A stretch of DNA of 64,000 bases from Octopus vulgaris (lineage: Eukaryota), in the NCBI GenBank assembly GCA_951406725.2, contig OX597819.1:105090001-105154000 (forward strand), read 5' to 3'. The notes under the pieces were generated by a model that was not told where the DNA came from, searched no databases, and was given only the letters and a program-made list of their open reading frames with translations. The position numbers and the translations under genes were made by a program. Positions 1 to 64,000 of this stretch are shown one piece after another. Numbering within the stretch: the stretch's first letter is position 1; each line of letters opens with the position of its first letter.

Positions 1-1465
1 ATCAAATATGTTTTTTTGTGTAGACCATTTTAATGTTTCAAATTTTCTGAATCAAAAATAATTTTACAAAAATATAAAATTTTGCTTTTCAATAATTTGA
101 GCTGTGTTTGATTTTTTTATTTAAATTGTTTCTTTAAAAGCACAGGCATACCCCCTTGTTATGGTTCCATTGAAAGACTTGTTTTCCTCACTAACTTCCA
201 TGTTCTGTAACATGGAAGCCAATAAGAAAATGGGTTTTGTCTAAGAGACTTTCATGTTATGACAAAATCTTCAGCAGCACAATGCTTTCGTAAGTTTAGG
301 AGAGGTATTCTTGTATTTATAATGCAACTTGGCTGTTTATAAATATGATTACCTAATGTTGGTAATGTTACAGGAATTATACGATAGCTCTGCAAGTTAG
401 GCACAGGCATTGCTGTATAGACACAGTTGTGACTGTGGTGAAGAAGCTTGCTTCCCAACCATGTGGTCTTGGGTTCCGTCCCACTGTGTGACAGCTTGAG
501 CAACTGTCTTCTACTATAATCTCTAGTTGACATAAGTCTTATAAGTGGATTTGGTTTATGGAAACAGAAAGAAGACTATTATATATGTGTGGGTGTAAAT
601 GTGCACTTGTATACCCTTGTCTTGACATCATATGGCAGTTGTAAGCAAGTATTACCCTTATACAAGCAATGTTGTTCAATTCCAGTCCCCCTTGGAAAAT
701 ATCTGGACATCATCATCATCTTCATCATTTAATGTCTGTTTTCCATGCTGGCATGAGTTGGATGATTTGACTGAAAACTGGTAAGCTGGGGAGCCGCACC
801 AGGTTCCTATTTAATTTGGCATGATTTCTACAGCTGGATGCCCTTCCTAACATCAACCACTCCAAGAGTGTAGTGAGTGCCATTTATGTGATATTGGCAT
901 TGGCCATGACTACAATCTCACTTGGCTTGACAGCTTTTCTCAAGTACAGTATATCGCCAAAGGTCTCAGTCACTTGTTATTGCCTCTGTGGGGCCCAACA
1001 TTCAAAGGGTGTTTTTTACATTGATTCATCCAACTAAAAGTTTTTCAAGATAGTGTCTCAGCGTGGCCACAGTCTAATGACTGAAACAAGTAAAAGATAA
1101 AAAATAAAATATAATCCATTTGGCTTTGCTTTGACAAAGAAGTATCCAAAGGATATCCTGTGGAGGACCCATGGTTTTGTAGCTAGATCAGCTTTCCAAA
1201 TAATGGCTATGTAAGTGCAGATATAGGCTGCATGATTTAGAGGCTCAATTTGCAGCCATGATGTTTTGGGTTCAATCCTGCTGCATAGCATCTTGGAAAA
1301 GTGTTTTCTACTATAGTTTCAGGTTGATCTTGATCTTGTGAGTGGAATTTGAAAACTTCAGATTCCTGGAGTGTAAAAATGTATGATGAAATATGTGGAT
1401 AGTGTCTTTTGCTATAGCCCCAGGTCAACTGAGGCATTGTGAGTTGATCTGGTCAGCAGAAACTC

Positions 1466-1496
<31 letters not shown>

Positions 1497-1499
1497 CTT

Positions 1500-1891
1500 T
1501 TTATTCTTTTATTTGTTTCAGCTATTTGACTGTGACCATGCTGGGGTACTTCCTGAAAAGGTTTTACTTGAAGAAATCAACCCGATCTTGTAAACCTAGT
1601 ACTTATTCTGTCAGTCACTTTTGCCAAACTGCTAAGTTATGGGGATGTAAACACAACAGCATTGGCTGTCAAGTGATAGTGGGAGGACAAACAGACATAA
1701 ACATGCATACACACACACACACATATATATATACACAGCGGGCTTCTTTCAGTTTCCCTCTCCTAAATCCATTCACAAGGCTTTGGTTGGCCTTAGGCTT
1801 TAGTAGAAGACATTTGCCTAAGGTGCCACACAGTGAGACTGAACCCAGAGCCATGTGGTTAGGAAGCAAGCTTCTTACCACGCAGCCATGT
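1500..1891 (-). mobile_element. Same SINE family; other copies or fragments at ~428-580, 13370-13480, 14088-14290, 14473-14643, 16840-17130, 17596-17941, 17970-18330, 38559-38720, 47455-47590, 49680-49890, 63740-63900
   Basis: Reverse complement of the head, body and tail motifs above. Confidence 0.8.
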
Positions 1892-2566
1892 CTTTACATA
1901 TGTATATATAAAGTATATGACAGTGTGTGTGTGTGTGCACATGCATGCTCATATGTGCATTTATAAATGTTTACATTCTGTCATTCACATGAAAATAGCC
2001 AAGCTACAGACAGTGGCATTTGTTGACATTTCTTTGTCTTGAAAGCAAGCTGAATCTCAACTAAGAATAAGGAACTGAAACACATAAGACATTCTATCCA
2101 ATGCTCTAGTGACTCTGTCCATTTGACGCCAGAGAAAATGGTGCACATCATCATCAGTTTAAGCGCCATTTTTCCATGCTTGCATGGCTGAGACCAAATT
2201 TATTAAGGCAGATTTTCTATGGCTGGATGCCCTTCCTGTTGCCAACCCTCATTTACTCCAAAGCAAAGTATCTTCCATGGGAGATCCAAAGTGAACAACA
2301 CTGCATGTATGATGGTGATGCTTGTTTATAACTGTCTTGTGCTGTTGAAAAAATATCACCTTACTGACAGCATCCCTATACACAGCTCTCACAAACTACT
2401 CATTTATCCCTAACTTACATATTAACCACTAGACAAGGGAGCAGGGAACCCTCTCAAAAGCTTTCTATATGTTGACAAAAGCTATATATATATATATATA
2501 TGTCCAACCCATGCTAGCATGGAAAACGGACGCTAAACGATGATGATGATGATATATATATATATA

Positions 2567-2770
2567 CAAGGAGGTGCTGAAAAGTTTCTGGCTTTAAAGG
2601 TATTGCAAAAGAGCTGGTTGTAGGCCCAACCTTTCAAGCTTAGAAAAACTGAAGGACTGCTGCAACAAGAGTGTGAATCTGAGAGGGGAATATGTTGAAT
2701 AGAATCATAATTAACTGATCCTCCTGTATTTTCTTTTACCCAAAGCCAAGAACTTTTCAGAACTTTCTCA
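2567..2770 (+). mobile_element. Tc1/mariner-derived MITE (partial second copy at ~14645-14752)
   Basis: TIR-like GGTGCTGAAAAGTTTCTGGCTTT / AAAGCCAAGAACTTTTCAG in a TA context; internal transposase-end remnant VNLRGEYVE*. Confidence 0.7.
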
Positions 2771-3845
2771 TATATAAGAAAAGGCATAAATAATGGGTAT
2801 TAATATCTATTTGTGTATCTTAGACTTACAGCTCTTTTTGATATGTATTTTAGATGCCTTCATAGTTCCATTTACTCAGTCACAGACTCTGGAGATTATA
2901 GTATTCAAGGTTGCTTAATTTTTCAGTTCATCAATGAACCAATTGAGTAAATGGATCTATGAATGCACCTGTAATGCATATAAGAAACAACTGTAAATTT
3001 ATGATGCACAAATAAATATGCAAAGCCTATTATTTATGCCTTTTCTTGTTTATCATTCTGTGATATATACAATATTAACTGCGGAATGCAGCTGTGGATT
3101 TACTAAGTCAACTGGTAATGAACTTCAACTTTGAATCTTGCCATAAGATTACCTGGAGTTCTATACTAATCTGAAAACCTTTTATTAGCCTGGTATAGTT
3201 GTATTAACAGAGAGCTTGAGAAGTATTTTACGCAGATTGATAATCCTTATTAATAACATACAGATATAGTGAGAATTTACAAAAGAACAAAAGACGAAGA
3301 CAGGTGTGTAAACAACAAACAGATGTGATATATATATATATATATAATTATTACATCAGAGTATCTGCTAGCTAAGAAACACATGTAGCCTGGGTTTTAC
3401 CTGTTCCACTCACTCTATTTGGGTGTGTGTGTGTGTCTGTCTGTGTGTGTGTGTCTGTCTGTGTGTGTGTGTCTGTCTGTGTGTTGTGGTATTTTACTCA
3501 AGAGGCTTCTTCAGTTTCCCCCTTCAAATCCACTTGCAAGGTTTTTGGTTGGCCTGGGGCTATAATAGAAGACACTTTGGGAAATAATCATTTTTACACA
3601 GCAATGCCTGCACCTGAATATAACATGAAGAAAAGTAAAAAAAAAAAGAATCCTTTTTACTGAAAGCACAAGACCTAAAATTTTGGGGGTGAGGTTTTAT
3701 CCATTACAGTGACTCTGGTATTCATTTTATTGACCCCTAGAAGGATGAACCATAATGTCAACCTCGGCAGCATTTGAACTCAGAATATAAAACTGAAAGA
3801 AATGCCACATTTTGTCCAGCTTACAATATTAATTTCTTAAACTAG

Positions 3846-4213
3846 GTGCAGGTATGAGTGTGTGGTAAGAAGCTTGCTTCCAACCACATGATTCCAGGTT
3901 CAGTCCCACTGCATGGCTCCTTGGGCAAGTGTCTATAGCCTCAGGCCGATCAAAGCCTTGTGTGTGGATTTCATAGATGGAAACTGAAAGAAGCCTGTCG
4001 TGTGTGTGTGTGTGTCTGTGTTTGTCCCCACCAACGCTTGACAACCAGTGCTGGTGTGTTTACATCCCTGTAACTTAGCAGTTCAGCAAAAGAGACTGAT
4101 AGAATAAGTACCAGGTTTTTAAAAAATTGTACTGGAGTCGATTCATTTGACTAAAATATTCTCCAAGGTAGTGGCCCAGCATGGCTGCAGCCGAATGACT
4201 GACACATAAAAGA
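3846..4213 (+). mobile_element. Same SINE family, full length
   Basis: Colinear with 15421-15880. Confidence 0.85.
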
Positions 4214-4285
4214 TTTGCACAAAGCTACTTATTTGTCATGGAGGTTTAGTGACATCAGAACAATCAATGGTATTTGATTTATTAA

Positions 4286-4502
4286 CTCTTTAGCATTTAA
4301 ACTGGCCATATCCAGCTGAAATAATCTTCCTGATTTATCTTCAAATTGGCTAGATCCAGCCTCTCACACCTGTCCTATAATGTTAGTCTAAAAAATATAG
4401 TCGCATAATTGAAGTCTCAAAGTTACAAGATAATATGATTAATTCAAAACAATGTGAATAAATAAACATTACATTTGATAAAATAATCTGAATGTTAATG
4501 GG
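4286..4502. mobile_element. TTAA-flanked MITE (piggyBac-like)
   Basis: TTAA|CTCTTTAGCATT ... AATGTTAATGGG|TTAA; an inverted homologue lies at 54949-55166. Confidence 0.7.
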
Positions 4503-6256
4503 TTAAATCTGGAAATCATAAAAATCAGTAGGTTAGGGGTGGTTACTTTTACTGAAATGAGTTAAAAATGAAATCCAACAGAAAAGTCTTTGTATGGCTA
4601 TTCAGATTGCTAGAAGTAGCAACAACCAAACCTCTGTCATGTCACAGCTTGTTGCTTTAAAAAAAGGAAGGACATAGCAGACAATGTACTCCTTGTGATG
4701 CTGAATGGAAAAAAGAAAAAAGATGAGATGGTTACAGCATCTTTAATCTTAGGTCTACTTCTTCAGGGAGCTACAACACAATTACTGAAAATACTGGTAG
4801 AAATAGCAGCTTAATCTATTTTTACATCATTCCTTGCACCGAATATCTTTATTTCCAGGCTTGGTAAGCCCTGCAAGGGCTATAGTCACTATTCATCCTC
4901 AGACTAACTTCTAAAAGACAAAACGACACCCACCACACTTGCCTTGCCCTGCTTTAGGCCCTCAACTACTGATGGCATCATAGAAGTGCCGTTTAGACTT
5001 AGCAGAGCCCATCCCTCTCTAGACCTGACCATTGCCAATTTTTCCTGGGAAAGAGAAGAATCGGTTCCAGAATGGAGTTGATACTTTGTTTATTGGCTCC
5101 AAAAGGATGAGAGGTGAAGTTGACCTCAGTGAGAATTGAAATCAAAGTGCAGAGACTTGAAACAAATACAACAAAGCAATCTATGTGATACCCTAATGTC
5201 TTGGCCAGTTCATTGTCTTACACATAATGCTATTGAGACAATGAGGAGAAAAAATCTGAATTCACTCCAAAGAAAGCAAACAAGGAATGTGGAGAGGAAA
5301 AATGCAAACATGGATAGATTTAGCTACTACTTCTAGCAGTAAATTTAGTAATTGTGTAGAAGCTCCCTGATATTGTTGTATTGCCCTAAGTACTTCTTGA
5401 TGCAGCAAACCCATGATCAAAGGTGCTGTAACCATCTTGTCCCTTTTTCCTCCATTCAGAATAGATTATCTTTTATGACCTTTCTTTTTTAAAGTACCAA
5501 ACTGATTTAAGAGATCTGGTTGCTGCTATTACTAGCAGGCTGAGTATGTAGAGGCTTCTGTGTTTGAAAGACATGTGCAAGACTTGACAATAGCAAACAA
5601 TGGTATTTTCACAAAAATAATTGACATTATAGTGTCAGATGTCAGTTTTTAGATTTAAGAAGTAGCCATCTGGCACTAATAAAACTATTCAAGAATGCAA
5701 TGATTGGTGAAATGATAATTAATAAGATAACATAAATAGATAATGGTGTTTTTGAGGCCTATGTTGAGGTATAATAGTCAATAATAACAAAGATAAATAT
5801 AAAAAGAAAGTGTGTGTGTGTTATATATATATATATATATGTATGTATATATATGCCAGCATGGAAGAAGGACGTTAAATGATAATACATCAACAGTAAA
5901 AAATATCCTTCATGCTAAGACTAAATATACTGGTGTTTTATGGACTTGGAGCTTTGAAATAGTAGACATAAGGAAATATTATATACAGACATGGCTGTGT
6001 GGTAAGAAGCTTGCTTCCCAATCACATGGTAGAATGTACTTCCCTCGTGTGGACATGTATTAAAAATTTCACTTCTGCTGTTCAGGTAGAGAGCATTTGC
6101 CATATTTCATTCCATAACTGCCATCTCTGAAGAGCACAGGGTTACATAATTGGACTGATACCTAAAACTTGATTGAATCTCTCGTGGAAAACTGATCAGT
6201 AAGATTGGCTGTAATGGATATATAATATTGTACACCTTGATTAAAATTATATATTG

Positions 6257-7716
6257 GGATCTTTTCAATTTGATGGCCAGATTTTTTAATTAATTTTTTT
6301 TGACTAAACACTTTGAAACTTCGGATATTGTTAGAATGTGTCACCTAGAACAAGGTTTACTCTTAATATTTTTGACAAAATTTTGTATTTTAGAAGTTAT
6401 TTCATGTTAAAGTTGTCGTATTTGGGTAATTTTAACCAATCAATGATGTGTATTCAGCTGAAGAAAATTACTGCTGCTGTTTGCGAACAACAACTTCCGG
6501 GTTCACTCCCCTAACAAAACCCTTCTTAAATAACCAGAGATGTTTTAATAGCAACACAGATTTGCTGTATCAGGGTTGATTTGAGACTAAATAACATCAA
6601 AATTATTACTGAGACAGACCATCGACAGAGCCTGTATTGGTTGGATGACCTGCTAGAAAAAGTAGCCAAACTTTTTTTATGTACAGAATAGAAAAACCTG
6701 ACACATTCAGCTAGTATCTGCAGTTTCAAACTGTTTAGTTAAAAAAGATTAATTTTAAAATCTTTTAAATTAGACTGACAAGATCTGTGAAACTACTTTC
6801 GTACAACACTGGATATTAGCTATAATATGTACCAAGTTCCCATAACATTTTCTATTTATTTCATACGAAAATCTTAATAAATTACACTAGTCAAGGGAAT
6901 CTCCCTATTTGGAATATGGATACTTGCTTTCTTTCAACTTTTCTTTAACTTTAGCTGCTTCATCATTCAGTGAAGAATATTGTTTTAACCAAAGGATAGC
7001 TCGGATTGTAATGGATCTGTGAGAAAAGGCACTCCAGCCATGACCATTTTGTCTTATTCTTTTCTAGAAGTAATATTAACCTGCATTATTTTTTTCTTGA
7101 AGACGGAAATTTCATTTTTCTTTTTGTCAGGAACTTGAGTGACCAGGTAATAGCTCTCTCATTGCCTCATCTCGTTCCCTTCGTCACTTGTTTAGTCCCG
7201 AGTTAGATCTCATTGAACAGATATGATCAAAGACATCCCAACTGTGTCCATTCTGTCTTTCTTCCCAGACATGATGGACTCTACGTGTATATCACAGGAT
7301 AGAGGTTTTTCTATTCTGTATATAAAAAACGTTTGGCTACTTTTTCTAGCAGGTCATGCAACCAGTAATAATTTTGTTGTTATTTAACCTCAAATCAACC
7401 CTGATACAGCAAACCTATGTTGCTATAAAAACATCTCTGGTTATTAAAGAAGGGCTTTGTTAGGTGAGTGGACCTGGAAGTTGTGTGCAAACAACAGCAG
7501 TAATTTTCTTCAGCTGATTATACATCATTGATTGGTTAAAATTACCCAAATACGACAACTTTAACATGAAATAACTTCTAAAATACAAAATTTTGCCAAA
7601 AACGTTAAGAGTAAACCCTGTTCTATGTGACACATTCTACCAGTATCCGAAGTTTCAGAGTGTTTAGTTTAAAAAAAAATTAATTAAAAGATCTAGTCAT
7701 CAAATTGAAAAGATCC
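6257..7716. mobile_element. GGATCTTTTC-family element with ~270-bp TIRs and ~920-bp internal segment
   Basis: 6257-6527 is the inverted copy of 7447-7716. 8-bp TSD ATATATTG (6249-6256) / ATACATTG (7717-7724). Confidence 0.8.
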
Positions 7717-8599
7717 ATACATTGATATAAACAGCTAGGCGAATTGTGATGCCATAAAAGAAAAATTCAGTTGCCACTAAGGGTGCTAACGCCTACATTG
7801 CTAAAAATAAGTTAGAATACTCTTAATGCCGTAAGAAGGGTGAGGATACACACACGCTGACAGGGGAGGCAACCACTCCATGCAAACTTGAAAATCCCCA
7901 GACAAGACGTCTAGTTTCGCGTTCCACAGACATCGTCAGTGAAGACTACTCGATTGGTCCATGTTCAGCTAATTCTGCCTCTTAGCATATATGTATTTAC
8001 CATAAACATTTATGGATGATTTAGCGGAATGCTAATGCATATACAAAAAATTAATATAAACAGCTAGGCATAATGTGATACCATAAAGGAAAATTTAAAT
8101 CACTAAGGGTGCCATTATTACAAATAAAAACAGACCTCCACTAAGCAGCTCATTTCCACCTCATCACACTGCTCCTGTCGCCATTATAACCACAGATACT
8201 ATTTTATCCTCCTCCCATACTTATCTCGACCGTCGTCATCATCAACACTGTCTCTGCTTTCACCACAATCAGTTTCTTTACACTGTTGAAAATCCATTTT
8301 CCGATACTCATGGGACCAAGATTGTTGCAGATTTTTGATTTTTCTAATTTCGGATTTCTTTATTAAAAAAAAATATAGCATCTACAAAACAGAACAGTTT
8401 GAGGATAGAAACCAGGTCTAAACACAATAGCTTATAGACATGCTCAATGTAATTCTATATAAATCTTTAATTTTTTATACATAAGACCACCAGAAATGTT
8501 AAGATATCAGCCTCTACCCACATTGTCATGCTTTGATTAATAGGTTACAGCATAGATTAGATTACTTAGATAAGTTTTGGCCGAAGTTGACTCAGGCCA

Positions 8600-9045
8600 T
8601 GTCAAATTTGATAGCACCACCTGGAAGAGATACACAGTCAACTCTGGGGAACCGTAGCCCATTCAAGCAGAGGGTTGTTGTTTTCAGAGACATATCTGGG
8701 TGTGGGTGGTTTATCTGATATTTGTTGGGGGTAATCATCTAGGGGTCATTTGAATGCCATGAAATGACTTTCCTCCTTTATGTGTCTGGTACGATGTTGA
8801 AGAGAGCAGGGCCAATTGAGGTGAAATAGTTCTGTCATAGTGTTGTGATACGACATGAACATTTCTGTAGTGGACGGATGGCACAGGAGCCGAGCCTCAG
8901 ACGAATTTTAAAGATGGGCAATGTTGATGGAATATTTTCCCCATCATACAGATGATATAGAGCTCACAGCGGTGGTGGAGGGAGCAAAGCCTGAGCATTT
9001 TGAGTTGATCCCAATAGTCAAGGCTTGTCATGTCATCTTCTGCAG
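8600..9045 (-). pseudogene. CR1/L2-type LINE ORF2 3' fragment
   Basis: Minus strand LDYWDQLKMLRLCSLH (compare YWERLKxLxLYSL) and QNYFTSIGPALFNIVP...FK*PLDDY. Confidence 0.65.
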
Positions 9046-9129
9046 ACCTCCACCAAGCAGTTCATTTTAAGATAGATACGCAAGTAAAATTACTAATAGA
9101 GAAACGAAAATAAACTTTGGAATAAGCAA

Positions 9130-9411
9130 CACCACCATAGGTTACATGGAAACGATGAACATGCTTTCAAGGGAGATAATCAAAGAAAGTAACAATACTT
9201 CATGTAAAGTAAACATAACAAATGAAAAATCTTTCAAGAATCCATAAAAATTCCCGGATCACTACAAAAATTTCATCATCTGTTCCTTGTGTCATTACCA
9301 ACTTTTCTTGCAAGTTTCATCAAATACCGTTCACAACCTTTTGAGTTATTTTGCACACAGACGGACAAACCAACACTAATGAAAACACCACCTCCTTCCT
9401 TGGCGGAGGTA
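9130..9411 (-). mobile_element. Related HINE-like element
   Basis: Minus strand begins TACCTCCGCCAAGGAAGGAGG, followed by GTTTGTCCGTCTG...ATGAAACTTG, typical of HINE 5' ends. Left boundary is approximate. Confidence 0.5.
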
Positions 9412-9859
9412 TGAAATATGTGTAGGTATATATACATGTATGTGTATGTGTGTTTTACTGTTCTGCCTTGACGTCGGACAATGGTTGTGAGTGTTCCTGT
9501 CATGCAATGAGTGTTCTTTGTTTTCAATCTACTACACAGATCATGAGGAAGAGCGCAAGCACCTATGGTTATGTAAACTGATCCTTTAAATACAGGGTCT
9601 GGTGCAACTTGGGACAAATATGTAGGCTTTGGTCAGAAGCAGGGTGAGTGTCTGACGATGACATGTTTTTGACATTTCTCATTCGCCGTTGTTGCTCTAG
9701 CCTCAAAATCGCTTATAAAAGTGAATTTATGTACGAATGTGAGTGTGTGTGAATGTATGTATGTATGTATATGTGTGCGTGTGTGTACGAATGTGTATAT
9801 GCGTATGTATATATATGTACGTGTGTGTGTAGCAGGCAACTTGCCTCCACTCCACTTAC

Positions 9860-9909
9860 CTATTCGGTTGTACAGACAATTTGAAATTCGCGCCACTATT
9901 ACTTTCCAT
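9860..9909 (-). CDS. Candidate first coding exon of an unidentified divergent gene (MESNSGANFKLSVQPN)
   Basis: Minus strand reads CATCC-ATG-GAA...CCG-AAT-AG|GTAAGT, a consensus donor, in unique CpG-retaining sequence. An ETS motif lies upstream at 10225-10231. No homology recognised. Confidence 0.35.
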
Positions 9910-10240
9910 GGATGTTTACTTTCACTCTATCACTATATTGAGTGTTTTTGTTTTCTCGTTCACACAGCACTTTCCAGACAGACCAATCGATTATCGTAAT
10001 TTATGCACAACTGCACGTTATTTCTAATTATCTCTTATAAAATGCTTGGTTTTTGACTGACTAATAGAAATCTTTGCTGTTGACATAGCTCCATAATCCT
10101 ACCGCAAGACTTGCTCTATCATTTCTCCATTTTTTTTTTTTTCTTATACCCTCTCATTCCACAGACGAAGAGAGTCGTAGCTTTGCGTACGCACACACAT
10201 AATAGAAATTTTAAATTCATGCAACGGAAGTGTCCTTCAT

Positions 10241-10280
<40 letters not shown>

Positions 10281-10929
10281 TCACACACATTGCATAAACA
10301 ATTTACCATACATGTGCATTCCCATGGAATAGAGTCAGAAAATATCTAGTGTGCCCCAACCCGTAGTTTCTTCGGTTATGTATTTTTCGGTCACACTAAG
10401 TAATTTTCGACTCTATTCCTCGGGTTTTCACAACCAGAATAATTATATTTGGCAGAATTTATTGACTATCTTTAATCTCCATCTATATAGGAATCTTCAT
10501 TATTCTTGAATGACCTGACGTATTGCTGGCCTGAACAATTTTAGGTATCTTTACTGTGCTTTGAATGAGGTCGACAAAATCTAATTATTCTATATGTATA
10601 TTATATTTTATGTTATTGAAGCAATGATGTCAGTTGTCTGACTTTTCATGATCAGATGTTCACCAATGATCTGTTGCTTTCATTAAGCATTCCCAAGAGA
10701 ATATTATATTTATTTCTAACAGGTGGGTGAACTGAGTTACAAGAATAGAATATCCTGTCTAGAAACAACGAAATGCCTGTACCCATATTTGAACAAACTG
10801 CTTTATTCCTCCGGACAGTTCATCCCCACGCAAGAAGCGCACACAGCAAATGGCCGAGGAATGTTCGCAAAGACAAAATAGTGATCGAATAGTTAACAAA
10901 ATAGTTATTAGAAAGAAAAGAAAAAACAG

Positions 10930-11555
10930 TCATTAAAATGAGTGTTACAACTGAAAGAAAGCCAATTGAACAGACACTAAAGATAATATACTTGGGATAT
11001 GCGCAATGAAAAAATGAGAAATGTGATGCAGAAATCAGGATTGAAATAACGAAAAAGTCGTTTGAGAAAATGTCAAACACAAACTCGAAAAACATTAATA
11101 TCAAAACCAGAAGATTAAGATGTTACGCATTGTCTACTCTACTATATGGAGCTGAAATATAGACATTAACAAAAGTACTATCAAAGAGATTACAAGTCTT
11201 TGAGATTTGGGTATATAAGAAGACTTTTGAGAATATCATGAAGAAAACATAAAACCAATGACGAAGCACTAAAATGATTAAAACTAAGAATATTTTATTA
11301 GAGCCCATCAAAGAGAGAAAACTAAAATATATTTGACATTTAATCAGAAAGAAATTATTTATAGTCATTGTTGATAGACTGGAAAACGAATGAGAAGAGA
11401 ACAATACGAAAACCTAGAATTTACGTAGACGGAAAATATCAAAAATTAGACAAGACTTAAAATACAGAGAATGTGTAAGGACAGCTGAAGAATGGTTAAG
11501 GTGGCTATTCAGAGCGTTTAACCTGCTGAGAGCAAACGATATCTGATGAAGATGA
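10930..11555 (+). pseudogene. RTE-clade LINE 3' fragment (decayed RT C-terminus)
   Basis: Frameshifted YLG..KCDAEIRIEITKKSFEKM...TRRLRCYALSTLLYGAEI*TLTK..KRLQVFEIW resembles RTE LLYGCETWTL..LEAFEMW; TGATGAAGATGA tail. Confidence 0.8.
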
Positions 11556-14385
11556 ATTTTTTTTTATCCTGGTCATTTCAATATCATAAAACATCTAAAA
11601 AAAGAGGCTTTATTATGTTTTTCTTTTAAATTTTAATAATTTAGTGGCTATTTTTGCGAAATTTTTCTCAAAACTAAATTCCATACAAGGTCATTCTGAA
11701 AGATTTAGTTGAACGCCCCTCATTAAGTAGATATATATACGCAGTACTTTATTACAAATAGTAATCCCAAGAGAATAAGCAGAACATCTGGTAAAAGTAT
11801 TTTCCGTAAGGGTTTAATAGATATAAATCTTAGGAATTTTCTTAAATGTGTGGGGTCCCTAATTCATATGTTGTCTAAGCTTCTCCTTTTGGCGCGTCTG
11901 CGCGTATCGAATATCTGTGTGCTTATGTGTATGTGTGTCTATATAATCTAAGTGATGCGTTTGTGTTTTGCTTATCAGTTGTTACATTTGTTTCTGCATT
12001 CGTATATGAACTTATTTTATATTAATATTTGGAGGTTCTAAAGATGGCGAGCTCGCAAAATCGTTAGCACGCCAGACAAAAAGGCATTTTTTCCAGTTTT
12101 TGATTTTTTGTTTGAATACCACAGAGATCGACTTGGTCCTTCATCCTTTCGGGGGTCGGTAAAATAATCACTAGTTGAGCACTGTGTCGATGTAACTGAC
12201 TATACTCCTCCCCAAGATTTACGGCCTTGTGCCTTTTGTTGAAAGAACTATGTGGGTTTTCCTATAAGGTGTAGTTTTTCATATCATTACATGATATGAA
12301 AAACTACACCTTATAGATATCATGTAATGATATCTTATCGAATAAAGAAAAAATATTTTATCGTATGTTCTCTTAGATACAATGGCTGATAAGAAACGGA
12401 GTCTGAGATGGAACACCTAATTGACCATTGCGTAAACTTCAACGTTACTCTTCTGGCAATTAAAAAAGTTCGTTTTGCGGATTCATTTTCTAAGAAGAGA
12501 TACAGGAGTTTCGCGGAACTTTTCCAAAGTTTAGCATATAATTATAACTAGGTGTTATAATTCGAAACCTAACTATTAGACTTTCGGTTAGATACCATGA
12601 GTGAGCCACCATAGTTTCGCGTAATTGATTTATGTAAATCAATCAATCAGCTTGAAGCTGTGACGTGATATGGCTTACTCGGATATTCTAAAATTTAACC
12701 CATTTTCACCTTATAAAAACCGTTTGGCGCCTAACTTATGGAAGAGTGTCGAGAATGGCCGACTGATTTACGCGCCTCGTTTCTTGCCAGGAAGACGACC
12801 TCTGTCATTCGAGCATACAATTTCGGACTTTTGCGCAGACGATTTGTTACATTCACACGATATCCCAATTACTAAGTTTTCAAATGCTGTACTAAACTTT
12901 AAACCTGTGGCCTTTATATTGTCAAAGCAAAAGATTAAATCCAATAAAACCAAAAATAGCAAAAACTACTGGTACACCTTACAGCTACCTATCAAAAGAA
13001 ATACATCTAAATATTCACACCTGCTTACAAAGTCCTACATACATGAATAAATTCTTAGCAATAATATAAACTCAAATTTAATTAATAAAACTTTTTCCAT
13101 AACATCTCTCCAAAACAACCCACCATAGGAAGATTTTAACTCGAGATTATGTAAAGCCAAGATTAACTTCAATGCATCGCAGTCCAACGATGGCTTAACT
13201 GACAGAGACTTCGAAGTCACTGTTAATAATATTTTTGTTTAAGAATATTGAACGTCTACTCTACAAAAGTGTAGAGTAACCCATCAAATTAATGTAAAAT
13301 TATTTCTATTACAACTGGATATAAAAACAAACATTTGCATATATACATAAGCACAGGAGTGGCTGTGTGGTCTGCCCGAGGCTACTATAGAAGACACTTG
13401 CCCAAGGTGCTACGCAATGGGACTGAACCCGGAACAATGTGGTTGGTAAGCAAACTACTTACCACACAGCCACTTCTGCACTTATGTATATATGCAAATG
13501 TTTGTTTTTATATTCAGTTGTAATAGAAATAATTTTACATTTTCACACCTTTTTACCATAAGGCATGTTCTCCACGGTAACAGCCTTTAGCAGTTGAAAT
13601 ATGTAACGAACATATTTCAACTAACCTAAGTTCTGCTCATACCTAAACACTGCTTTGCACTAATGCTCCGTAGTATATGTGTCTGTGTGTGTATTTCTAT
13701 TTATATTAATTTTTATATATCTTGCCATCTGTCCAACATCAAGCATTTGATCTGCGCAGCATAATGCAGTAAAAGACTCCCCTGATGAGGTGTTGTAACC
13801 CAACATCCAATTGCACTTGGAACATCACTGCAAAGAATGCAAATAACCACAACGGTGAAAGGTATGTAGGGAAAAATGATATAAACTTGTGTTTATCATC
13901 ATTTTTCACACACATACATACACGCAAACACACACACACACACACACAACTGAAAGGCACAGGCATAGGTGTATAGTTAAGACACTTGCCTAAGATGCCC
14001 ATGGCAGGAATCTTGGACAAGTGTCTTCTATTATTGCCTCGGCCCGACCAATACTTTGTGAGTAAATTTGGTAGTGGAATCTTGTCGTATGCTCTTTTAC
14101 AAGTTTCAGTAATTTGACTGCGGCCATGCTGGAGCATCACTTTTAGTCGAAGAAAGCTACCCCAAGACTTGTTTTTTGTAAACCTAATACTTATTCTATC
14201 GGTTCTTTTGCCGAACCGCTTTTTCGGGGACATAAACACACCAACATCAGTTGTCAAGCGATGGTGGGTGGGGCGATAAACACACACACACACACAGTTG
14301 AAATTTACAGAAAAACAAAAGATGAAGAAAGGTGTATAAACAACAAGCAGGTGTATTAGTTTGACGCTCGGGAAGGTGAGACAGT

Positions 14386-14421
14386 CTTTTACGTTTCGAG
14401 CCTACGCTCTTCAACAGAAAG
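14386..14421 (-). ncRNA. Minimal hammerhead-like fold (core CUGUUGA) in a short microsatellite-embedded repeat (~14296-14455)
   Basis: Minus strand: CTTT CTGTTGA A GAGC-GTAG-GCTC GAAA CGT A AAAG. Stem I CTTT/AAAG, palindromic ACGT stem III, GUA triplet. Confidence 0.5.
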
Positions 14422-15420
14422 GAACACGAGGAAATAAACAGAGAGAGAGAGGAAAATATATATATACATCACAGGCTTCTTTCAGTTTCCGTCTACCAAA
14501 TCCACTCACAAGGCTTTGGTCGGCTAGGGGCTATAGTAGAAACACTAGAGGCTATAGTAGAAAACACTTGCCCAAGGTGTCACGTAGTGGGACTGAACCT
14601 GGAACCATATGGTTGAGAATCAAACTTCTTACCACACAGCCACCTGAAGGACTGCTGGAATAGGAGTGTGAATCTGAGATGGGAGTACGTTGAATAAGAT
14701 CATAACTAATCCTATTTTTTTTACTCGAAGCCAGGAGCTTTTCAGCACCCATCATCTCTCTATATATAATCTTCTAACTTCTATATAAAATCCTTTGTTC
14801 CCATTGCATTCTCAAACGGTCCAACCAAATCAAATCAAATTTTACATGGTAATACTATCACACATGTGTGTGTATACAAAATAAACAGAAAATGGAGAAA
14901 TATTGATCAACAACGATAGACTTACATCAATTATTATTTAATTTAATGCAAATAGACTGCATCCCATCTAACAGCTGTTTCTGCTTCCAATGTCGTATGA
15001 TATTGCCATTGATATTCGAAAAATAATATTCATCATATTTAGTAATAAATCCGATCTGGAACATAGAGCTTCATCAGAGTGAAGAAAAATACATACATAA
15101 AAGAAAAGAAAAGAAAGAAGAACCTCGAGAGGAAAAGGAAAGGCTGAATATGTTTAAATCATACCATTTTGCTTATGTGTCGCTTTGGGACGTCGAGTAA
15201 ATGACGAAACTTAAAACAATAATTGGTGGTTTAATTTTTTCTATGGGGGTATTAAGGTGGATAAGTAATAAAACAGTAAAAATAAAAAAATTACAATAAC
15301 GAGATACGCCAATAGGTTTATATATATATAAATAAGGGCAAACGAAAAAATTTCTAATGCCAACTATGCCGAAAATTGGACATATTGTCCATAACCATAT
15401 AAAAAATTATATATATATAG

Positions 15421-15582
15421 GCGCAGGAGTGGCTGTGTGGTAAGAAGCTTATTTCCTAAACACATGGTTCCGAGTTCAGTCCCACTGCGTGGTACATTGA
15501 GCAAGTGTCTTCTATTATAACCTCGGACAAACCAAACCCTTGTGAGTGTATTTGGTAGACAGAAACTGAAAGAAGCTCGTCG

Positions 15583-15649
<67 letters not shown>

Positions 15650-15672
15650 GTGTATATATATATGTGTGTATG

Positions 15673-15703
<31 letters not shown>

Positions 15704-15880
15704 TATTTGTGTCTGTGTTTGACCCCACCATCGCCTGACAACCGATGTCCTCGTCATTAGCGGTTCGGTAAAAGAAGCGATAGAATAAGTACTAGGCTTA
15801 CAAAGAATAAGTCCTGGGGTCGATTTGCTCGACCAAATGTGGTGCTCCAGCATGGCCGCAGTTAAATGACTGAAGCAAGT
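15421..15880 (+). mobile_element. Full-length tRNA-derived SINE (octopus-type) with internal (TA/TG)n
   Basis: A-box TGGCTGTGTGG, B-box GAGTTCAGTCC, body GGATTTGGTAGACGGAAACTGAAAGAAG-like, tail CCAGCATGGCCGCAG..AATGACTGAA. Confidence 0.85.
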
Positions 15881-15952
15881 CATATATATATGTATGTATA
15901 CATATATATACATGTATGTATGTATACAAATATATATATATGTACATGTATA

Positions 15953-16015
<63 letters not shown>

Positions 16016-16039
16016 GTCTGTGTATGTATGTATGTATAT

Positions 16040-16826
16040 CACCATCGTCGTCGTTTAATGTTCGCTTTCCATGCTAGCATGGGTTGGACGATTTGACTGG
16101 GGACTGGCGAACCAGATGGCTGCACCAGGCTCCAATCTGATCTGGCAGAGTTTCTACAGCTGGATGCCCGTCCTAACGTCAACCACTCCGAGAGTGTAGT
16201 AGGTGCTTTTACGTGCCACCGGCACGAGGGCCAGTCGGACGTCACTGGCAACGGCCACGCTCAAATGGTGTTTTTTATGTGCCACCTGCACAGGAGCCAG
16301 TCAAATGGTACTGGCAACGATCTCGCTCGGATGTTTTTTCACGTGCTACCAGCACAAGTGCCAGAAGGTGACGCTGGTAACGATCACGCTCGAATGGTGC
16401 TTTTTACGTGTCACCGGCACGGAAACCACTTTGCTGCTCTGGCAACGATCAGGCTTGGATGGTGCTCTTAGCGCTCCACTAGCACGGATGCCAGTCATCG
16501 AATTTGATTTCAGTTTCACTTGCCTCAACAGGTCTTCGCACGCAGAGTTGTGTCCAATGAAGGAAAGGTGCGCATAAGTGGGCTGGTTACATCCCTGGCA
16601 TAGGTCACTTGGCTTGCCGGGTTTTCTCAAGCACAACATATTTCCATAGGTCCTGGTCACTAGTCATTGCCTCGGTGAGGCCTAATGTTCGAAGGTCATG
16701 CTTCACTATCTCATCCCAGGTCTTCCTGTGTCTACCTCTTCCACAGGTTCCCTCTACCGCTAGGGCGTGGCACTTTTTCACACAGTTATCCTCATCCATT
16801 TTCGCCATATGACCATACCAGCCAAA
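16040..16826 (-). mobile_element. 5'-truncated RTE-clade LINE: ORF end plus long structured 3'UTR and (GAT/GAC)n tail
   Basis: WYGHMAKMDEDNCVKKC...GRGRHRKTWDEIVKHDL matches the RTE WxGHVxRM...GRGRPRKTW motif. 3' end CCAACCCATGCTAGCATGGAAA..GACGACGATG. Confidence 0.85.
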
Positions 16827-17173
16827 TGTATACATATACTATAGCCTCAGGCCCACCAAAGCCTTGAGAGTGGATACCGTGCACGGAAACTGAAAGAAGA
16901 CTATCGTATAAATGTGTGTATTTGTGTGTATCTGTTTTTGCACCCTCACCATCACTTGACAACCGATGTTGCTGTGTTTATGTCCTCGTAACTTAGCAGT
17001 TTTGCAAAAGCCACTGATAGAATAAGTAGTAGGCTTATAAAGAATGAATCCTGGGGTCGATTTCTTCGACTAAAGGCGGTGCTCTAGCATAGCCGCACTT
17101 ACATGACTGAAACAAGTAAAACAATAAAAACAGCTATGCCATTTTAATCCTGAGCAACGCCAGGTATCTGCTA

Positions 17174-17215
<42 letters not shown>

Positions 17216-17310
17216 GGAGAATTCACAAAAAAACCCCCAACAAAAGACGAAAACAGGTGGTGTAGATAACAAACAGATGTATTAGTACAACGCTCAGGAA
17301 GTGAAAAAGT

Positions 17311-17346
17311 CTTTAACGTTTCGAGCCTACGCTCTTCCACAGAAAG
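17311..17346 (-). ncRNA. Minimal hammerhead-like fold (core CUGUGGA), same repeat family (~17216-17410)
   Basis: Minus strand: CTTT CTGTGGA A GAGC-GTAG-GCTC GAAA CGT T AAAG, GUU triplet. Confidence 0.5.
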
Positions 17347-17684
17347 GAACACAGAAAGAAACAATGAGAGTAAATAAAGAATGTATAATGACTAGCGATC
17401 AGCTAACCGACTGCTTGAAGCTTACAAATTCCCTACACTCAAATCCCTGTACTTTGCACCAATCTAACACACACAACCCACCTCCCCCCACAAAAATACT
17501 GGGGACGATTTTCTTTTTCGACTTTGGCTACAGTCCAATGACTGAAAGAAGTAAAAGACAAAAGATTTATAGATATGTATACAGAAAATTTAAATGGCAC
17601 CTTGGGCATGTGTCGTCTGCTATAGTCCCGGGCCGACCAAAGCCTTGTGAGTGGATTTGGTAGACGGAAACTGAAAGACGCTCG

Positions 17685-17732
<48 letters not shown>

Positions 17733-18349
17733 GTGTGTGTATATGTTTGTGTGTCTGTGTTTGTCCCCCCCAACATCGCTTGACTATCGATGCTGGTGTG
17801 TTTACGTCCCCGTCAATTAGCGGTTCGGCAAAAGAGACCGATAGAATAAGTACTAGGCTTACAAAGAATAAGTCCTGTGGTCGATCTGCTCGACTAAAAG
17901 CGGTGCTCCAGCATGGCCTTAGTTAACTGACTGAAACAAGTCATATATATATGTATGTATAACGTATTTTTTCTTTGTTTTAGCCATTAGACTGTAGCCA
18001 TGCAGGGACAAAGCCTTGAAGAATTTTTAATCGAATGAATCGATCCCAGTGCTTACTTTTTGTTAAGCCGAACCGCTAAGTTACGGGATGTAAACACCTC
18101 AACACTGGTTATCAAGCGGGCGGGCGGAGGGGGTAGACACAGGCACAAAGACACACACACACATATATAGATATATGCGACAGGTTTCTTTCAGTTTCCG
18201 CCTACCAAATCCACTGACAAGGCTCCGGTCGATCTGAGGCCATACTAGAAGGCAGTTGCCTATGGTGCCACGAAGTGGGATTGAATCCGAAACCATGTGG
18301 TTGTGAAGCAAGCTTCTTACCACACAGCGTCTCTCTTTCTATATATATA

Positions 18350-18396
<47 letters not shown>

Positions 18397-20159
18397 GCAG
18401 TCTCTTTATATATATATATATTAGTCATAGGCATATGTGTGTATGTATGTGTTTGTGGCTACACCACCGCTTGACAACCGGTGTCGATTTGTTTACGATT
18501 TGTTTGCGGTTTGACAAAAGAGACCGATAGAATAAGTACCAGGTTTTAAAATAAAGTAGTGGGGCCAATTCATTCGGACAAAAAACTCAAGGCGGTGCCC
18601 CAGCGTGGCCGTAGACTGAAACAAATAAAGATACTTGTATAAAAAAAATCTGTTCTTACAATGTTTTAAAATTCGACATAAAAAGGTTTGTATGTGGAGG
18701 GAAGTAAAATGGAATATAAAACGGATATAAAAGTTATATATCTGAAATATATTCTTGAGTATTAATTAATTACTCGTCCTAAATAAATAAAGAAAAAAAA
18801 TATGCTGTAAATATCTATTGACTAATTTCCCTGTTTAAGCTGGAACCGGCAATATATTTGCTTACTCAGCAGTGAGAGATGTAGACAAATAAGCAAGCTA
18901 CGACCTATTTTACATTCTTCACGCTAGTTTAAATTCCCCCCTTTTCCCCTCCTTATGTGTTTTGATTACTTTTCCTACTTCAGATTTTCTTTCTCTTTCA
19001 TCTTCTGTTTATTTTCTTACTTTTCCTCTCTCTTTGTCCATTCTTTCTCTTTCACGTTTGCGCAATCTAACTTTTTCTTTCTGTCCTTCTTTCTCTAAGC
19101 TTCTACACTTTATTCATTCTACCTCATCTTAACCCTTTCACCTTCATAGCTACACTCTTCTCTTTATTCTTTTCTTTCTCATTTTTTTTTCTTAACTTTC
19201 AGTTCCCCTTTTCCGACTTCTGTTACCCTAACATCCACTCCTTATATCCCAAATGACTTCTTAACGACACGTCTGCTCGAATAATTTAAAATGTTTTTTT
19301 TTTCTTTTATATTCATTTTTTTCCCTGTTTCTTAAAGAACTTAGCGCTACAACATTCCTAAACCACTGTCATAATCCTGTAATGTATCCCTACTTCCCAT
19401 CCATTCATATGATCATCTGGCACAGGATTTCCTTTAGTTCTATCACGATATCCTTACCCACAATTTACTGCTCAACTTCATTTACTTTTCCTGTTTCTAT
19501 ACTTGTTTTCTTTCTCTTCTCTTCAAAAACTCACTCTATCTCCATTTCTCTTCCCCTTCGATTCACCGTTTCTTCATCCAAGTTATCTAAATCCCTCTCT
19601 CTATCCCGGTTTCTTTCCGTGTCTCTTTTTATGTCGCTTTCTTTCGGTCTTGTATTTGCTGTATTTTTCTTTTTTCCTCTTTCAATCCATCCATCCATCC
19701 ATCAAGCTCTCTATCGAATTCTTTCACTATGTATGTCTCTTTCTTTCATTCACTCTATTCCTTTCATATTCACACACATATCTATCTATATCTACACACA
19801 CATATATATAATATATAAATATATATATAAATTATATATATCTAATATAATGTGACAATTATACATATATATAATGTATATATATAAAATCTATAAAAAT
19901 TATATAAATATAAATGTATATATATATAAATATATATGTATGTATATATACATATATATACCTACACGGCCATAGTCATGAAGCTTGAGCGAAGTTAAAC
20001 TTTGTAATAATATATAAACTAAGCAAGATAAAAGTATAGGAGCATGAGGCTGATTAAGAAAAAAATAAAACAAAAAAACGGTATGGAGACCCAACATGGT
20101 TATAATTAACAAGATTCTCTTTTCACCGTTTCCTTCTCCACCTCCTTCTTATTCTCTTC

Positions 20160-21100
20160 CTCAGTTGATGTTTCTCAGCGACATCGATGAACTTCCATAA
20201 CGGAAGTATTGCAAAGCGCAAGTGCGTCTCACTCACTCGCTTTCTGACCAGTCTGGTTTATTTTGTTGCTTATTCATTTATTTATATATTTATTTATTTA
20301 TTTGATTGTTTGTTTACTTTTTAATTTAGTACTTTTTCTCTTCTGCTTCTTTTCTTTTTTTTTTTTTTAACCTCCCCCTTTCGTTTCTCGGGGACGATTT
20401 TGATTGGTCAAATATTTAAATAAATAAATAAAATAAAAAACAAACCAAGCTAAGTCTTGCTCCGATTAGCTACTTTGCTTAGAAATCAAGGCGGAGTTTC
20501 AAATCTTTGTAGCGGAGCGGCAGGTCCGGTGTTCGTTCGCATGGGGAGGCGGTGGTTGCTAGAACTATCGGAGTCACAACCAGGATGCGGAGGAGGTTTC
20601 ACCTGCTGCTCGGCATCGGAATTATATGGCTGTTCGGAGTAGCTTATTATTTACTGAGAGAAATTAAAACTGAGGTAAGCTTGAGGTATTCTTTTTAAAC
20701 CTTTATTTTTATTGTAATATATTAGAACAATTTTTTCCTTTTTACCTTTCTTTATCCGGAAGTGATTTACCACCGATTCGAGTGGTGGTGATGGTTGTTA
20801 GAGGATATATTATTGTTGCTGTTAGTGGTCTTGTGGTGGGTGAACGTGCACGCGTGGGGGCGGATGGCTTTGATTTCAAGCATGTTATATCGAGTTACCT
20901 CCCCTTTCGGTCTCGCATTGTTGTCAATTTCATTACAGTTACCATCACTACTGCGCTCGTGTTCGTGTTGTTGTCGTCACCTTAGTCATCATCATCATTG
21001 GCGCACTGTCATCACGTTCATTAAATAATTCCTTAATTACCACCATTATCAGTTTATTTCGCGCCATCACTATCCCCATGATCAAGTGTCGAGCAACGGC
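20160..21100 (+). promoter_or_regulatory. CpG-rich promoter and 5'UTR region of GALNT2
   Basis: Local CpG/GC enrichment around exon 1. ETS-type CGGAAGT at 20201-20207, an inverted ACTTCC at 20191-20196, CCAAT box (TGATTGG) at 20401-20407, and CCGGAAGT at 20756-20763. Confidence 0.6.
20585..20674 (+). CDS. GALNT2: GALNT2-like polypeptide N-acetylgalactosaminyltransferase, coding exon 1 (cytoplasmic tail plus type II signal anchor)
   Basis: ATG at 20585 gives MRRRFHLLLGIGIIWLFGVAYYLLREIKTE, closely resembling the vertebrate GALNT2 N-terminus ([22 protein letters not shown]). It ends at a strong donor GAG|GTAAGC in phase 0 and lies in CpG-rich DNA. Missed by the ORF track. Confidence 0.9.
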
Positions 21101-22208
21101 GGTAGATTGGCAAAATCATTAGAGCATCGGTATTTATTCCGGCTCTCATTTATATTCTGAGTTCAAATCCCGTCGAGGTCAACTTTACCTTTCGTTTCTC
21201 GACGAAGTACCAGTCAGTTACTAGTGTCGATACAATCGACAAAACCCCATTCTTCGTAAATATCTGGTCTTGTGCCTATGTTAGAAACGATTATTTAGAG
21301 TCGGACTGCTGATTCTGCGTCTCCGTTTCGGTTTACATTTAGATATATTTCACTTCTTGTGTGTCGCTAATTCCCTCTGGAATGAACGTCACAGATCTCA
21401 TTCTATACACGCTTCTCTTTAATAAATATATAAATCCTTATATTGTGTTAGTAATCATTATTCTGAGCCGGTCTATATCCTTTAGTATATATTGCACTGA
21501 GTCCAACACACGTTGGGAGTGTCTGTCACTCCGACCGATGGGGCGATAAATGATATTATACCAAGATACTGAGGGATCGATTTAATTAAATTACTGGTTT
21601 TGTGCCCGTGGTCTAAAAAAGGGTTGTCTTTGTTGTCGTTATCATCATCATCATTATTATTGTTTCACCCCGGTCGCTGTCGTACTCCTGTGTTATTTTC
21701 TTTCAACAAGTTTCATTCATGTCTCGTGACATTAAGTGTCACAATTAAAATTGTGATGCTTATTTTAGTTACAGAACTCTACCTAATTCTCTGATTGTAT
21801 GAGTCTACCCCACCTTGATACACTGGGATTCCACATCTCGTTCTTCGAATGTCAGTCCTCAAGTTCGGTGTCTTTTTAAAGAGCATTAAAAGAACATTCT
21901 CGCCTTACGGCTTCGCCGATGATGCATACATCGGTTTGTTAACATAGTTCGTATGCATATGAGTGGAGTATATATTTATATTCATTCATATATGCTCACA
22001 CACCACCCGTATATACACAATCGTTTATGTATGTTACCCTTATAAAGATTTTGTATTCTTGCACGTATTCCAAACATTTATACATTGTGTCTTTTGAACG
22101 TATTTGTATGGAATAGACTAGTGTATTATATGCACTCATAAAAACCTTTAACATGCTAACATGGTCCATGCCTTAGGTACTCTCATAGTACACAGTTTAA
22201 TAATCGTG

Positions 22209-22253
<45 letters not shown>

Positions 22254-22494
22254 CATACATATATACACTCACATACATGTGCTACCATGCATGTAGTCTC
22301 ATGTCAAGGCTGTTATCTTGTATAGTGGTGTTGAAAGACCTTTATTACACATACATATGCATTTTAGTATTATACCTCGCTATTACACGGTCCGGTGTTT
22401 ATCGGAGATTTCATAATGTACACTATACATATTTATACAGTCCGATTTGTGTATTTATAATGATATCTGAAAGAATTCATTGCAGACGGCCATA

Positions 22495-22841
22495 CTATCT
22501 GTCTGTCTATCTAGCTCTCTGTCTGTCTATCTATCTATCTGTCTGTCTGTCATCTATCTATCTATCTATCTGTCTGTCTGTCATCTATCTATCTATCTGT
22601 CTGTCTGTCATCTATCTATCTATCTGTCTTCTGTCATCTATCTATCTATCTGTCTGTCTGTCATCTATCTATCTATCTGTCTGTCTGTCATCTATCTATC
22701 TGTCTGTCTGTCATCTATCTATCTATCTGTCTGTCATCTATCTATCTATCTATCTGTCTGTCTGTCATCTATCTATCTATCTGTCTGTCATCTATCTATC
22801 TATTTGTCTGTCTGTCATCTATCTATCTGTCTGTCTATCTA
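22495..22841. repeat. Compound (TCTA)n/(TCTG)n/TCA microsatellite
   Basis: Directly visible; explains ORFs 22277-22858 and 22480-22887. Confidence 0.97.
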
Positions 22842-25501
22842 TGTGTATATATATATAAAGTTTTTAAAATTATTTTGTATTATATAATGATACGCACCCC
22901 CACACACGGTAAACCCCATGTACACACTATTATTTAGTAAATTATATAGTGTTATTGTACATACATTCACAGATTCGTATGTTGATCGATTGTTTTGAAA
23001 ATCCTGCTTCGTCTCATATACCTAATAAAAATTAGAGGCTGTTATATTCCATGTAATACCTACATGTGGTTTTGTTAGAAGAGTATATTGTCAATATAGT
23101 TGATAAACTCATTGTATATGTGTGTTGTTATATATCGTCAACCTTCTTTCCGTGAAAAATAAAAAGGCGAAGTTGTCCCTGGTGAGATTTGAACTTAGAA
23201 TACAGAATACATAAACAATGTAAACGATATTATCTGGACCCTCTGTCGTTGCCATCAATAACAACATATTCAAAAAGTTTAAGAAATGGGAAATGGATTT
23301 ATAATAACTACTCTAACTTTGCAGAATCCTTCAACCCGCCACTTTTCAACTAAAGATGACTCTGTAAGTAACTGTGCTGTTGAGAAAGTCACAACATTGT
23401 TACCTGTTTCGATTCTGACTACACACATGCATACAAACGTATACCCAGACACACATACGCTTACACATCCACTCGTACGCTTGCACATCCACTCACACAC
23501 ATACCAAAATTCTTCGCAAAGTCTTCCGTTTCACCCCGTCTGTCTTGCCACCTTGTATATGTGTATATGTGCGTGTGTATGTGAGAGTATCTGTGTGTAT
23601 GTATGTATGTATGAGAGAGAGAGAGAGAGAGGTACTAAATGCGAACCTTGCTGATCCCCATCCTCCTGGATCAGTTTCGTGTCAGGAAAACATGTGGCTA
23701 TTTAACTTTTTTTTTAAAAAGAAAAGAGCGGGGTAGGGGAGGGCGACTTCTTTTATGGCATTCCTTCAGTTGTAACAGCAGACATTTCAAAAATCACAGC
23801 CCTTTCGTTCGTTAATTTCCATAACAAATTTTTATTTCATTAAAGAGAGGAGAAAGTGAAAAGACATTTGCTTTAGAGTGACTTTTTGCGGGTCACACAG
23901 GGCGACCACTTTACATGTAGTCGAAGGTATGTTAATGTTTAAAGAAGGGTGGGCGTCAATTTGGCTGCTGCGCTGCACAGTGCAGTCGAAAACCCACTCT
24001 ACACTACTTTAAACAATTCTTGTTATGTTAAGCACTTTTTTGCTTTCAGTGCAGATTCTGTGGAGCGAGATACTAATGAGACATGTTTTCATGAACCTGT
24101 GATAACCTTGTCCTACGAAACTTTGGTACTGATAGCCTTGATATCAGCAAACTCTTACTTTTGATAATTACTAAAAGTATTTGCATTGTTGGGAATCCTT
24201 TATTTTCAAAAGGTATCTCAGAGTCACAGGTGTTTTGCCCGGTAGCCTGTATGCTTCACTTGAGTAGGGCGTATGTACATGATGCCATACTTCATTCCAT
24301 AACCCTACAAGCACTACACTATATACATACCCCCACCCCACTGCCCAAACTACTGATGACTCAGCTCAAGTGGTTTTGAAAATATAGTCCTTTCTCTAGT
24401 TCAAATGTGACCTACCTATGTGGTTATTGCTCACATATCTGGAGCTGTGCCATTATTTCACACAAAAGAAAACCACCTACATTTCATAAGAAAAAAAATG
24501 TAAAGCAGAAATAAGGCAAAAGCCACTTTAGTGGATTGCTGAAGACCTGTTAAAATGCTACACAGTGTAGATCTCCCAACTTCAGTGGTTTCTGCCTCAT
24601 TGAGCTTACACAATGCCCTTACTTTGCCCTCTTTCTCAATACTGCATCACATCCTACAAACACCCACTTCTAAACTGTTCCTTCCCAGCACTGAAGCTGC
24701 CTCTGTTGTTGTTTAGCCTGGGGTCAGTTGTGGTTCAGTACACCTATATGTAGTCATTCCAGTCATAACTATCTCATCTCTTATTCCGTCCTATTGTACC
24801 TAGGACTACATTATCTAACATGTCCTGGGTGTGATATGTGGGAGATTTGACTGCAATCATCTTATTGGTCCTTTTCACATTTCAAGTAGTCATACATCAT
24901 ATCCACTTCACCAGACATTTTGAGCCTTTGAAGTTGATAAGAATTGCTCCACAAGACTTGTTTTTTTTTTTTTTCAAACTCCAGTAAAGCTTTTCAAAGA
25001 TGCAGAAATTAATAATAAATGAAAAAAAAAAACCTGGAAATCTCTAGAATTTCTTTTACTAAAACAGAAACAATTGCTATAATAGTTGCTAAGTTGGGGA
25101 CAGTACAGAAAAGAAAGGCATAACCATTCAAAATCCCTGGAGTTAGAGACATCATCAATTTTATGTTTTTTTTACATATACTGGCAAAGGTTGGATGAGA
25201 TTCTTTTTTGGCAGTACTTTATGGCTGGATGCCCTTCTTGATGTCAATCTGTACTTGATTCCAAGTAAAGTACTTTTTACACCTGAAGTTTTCACATGGA
25301 AATTATTGATTTGGCAGGATGTTATTTATAAGGGACACAGTGTCACTGAAAATACAGACACGTATGTGTGTGTGTAAGGAACTTTTTCATCACCCATTCC
25401 CTTCTGATCATTTCAAAATGTAACCACATGTGAATCGTTGGCGATTTTTTTTTTTTTTTTTCCTTCATCTTCCTTTGCTCTTGGACTTTGCTCTGTCTCC
25501 T

Positions 25502-25536
25502 GTTTCTGAAGAAGAGCTTTGCTTGAAATGCAAAAC
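25502..25536 (+). ncRNA. Decayed hammerhead-like fold with canonical CUGAAGA core, related repeat (~25470-25625)
   Basis: GTTT CTGAAGA A GAGC-TTT-GCTT GAAA TGC A AAAC. Stem I has changed to GTTT/AAAC with pairing kept; stem III is mutated. Confidence 0.45.
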
Positions 25537-25687
25537 CACCTTTCTTTCCTTTCCTGAGCGTCTGTTAATACTTCGCATCCTCATGTTTTTTTCTTGTGTT
25601 TGTTCTCCGTTTGTTAGGATTTACAATTTTATATATATATATAATACACGTGTGTGTGTGTATGTATATATATATACATATATATAT

Positions 25688-25938
25688 GCCGTGCCGGTGG
25701 CACGTAAAAAGTACCAACCAATCGTGGCCATTGCCAGCCTCTCCTGGCACCTGTGCCGGTGGCACGTAAAAAGCACCCACTACACTCCCGGAGTGGTTGG
25801 CGTTAGGAAGGGCATCCAGCTGTAGAAACACTGCCAGATCAGACTGGAGCCTGGTGCAGCCTCATGGCTTCCCAGACCCCGGTCGAACCGTCCAACCCAT
25901 GCTAGCATGGAAAACGGACGTTAAACGATGATGATGAT
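25688..25938 (+). mobile_element. RTE 3'-end copy (young); further decayed copies at ~708-1010, 28935-29120, 36340-36670, 44360-44535, 52260-52460, 62600-62790
   Basis: GTGCCGGTGGCACGTAAAAAG units, GGCGTTAGGAAGGGCATCCAGC, CATGCTAGCATGGAAAACGGACGTTAAACGATGATG tail. Confidence 0.8.
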
Positions 25939-28109
25939 ATGTGTGTGTGTGTATATGTAATACATATGTATGTGTATATATATAATATATATATGTCTGT
26001 GTATATATATGTGTGTATGTGTATATATATAATATATATATGTCTGTGTATATATATGTGTGTATGTGTGTGTATATATATATATATAATGCATGTGTGT
26101 ATATATATATATATATATAAAGATACACACTTTCACATGCCCTCCCCCTTTTACATACACATATATTCACACAGAGTTGAAACGCTCACCCCTTCCTTTC
26201 TCATTCATAAACACATGAGTATTATTATAGTAGATTATCTCAATAACCATAGGGGCTATGAAAAATATATAACACACACACACACACACATATATGTGTG
26301 TGTGTGTGTGAGTATATATATATATACATATAGATGTGTGTGTGTATACATACATACATACATGATGAGCTTCATCTCAGTTTCATTCTACCAGTTTCAC
26401 TCAGACATTTAATCATCCTGAGAGTAGAGTAGAAAACTCTTGCAGCTGTGGGACAGAACTTGAAGAAAAGTGGTTACTGAGCAAACTTCATAAGCACACT
26501 GCCATGTCTGTGCCCCCCCCCCCCCCCAACGTACATATGCCCCTCTCCCTTGAGAAACAAAATTTTTGAGCATAGGTACACAATATACATGCATATTGTA
26601 AGTGGTTGTTGAAAGGGTTGTAGTCAGAAGGAGTATCTGGCCATAAAACCTTGTTTCATTAAGTCCTTGCTAATTCATTCTGGCATGAAAAAGTGAACAA
26701 AATACAATTAACACCTGTGTATAATCATACATACATTGTATACATCTGATAGTTTCTTTCCATGTCATAACTTGCTAAAAAGTCAAGTTTTATTTATGTT
26801 AAGGTCATTTTATTTTTAATTTCAGCAGAGTCACTAGAGCATCAGATAAAATACTTTGTGGTATTATTTGCTTTGGCACTTTGCATTCTGAAATTCAAAT
26901 TCCAAAGGGTTGAACTTTGGTGGTGGATCAATAAGAAAGGGCCAATCTAGAGTAGTGGATTGGCAGAACTATAACAATGGAATGCCTTATGGTATTTGTC
27001 CTTGTTCTTTATGTTTTGAGTTCAAATCCTGTCATGACCTGCATGAATAGCAGATTTAATCTCTGGTATTCTCTCCCCACCTTCTACAGCACATTCCTAC
27101 AAAATAAGCTCCAACAAAATTCCATTGACTGCTTAGAAAAATTACTTTGCTACCATAAGCTAATCTTTTCTGATGACCAAAGATATCAAAAAGCCTTTTG
27201 ACCACAGTCAAAACAAAGAATGGTTGCACGGAACTCTGAATCTGAAGTGTTGACGTGGCAGACAGAATTTTGCAAGATGTTATGGAGATTAGTAAATAAT
27301 GACCATCTGGTAGAACATTCTGATAAGAACATGAATTAATTATGATGTTGTTGCTTTTGTTTAGTCCTAGGATAGTCCTAATTGAGCAGAACTATGAGCT
27401 TTGACCATTCCATGTTTCCATCTTGGAAATATGAAATGGTCACATATGACTACATTATCCAATGTAAGCTTTCTTTAAGACAATAGGATTTGAGTTGAAG
27501 CACATTTGGCAGCTGTTTCTAGTATTTCAAACAACCATGTAAAGTCTGCCTCATTAACTTATGAGCACAAATATTTAATTTTTGGTCTTCCTGAGTGAGA
27601 TGTATGATCATCCATTTATGACCATCTTGTAGGAATGCAATATCTAATGTGTCCTGGGCATATAAAGAATGGTAAGGTTTGATTTGAGGGAGGTTTGGCT
27701 ACTATTTCTAGTAGTAGGTCAAGTAATTGTATAGAGGTTCCCTTGCTGGTTTGTTAGATGTTTTAGGGGAAATATATAAGAAATTCTTTACATAAAACAT
27801 GTTCTTAAATGATGGCATGAAGATCAAACAGATAATTTTTTTTATCTGTTTGTCTGTTTATGCCATAAAGTTATATTATATTATGAAGAGTTATGAATTA
27901 GATTGGATACTTGTATGGAGATGAAGGTGGAGAGAGGGATAAAAGATTGGGGAAAACATCAGAAGGAGAATGAGGAGAAATGATGCATGTTAATTTACCT
28001 GGAGACAGGTGATGTTTGGCAGCAGGAAGGATAACTGGTCATAGAATATCTGTTGCATTTGACCCATGTAAGCATGGGAAAGTGGATGTTAAACTCGTGA
28101 TAAGGATTG

Positions 28110-28141
<32 letters not shown>

Positions 28142-28219
28142 ATTGCAGCGTGGGAGGTGTTTATAAGCCATTTAAGAAACACACAAAAGCCGTTCGATTC
28201 ACTCAACATTTAAGTTTAA

Positions 28220-28269
28220 TTTGTCAAAATATTTTCGTCGCTAAAATCCGCGACCTGTTCACTGACAAA
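28220..28269 (-). ncRNA. Mirror copy of the G3-C8 hammerhead-like fold
   Basis: Exact reverse complement of 28287-28336 in the left arm of the palindrome. Confidence 0.65.
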
Positions 28270-28286
28270 GTCCGTGCTGCACGGAC

Positions 28287-28336
28287 TTTGTCAGTGAACA
28301 GGTCGCGGATTTTAGCGACGAAAATATTTTGACAAA
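28287..28336 (+). ncRNA. Minimal type I hammerhead ribozyme-like fold, G3-C8 core variant
   Basis: TTTGTCA [stem I] GTGAACA [core] G GTCGC-GGATTTTA-GCGAC [stem II] GAAA ATAT TT [self-complementary AATATT stem III, UUU triplet] TGACAAA [stem I]. Confidence 0.65.
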
Positions 28337-28474
28337 TTAAACTTAAATGTTGGAGTGAATCGAACGGCTTTTGTGTGTTTCTTAAATGGCTTATAAACAC
28401 CTCCCACGCTGCAATTGTTTTCGTTTCAGCACACGATCTCAGATCAAATTACTTGCTATGCGAGTACATCTCCG

Positions 28475-28510
<36 letters not shown>

Positions 28511-30653
28511 GAACAAATAAATGGATTTTATGTGTTGTGACAATTGTTTCAGTAAGAATCTTTATTTTAATGCAAGCATAATACAATTTTTTAGATTATG
28601 AGGATTGCATAATGTATTGTATAATTTAGAAATTGTGTTATGCTTGCATTAAAATAAAGATTCTTACCGAAACAATTATTGTAACATTTAAAATCCATTT
28701 GTTCATTTATTGTCATTTGATGCCACATCCATATTTTGTTATTCGTTGAATAGCTTGTAAACAATTGGAATTGCTGCTTATTCAATAAGTGTCTTGACTT
28801 CATCAATGCCTTCTGCATCGATAATGGATTACTTCATTGTCTACTCCGTGTGATTCTGTTTAGCCAATCAGTTGTATGCTATATGTTGATGTTCCTTGAT
28901 TCATTATAAATCCTATGTAACTAAAATATACATACATCATCATCATCATCATCCTTTAACATCCTTTTCCCATGCTGGTAGTGGTTGGATGGTTTGACCA
29001 GAGCTGGGAAGCTGCACCAGGTTCCAGTCTGATTTGGCTTGGTTTCTACAACTGGATGCCCTTCCTAACGCCAACCATTTTACAGAGTGTGCTGGGTGCT
29101 TTTAACGTGCCACCAGCACATATATGTATACACACACTCTCTTTCTCTCTCTCATACATACAAGTATTATATATAACTTTGGTTGGTTGTGCAGTTGGAC
29201 TCAACTCAAAACCACGTGATTGAGAAGTAACCATGTCTGCAGCTACATTGATTTAAAGTGATCTAAAACCTTTCATCAAAATTTGTGTTAACTTATGTTC
29301 CAAACGTCTGAAATAATTGATGTTGTCTGCTATGGCCATGGCTGACCAATGCCTTGAAATTTGGTGGATAGAAAATTGTTAGAAGCCTATTGTATATACA
29401 TATACATAACTTGTTTGTGCATGCTGATTGAAAATAAGGCCACCTCTCATACAAAAGGCTTCATTGCTTATAATTTTCTGTGAAAATATGTCTGACCATT
29501 GAACAGTACATTGGATGAAGGACTAGGAGAATGTTGTCTTGCTTGAGAACAGTTGATAGTTGGAAGAGCATTCATGTTCCTTGGTATAAAATGTGGCAGT
29601 AAAGAAAAATACCATTATCAAACATTTCTTTGCCTTGCTAGAAACTGCAACCATATCTACTTCAGATCATGGCGTACATTTTAAAAAGACAGAAGGAAAC
29701 ATTGGATATTGTAGTCTTGGATACACTGTCCCTGAGAAAAACATGAGATGGTCACAACTGGAATGTCTTTCATCATCAGCTGTTCAGCGAGTTCTTATCT
29801 GGGGCTAATCACTAACTTCATCCAAAAGATAAAAGTCATGAAATGTTAATGGACTACCATGGAATTACTGGTCACTCTAAGTTATTGAATCTTCCAGTTC
29901 CCATATCTGCTTGTCTGTCCGTCAGTCTATGTATTAGTGTGTGTACAAAGGATCCCTTGCACTGGTGCTAAAATGGAAAGCCTGTACTTTATGCTCCTTC
30001 AAGTGACAAGTGAGTGAAACGATCTCATATTATTGCTGCTATCAGAAAATGTGCCCAATGTACTTTGTAAAATGCTTGGCAAATTTTTGAACAGAGAATG
30101 TATCGGGTCCCTTTATTCAGCCTCTCTAGTGTTGGTGCCATGAAAAATGTACTAAGTACACTCTGTAAAGTGGTTGACAATAAATGGGAAGAACATCCAG
30201 TTGTAGAAATCAGACCAAATGGTGTCTGAGGATCAATCTATAGAATCAGCAGCTTCCAGTAGATGGCTATGACTGGGAAAACCTGTCCAAAACATGTCAA
30301 CATGAAGAGTGGACATAAAAAGGATGAGGATGATGATTTTGCAGGGTTCCCAATGAAAATATCTTAAAATTAGAGTTGTGGAGATGGCATTGGCAGCAAT
30401 TGATAAAATAAAAGACTATGATGCTGTTAAACTATTTAATCAACTATATCTCTGCGAGCAGATGTGGGACCTCTACATGTCATTCATTTTGCTAGAAATA
30501 ACACACATCCTTCAAATCACATCCTACCATCTTAAATAAAAGACACTGAAGAAAAGATAAGATGGTCAGTGCTGGTATTCCTTTCTATTCCTCTTGTTTA
30601 GGACTGACCTAGGGTTAAAAAACAAATGAACAAAACTTTATCTCCTCTCTTAA

Positions 30654-30863
30654 TCCCTTTGATACCTGAGACTAACTACACTTGGTCCTACAATACAAAC
30701 TTCTTGATTTAAAGTGATCTAAAACCTTTCATCAAAATTTGTGTTAATTTATGTTCCAAACACTAGTTTAATAAAGACAGCTATTTTCCTAAATTCTTTG
30801 TTGTTTTCAAAGTTAGCTGAAACAAAGGCTATATATTTCAACAGAAACTTGGTAACAAAAGGG
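30654..30863. mobile_element. TTAA-flanked MITE, second family (internal fragment also at ~29247-29305)
   Basis: TTAA|TCCCTTTGATACC ... GGTAACAAAAGGG|TTAA. Confidence 0.6.
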
Positions 30864-30961
30864 TTAAAATAAATCTTAGTGTGTCAAGAAATAACAACCA
30901 AATCTCACTCTAAATCACACTCACACTTAAATATTAAAAGGTTACATTAAATGATGTCTTA

Positions 30962-31330
30962 TTACCTCCACCTTCCTGCCTTAGCGAAGGCGAGGTTTTG
31001 TTTTCAGTTGTGTTTGTTTGTTTGTGGACAAGATATCTCAAGAACTGCTGGATGAATTTGGACGAAACTTTCTGGGATGTTTGGCCTTATTACTGGCACA
31101 AACTAATTAGGTTTTGGGATTGATTCAGTACCAGATAAGGATTCTGGATAAATTTTCCTGTTTTTTTTACTTAATTTTTGAGAGCAGTCGGGTTCATTTT
31201 TAGTATTCTCGTTTGTGAGAGCAGTCAAGTTTATTTCAGATATTCTTATTTTAAAACTCATCTCTGGCTAATCATGGAGAGGTCATTGATGTTGCCTTGG
31301 CAGAGCTTTGCGCTCTGAGTGCGCTTGTTT
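30962..31330 (+). mobile_element. Helentron-associated non-autonomous element (HINE/DINE-1-like)
   Basis: 5' TTACCTCC(G)CC sub-terminal repeat, (GTTT)n, 3' CCTTGGC(G)GAG inverted copy, then a GCGCTC..GAGTGC stem-loop; T-rich flanks. Confidence 0.65.
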
Positions 31331-33289
31331 TATTTGGTGCCTGGTAAAGGAATTTTTTTTTCATAGCTTGTTTGACATTATTATTTTCTGTGGTTGAGTT
31401 ACAATATTAGTTTGTAATAAATGTAATGTTAGTCCTCAAGTAATCATCTTTTCCTCCTCACTACATAATTATATCTCATTAACTTTCTAATGTCAACTAC
31501 ATAAACTATTAGCATTAACTATTAGTTTGGAATGTTTTATTTCTTTTTTCGTTTTTTTTCGAGATAAAATAAATTATTCAGTAAATATTTTTAATGGTAA
31601 AATATGATAAAAGTTAATTTATTTTGTTTAGGAACAGGAATAGTTAGGTGGTTAACAAATTTATTTGACAGCCACATGGTTTTGTGTTCAATCCCATGAA
31701 CAGAACCTAGTGCTAGCCTCATGTTTAAACAGTACCATGTGAGTGGAATTTAGTTGATGGAAATTAGAGAAGCCAGTTGTGTATATCTCATCACCTTTCT
31801 ATATCTGTTTTTCCTTACTTAAATGAACCGGATGGATTTTGTTCAGCAGTGTCTTTCCACTTGTTGCAGTTCATCATTATCTCTTTTGTAAAGCCCAATC
31901 TTTTGAGATCAGCCTTCATCATTCCATCCCATATCTTCTTGGGTCTTCTTCCCCTTTTACATGTTCCTTCCATTTGGATCTCTCAGCAATTTGATTTTCC
32001 ATTTACTCACTTATCCATAGTTGTGCAGTCTTCTCTATTGCACTCTGTATCTGATATTTCTTAAGTCAGTTTGTCTTTCAGTTTATTTGTGCTCTTTTAT
32101 TCATGGTGGTTAACATTAATGTATAATTACACATTTTTGGATAATCATACTTTATGCATTGATGAACTACTCCAGTGGAAGTAATTTCTTTCTAGCTTTC
32201 ACATGACCTCTGCATTTAGTTTTGCTATCATGCACAAATTGCACTTGTAGCCAAGTATCATGCAATCTACCTTCATTAAGATTTAGAATCCCTTTGTTGC
32301 CAGCAGTAAATTGGCAGTGTTTGGACAGAATGCTACAAGATATTTGTTTCAATTTTCTGCTGTCTGAGTTAAAATCCCACCGAGGTTAACTTCACTTTAT
32401 ATTCTTTTAGGATTCATAAATAGTTAACAAGGTAGTGCAGTGGATTCAGGAAAGAACACTGAACTGGATATCTCCCAGTATTTGTTCTGGTTCTTTGAGT
32501 TCTGAATTTGAATCTTGTCATGGTCTACCTGGATGGTACCATTCTATAGCAAGCATATGGGTCAGATATTCTCCCCACCTTTCTTCCTAACTGTCTTGGA
32601 GGCCATGTAAAGGGCCATGGGTGTAACCTTCCTTCCTGCCTAAAAGATTAAAAAAAAAAGAAATGAGTAACAACTGAATGATTTTTTTGTACTTTGCCCT
32701 TACTCTGGCTTGTGTTCTTTTGGAACGCCCATCTCCTGTTGATTAGGTTACCTAAATAATGGAAGCTTCACAACTAGCATGCTGTATCAGATCTGTAGGT
32801 GTATGAAAAAGTTTGAAAAATTAAGATCACCTACAGTGAAACAATGACTCCTGGTATGTTGAATTTAATGCTACAGTATAACAGATCACTGAAGGCATGT
32901 GGCCTAGCACTTAAAGATATTTGACTTACAATCATAATGTTATGGGTTCAATTCCTGGATCAGGCAGTTTTGTTCTTAAGTCACTTCATTTTACATACTC
33001 AGCCAAAAACGAAAACCAGTCAAGTGCTGGTTACAGCACTCTCTCATTAAGCTGTTACATCCTGGATGTGTCAATAGGTCAAAGAGTGGAAAAGTCAAGA
33101 GGCTGTTTTGTCTGCACATGACTACATAGGTACTTAATGCTCGTTCATAGGCGACGGCTGAGTTTCTATAATGCACCAGTAATTTAGTATATTCATTTAA
33201 TGCATCGTGTGTATTTGTTTACTTGTCTCGCTCATTAGATTACTTCATTGTTGGGGCGCTACTTTCAATAGTTCCTACTTACTTATTTG

Positions 33290-34078
33290 GGATCTTTTCC
33301 TTTTGAAGGCCGGATTTCAACACAATTTCTAGTTAACTAAACACTTTAAAACTTCGTATACTGGTAGAATGTGTCAAAAGAAAACATTATTTTCAGTTGG
33401 TTTCTTGATAAATTTGTAATTCGTTTGTTTAACGTAGTTTAATTTTTCGAATTTTAACCAATGAATCGCCTCCATTTGAGCTGAAATCATTTGCTGCGTC
33501 TAAAAACTGAGACAACATCCTGTAACTAACCCTCCCCCTCCCCTAACCCTAATTTTTTTCTTCTTAATTGTTAAATTAATTTAATTGTTACGCGTGTAAA
33601 AATACTAAAGCAATGGAAAATAATTTAAACAATTAACATACAAAATAATTCTATAATTTTTATACACACGCTTTCCGTACGTAGAAGAAAAGCGTGTGTA
33701 TAAAAATTATAGAATTATTCTGTATGTTAATTGTTTAAATTATTTTCCATTGCTTTAGTTTTTTTACACGCGTAACAATTAAATTAATTTAACAATTAAG
33801 AAAAAAAAAAATTAGGGTTTGGGTTAGGGGGGAGGTGAGGGTTAGTTACAGGATGTCTCAGTTTTTAGATGCAGCAAATGATTTCAGCTCAAATAGAGGC
33901 GATTCATTGGTTAAAATTCGAAAAATTAAACTACGTTAAACAAACGAATTACAAATTTATCAAGAAAGCCAAGTGAAAATAATGTTTTCTTTTGACACAT
34001 TCTACCAATATACGAAGTTTTAAAGTGTTTAGTTAAGTAGAAATTGTGTTGAAATCTGGCCTTCAAAAGGAAAAATAC
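33290..34078. mobile_element. Foldback DNA transposon derivative, GGATCTTTTC family, ~385-bp arms, 8-bp TSD
   Basis: Near-perfect inverted arms around a ~14-nt loop (33675-33688). TSD CTTATTTG at 33282-33289 and 34079-34086. Internal CCCTAACCCTAA / TTAGGG motifs. Confidence 0.85.
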
Positions 34079-34124
34079 CTTATTTGGACCCCAGTACTTA
34101 TTTCAATTGAGTACATATAGTGAT

Positions 34125-34322
34125 TTCAAATTTTGGCACGTGGCCAGCAAGTTCGGGGTTTTGGTAAGTTGATTACATCGACCCCAGTGTTCTAATAACA
34201 CTTATTTTATCGACTCCGAAAGGATGAAAGGCAAGCGGAAATTTGAACTTAAAACGTTAAGATGGATGAAATGCTGCTAAGCATTTTGCCAGGCGTGTTA
34301 ATGATTCTGCCAGCTCGCCGCT
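34125..34322 (-). mobile_element. Second SINE family; copies at ~12043-12245, 21097-21292, 41760-42180, 45770-46085, 46455-46745, 53850-54045
   Basis: Minus strand GGCGAGCTGGCAGAATCATTA...GTTCAAATT...GCCTTTCATCCTTTCGG..TCGATAAAATAAG, a domain shared by all listed copies. Confidence 0.75.
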
Positions 34323-36719
34323 TTAGTTGGGTACTTGTATTATTCAGGACTATTGAATCACCAAGTTATGGGGCATAAATGAATACATGAACACAAAAAT
34401 ATGCACAAACATTAATATTTATGTACGAGACATGTTGGAAAACCAATATAAATTAGTAATAAAACTCAAGAGTCAAGAATATTTAAGTGTTTCACAATGA
34501 AATATTGAACAGATGTGTATGTATACATCATTAACTGCTATGTACAAACAAAAGTGAAAGGCGAAAATATGGGTTAGAAAACACTGAACAAAATTAGCAT
34601 CCATTTCATTAAAATAATAAAAAATTATAAAAACACTTGTGGTAGTGGTAAAATGCTCTTGTTTTAGAGGAACTAATACTGGTGTATCTTAAACTAATGT
34701 ATCTATATATCCTATCAATGTTTGTTCTCTCTTGACCAATGTATCTTGCTTTTAAATTTATCTATCAAAACCAGTGTATCTCTTTTGTCTGGTCCAATAT
34801 ATCTGTATGTACATTTACATTTGTTAGTATACATGTTAGAATCTTCTTCACACAGCTTGTGTGTGTGTGTGTGTGTTTGTGTTTTATCTTGATCATCAAT
34901 TCACAGATTTTTTTTACCAGCTGCAATTCATTTTATATGTCAGTGTCTATGTATCTGCCTTATTTATCTATTTGTTTGTCTACTGTTTGTTCTCTTACTT
35001 TCACTATTATATTTCCATTATTTCCTCTCATTTTTTCCTTTATAATTTTTGTTTTTCATCTGTTAAATCTGCTAATGATGAAAAGGTCATTCTAAATATA
35101 CAATTTTGAATGAAACATTTACTTATATTGACACGGGATTCTCTGATAAGCATCGTTCCGCATGTAAATCCCCTCTCCCACTGTAATTTTTCCTCCGTTG
35201 TGTATATATATATATATATTTTTGCTGAGTGCAAATTTTGTCTTTCTTTGCTAAGTATGTGCACGTCCATTACAAGTAATCGGATCCAAGTGAGCATTGC
35301 TCAAATTTCTTCAATTAAAACATATCCGATTTCATGTGTGCACATTTACATTTTGCGTACTAGTTGTAAAACAAATTTGTGTGCACATGTGCCTAGCTTT
35401 GAACACTGCCCACATCCTTGCCGATCCTTGTACCAAGTTTATATCATCATTTTAACGTCTACTTTTTCCATGCTTGTACGGGCCAAGCGAAATTCGTTAA
35501 GGCAGACTGTCAATGAGTGGTGTCCTGACCTGTTCCCAAGCAAAGTGATATTTCCCTGTGACCTGACACGTTTTCACGAAAGATTGGAAACAATAAAACA
35601 TATTACATATATGTTTACAGTTGTAAACGAGTGTGACTGCCTTATAAGCGATAGTTACCGACCAATGTCAAGACAAGTACATACACGCTTGCACACGCGC
35701 GTTATGATATAGGATGAAATGCATTGTGATATTTATTTTAACACTTGGCGTTTTGAGTTCAAATACAGTTGAGGCCAACATTGTCTTTCATCCTCCAGGG
35801 ATCGTGAAATGAAGTACCAGTATTGGGAGGTAGACTGGTGGAAACGTTAGAGCGTCAGATGAGATATTTGTTTTGGCTCTTTGCATTCTGAGTTCAAATC
35901 TCACCATATCCTACATGCACAGTAGATTTAGTCTGGCTCCCAGTTTAATACTACCACCTGGCAACTTGCATTCCTATAGCAGAATTTTTTCAGTTGCAAA
36001 CAACCAGACCAGGCCAGTGGTTTGAGGGTACCTTTTTCTCACCTGTCTCAGATGCCTTATAATGGATCACGGGAACGGCCTTTTCCTACTAATTTATAGT
36101 TTTTAAAAAAATGTCTTGTATTACTTAGAGCAGTGTCTACATCATTGTAACACAGAACAGGGACTGCCTTGGTTGGTGTTGAGTGTATTTGAAACCATGA
36201 GTCGGTCCGTGGGGCAACTAGATGAAATGTTTTTGTTTTTAGTAAATGTAAATCAAAATATTTTGGAAACCATTGTATTGCTAGGGGCATAGCTGAAAAT
36301 TTGCCTTCATGTATCATCTAATTTACAAGCAGAATTTTGCGTATGAATGTAGAGAATTACATACAGAAGTGTCGAAGAGGAAGACCCAAGGAAACATGGA
36401 ATGAAGTATTGAAGGCTGATCTCAAGACACTGAGCTTTACGAAGGAGATGACTTCGGGTTGAGACATCCGGCACATGCTGTACCTAAGAGGATCAGCAGA
36501 ATTGACACTGGTGTCACATTTAAAGTACCCAGTACACTACGGAGTAGTTAGTGTTAAGAAGGGCGTCCAGGAAAAATGGAGCCTGGTGCAGCCCCTTATC
36601 TTACCAGCTCTGGACGAACCGCCCAGCTTGTGTCAGCTTGGAAAACGGATGTTCGATGGTGATGAATATGATGCAGTTAATTTCTTATTCACTTTCTCTA
36701 AGTCAATGGGAGGATTTCA

Positions 36720-37132
36720 GGATCTTTTCGGTTTGAACGGCAGTTTTTTCTAGCGGTGTCATATGAAATTGTCACCCATAATTATGACCCTAGTATCGAT
36801 CTATATTGCATTTCAATCTGTTTTAGGGTTGGGGTTAGGGGTGGGGGGAAGGGTATCTTTTTTTTCTTCACTAATGTAAATAAACCCAATCTGTTTCTTA
36901 AACGAGGGACATATTCATACGGCACAGAATGTTTTTTTTACCTCAATGTACGTCATTGATTGGTAGAAATTGAAGAAAATAACAACAAATATCTTACAAA
37001 CTATAGAATTTTCTCAATAAAGCCAAGAGAAAAAGATGTTTTATAAACACATTCTACCAATATACGAAGTTTAATTTTTTTTTAGTTACCTAGAAATTAT
37101 GTTAAAAACTGCCGTTCAAACCGAAAAGATCC
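36720..37132. mobile_element. GGATCTTTTC-family MITE with ~29-bp TIRs
   Basis: GGATCTTTTCGGTTTGAACGGCAGTTTTT ... AAAAACTGCCGTTCAAACCGAAAAGATCC. Perfect 8-bp TSD GGATTTCA (36712-36719, 37133-37140). Internal TTAGGG-like G-tracts. Confidence 0.88.
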
Positions 37133-38777
37133 GGATTTCATCTTAACTTAACTCCTTTATATGTCTCTACTTTCATATACTAATTCAAAAGACATAATGC
37201 TGTTAAGTTTTCTCATTCACCTCTGTTGGCTCATGACAAGAGTTCAGCTTAACTCCATTATCTGCTGGGTACATTGTCTTTACTGGTTATATTGATGACT
37301 TTTAAGTTGTCTGAGCAAGTGAGAAAAAGTGTAATGTTTTTATTAGTCACAGTAGCTGGAAGACTGTTTTACTTGTGTCTAGGTCACATTTTAGCTACAG
37401 ACAAAAAAAGAAGAAAAAAAAAACGTCCAAGATGGAATTGGGAAGTTTAAGAGTAGATTCTGTAAAATGTCTATTCTACGTTTCCGCCCCCTTCCTCTAT
37501 TTGCAAAGAAAGAAAAAGGAAAAAAAAACTGGGAAAAAATATAAGTGAAGAAAAGGCCTTGTTTAGTTTGTCCAAAGAATAACTACTTCACTTGTTTCTT
37601 ATATAAAAAAAAAAAAAAGTCCTTTCGCTCCCTATGGCTTTTAGTAGTTAACTGAATTAGATCTACTAACTACATTTTCACATAAATATTGTGTCATTTG
37701 ATCTCATGTTTCTTTATGTCTGTTGAAAACTTTTGAAATGTTTGTGGTATAGTTGTTTTTCTTTTCCTTTTTACTGTTTTTTTCTCCTTTTTTTTTTACA
37801 TTCTCAAAAGTTTTGACATGAAATACAAAAATGAAATAAAGATGACTATAGTAAAAGAAATAAAAAAAATTATAACATCGAATTTAGAGGTTTATCTTTC
37901 CCCCTTCTTTTTCGTACTACTGATTACAAAACCTCTGAGCGGTTATTGAAAATATGCAAGCCGAAACATGTAGACATCAGCTATTTCAAACCTCCTACTG
38001 GGTTAACAAAAACTACTTCCAGTTATTCATTTGAACCTCCAAATACTGTAAAGCAACATTTCCTCCTCTCATCTTTTTTTCTTCTTTTGGAATTTAAAAA
38101 AAAATGTTTTCTTTTAAAACATGTTTTGCATTTAGACGAGTAAAGATTCTGTATTAGACGCTCAACATCCATTTTTGTACTTTGTTAGGTGTCAGTTGGT
38201 ATTGGCTTTGATTACCTTCAGGTGCCATGATTTTTGTTTTTTTACTTACAAACATATTGCATTTGGCTAGCTATATTTTACCTTTAGATCTTTTATTGGA
38301 ACTAATATGGTTTTCAACATTCTTTACTATCCCCGTTTTATCCTGTATTCTCTGGAGTCGTTTAATAGTTTTGACAGGTTAGATAAAGACATTTGCATGT
38401 TTTAATTTTACTGTAAAAGATGCCAAAGAAAAGAAAAAAATCTACAACTGTCATTAAGTATGTGCAGCAGTAGTAGTAGTAGTTGTAAGCTCCTGGTCAG
38501 CCTTGGTTGCGTAGGCCTATGACAATGGTCTTTCCAGCCATGACCATCCCATTTTTTATGGCTGTGTGGTTAAGATTGTTTCACAACCACATAGTCTTGG
38601 GGTCAGTCCTCTGGCAACTTGTACTAGTGTTTTCTTCTATAACCTGAGTCAACCAAAGCTTTACAAATGGATTTGGGAGATGGAAACTGAAAGAAGCCCA
38701 TTGTGTGTGTGTGTGTGTGTATGTAGTAGCAGTTTGACTCAGTCCCATATGACTTAAAGTTACATATGTTAGAGCTG

Positions 38778-38812
<35 letters not shown>

Positions 38813-39999
38813 ATGGTCATATTTGGAAAAGGGTATCATTCATTTCCAATCTGTGAAAACATATCCGACCATGGAGAAATATTAGCTTGCTTGGAAACCA
38901 GTGAGGATTGGTGACAGGAAGAGTATAGAAAATCTAGCTGTAGAAAATCTGCTTCAGCAAATTCTGACCTATGTCAGCATGAAAAAGTGGACATTAAAAT
39001 AATGAAGATGAGGATGATGGCCACAATGTATCCTTCATATCATAACACAATGTGGTGTGATTTGAAGGATATTTGACTGCTATGCCTGGTGTAATAATTC
39101 TAGCCAGATTTACTTGAAGCTACACCATGTCATCAACACAGCCTAGTGTTGAGAGGATTATAGAATATTGTTTACAATTGTGAAAAATGGTCATATTTGG
39201 AAAAGGGTTTTCCATGCAGATGGCATCCCCAAGTAATTAACCTGTGATTTCTTTTTAAGAATATGTTAAATTTTCATGTTGGTTTGTGTACAATATTATA
39301 CATCCATTCAGTTATACTTTCATCACTACTGTGATACTTATTTGAAATTATAAAATGATATTAGTAATTGAGCTAATGTTATATTTTCTTCACTTCATAA
39401 TTATTCTTAAATATTTTCTTCTTTTGTGTGTTCTCTGCATTAAATATGTAAATACTAACTTCACTGGAACAAATGAAATTTTGTACCTCATCAAAGGGAT
39501 AGGAAATATAGTGGTACACTGATATTTCTGGTGACTTGATTGAAGAAAGTCGAGTTGAATGACTTGTCTAAGGGGTGTATAACAATGCTGAGGATTTTTT
39601 AGATAGGGCATTAGCCCTTAGAGTCGAAATGACACTGGATTGAAAAGTACAACAGTGTATCATCATATAGAAGAAACACAGTGTCTAAATCAAAGTTGGG
39701 ATGATCATGATTGGAATGTTTTTCGGCATTGGACTGTTCAATCGTAGCTGACCCATGGTTAAACAACAGTAACAAAGACGACTATTAACATTATTGCTTA
39801 TCAATTATTGTTCTTTTCCCCCATAATGTGCTGCCAAGAAACATACTTCAGTATCTTAATCATACATTTCTAATGAAACATGCACATGCATGCACCTTCA
39901 GTTATTAACTGTTTGGTTATTATTATCTACCTGACCATCGTGCCTTGTTCCCAGTTATCATCTGATAAGATTGGAATGTCTGTTCTTCCATTTGTTTTG

Positions 40000-40780
40000 G
40001 AAGTGGTGCATTCCACAGAATAGATGGTCCAGTTGCCAACACCTTCTGTGCAGCAGGTTTGGTATGTTGTGGCAGATAATGTATAGACATGTGCTGATTG
40101 GAATGTGCATTTAGAAATTCTTAGATAGTGTGTAGGTGTGGTTACTGTTTGTCAGACTCATGATTCCAACTCTGATGGAGTTGCAATCATGAGTGAAGCA
40201 AGAGTGAAGACTGTTTCTGGTGTATGGAATGTCATTAGTTGTTCACTGCCCTCTTCCACTCAGTTGGTAGAACATCCATGTTAGCATTCTAAGAAAGACT
40301 AATAGTGGACAAGTGTGGTGTTTGTGGGGAAAATCTAGATGTTGATAAGAATCAACTGGCTACACTATTTCAGAGAACTTTTAATCCAAGTACTATGGAC
40401 AACTCCCAAAATTCCCTGACTTGGTAGTGCCACGGGAGGCATTGTCAATTAGCGATAAGCTTTTTAGTCTCAGAAGTGCTATCAGACAGGTCTGACTGAG
40501 ATGCCTGCAGAGCAACAGAATGATTGTGCATACATTTGTTTAGCATCTGATATATGAAGTTATATTGACGTAGGCTGGATCTGGGTATCTGGTAAGTCCA
40601 TTGCTGAGACCAATTGCTGCCTTCTTTTTGGACAGGAGTTTAGTTTCACCATCCTCCTGGGTGCCTGTAATGGATCATGTGAGCTCACCATCAATTTAGG
40701 TTCCCCATGCATGTTCTTAATTTGTCAACATTTGCCATTCCACTGCCGTGAAGCAAGTTGTTGACATAGGTTAGATGTTA
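40000..40780 (-). pseudogene. Highly decayed LINE APE-endonuclease-like segment
   Basis: Scattered minus-strand motifs QWNG, GTQE, GILGVV and HDCNS occur in the order expected for APE domains; many stops. Confidence 0.35.
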
Positions 40781-42181
40781 TATCAGGAAGGATAGTTTTT
40801 TTCCCTTCTTTTTGGTGGTTATGACTGAAGACGTATACTTTCCTCTTTGGTCAAGTCCCATTTGGAGAGGGAGGAGTTGCCCTTCAGTAAATTTGTTGAA
40901 AGGTGATGAGAATGAGGAGTACGAGGAGTACGGTCTGATTAAAGGACCTACTTATAGCATGTTCCTGTAGGCTTGGAAATATAGCTGGGAGAAGGGCACT
41001 TACTTTTGATGGTCAGGGTATGTTGGTTGGGTTCCTTGAATGGTTCTGAGGGTCCTCTTGGGTATTTATCATATGTATAATCTGTTAGTTTTTATTTCAT
41101 TCAATTTCTGTGTCAACCTCCTTATTTTTTTATAACTTATCTCTGTAATATCCCCTCATTTGTCACTAAAATGTGGGAGTGTTTTGTCGTTTGACTCCCA
41201 AGTTAGCTCTAATTCTGCAGGCATATGGTCAGTGATATTCCAGCCATGCCCATCATGTTTTTCCCCCCCAGAAATATTGTACTTTGAATTACATAAATCA
41301 ATATTTTTTGTCAAGGAGGCAGGGTGTGGTTTGAAGGATATATAGCTGCAATTTCTAGCTGGTTGACTGACTACTTAGAAGCTCCCCAATAGCTTGTATG
41401 TTGTGAAGTTTGTTTTGTGAGTGTTAATGAATGTTTCTGTTGAATATGTACTGTGTAAGGCATGTACATACCCTACATGTCCCTTACTCAGTACATGTAA
41501 GGTGTGTGTTGTGCCTAGTAGGGCTATTTTTGGAGTGTATATAACATTTTTATTCTTATTTCTTCCTTTTTTTTGCATGTTGTTTTATGTAATCTCATAC
41601 TCCATCCTCCATCTTTTTATGAATCTTTGTAGATAATGAAGAAAGCATTGTAATAATAAATATTATTGTTGCTATTATACAAAAGCTATTCCATACTGAT
41701 TTAATTTGCAGAAATGTTATTCTAAGGTTTATTGACAAGACATTGTTGTTAATATCATTTGGTGGAATTGTTAGAGCATTGGAGAAAAATACTTTGCAGT
41801 TTTCTTTTGGTTTTTTACAATTCTGAGTTCAAACCGCTATGGTCAACTTTTGCTTTTCATCCCTACAGGCTCAATAAAGTATCAGTCAAGCACTGGGGTC
41901 AATATAATTAACTAACCGTCTAAAATTGACTGCATTGTGCCTAAATTTGAAACCATTATTATCAAAATTGGAAGACTTGTGCCAAAATTATTATTATTTA
42001 TTATTATTATTAAGGCAGTGAGCTGGCAGAATTGGGAACATGCCAGGCAAAATGCTTAGTCAACTTTGTCTTTTCACCCTTTTGGAGTCACTAAAATGAG
42101 TATCGGTTCAGCATTGAGGTTTATGTAATAGACTCCTTCCCTTCCCCCAACTTTCTGGCCTTGTGCCAAAATTTGAAATTA

Positions 42182-42528
42182 TTGCCTCCACCTCAGTGAA
42201 GGTGAAGGTATTGTTTTTCAGTCTTGTTTGTTTGCCCGTGGACAAAATATCTCAAGAACTGCTGGATGGATTTAGATGAAACTTCCAGGGATGTTTGGCC
42301 TTGTGACTGGCACAAACTGATTAGAATACCAGGCAAAGATTCTGGATTATTTTTCCTGTGTTTTTACTTAATCTTTGAGAGCAGTCGGGTTCATTTTTAG
42401 TATGCGTGTTTGTGAGAGCAGTCGAGTTTATTTCAGATATTCTCATTTTAAAACTCATCTCTGGCTAATCATTGAGAGGACGTTTGTGTTGCTTTGGTGG
42501 AGGTTTGCACTCTCTGAGTGCTCTTGTT
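42182..42528 (+). mobile_element. HINE-like element, second copy
   Basis: Colinear with 30962-31330 (GTGGACAAAATATCTCAAGAACTGCTGGATG...GCACTCTCTGAGTGC). Confidence 0.65.
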
Positions 42529-45500
42529 CTTATTAGTTTAATGATGAATGGTCAAATTATTAGATCACCATTTAAAATGCTTTACAGATGAGATGACTCA
42601 GAATTGAGATGAGTGTTGATTTTCAGTATTACTGTATCTATCCAATCTGTGCAGCATGATAAAAAAGAAATCCCCAAAACAAAGAACCCATTAAGCTGAT
42701 GTTGTTGATGATAATAATTATTATGTTCACATTGCCACATACTTATAAACACACACACACTTTGCACATGCAGTTTCTTATACAACAGTTAAACATAATT
42801 TTATTACATATCCACAAGGTGTGTAACAACATAAAAATTATAGCATTACCTTTAACTTACGACTGACAGTCTACCCTTAAAGATGATCTGTCTGACAGAT
42901 ATTAAATTATAATGTAGTCAATAAAAAAAAAAAAATCAATTGGTTGCAACATTTTGGGTACAAAATAATTGATGTACAAAACATCAATTTTAGGAGTCAC
43001 CACACCAATAGCAACATTTTCTGACAAGCAATAAAAAAGACATAGAATGGAAAAAAAAATAAAAGTAAAAATAGGAAATTGCTCTGGGAAAATTAGGTTG
43101 TTTTGATACTGTTGTGAGAAGCTCTAGTTTTGTGAAAAGGTATCAACAGATGGTGATCATGAGAATATAATATAAACTAGCTAGCTGTTGTAATGGATGT
43201 TGAAAGACATAGGGGAAATGTGTCTGTCTAACATCAAAATATAGGTCATTTATTGAATTATAGTCTAAATTCCTTGAATTAAACCTGTAGCTTTATTGTA
43301 ATGAAGCTAATGTAAGTACATCTAAATATGTAACTGAAATGTTGCCAGCCCTTCTTTTCACCATGTGTTGCACTTCCCTAATCAATCTATACCTCTCACT
43401 CTGACTACTTCTCTGAGGTAAAGAAAGAGAATTAACTTGTACCTCCCACTGTCTCTTATAGCGACCCCCACCACTCTGAAGAATGAAACAGAAAGTGTAA
43501 GAAAGAAGGAGAGAGTTTTTTTTTTTTTCTGTCATGAGAATATCATTTGGTCTGCTCTCTATATTGCTGTCCAGCAACATTTTCCCCATATGGTGAAAAT
43601 GTATGGCCTACTGGTTAGGGTGTTGCACTCTTGATCATAAGATTGTGGTTTGTTTTGATTTTTAGGCCAGGTGGTGCATTTTGTTCTTGAGCAAAACACT
43701 CCATTTCACATTGCTCCAGTTCACTCAAACTATAATTGAATTCCATCAATAACTGGGAAGTTAACCCTATGACGGACCAGCATCCCATTCAGTGGGGAGG
43801 CTTGTAATCTCAGTCACTTATACACCATGGAAACCAGCTTAAGCTCTTACCTTACGAGTCCTAAGGCTGGTGACTGACCCTTGTCTAAGGTGACATCAGT
43901 GTATATCAGCTGGTGTTGTTTAATAGGGGAACTTCTACATAGTTACTTGACAGGCTGGAAATAGCAGCCAAATCTCCCTCAAATCTCATGCTAAAATGTA
44001 TTGTATAAAATAGTCCCTGATGGACAAAAAGGTGATATGTTTATGACTTGAACAACTTTCACCAACTGGATCAGGATTGATCTTGGATCAGTCGACAACG
44101 ATGAAGATAACAAAGAAAGACTAGTGCATTTCCTGAACCTGCTAGAAATAGTTGTCACATTTCTTTCAGATCATATCCTAATATCTTAAATAATACATCT
44201 GCCAAGCTACTCCTCTATGTATGAAAATAATGAGAAAATAATAATTATTTGCCTTTCATACCTTTGAGGTCGATAAAATAAAATATCAGCTTATTTTGAA
44301 AAAGAATGAAAAATTTCCCACACCTGCCTTGTAACGTACCTGGTGATCTTATTAGTGCTGATGGCACGCAGAAAGCATCCAGTACACCATGTAAGGTGGT
44401 TGGTGTTAGAAAGGGTAATTTAGCCAGAGAAAACATACCAAAACTGCTACTGGAGCTCATTGCAGCCCTCCTGTTTGCTGGATCCTATCAAGCCATCCAA
44501 CCTATGCCAGCATGAAAAATAGATGTTAAATGACAATATGTGTGCACACACATTTCTGTAAACCAAATCTACTCTCAGGGATTTGGTTGGCCCTAGGCTA
44601 TAAAAGGAGACTCTTGTCTAAGGTGCTACACAATATGATTGAACCAAAAACAATGTAGTTGGGAAGCAAAGATATTAACTGCACAGCCCTGTTTGCATCT
44701 GTTATTTACTTTTATTAATTCTATCAGAGAATATCTGCTGTTGATAGGTATGGTAACATAAGGGCTTTATCATATTTTTCTCATAAGTTGTAGGAATGGA
44801 ATCTTATCAAAATAGAAAGTAGGTTGGAGTAAACTATTGAACCAAATAAGTGGTATCAACAAACTTTATTATAAATTTGTCTTTTGACTGGGACTTTGTT
44901 TTTTTTTGATTTAATGATATGGAGACATAAGGGCTAGACAACTACTTTCAAAAAAGACAAAACTGAAATCCATCTTTCATTTAACCAGTATTTTTTTTTC
45001 TTTTTTTTTTGAGTGTGGAGGAAAGGGCATTACTCATGACATTTGCAGGCCCTTGGAGATCAGTGAGCTTGATGTCATTAGTATTATATTTAAATCATTG
45101 CAGATCAACAGTTGCAAGAAACATGTGTGTAAAAGAAAAGATTCCAGAAAACCAATGTTCTAAGGAGAAATGACTAGGAATAATGGTTTGTGCAAGGCCA
45201 ATGGGGCTGGATGCACTGGGGTTGAGGAGAGGTGGAAAGATAGTGGATTAGGAATGCTAGATGTTTAGAAGTACAAGACCAGCCAGCTCTGATGAACAGA
45301 GACTATTGTAGCAACAACAGAAAAGACAGAGAAGAGACAGTAAACCTAATGGCCAGGGGCTGTTAGTGATTGAAATTTAGTTAAGTGGCTCTTGTCTGGA
45401 TGTAGTTCAGGATGTTTGTGTATATAGAAGCAGCACTATTCCAAATGTAGGAGCAGTACACTATGAGGGCCCCATTTAAATTTTTTTTATTCAAGATGTG

Positions 45501-46089
45501 GTCAATAGTTTATAATCAGTTGATATTGAAAGATGTGCATAAGATAAAACAAAATTTACCTGTTTGGAGTACATTGACTTAAATAGATTAATCACACCTC
45601 AGTTTTTCCACTGATAAGTCATAGTAAACAACAAATTTTTATCTTTTGAAAAGAAGTAATTTGCTAAGCTGGTTGATAAATCATGATTGATAACTTTCGT
45701 TAATAAATGGTTACATTTATTACTTGGACTTCTTGAGACCAATAAAAGAAATAATTAAGTTCAAATCCTGTGAGAATCATCTTTGTCTATCATCCTTCCA
45801 GGATCAATTAAATAATGTACTGGTCAAGCACTAGGATTGATGGTATAGTCTAACCACTTCTTAAAATTGTTGGTCTAAGCTGGAGGAATTGTTAGATTGT
45901 TTGAAAAAAGCTTTACAGTACTTCTTCATGCTCACTACATTGTTAGTTCAAGTCCTGCTGAGGTTGATGTTGCCTTTCAGCCCTCTAAGGTCTATAAAAT
46001 AAAGTACCAGTCAAATACTGGGATTGATAGAATTGATTAACCTCTCTCCTCAAAATTGCTGACTTTATGCCTAAATTAGAAGCAGTTAT

Positions 46090-46440
46090 TACCTCCGCCT
46101 TCTCTCAGGTGGAGGCATTGTTTTCAGTTGTGTTTGTTTGTTTGTCTGTGGACAAGATATCTCAAAAACCACTGGTTGGATTCAGATGAAACTTTCAGGG
46201 ATGATTGGTCTTGTGACTGGCATGAACTGATTAGATTTTGGGATTGATCTGATACCAGACAAGGGTTCTAGATTATTTTTCCAGTTTTTTTACTTAATTT
46301 TTGAGAGTGGTTGTGTTCATTATTAGTATTCTCGTTTGTGAGAGCACTCGAGTTTATTTCAGATATTCCCATTTTAAAAATCATCTCTGGTTAATTGTTG
46401 AGAGGACGTTGGTGTTGCCTTGGTCGAGGTTTGTACTCTT
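46090..46440 (+). mobile_element. HINE-like element, third copy
   Basis: TACCTCCGCC...GGTGGAGG 5' hairpin; colinear with the other two copies. Confidence 0.65.
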
Positions 46441-47042
46441 ATTATTATTATTATTGGCAGAACCATCACTATGCTGGACAAAATGCTTAGTAGTATGTCT
46501 TCTGGCTGTTTATGTACTGAGTTCAAACACCACAGAAGTCGACTTTAATTACTGGGATCAGCAGTATTCCCTAATCCCTCCCACCAGAATTGTAGACCTT
46601 ATGCCAAAATTTGAAACATTTATTATTATTGAGCTAGCAGAATTTTTAGCAGCATTTTGTCCATCTGTACATTCTGGGTTCAAATTCCACTGAGGTCAGT
46701 TTTGCCTTTTATCCTTTCAGGGTTGATAAAATAAGTACTAGCCAAAATGTGAAACTATTATTATATCCAATCCCCACCTCACTTCCACCTCACCAGCCCG
46801 TGTGTCTACCCTGTTCCGTACTCTCATTCTCACTCCCACTCCTTAATTATGTTTCACTTTCACCTTTTCTTTCTCATGTTTTATCTAACTCCCTCCCTCT
46901 TATACTCACCACTTGGTCTCTCTCTCTCTCTCTCTCTCTACTTCCACTCTATATATATGAGTGTTTTACTAATACATCTGTTTGTTGTCTACACCACCTG
47001 TCTTTGTCTTTCGTTTTTTTGTGAATTTTCCCTATATATATA

Positions 47043-47427
47043 TATGCAATAAAGGGTGGAATATAATTAATTTAATAAAATTAATCAATTTCACCTAGTA
47101 GATTTATCAGTATGGAAAAGACCATATTTGGTAAGGGTTATAATAATTATAATTAAGGGTTAAATGCAACAAGTTGCTCAAAACCACATACCGAAAATAT
47201 TAGAAATAGCAGCCAAAATTGCTCACCATTTCCTCTACTATTAAAAAGTCTCCACAAACAAACAGAATTTGTAAGCTGTATATGGCATATACAGCTTACA
47301 AATTCTGTTTGTTTGTGGAGACTTTTTAATAGTAGAGGAAATGGTGAGCAATTTTGGCTGCTATTTCTAATATTTTCGGTATGTGGTTTTGAGCAACTTG
47401 TTGCATTTAACCCATAATTATAATTAT
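47043..47427. mobile_element. 257-bp palindrome (47157-47413) with one-sided ~110-nt tail, inserted in (TA)n
   Basis: Arms GGGTTAAATGCAAC... and ...GTTGCATTTAACCC with a 1-nt loop at 47285; flanked by (TA)n. Confidence 0.7.
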
Positions 47428-47924
47428 ATATATATATATATATATAAATATGATGAGCTTCTATCAGTTTCCGTCTACTCAATCCACTCACAAGCTATAG
47501 TAGAAGACGCTTACCCAAGGTGCCACATAGTGCGACTGAACCTGGAACCATGTTGTTGGTAAGCAAGCTACTTACCACACAACCTGCATATATACACACT
47601 TCTATATATGTATATATGCACACACACACATCTGTGGTCTAGTGGTTAGAGTGTTGCCCTCACTATCACTAGATCATGTGTTTGATTCCCAGACTGAGCA
47701 GTGTGTTGTGTCTTTGAGCAAAGCACTTCATCTCGTGTTGCTCTGTGGTCACTTCAACACCTTTACATTTGTGCACCTGTACAAACAACGTCGATTTGAT
47801 GGTGAGAGTGAGCTAATGTACAATGCATACATTTGATCACTCTAAACAAATCATTTGTGTAGGTCGTTCAGCAAAAAACTGAGCACTCATACATCGTCTT
47901 TGACAGGAAAATCCATCATTATTA

Positions 47925-48490
47925 TTGGGTTGTCTGGAAAGTTCGTGTCAATTTTTAAAGGAAAGAAAAAGGTCAATAAATACTTGCCATTACATTTTTA
48001 ATCAACTAAATATGAACCAATTTGTTGCACAATGCGTCTCCATCTTTCCTTTAACTTGAAAATATGCCCTTCCCAGAATTGAGATGGTTTCATGTCAAAG
48101 AGTTCATCAAGGTATCTTTTTATGTCATCCAAGGAATTGAAATCTTTACTTTTAAGACTATTCTGCAGAAACCTGAATAAGTGGAAATCCAAAGGAGCAA
48201 TATCTGGTGAATATGGAGGGTGGGGTAACACATCCCAGCCGAGCTGCAGCAATTTTTGTTTGGTTCCCAAAGCATCAAGTGCAGAAAATGAACTTTCTTA
48301 TCTTCCATTTTAAATGGTTACAGAATTAACACAGGTTATAGGAACATAAACCTTCTTCCATGAAAAGATAGCTTAAACTGTGCTATAAATGGAGGTGTAG
48401 TAAAATCCTATTTTATAGACTCAACCATGTTCTAAAATAAGTCGAAAAGTAAGCTACTATAAATCGGCACGAACTTTCTGGACAACCCAA
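47925..48490 (-). mobile_element. Internally deleted mariner transposon
   Basis: TIRs TTGGGTTGTCTGGAAAGTTCGTG / CACGAACTTTCTGGACAACCCAA and TA TSDs. Transposase start MEDKKVHFLHLM (48308) is joined to a C-terminal fragment. Confidence 0.93.
47998..48270 (-). pseudogene. Mariner transposase C-terminal fragment
   Basis: LGWDVLPHPPYSPDIAPLDFHLF matches the mariner YSPDLAPSD motif; C-terminal ERWRRIVQQIGSY. Confidence 0.92.
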
Positions 48491-48794
48491 TATAATAATG
48501 ACAAGGACAGTAGTTTGGTAGGGTTGTTTGTGTTGAATAAAATTTCTTGTGGTATTCAGTTATAGCTATTTATATTCTGAGTTCAAATTCCACCAATGTT
48601 GTCTTTCATCCTTCTGAGATCGATAAAATGAAGTGCAAGTTGTGATGTTTATTAGAAATCAATTTCAAGAATTTTCTTTTAAAGCAGAGTAATTAAGGAA
48701 TCCAAGTGATATAAAGAGATATTCAAAGTGTTGCAGAAATATAGTCTACATAAGGTATTAATGCATATTATTTAGCATTTATATTAATATTGAT

Positions 48795-49125
48795 AGTGTG
48801 GGTGAGTGTGTTTGTGTGGTAATGAAGTGAGATGTGTGTGGTAATGGAAGTGTGTGGATGTGTGTGTATATATGTGGTAACAAAAGTGTATATGTATGTG
48901 GTGATGAAAGTGTGTGTGTGTGTGTAGTGATAAATGTACATGTGGGGATGGAAGTGTGTGTGGTTACAAAATTGTGTGTATGTGGCAGAAGTGTGTTTGT
49001 TTGTATCAATGAAGTGTTTGTGTTGTAATTGCTATATCCGTGTGTATGTGGTAATGAAAGCCTTTTTGTGTGCATATCAATGTTGTGTATGTGGTAATGA
49101 AGTACATTTGTGTATGTTGTGTTAA
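48795..49125. repeat. Degenerate GTGTGTGGTAATGAA minisatellite
   Basis: Recurrent TGTGGTAATGAAGT units interspersed with (GT)n. Confidence 0.8.
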
Positions 49126-50105
49126 TGGAGTGTGTATATCCAATGGAAACGGCATAGTGACTCATCTTTCATGCTTTAACCAAATGTATTCAGAGTAGAT
49201 TTTTAATGAACATGCTCGAAAAAAAAAAAAAAGAAAGAATGAGAGAAGTCCTATTCAAACTGATGTCTATCCCTTTTAATTCTCTACCTACATCATCATA
49301 CTATATTTATATTTTCAATACAAAGACTTAAGCACATTAGCACATTCCTGTAGATGAAGTTAAAAGTCTGCATATTTTTCTAGTGACTTCAAGCATTTAC
49401 ATATGTCATATTAACACTTTTAAAGAAATATCTAGTGAATATTTTAATCACTGTGTGTGTGTGTGTGTATAATAGGGTGTGGTGGAAGAGAGTTTAAGTA
49501 AAAGACCCAAATATGGTGGGGTATATGGTAGGGAGGAGAGTGATGAATCATTTCCAGATTTAAAGAATTTTGATTGAACTATGTCTTATTTTGGAAGACA
49601 TCCAAATTGTTTTAAAGATTACGTTCTCTGGCTTCATATTGTTTCAAGATTTACATATGCGTTGTTTCTGTTCATGGATCTTTCTATCTTTTAATTGTTT
49701 TAGTCATTGGATTGAGACCATGCTGGGGCACTGCCTTGAAGGGTTTAGTCAAACAAATTAACCCCAGTATTTACTTTTCTTTTAAGTTTGGTACTTATTG
49801 TATTGGCCGCTTTTGCTGAACCCCTAATTTACAAAGACACCAATAAACCAGCATTGGTTGTCAAGTGGGAGGTGGGGGAAGGACAAACACACGCACACAT
49901 GTACATTCAGGAAGCATTCCATATTTTTTAAATACACTATATAGTGGTTGACATTAGGAAGGGCATCTATCCCAGGAAACCATGCCAGAGCTGATATAGA
50001 GCACACGGCAGCCCTGCTGCTCAAGATCCTGTCTAATCATCCAACCTATGCCAGCATGAACAACAGTCATCAAATGATGATGATATATACATATATACAT
50101 ATATA

Positions 50106-50315
50106 TTGGGTTGGTGCATAATTATTGTGGGTTTTTTTCAACAAATTTTATTCCACAATAACAATAACAATATTTAACAAAAGCAGTAATTGCAGTAGAT
50201 GGTGAATATGCTCGGGAATAATTATTTAAAGATGTTTTTGTTATATGTTGCTATTGTTTTTGTTGAATAAAATTTGTTGAAAAAACAAAGCCGCAGTAAT
50301 TATGCACTAACCCAA
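50106..50315. mobile_element. Mariner-derived MITE (Made1/Hsmar1-like ends), almost wholly palindromic
   Basis: TA|TTGGGTTGGTGCATAATTA ... TAATTATGCACTAACCCAA|TA with ~80-bp arms. The centre keeps a transposase-end remnant (IAVDGEYARE*). Confidence 0.8.
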
Positions 50316-50320
50316 TAAAT

Positions 50321-50820
50321 CATCATCATCATCGTTTAACGTCTGTTTTCCATGCTGGCATGGGTTGGATGGTTTGACTGAGGCTGCACCAGGCTCAATC
50401 TGATCTGGCAAAGTTTCTACAGCTAGATGCCCTTCCTAATGCCAACCACTCCGAGAGTGTAGTGGGTGCTTTTATGTGCCACCGGCATGAGGGCCAGTCA
50501 AGTGATTCTGGCAGCAACCACTCTCAAAGGTGTTTTTTACGTGCTACCTGCACGGGAGCCAGTCCGACGGCACTGGCAACGACCACGCTTGAATGTTGCT
50601 TTTCACGTGCCACCGGCACATGTCCTAGTAAGGCGACGCTGGTAACGATCATGCTCGAATGGTGCTTTTTATGTGCCACCGGCATGGGAGCAAATCCATG
50701 GCCCTGGCAACAATCACACTTAGATTTGCTTTTAACATTCCACTGGCACGAGGGGCACTCATAAGTGGGCTGGTTACACCCCACACTTGGATGTGCTTTT
50801 AATGTTCCACTGGCACGAGT
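50321..50820 (-). mobile_element. RTE 3'UTR copy with tandem hairpin units
   Basis: Colinear with 16040-16590. Confidence 0.8.
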
Positions 50821-53530
50821 GCCTATATATATATATATATATAATGTGCTTCAACAGTTTTTATCTACCAAATTCACACACAAGGCATTAGTCAGTTCAG
50901 AGCTATAGTAGATGACACGTAATCAGGGTGCCATGCAGTGGGACTGAATTCGAAACAATGTTGTTATAATGCTAGCTTCCTAATCACACAGTTATGTCTG
51001 TGCTTATTATTAAAATTCTTTGAGCTGGTAATTCAACTCCTGCTTCTGAAGAATTAGTGGATAAAAAAAATATCTAATTTCTTCAAGTAATTTTCCCCAA
51101 AATGTCTGCTATATACTCTAAAATATACAATGTTTCATTAGCATCCAACAACTTCTTTTTGCAATGGCCTTCTCAGTTTTTTACATTTGTCCATGGCCCA
51201 GACATTTAGATCGTATTCCTTTTTTTTATTCGCTTGTTCATTTTAGGTCTTTTTTTATATTTGTCTGTACTGGTGCAAGCTGGTTGGATACTTATTTGAG
51301 GCATTATTTTTAAGCCTGGATTCTATTCTTGTCATCAAGTCTTTCATGTAATGAATATTTTATTGCACTATTTTGGAACTGCAGAGCAGTGGAATGTTGG
51401 TGTTGACTGAGAATGAAAACACAACCACACCAACTTTTGCTCAGTTGATTTCATATGGGAAGTGTAAATTACAACTTTCATGTACACACGCATATGTGCA
51501 AATACACACACATATTGCACAATGGGCCTCCATGCAGTTCTGTTACTAGTTACACCTAAAAAGCACTGGTTGGGCCAAGTAGTTGTAAAAGACTCTTGCC
51601 CATGAAGGTGCTACACAGTGGGACTGTGATTGTAGAGTAAAATTTCTTAACCACATGACAATTCCTGTACCTGTGGCTATATCTGCAAAAGATATCTTAT
51701 TTCCTTTGGCAATCATGACACAAAAAAACTGTCTAAAATCTATCAGCTGCTCACCCATAGATAAGTTAAAAAGTGGAAAATTTTTAGGAAAAGTTTGATG
51801 TTCAGAGAGAACACCTAAGCAACCCACTTGTGGTCTGCAACCCAGCTGTTACAGATGTCAGGATTGCATAATACACTGTGCTGACTACATTCAACATTTA
51901 ATTTCACATATTGGGAAACTTTTTTTTTTTTCACTTAAGACAGAAAAGCTTGCAGCTATGTCTGGGTGGTTAAGAAATTCACTTCACAAATGTGTCCTTC
52001 CAAGTTTAATTTCATTGTGAGTAACCTTGTGAGTGAAATTTGGTAGATGAAAACTATGTGGAAGCTTATTTGAGGGACTGTTTTTGTTGTTGGGTGGGTA
52101 GATTTAATTTGTTGCCTGGTTTAACACATCCATCTAGCACACTGGGTACATTTAATAGAGCCCATTCTGCTGCAGCATTTATGAGGATAATGTTCTTCCT
52201 CCCACCAAACTTGGATGCCCTAATAAAGGATCACAGGTAAAAAATTTGAACTCTTGACCATGCTGGTGACATGTAAATAAAACACTCACTACACTCTATA
52301 AAGATGTTGCTATTAGGAAGGGCATCCAACTGTAGAAACCAAGCTAAAACAGATGACAGGAGCCTGGTGCAGCTCTCTGACTTATCATTCCAACCAAACT
52401 GTCTAATTCATGCAGCATGGAAAACAGATGGTAAATGATGGTGATGATGATGATGATGACCTGGATTATTTACTCTGTCATTTTTCGATTTGTGTAGGTT
52501 CAGATATAACTGTATTGTTACAAAATCTGCTTTGAAGCTACATAATTTCAGGTTTAGTCCCACTGTACTGCATCTTGGGTAAGTATCTTCTGCTCTGACC
52601 CCAGGCCAGCCAGAACCTTGTGAGTGAATTTGATAGATGGAAACAGCTTAGTTGTCTGGACTGATTATAATTAGACATGATGGCCATTAATATACTACTA
52701 TGAACTGTAATATGTACACTGCTTACCTACTTAACACCTAATTCAGACTAAGAAACAGAATGACTGGATCAAGAGTAAGCGGGGCATGCCTTGATAGGGT
52801 AGTAGGTAGCCAATAAGTAGAAATGATTTATAGAGAGATAAGCAACTGGTTAGTTTTATCAGTAAAAAAAATTAGGTATGTTAAGTTTGATATATTATTT
52901 TGAAAGTGGGTAGATTAGGTACATATGAAGTATATGGGGACAAAGATTATGTGAGCTGGCTGATTAAGATAGTTTACCAGAGGATAGATCTATGAGACTT
53001 TGTTGCTTACCTATTATTAAAAAAAGCTAACTGGAGATAGTAGGTAAGGTAAACCATTAGCCTGAAGTCATTAGTGCAAGTATTTTCTTGAGGTGAGGTG
53101 AACAGAAATAATCCTGAAAATTAAGGAATGTTTAGGGTTTTGTGTTAAGTACCGCTGTTAAACCTTTTAAGTTGTTAAGAGTGTACACATGTGTGTGTGT
53201 ATGCGTGCACACACACACACATACACACTGATGCACTACACATGTATACATATATTTATATATACAGTAAAACCTTGAGGTACAAGTGCACCATTGTATG
53301 AATAATTTGCTGTATGAGCCAAGGTTTGTGCAAATTTTTGTCTTGAAGAACAAGTGGAAATTTGCAATATGAGTGAGCTTCATACAAGTGTCTTTCACGT
53401 GTGTGTGCATGTATGTGTACAAGTATGTATGTATGACTGAAACTCATTCACGACTACCATTTGATGTCAAAGCAATGAGACAAGTATACGTGCAATAGCA
53501 TTCACAGACATACATGCATAAATACATGCA

Positions 53531-53577
<47 letters not shown>

Positions 53578-54948
53578 CTGGTTTCTTTCAGTTTCTGTTT
53601 GCCAAGTCCACTTGTATATAAGCAGTTGTTTGTTTCCAGTCTTCTGTGAAAACATATCTGGACATGAGAAAAGATTTCCTTGCTTGGAAATAAGGGAAAG
53701 TTGGTGATAGGAAGAGCATCCAACTATTGATAATCTGCCTGTGAATGTCATCTGACCAGTGCAAGCATGGTAAAGTAGACATTCAAAAACAATAACGATG
53801 ATGTTGATGGCTTTATTATGTTTCAGAATGTTATCATTGTTGCTGTTAAGGTGGCAAGCACAATGGATAAATGTTTAGCATTTAGTCAGTCTTCACATTC
53901 TGAGTTGAAATTTTGCTGAGGTCAACATTGCCTTTCATCCTTTTAGGGCCCCGATAAAGCAAGAACCAGTTGAGCACTGCGGTCGACGTAATTGGCTACC
54001 CCACCCTGCCGAAATTTCAGGCCTTGTCCCTATAGTAGAAAGGGTTGTTGTTGTTAAGCGAAACATTAAAATCTAATGTAATGGATTATTGTAGATTATA
54101 TACTCTTGTAGTAGTTGTTTTATACATACTTGAGTTTGAAGTCAATTTAGGTGCCCAAATCATGATGTGTATTATACATGTTACTATATTATATATGGAT
54201 TTTTGTTGTATATAGTTTGAGAAATTGAAGTCACATAAAGTCAGTTATTAACAGTTTATCTTGTTAGCTATTTAATGATAATGATATCAATCATACAGTA
54301 TTGAGTATCCTTGTCTCAACCAGTTCTGCCCTACCCTCACTGTATCTAAGTGTTTTTCTTTGAACTAATCTGTTTTGATAACTTCAAGTATGTCACCTGT
54401 GTTATCTGAACACCGTATTGATAGCAAATAACAACAGTTTTTTTCCATGTGTTCCTTCTCACAGTTATATATTTTTCTTTTTGTTTGTTTGCTGTTGGTT
54501 TATAGTCACAGGTCATTTATGATCCAGAAAACTTATGATCATAAGCATTCCAGTTGTGACCATCCACCCACTCTGTCTTAGATATCTAGGGCTACATTAC
54601 ACTGGTCTGTAAACAATTTCAAAGTGAAGGCAGTTTTTAGGCTAATTTTAATGGAAAGGCACTGATTCCAAATAAATCATCAGATTTTGTGTACCATATC
54701 AACTTTAATTACTAAGCACCATAGGACAGGAATATAAAACTATCTACTTTTGGCATTTTAAGAAAATTACGGATAGTATTAATTCTTTGTTTCAGACCAT
54801 TTTATTTCATCTGAAATTGAAGTAGTTTCTACAAAATATTTTTAAAGATAAAAGTCAAGTTAATTTCTTACATTGCCTATAATAATACCACACTCACCTA
54901 GTTACCATATTACAGTGAAAGAGTCCAAGAGCAACCTTGTAAGATCAA

Positions 54949-55166
54949 CCCTTTAGCATTCAGCTTTCTCTGTCAAATATAATGCTTATTTATTCACATT
55001 TTATATAATTGATCATGTATTATCTCAGCTTAGAGACATCAAAGATGTGATTGTTTATTTTTAGAATGACATTGTAGTGTAGGTGTGAGATGCTGAATCT
55101 GGTCAGTTTGAACATATAACAGGTAGAATATTTGGGCCAGATATGGCCAGTTTAAATGCTAAAGAG
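54949..55166. mobile_element. TTAA-flanked MITE, same family as 4286-4502 in opposite orientation
   Basis: TCAA|CCCTTTAGCATT ... AATGCTAAAGAG|TTAA; the body is the reverse complement of 4286-4502. Confidence 0.72.
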
Positions 55167-57099
55167 TTAAGGATCTTTCTAGATTTGGTAGAAGGGAAGG
55201 GAGCAAATTGATCACATCCATGTTCAACTGGTGCTTATTTTTTCGACCCCAAAAGGATGAAAGGCAGAGTCAACTGTAGCAGCATTTGAAGCTAATGATA
55301 GAGACAAATACCTACATCATCACCATAAAGCATACAGGACATTATAGTGCAAAAAAAAAAGCATTTTCCTGATTAACTTTTGAAAACGGAGAGAGTATCT
55401 GCCCTAGGTTCTTAAGATACAGGTAACAATTGTTATAACCTGAGAAAGGCTCTAAAGGAGGTAAACTCTTCTTTATGAAGAATAGCCTGTAACTTTGAAA
55501 AGTCTTGGCAGTGGGACTACAAACAGATAATTTTCCTAGGTTTACTTGTATACAATGCTAATCTAGGATAGTGCTTTATTGTTAAGCACAGGCACTTTCT
55601 CATTTATTCCAGCATTAGCTTGTTGTATCTTCATGTAGTCTCAAGCCCAAGGAAAATTTTTATTCTATATTTCTGGTTTGTTTGTCATTACCAAGTCAAA
55701 GTTGTAATCTAATATTATTAATACTAGAAAGTGTATGAAGTATCAGCACAACCCAGATATCTTGTGTTATATTTGTGCAGTGGCAACTTGAGACAGAATT
55801 TTGTCTGAAGTGCATATTTCATGTATTTTGGAGTAAAATTGGGTAATCAAGACACTCTATGGGTTTCTCCTTCTGTTAGCTGAAACTGTGTTGTATTTAA
55901 TGCAATGCCTTAGCAATGATGTTGTTTTACACTGTGTAAACATTGTTGAGACATATGAGAAGACCTAACCGCATACAATATGCACTCAAAATGTGTGCAC
56001 CCCACTATACACAACTGGTTTCTATACAATTTTGGTCGACCAGTTTAACTTGCAAGCCATTGGTCTGCTTGGGGCTATAATAGACATTTGCCCATATTAC
56101 TATCCTGTGAGAATGAACCCAAAATTATGTGTTTGCAAAACTGACTTTTTAACCATATAGTCATATCCTATGCTTGACTATTACTGACTTGTGAAGTTAT
56201 CAAGCAGTGTCTGTAATGTGTATGACAGATCCAGAGTATCTGTTACTTGTAGGACATATCTCAAGCTTCTGTTATATATACAACTGATCTGGTTATTGGC
56301 CAAGTTTATCATGAAGATTCCTCTCCTGTCTTCCTTTGACAGTGTTTGTCTTGGCTATGGTGGACAAAATTGAGAGGATGAAGGCTAAATTTTCATCATA
56401 TTTTTCAAGTGCCTTTTTTTTTAAGAGTAAAGAGGGAAATGTTGCTCTTCTGAAAACTTGCTGACAAATGGAAGAGAATGGCATGAATGGTCAGTGGAAG
56501 TGAACTGTTCTGAAAATATGCTTGTAGGTTTGTGAGTTGAATTTTGGAAGGGTCACTTGCCTTGTTAATTAAGCTAGTCTGTTTTGTAAAGGAGTTTTCT
56601 TAACTGGCCCTAGGTAGGTGACCCCTTTTGGGATACACACTCACTTTTATATAATGATGGAGCTACATAAGATGTGCAGCTAGTACACTCTGTAAAGTGG
56701 TTGGTATAAGGAAGGGTACTCACCCTTAGAAACCAAAGAAGAAACAAATGGTGAGATGTTGGCCTCCAACCCATCTTGCTGAGTAGTACCTCAGAATAGG
56801 TGCTGATTCTGGCTATGATAATTCATGACAACATGGAAAACAGAGGTAAAATTGTGGTGATGATATATTTTCAGTTATGAAATTGACATCAATGGTTTCA
56901 TACAACTGATATATCAGCCACTCACAAAATATTGATCAGCCAAAGACTATAATAGAAGTCATTTGTTTATAGTGCTGTATTGCTGGAATGAACCCAAAAT
57001 TTGCAGTCGTAAAATTAACATTTCAACCATAAAACCATACACCTGAATATTGCTTGTTGTGTGTAGGACAGATCCAGAGCATCTCTAACTTGTGGGATA

Positions 57100-58155
57100 G
57101 TACTATATTTTATTGACCCGGAAAGGATGAACGGCAAAGTTGATCACAGCAGAATTTTGACTCAGAATGTAAAGAGCCTGAAGAAATACTGCAAGGCATT
57201 TTGTCCAATGTTCTAACAAATCTGTCGATCCAACACCCCGAGAAGGTCATAAAATATGCAGACTTGAGAATAAATGTTGAGAGAATGTGGAATATGAAAG
57301 CAACATCTGGAAAAAATTCTATTAATCATTTTGTTTGATATGCTAGCAATTCTGCCAACTCCATTACCTTAATAATAATGATAATAATATTATTTATAAT
57401 GGCTTCAAATTTTGGTGTAAAGCCAGCAATATTTAGAGGAAGGAATAAGTCAATTGCATTAACCCCAGTACTTGACTGGTACTTTACTTTATGACCCTGT
57501 AAAGATGAAAGGCAAATTTGATCTCTGCAGAATTTGAACTTAGAATGTAAAGCACCGGAAAAATGCTGGTAAGTATTTCATCCAATACAGAAACAAGTCT
57601 GACAGCTTGACACTTTATTATTATTATTATTAATAATAATAATAATAATAATAACCATAATAATAATAATAATAATAATAATAATAGTAACCATAATAAT
57701 AATAATCTTCCCTGCTCTAGACACAAGGCCTGAATTTTTTTTGTGGGGAGGGGACTACATTAGTTGATTACATTAACCCCAGTACTTGACTTGAACTTAT
57801 TTCTTTGACCCCGAAAGAGTGAAAAGTGAGGTCAACCTCAGCAGAATTTGAATCCAGACCATAAAACCAGAAGAAATGTCACTAAGCATTTTGTTTGGTG
57901 TACTAATGATTCTGCCAGCTTACCATCTTTTATAATGATAATAATAATAACTGTTTCTACTATAGGTATAAGGCCTGGAGGTCTGTGGCGAGGGGCTGGT
58001 CAGTTACACGTTGACTGATAATTGTTTTTACAACCCCAAAAATATGAAAGGGCAAAGTTGATCTTGGTGGAATTTGAACTCAGAACATAAGGTTGGCAGA
58101 AATGTTGCTAAGCATTTAGTCTGGTGTGTTAATGATTCTGCCAGCTCACTACCTT
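57100..58155 (-). mobile_element. Four head-to-tail copies of the second SINE family separated by (TAA)n
   Basis: Repeated GACCCCGAAAGGATGAAAGGCAAAG...GAATTTGAACTCAGAA...GATTCTGCCAGCT blocks. Confidence 0.75.
57616..57706. repeat. (TTA)n switching to (TAA)n microsatellite
   Basis: Directly visible. Confidence 0.9.
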
Positions 58156-58918
58156 AATAATAATTATTATTATTATTATTATTATTATGTTTTCTTTATT
58201 AATCACTAAGGGTTCACAAGTAACATTGGGTACAGTGCAAAATAATACAATGTGGGGTTTATGAAAGGCGTGTAAAAAATAAAAAAAACTAGAAAAATAT
58301 TAATTTTAACAATGAATGATTCCCCAAATGAGGAAGAGTTCCTAAGGCTGCTTGTGGAAACCCCACAAAATCGCGGAGGTCCTTACCACTAGGGCAAGTG
58401 CCCTCTCCACATTGTCTACAGGTGCATGTTTTGAGTAGGTCTGTTCACTCGAACCATTCTTACCCCACATTCACCCACCTTTTAGCAAATTTGCTGGTGG
58501 GTGGGGGGAGCACATTCCTCTCTCCCTTCACTTTCCTTTTCAAGTGAAACTTGAAAAAGTTAATGAGGGTTTGGCCACCACACAACCTCTTTCGCTAAGG
58601 TCAAATGACAAAGAAACATTGCCTGTCCTTCCCAGTCAAAGAAAGACAGTGGAAAGATCTTCACAAGGGACTCTCTCATTATTTTTGATATTATTAATAT
58701 TGCATACAGGTAGGAGAGTAAAAGAAATAGTTGTGTGCCAGGTTTAATTCCTTGTGTAGTTTATGTTAGAAAAATCAGTTCCGTCTATGTACTTGTGTAC
58801 TGGGGTTGGTGTGGGGGAATTTCAAAGGACAGAACTTTTTCCTTTCTCTGTACTTTTGTTTGCCTCATGCATATGTGAAAAGATTAATGTTAATGATTTT
58901 TGCTATTATTAATTTCAG

Positions 58919-59280
58919 GGTATTGGAGAATTGGAGTGGCAACGTGACCATGGATTACCTGGGGATAGACAAGATGGCGCACTGTCCCCAAGCAAGAACA
59001 TTAATCGCAACAATGCATTTCACCATAAGGAAAGGTTACTGGTGGAGGGTAACATTATTATTGAACCACAACTTGTGATGGACACAACAGGTAGTGTTGT
59101 AAACATACAACAAATGGACAGTTCAGGTAAAGTGCACTGGAGTCAGTTTGATGCTGATAAATACATTGCCAAAAAGGCACTGAAACCAGGAGAGGACAGC
59201 TATGCTAGGAACAAATTTAATCAAGCTGCAAGTGATAACGTCAAGATGACAAGGGATCTACCAGATGACCGAAATTATCA
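58919..59280 (+). CDS. GALNT2: GALNT2-like coding exon 2 (stem region and entry to the catalytic domain)
   Basis: Acceptor TTTCAG|G at 58918/58919 is phase 0, matching exon 1. The open frame reads GIGELEWQ...GKVHWSQFDADKYIAKKALKPGEDSYARNKFNQAASDNVKMTRDLPDDRNYQ, similar to GALNT2 GKVRWPDFNQEAY...GQDPYARNKFNQVESD..MDRAIPDTR. Donor CA|GTAAGT at 59280/59281, phase 2. Confidence 0.92.
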
Positions 59281-60129
59281 GTAAGTTAACATTGTTTTTT
59301 CTCTCGTCGTACTAGAGCAGCGAAAGAGGAGAATTTTTCTCTTGTCGTACTAGAGCAGTGAAAGAGGAGAAAAATGGAGTGTGTTATGTTCTGAGTTTAC
59401 AGTTTTGATGAGGTTGAGTTTTTGCGGGTCAACATCAACAGGAAAGACCTGAGCATAACACTAAAGAGAAAGGCTAGTTTTTGGGAGGTGGTCCTAGTTT
59501 TATTAAGTGTTGTGCTTTCATCAGGACAGATACTTGGTGATTTGTAGAGTTTCAAAACAAAGAAATATCTTATGGCACCTATTCATTTCTTTTTACTCTC
59601 TCAATTTAAATCCTGCTGGAATGAACTTTAAACCTTCATCTTTCGATATTGATAAAATATGTACCATTCAAGTAAAGATTGTGTCACAATGACAAGCCTT
59701 CCCCTTCACAGCCAGAAAATACTTCAGCCCCTCAACAACTACTAACACTTTACAAAGTTGAAGTGAGACACACAATGAGGTACTGTTCCAGATAGTGCTG
59801 CTACTACACATTCAGAGATCTTAGACTGTTCTCCACCCCCACCAAAATATAAAGCTACTCAACTGATTGGCATCAAGTTACAATCTCTGGGCTACAGATG
59901 TCTCCTCACTTTGCTGCCACTACTGCAGTGGCTCTACAGAAATGGCTACAGTGTGCCAACCTTACTGAGGCTTTGATTTCATATCCAGCTGTCGTTGGTT
60001 TTTGTTTTTCATCTCTTTGAGGGCTGTTCAATTAATTACCAATCAAGTACAAAGTTTGATTGAATCAGCCATATTTATCATTATTTTACATCTACTTTCC
60101 ACCTTTCATCATACTTATGGCACTGCCTA

Positions 60130-60670
60130 TCAGCCAAGTCTATTGTGAAAAATTGACATGCTACCTTTTTTTGGGAAAGAAATACAGCCAGTCTTGGCAG
60201 TCGCAAAAGAAGTAGTGTGGTGAACTTTTCTGAAAGGTTTAAAGGCAGGCATTTTCTTGTTTATCCAAGCTCTTATCAACTTCTTTAAGTGTCACTTAAA
60301 GAGAAAGGTGAGGGTTAAGAAGATGGTACTGCTTTCTTGTGTGTTTAATGAAAGGTGAGTGAGAGTGGCAACAGATGATGTTGAATGGGTCTACTCAGAG
60401 TATGCTTTCCTGAGTAGGAGGAAAGAAACTGGGAGATGGCCTTTTTAATGCCTTGAATGTGGTAAAATAAGACCTTCATGTGGGATTTTCCCTGAATTAT
60501 CTTTGGTTTTCTCCACTATTAGGGAATTTTGTTGTTGAAATTTTTGTTTTTATATCTTGTTGACTTCTTTTAACTTGTTGTAACCCCCCACTTTTGTATG
60601 TTTGTATTTTGTCTTCATATTAGTCTCTATGTCTTGGGTCTTTGTGGCCAATAAAAGAAACTATTATTAT
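60130..60670 (+). mobile_element. LINE 3' end (L1/Tx1-like); inverted relative at ~58190-58620
   Basis: LINFFKCHLKRKVRV remnant; ends CCAATAAAAGAAA plus (TTA)n. The 58190-58620 segment shows related sequence on the minus strand. Confidence 0.45.
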
Positions 60671-61559
60671 TTTAAGAAGCCTGTTACTATATGGGCAGTG
60701 TTGATGTTATGTACTTTTTTGTCAACAAATTTGCTTGCTTTGCATCTTTCAAACGACATGTAATAAGAGATCCCTTACTTGAATAACAGATAAAGGTTAG
60801 CAATAGGAATGACATCTGCTGCAAAACAAATGTCTCATTATCATATTGATCTAATCCATGCAAGCATGGGGAAACTGGCATGGAAATGAACAACTATGTG
60901 TGTAAATGTTGGTATTTTGTTTATCACTGTTTTGAGCAAAACTGATGTTTACATTCCATGTTGACAAAGTGACTTGTCACTTTGTGTTTCCACTGACTTA
61001 TGGAATCTGAAACCCCTTTACCTGAAAAACGGATGAGGGTTGGTGACAGGAAGAGCATCCAGCAGTGAAATTCTGCTTCAAAATCAATTTCTATCTGAGC
61101 CATACTAAGTATACAAAAATGGGCATTACACGAATAAACAAATGAATAAGTCATTCCAACAGGCTTCCCCATGGTTTCCCTCTACTCAGTTTCATTTACA
61201 AGGGTCGGATTGACCCAAGTCTACCATGACACTTCAGTGGAATCAAACCTGGAATGACATGATTGTAAAAGAAAAAGGTATGTGATGTGTACAACTCACA
61301 CACATACAGACACAAGCACCACACACGCACACACACACATACATAACTACACATATAGGCTGAGGTAACAGTTAAATACTCAAGATACAGTTTACTTGGT
61401 TTGTTTAAGACATTAACCTCTATACTTATCTTTACATAATCTCTATATTTAATGTTAATCATCTGAATCTGCTCTATAAAATCCCCTAAATTAATTTTTC
61501 CTTCTTAAATTGCCTCAACTTCCTTCCCTTTTGCCTCCTACTCTTGCCCTTCCCCTTCT

Positions 61560-61940
61560 TAATCATCACCTCAACATCACCACAACATTACTCCATCAAC
61601 CCCCATCATATACCCCATCAGCTATAAACCATTGCTGCTGTTATCACATTCATTATCAATACCACCCTCTTCTACACCTCCTGTTATCTCATTTGTTATT
61701 ATCATCACTACCACCACTATACTTGCCATTCTCCACCTCACTCATTATCACCACCACCACCGACACCACTACTACCACCTCCTTTGCTATCACTACTGCT
61801 GTCACCATATTATCACCACCACCACCACCTTTACTGCTATTTTCACTACCACCATGGTCACATACATCACCACTATCTTGACTATTAACAAACATTACAA
61901 CTGCTATCATGATCACCACTGCAGACATCATCATCATCTG
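61560..61940. repeat. Degenerate (CAC/CAT/TAC)n low-complexity tract
   Basis: Directly visible; explains the His/Thr/Pro-rich ORFs. Confidence 0.85.
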
Positions 61941-62899
61941 TGGGAGAGCCTATATGCATTGCCTAGGCTGTTTGAAACAGCTGCCAAATTTCTCTAAAAT
62001 TATAAAAAAGAAGGGAAAAACATTAGATATTATAATCTCCCCATCACAACAACCATTGCCATCTGAAAAAAAAAATGATATTGTTACTTCAGCTGTAGTT
62101 GAACAGACATGCCTACATTTTACTTGTCAACAACCCAAGTGACAACATTGCTGTCTCTCTCAATTTTTCACTCTTAGAAAAGGACAAGGCCAAAAAAAGT
62201 TTGATTCTCCATGGCTTACAGCAACTGAACATACCAGATGTTGTTATGAATTAATTGTTCTCCTCATAGACAACCACTAGTTACCTTGGATTCCCAATTT
62301 AACTCTTTGTTCTCTTGGATTTTACATGTTCATTCATCAAGCCCCTGGCAATATATGGAAAAAGTGAATATAAAACTGATAGTGGTGGTGGCATTGATAG
62401 AAGACTTAGGTAAATTATCAACATCTCTGGGTTTGAGGAGCACAGTGGCTAAGGTCTTAAAGTAGTGTTCAACGAAGTTAGCAGTTCAAATCTCACCACA
62501 TCTGTTGTTTTATGTTTGGAAATACTATGCAAATCTGCTTTCCCCAGTTTGCTTCACAGGTGATTGCTTAACCTTAATTTGGATCTCCAGTTGTAATTAT
62601 CACCATTTATTACCCCTTTTCCGTACTGGCACGGGTTTGATGGTTTGATAGGCACTGACAAACCAGAGTGCTGCATCAGGCTTCAGTGTCTGCTTTGGCA
62701 TGACTTCTACAGCTGGATGCCCTTCCTAACAGCAACCACTTCACAGAGTGTACTGGGTGCTTTTTTTTTCATAACAGCAGCACTGATGATGTGACCAAGT
62801 ACTGAGTGGGTTATAGTTTTGAAGTATTGAGGGATATGAAAATATGATAAAGGGACAGGAGCAGGCTTGCTAACGAGGTGAATACATGACTCCCCCATC

Positions 62900-62901
<2 letters not shown>

Positions 62902-62960
<59 letters not shown>
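62902..62960. repeat. (GA)n microsatellite (also 18355-18394); numerous (TA)n and (CA)n tracts elsewhere
   Basis: Directly visible. Confidence 0.95.
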
Positions 62961-62964
<4 letters not shown>

Positions 62965-63904
62965 TAGGGATAGAACAGAAAATGTAGGTGGGTAGGTATG
63001 TCTCCAACAATATACAAATGTACAACATTTTGGAAAGAATAGATGCAAGCAAAATAAATACATGCATATATATAACACAGACAAGTCCTTGTATTTAAAA
63101 TTTTATATGTTTTTAATTGGTGAAAAGTCTCTAGTTGGTTAATCAGTGGTTCATTTTATTTTTGACATTGAGAGGGTCAAGAGAATGTTTGTAACTTGGT
63201 CTAAAGTAAATATTAGAAGGGACTTTGAGAAGAACTAGTTTTTCAGAAGACAGTGCTCATAACTTTTTACAGGTCCTCTGAGAATGGTGGGATGGAGAAA
63301 ATTATCCTCAAACTAGATACCTGGCTCAAATGCTTTCAAGAGAGTGAACCCCTCCACTAAAGGGATTTGAAGATGTCAGGTGGTGGTGTTAAACTGAGCA
63401 ATAGATTAAGTCTAGTACTCTAGGAGGCCATGGTAGAATTTGAACTCAGAATGCAAAGTGCTAGAACAAATACGACAAGAAACCAGGTGCAACATTTCCT
63501 TCAGTTCTGTCAATCCATTGCTCTGAATTGGTACTTCTTGATTGACCTCTGAAAGGGTGAAAAGCAAAGTAGACCTTGGCAGGATTTGAACTTAGAGTAC
63601 AGAGAGTCAGAGTAAATACTGCAAATATTCTGTCTGACATGCTTATGACTCTACTAGCTTGCCACTTTTATATCCTTTGCTGATACACATTGGACAAAGA
63701 CATATGCACAAGCATGCTCACATGCAAACACACATGCATGTGATGGGCTTTCAATTAGTTTCCATCAACCAAAGTCCTCTTTTAAAGTGTTGGTCCATTG
63801 AGGCTTAGGTAGAAGACATTTGTCCAAGGTGACAGGCAGTAGGATCGAACCAGTAACCATGTGATTCTAAAATGAACATCTTAACCTCATTGCTTTGCAT
63901 GCAC

Positions 63905-63998
63905 TCATAGCTAAGCTTGCATTCATAGCCATGCCTGCTCAAATGACCATGCTTTGTGTTCATAGCCATGCTTGTGTTCATAGTCATGCTTGCATTCA
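63905..63998. repeat. ~18-bp tandem repeat TCATAGCCATGCTTGCAT
   Basis: About five degenerate units at the head of a minus-strand SINE. Confidence 0.75.
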
Positions 63999-64000
63999 TT

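What the first reader, a model, noticed from the sequence alone, without database searches (positions are those of the whole stretch)
14296..25625. Short microsatellite-targeting repeat family with non-canonical (U6) minimal hammerheads
Seen: copies at 14386-14421 (-), 17311-17346 (-) and 25502-25536 (+) share the layout stem I / core / extra A / GAGC stem II / GAAA / stem III / stem I. Stem III is a palindromic ACGT with an NUH triplet in the first two copies and is mutated in the third. Stem I covaries (CTTT:AAAG versus GTTT:AAAC). Two copies have U at the normally invariant A6 (CUGUUGA, CUGUGGA); the third has canonical CUGAAGA. Truncated members lacking the motif are at ~3268-3327 and ~46965-47035. 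All abut (TA)n or (CA)n. Established: Penelope-like elements carry minimal type I hammerheads with palindromic stem III thought to act as dimers. Inference: a non-autonomous ribozyme-bearing family that amplified with a variant core that standard motif searches would miss.
Basis: partly seen in the sequence, partly recalled or inferred. Interest (0 to 1): 0.7.

Follow-up and report, generated by a model that had tools for sequence, protein, structure and literature searches.

The report
Penelope stubs with U6 hammerhead
These short repeats are end-pieces of a recently active, protein-coding Penelope-type jumping gene whose small hammerhead RNA motif has U in place of a nearly invariant A in over 15,000 copies, which likely slows its self-cutting while the rest of the motif is likely kept intact by selection.

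Summary
The motifs are real, but this is not a non-autonomous family. The repeats are 3' ends (pLTR stubs) of a Neptune/Nematis-type Penelope-like element; full copies hold a 975-1077 aa RT + GIY-YIG frame between two pLTRs that both carry the U6 motif. The genome has 15,730 exact U6 motifs against 180 A6 and 422 C/G6. Across subfamilies 0 of 34 constrained motif positions vary against 36 of 98 flank positions; only N7 and H17 change, as a hammerhead allows. The third window copy is a decayed member of a sister lineage with A6, whose young branch carries another core change, U4C. All 30 motifs in foreign relatives have A6, so U6 is derived. Most stubs span the predicted cut, many begin at a likely transcript start, and at most 3 of 284 begin at the cut. 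Best reading: a slowed, probably protein-assisted ribozyme; rival: a non-catalytic RNA scaffold. Cleavage is untested. I found no A6U hammerhead in print, but could not read the key paper (Lunse 2017). The scan noted U6 before, in this genome and others.

The parts
14296..14448 (-). pLTR stub of the U6 lineage (subfamily A1), 5' end 31 nt upstream of core position C3; lies inside the microsatellite of another interspersed repeat
14386..14421 (-). Minimal type I hammerhead motif, C3 at 14417, U6 at 14414, N7 = U, H17 = A; predicted cut between 14390 and 14389
17214..17400 (-). pLTR stub of the U6 lineage (subfamily D), 5' end about 58 nt upstream of C3, followed by (AT)n
17311..17346 (-). Minimal hammerhead motif, C3 at 17342, U6 at 17339, N7 = G, H17 = U
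25376..25629 (+). pLTR stub of the A6 sister lineage, about 120 nt of shared sequence upstream of C3, followed by (TA)n
25502..25536 (+). Decayed hammerhead motif with canonical A6 (25509), 3-nt loop II; changes at 25524, 25529 and 25531 break G10.1-C11.1 (to G-U), the palindrome and the NUH triplet
3268..3326 (-). Tail-only stub of the U6 lineage, starting about 34 nt downstream of the predicted cut
46959..47033 (+). Tail-only stub of the U6 lineage, starting about 20-28 nt downstream of the predicted cut

Best explanation
The repeats are short 3'-end (pLTR) copies of an autonomous Neptune/Nematis-type Penelope-like retrotransposon, and the U6 motif they carry is likely a slowed but still working dimeric hammerhead that is probably helped by the element's own protein. 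Shown: the full element is a unit of about 4.5 kb (pLTR, 5' UTR, RT + Cys linker + GIY-YIG frame, low-complexity 3' UTR, pLTR), often in head-to-tail tandem; copies share a fixed 3' end about 95-100 nt after the predicted cut, followed by a microsatellite; U6 is fixed in the lineage and derived; only N7 and H17 vary between subfamilies. Inferred: transcription starts in the upstream pLTR about 66-80 nt before the motif; the endonuclease nicks (AT)n-type DNA; reverse transcription starts internally at the fixed end and copies back through the uncut motif to the RNA's 5' end (stubs of about 190-200 nt) or stops earlier (shorter stubs, tail-only stubs); starts in the downstream pLTR give long copies. 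Because the template is mostly uncut when copied, fast cleavage is not needed and may cost templates, so core changes that slow cleavage (U6 here, C4 in the sister lineage) can be fixed while the catalytic G8 and G12, the stems and the ACGU palindrome are retained for a residual processing role.
For: Element identity: longer copies continue into RT and EN coding DNA; L091 has a 929-aa stop-free frame with RVT_1 (E 4e-7, above cut-off) and GIY-YIG (E 0.0036, below the curated cut-off) between two U6 motifs; 6 of 6 further long-frame loci have ATG-to-stop frames of 975-1077 aa and 4 of 6 show U6 motifs on both sides; such copies are 97.7-98.0% identical over 5 kb and one pLTR pair is 99.1% identical. 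Fixation: 15,730 U6, 180 A6, 422 C/G6 exact 27-mers, reversed-pattern controls 0; 66 of 70 motifs in loci chosen by upstream DNA or by protein have U6; A6 copies of this motif mostly sit beside U6 copies of different subfamilies. Selection: 0 of 34 constrained columns vary among 5 flank-defined clusters against 36 of 98 ungapped flank columns; N7 takes all four bases and H17 only A or U among subfamily majorities. Polarity: U6 lineage (100/98) and A6 sister lineage (100/100) form one clade (100/100) whose foreign neighbours carry A6; 30 of 30 motifs in 24 of 116 foreign loci have A6 with position 6 free. Template uncut: 33 of 87 copies have 5' ends within 8 nt of one point upstream of the motif; at most 3 of 284 tail-bearing A1 copies start at the cut. 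Target: microsatellite after the 3' end in 71 of 87 copies against 9.5% of random windows. Literature: natural A6C and U4C cores keep low activity (PMC3088659, PMC7151607); an anole PLE initiates RT internally, uses uncut RNA, and its hammerhead cleaves only with the PLE protein (PMC11167929).
Against: No cleavage was measured and no genomic trace of cutting was found. Saturation mutagenesis of another hammerhead found all CUGA changes except the C3-G8 swap of low activity with no rescue (PMC9901934). PLE minimal hammerheads are weak even with A6 (PMC4209133), so U6 could take activity to zero. Folding predicts that U6 lets U4-G5-U6 pair with the palindrome (pair probability 0.95, 0.75, 0.40, 0.04 for N7 = U, A, C, G; 0.03 in a natural A6 copy), which would oppose dimer formation. 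The invariance test is naive: copies were collected with a motif filter, columns are not independent, flanks also hold invariant runs of up to 12 nt, and loop II is invariant too, which catalysis alone does not require. The transcript start is inferred from DNA ends only; AT microhomology may shift or sharpen the cluster.
Confidence: 0.57

Rival explanations
1. Same element, but the U6 motif no longer cleaves; its fold or sequence is kept as a binding site for the RT-EN protein or as part of the internal promoter or RT-start signal.
For: No copies pile up at the cut; loop II and several flank blocks are as invariant as the core; U6 is predicted to favour a rod that masks the palindrome; two sister lineages each fixed a U-turn change and still amplified; hammerhead mutants did not impair insertion in vitro in PMC11167929.
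Against: The only core positions that changed since U6 arose are the two a working hammerhead tolerates; N7 took all four bases and H17 moved only between A and U, never to G. A pure protein or promoter site gives no reason for that pattern.
Confidence: 0.32
2. The motif is a dead fossil that hitchhiked with a successful element and is under no constraint.
For: A6 is near-invariant in working hammerheads; no cut trace; subfamilies are only about 5-9% diverged internally, so time has been limited.
Against: 0 of 34 constrained columns changed while 36 of 98 flank columns did (naive P about 2e-7); stem II, GAAA and the palindrome are identical between U6 and A6 lineages whose flanks no longer align by BLAST and whose endonuclease segments are 51-58% identical.
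Confidence: 0.06
3. One reading: a non-autonomous, ribozyme-bearing short element (SINE- or retrozyme-like) that spreads on its own with a polymorphic core.
For: 70 of 87 sampled copies are short stubs; L009 holds three same-strand copies within about 700 bp; non-autonomous PLE derivatives exist (PMC8557442, bioRxiv 2026.07.22.740005).
Against: Each subfamily's stub sequence is the 3' end of ORF-bearing copies of the same subfamily; no stub-specific sequence or unit-length tandem array was seen; the L009 copies have different 5' ends and two are separated by (AT)n; the A6 copy is another lineage.
Confidence: 0.05

Closest known systems
Minimal type I hammerheads (min-HHR) in pLTRs of metazoan Penelope-like elements (Cervera and De la Pena 2014, PMC4209133; main text parts 1-2 of 4 and supplement parts 1-2 of 3 read)
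   Same: Position in both pLTRs, sense strand, short stem I, unpaired base between A9 and G10.1, G10.1-C11.1, GAAA, palindromic 15.2-16.2 in place of stem III, NUH, U-rich 5' flank, mostly single dispersed copies from truncated elements.
   Different: U at position 6. All 56 representatives in their Figure S3 have A6 (hand reading), but their descriptor fixed the catalytic boxes, so that set could not have shown U6. Their reported core variant is U3-A8.
Neptune/Nematis-type EN+ Penelope-like elements (Craig et al. 2021, PMC8557442; passages read)
   Same: RT with C-terminal GIY-YIG, CX4CxxC linker, partial tandems with pLTRs, 3' hammerhead, microsatellite insertion bias.
   Different: Variant core; a long low-complexity 3' UTR; Neptune versus Nematis was not resolved against named references.
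Natural core variants A6C (phage Bcep176) and U4C (viroid) (PMC3088659 section 8 and passages; PMC7151607 passages and Table 1)
   Same: Change in the CUGA U-turn that lowers but does not abolish cleavage; the sister lineage here has U4C.
   Different: Those are rare variants in full hammerheads with a proper stem III; here A6U is fixed in over 15,000 copies of an already weak, dimer-dependent minimal motif.
PAc, Poseidon element of the green anole (PMC11167929; passages read)
   Same: Fixed 3' end from internal RT initiation, AT-rich target, no molecules ending at the hammerhead cut.
   Different: Different PLE clade; its motif overlaps the ORF start; its cleavage was shown (protein-assisted), whereas here it is untested.
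Non-LTR retrozymes (PMC7229834 passages; bioRxiv 2026.07.22.740005 part 1 of 5)
   Same: Short hammerhead-bearing repeats related to PLE pLTRs.
   Different: Retrozymes are non-coding unit-length tandem repeats; these stubs are dispersed, ragged at the 5' end and continuous with a coding element.

Membership tests
EN+ Penelope-like element, Neptune/Nematis type | Single ORF with PLE-type RT | tested here: met
   RVT_1 E 4e-7, 30.4 bits over cut-off 29.6; 1133 relatives at E <= 1e-30 with the same Pfam set; ATG-to-stop frames in 6 of 6 loci
EN+ Penelope-like element, Neptune/Nematis type | C-terminal GIY-YIG endonuclease | tested here: met
   GIY-YIG match at residues 834-867, E 0.0036, 18 bits, below the curated cut-off of 22.6; motif and downstream His/Cys residues visible in the translation; atlas neighbours carry PF01541
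EN+ Penelope-like element, Neptune/Nematis type | CX2-5CxxC linker between RT and EN | tested here: met
   CX4CxxC in L091-L110 translations; definition from PMC8557442
EN+ Penelope-like element, Neptune/Nematis type | Partial tandem arrangement forming pLTRs that carry a hammerhead motif | tested here: met
   L091, L103, L423, L425, L427, L428; pLTR pair 99.1% identical
EN+ Penelope-like element, Neptune/Nematis type | Placement in the Neptune rather than the Nematis clade on a tree with named references | not tested
   No named Neptune or Nematis reference sequence was on hand; the tree has unnamed relatives only
Minimal type I hammerhead of PLEs | Core C3 U4 G5 A6 N7 G8 A9 | tested here: not met
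   Position 6 is U in 15,730 of 16,332 exact motifs; the other six positions conform
Minimal type I hammerhead of PLEs | G12 A13 A14 A15.1, palindromic 15.2-16.2, U16.1, H17 | tested here: met
   H17 is A 40, U 29, G 1 in 70 copies
Minimal type I hammerhead of PLEs | Stems I and II with G10.1-C11.1 and an extra base after A9 | tested here: met
   4-bp stem II, 4-bp stem I with one compensatory change between lineages; no covariation within the U6 lineage because the stems are invariant
Minimal type I hammerhead of PLEs | Self-cleavage as a dimer after H17 | not testable with these tools
   Only indirect test: no pile-up of copy 5' ends at the cut, which is also what was reported for an active PLE hammerhead (PMC11167929)
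Non-autonomous hammerhead element (retrozyme or SINE-like) | No coding capacity in the family; sequence distinct from the end of an autonomous element | tested here: not met
   Stubs are collinear with the 3' ends of ORF-bearing copies
Non-autonomous hammerhead element (retrozyme or SINE-like) | Unit-length tandem monomers | tested here: not met
   Copies are dispersed with ragged 5' ends; the one cluster examined (L009) has unequal 5' ends

The most novel reading that the evidence does not exclude
Penelope-like elements are selected to slow their own ribozyme: two sister lineages in one genome independently fixed different U-turn changes (A6U and U4C) while keeping every other catalytic and pairing position, giving a protein-gated or switch-like hammerhead in which U6 also hides the dimerisation palindrome until the element's protein opens it.
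Probability: 0.25. Interest if true: 0.72.

Novelty: new variant of a known kind. Interest (0 to 1): 0.45.

Why it matters
The role of hammerheads in Penelope-like elements is stated to be unclear in PMC8557442. This genome offers matched natural alleles in recently active sister elements (A6/U4, U6, C4) with the same stems and palindrome, so one set of cleavage and retrotransposition assays could tell whether catalysis or only the fold matters. It also shows that CUGANGA-based searches miss the most abundant of the motif families counted here (15,730 U6 against 4,389 for the sister motif). If U6 cleaves, the list of tolerated natural cores grows; if not, it is a ribozyme turned into a structural element.

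Tried and rejected
Rfam scan: no hammerhead model hit. PDB sequence search with the ORF: 0 matches. Pfam on three short degenerate fragments: 0 families. Alternative register reading UUGAAGA as U3-U4-G5-A6: rejected because stem II then fails and the supposed U4 is the position that varies among all four bases. An ancestral A6 sub-lineage inside the U6 family: not supported; most of the 25 A6 tips have U6 copies of various subfamilies among their nearest neighbours, though five of the six N7 = G copies lie near each other and two pairs are mutual neighbours. Pile-up of 5' ends at the cut: at most 3 of 284 in U6 subfamily A1; 58 candidates in one A6 subfamily were mostly indels, with about 3 at the cut and no denominator, so the comparison is uninformative. 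RNA: no RNA holder listed on record; 20 of 23 listed runs hold the stretch, all as contigs; 8 runs laid showed no start/end site and no splice-like joint, which says nothing on expression. In those runs (five organism codes) no other letter was listed at position 6 at 5% or 1%, but a missing row is not proof. A 3' splice site at the motif (polypyrimidine tract upstream) was considered and left untested. ViennaRNA cannot model the active dimer; its dimer minima were non-hammerhead folds for U6 and A6 alike. The first regex split into subfamilies mixed groups (B1 row); re-clustered on flank columns and left 36 of 175 copies unclustered. In one search, rows with under 90 aligned residues were dropped (1 of 38 loci, 1 of 11 proteins). 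The genome-wide number of C4 copies was not obtained. Lunse et al. 2017 (PMC5785218) and Arkhipova et al. 2017 (PMC5850863) are not held, so a prior report of A6U there cannot be excluded; bioRxiv supplements were not seen.

Full report
Observation. A minimal-hammerhead descriptor with position 6 free finds just the two U6 copies in the window and nothing in 20 shuffles; Rfam finds no hammerhead. The third copy has A6, a different loop II and three damaging changes, and shows no BLAST match to the first two.

What the repeat is. The first copy has 2,537 first-look candidates in the genome; the 30 loci returned share a sharp 3' end followed mostly by (AT)n, (AC)n or (GT)n and have ragged 5' ends. 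Three of the 30 run upstream into reverse-transcriptase or endonuclease coding DNA. A protein search with that fragment gave 13,482 candidates, many with long open frames. L091 holds a 929-aa stop-free frame with RVT_1 and GIY-YIG matches and a CX4CxxC linker, flanked by two pLTRs that both carry the U6 motif. Six of six further long-frame loci have ATG-to-stop frames of 975-1077 aa (their C-terminal ends vary in low-complexity DNA), four with U6 motifs on both sides and three (L423, L427, L428) in head-to-tail tandem; such copies are about 98% identical over 5 kb. By the features listed in PMC8557442 (passages) this is an EN+ Penelope-like element of the Neptune/Nematis type, recently active. 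Its best protein relatives are 52-56% identical and mostly unnamed; named ones come from a shark, snails, a coral and an urchin.

U6 is fixed and derived. Exact 27-mers number 15,730 with U6, 180 with A6 and 422 with C or G (about 87 C and 13 G in the first 100 listed, hand count), as expected from mutation after insertion. In loci picked by upstream DNA or by protein, 66 of 70 motifs have U6. A separate motif with the same stem II but a 3-nt loop has 4,389 exact copies, 97 of the first 100 with A6 and none with U6; the third window copy belongs here. It too is linked to endonuclease-coding DNA. On an endonuclease tree of 48 rows the U6 and A6 lineages are sister clades (100/98 and 100/100, joined at 100/100) and their foreign neighbours carry A6. 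In 116 foreign loci that encode relatives, 30 motifs in 24 loci were found with position 6 free; all have A6, and five shuffles gave none. A young branch of the sister lineage has U4C instead: 6 of 14 fetched loci show it, two in both pLTRs, with copies 95-98% identical.

The motif is under constraint. Clustering 175 copies on flank columns gave five clusters (36 copies unclustered); among their majority sequences 0 of 34 constrained stem and core columns vary against 36 of 98 ungapped flank columns. N7 is U, C, A or G by subfamily and H17 is A or U, the two freedoms of a hammerhead core. Caveats: the copies passed a motif filter, columns are not independent, loop II is invariant as well, and flanks contain invariant runs up to 12 nt.

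How the stubs arise. In 87 U6 copies taken from the first 100 listed, 33 have 5' ends within 8 nt of one point 66-80 nt upstream of C3, 8 end in the next 22 nt upstream, 29 end further downstream and 17 extend further (one of these is probably a spurious alignment). I tested this after an earlier scan note suggested it. A microsatellite follows the 3' end in 71 of 87 against 9.5% of random windows. At most 3 of 284 tail-bearing A1 copies begin at the predicted cut, and these could also be double CpG decay. This fits what was shown for an anole PLE: RT starts internally, uses uncut RNA and prefers AT-rich DNA, and the hammerhead cleaves only with the element's protein (PMC11167929, passages). 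I infer that most stubs are cDNAs of the uncut front of the transcript or early terminations, not a self-spreading element.

Does it cut? Untested. For: everything except position 6 is conserved in hammerhead fashion, and natural A6C and U4C cores keep low activity (PMC3088659 section 8; PMC7151607 passages and Table 1). Against: CUGA mutants were of low activity without rescue in a saturation study (PMC9901934, passages), minimal PLE motifs are weak already (PMC4209133), and U6 is predicted to let U4-G5-U6 pair with the palindrome in three of four N7 backgrounds. I put residual cleavage at a little over even odds and a non-catalytic scaffold or promoter role second.

Novelty. PLE hammerheads, their dispersed truncated copies and microsatellite targeting are known (PMC4209133, PMC8557442, PMC6765202 section 11). 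I found no A6U natural hammerhead in nine searches, and all 56 representatives in PMC4209133 Figure S3 have A6, but that set was descriptor-bound and the paper most likely to list such variants (Lunse 2017) is not held. Earlier notes of this scan report U6 in this genome and in other animals; I could not check the other genomes. The additions here are the sister-lineage comparison, the A6-only foreign relatives and the U4C branch. Verdict: a new variant of a known kind, of moderate interest, with a clean bench test.

Noticed in passing
L437-L441, L433 (e.g. G000:C20:57826000-57833600) and bystander copies in L124, L196, L224, L254, L259, L398: A branch of the A6 sister lineage has C at core position 4 (U4C), in both pLTRs of near-full-length copies; genome-wide count not obtained.
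   Followed up: partly
L122 (G000:C2:178469456-178469482): Chimeric stub: 5' part from the A6 lineage joined to the 3' part of the U6 lineage inside the shared core/stem II sequence, suggesting a template switch or recombination at the motif.
   Followed up: no
L414 position 985 (sense): A third motif version with A6, the same stem II and a different 3-nt loop, with its own downstream sequence.
   Followed up: no
L204, L002, L009: Inverted pairs of pLTR stubs close together (tail-to-tail in L204 and L002, head-to-head in L009), as described for PLE insertions.
   Followed up: no
upstream of the motif in all lineages, e.g. window 14422-14448 (-): A long polypyrimidine tract precedes the motif, in some subfamilies after a branch-point-like CTAAC; a 3' splice site near the motif, as in D. 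virilis Penelope, is possible but no splice joint was seen in contigs.
   Followed up: partly
window 47143-47427: Near-perfect palindrome, two 142-nt arms 99% complementary with 1 nt between them, about 110 nt from the 46959 stub.
   Followed up: no
window 6294-7677 and 33295-34074: Long inverted repeats (arms 91-98% complementary) that look like MITE or foldback DNA elements.
   Followed up: no
window 14100-14660 and at least six other places (families D7, D8, D11, D14): An abundant SINE-like repeat with an internal microsatellite; the 14296 stub is inserted in that microsatellite.
   Followed up: no
L356-L392: Penelope-like ORFs with hammerheads occur in prokaryotic genome bins, most likely animal host DNA in the bins.
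   Followed up: no
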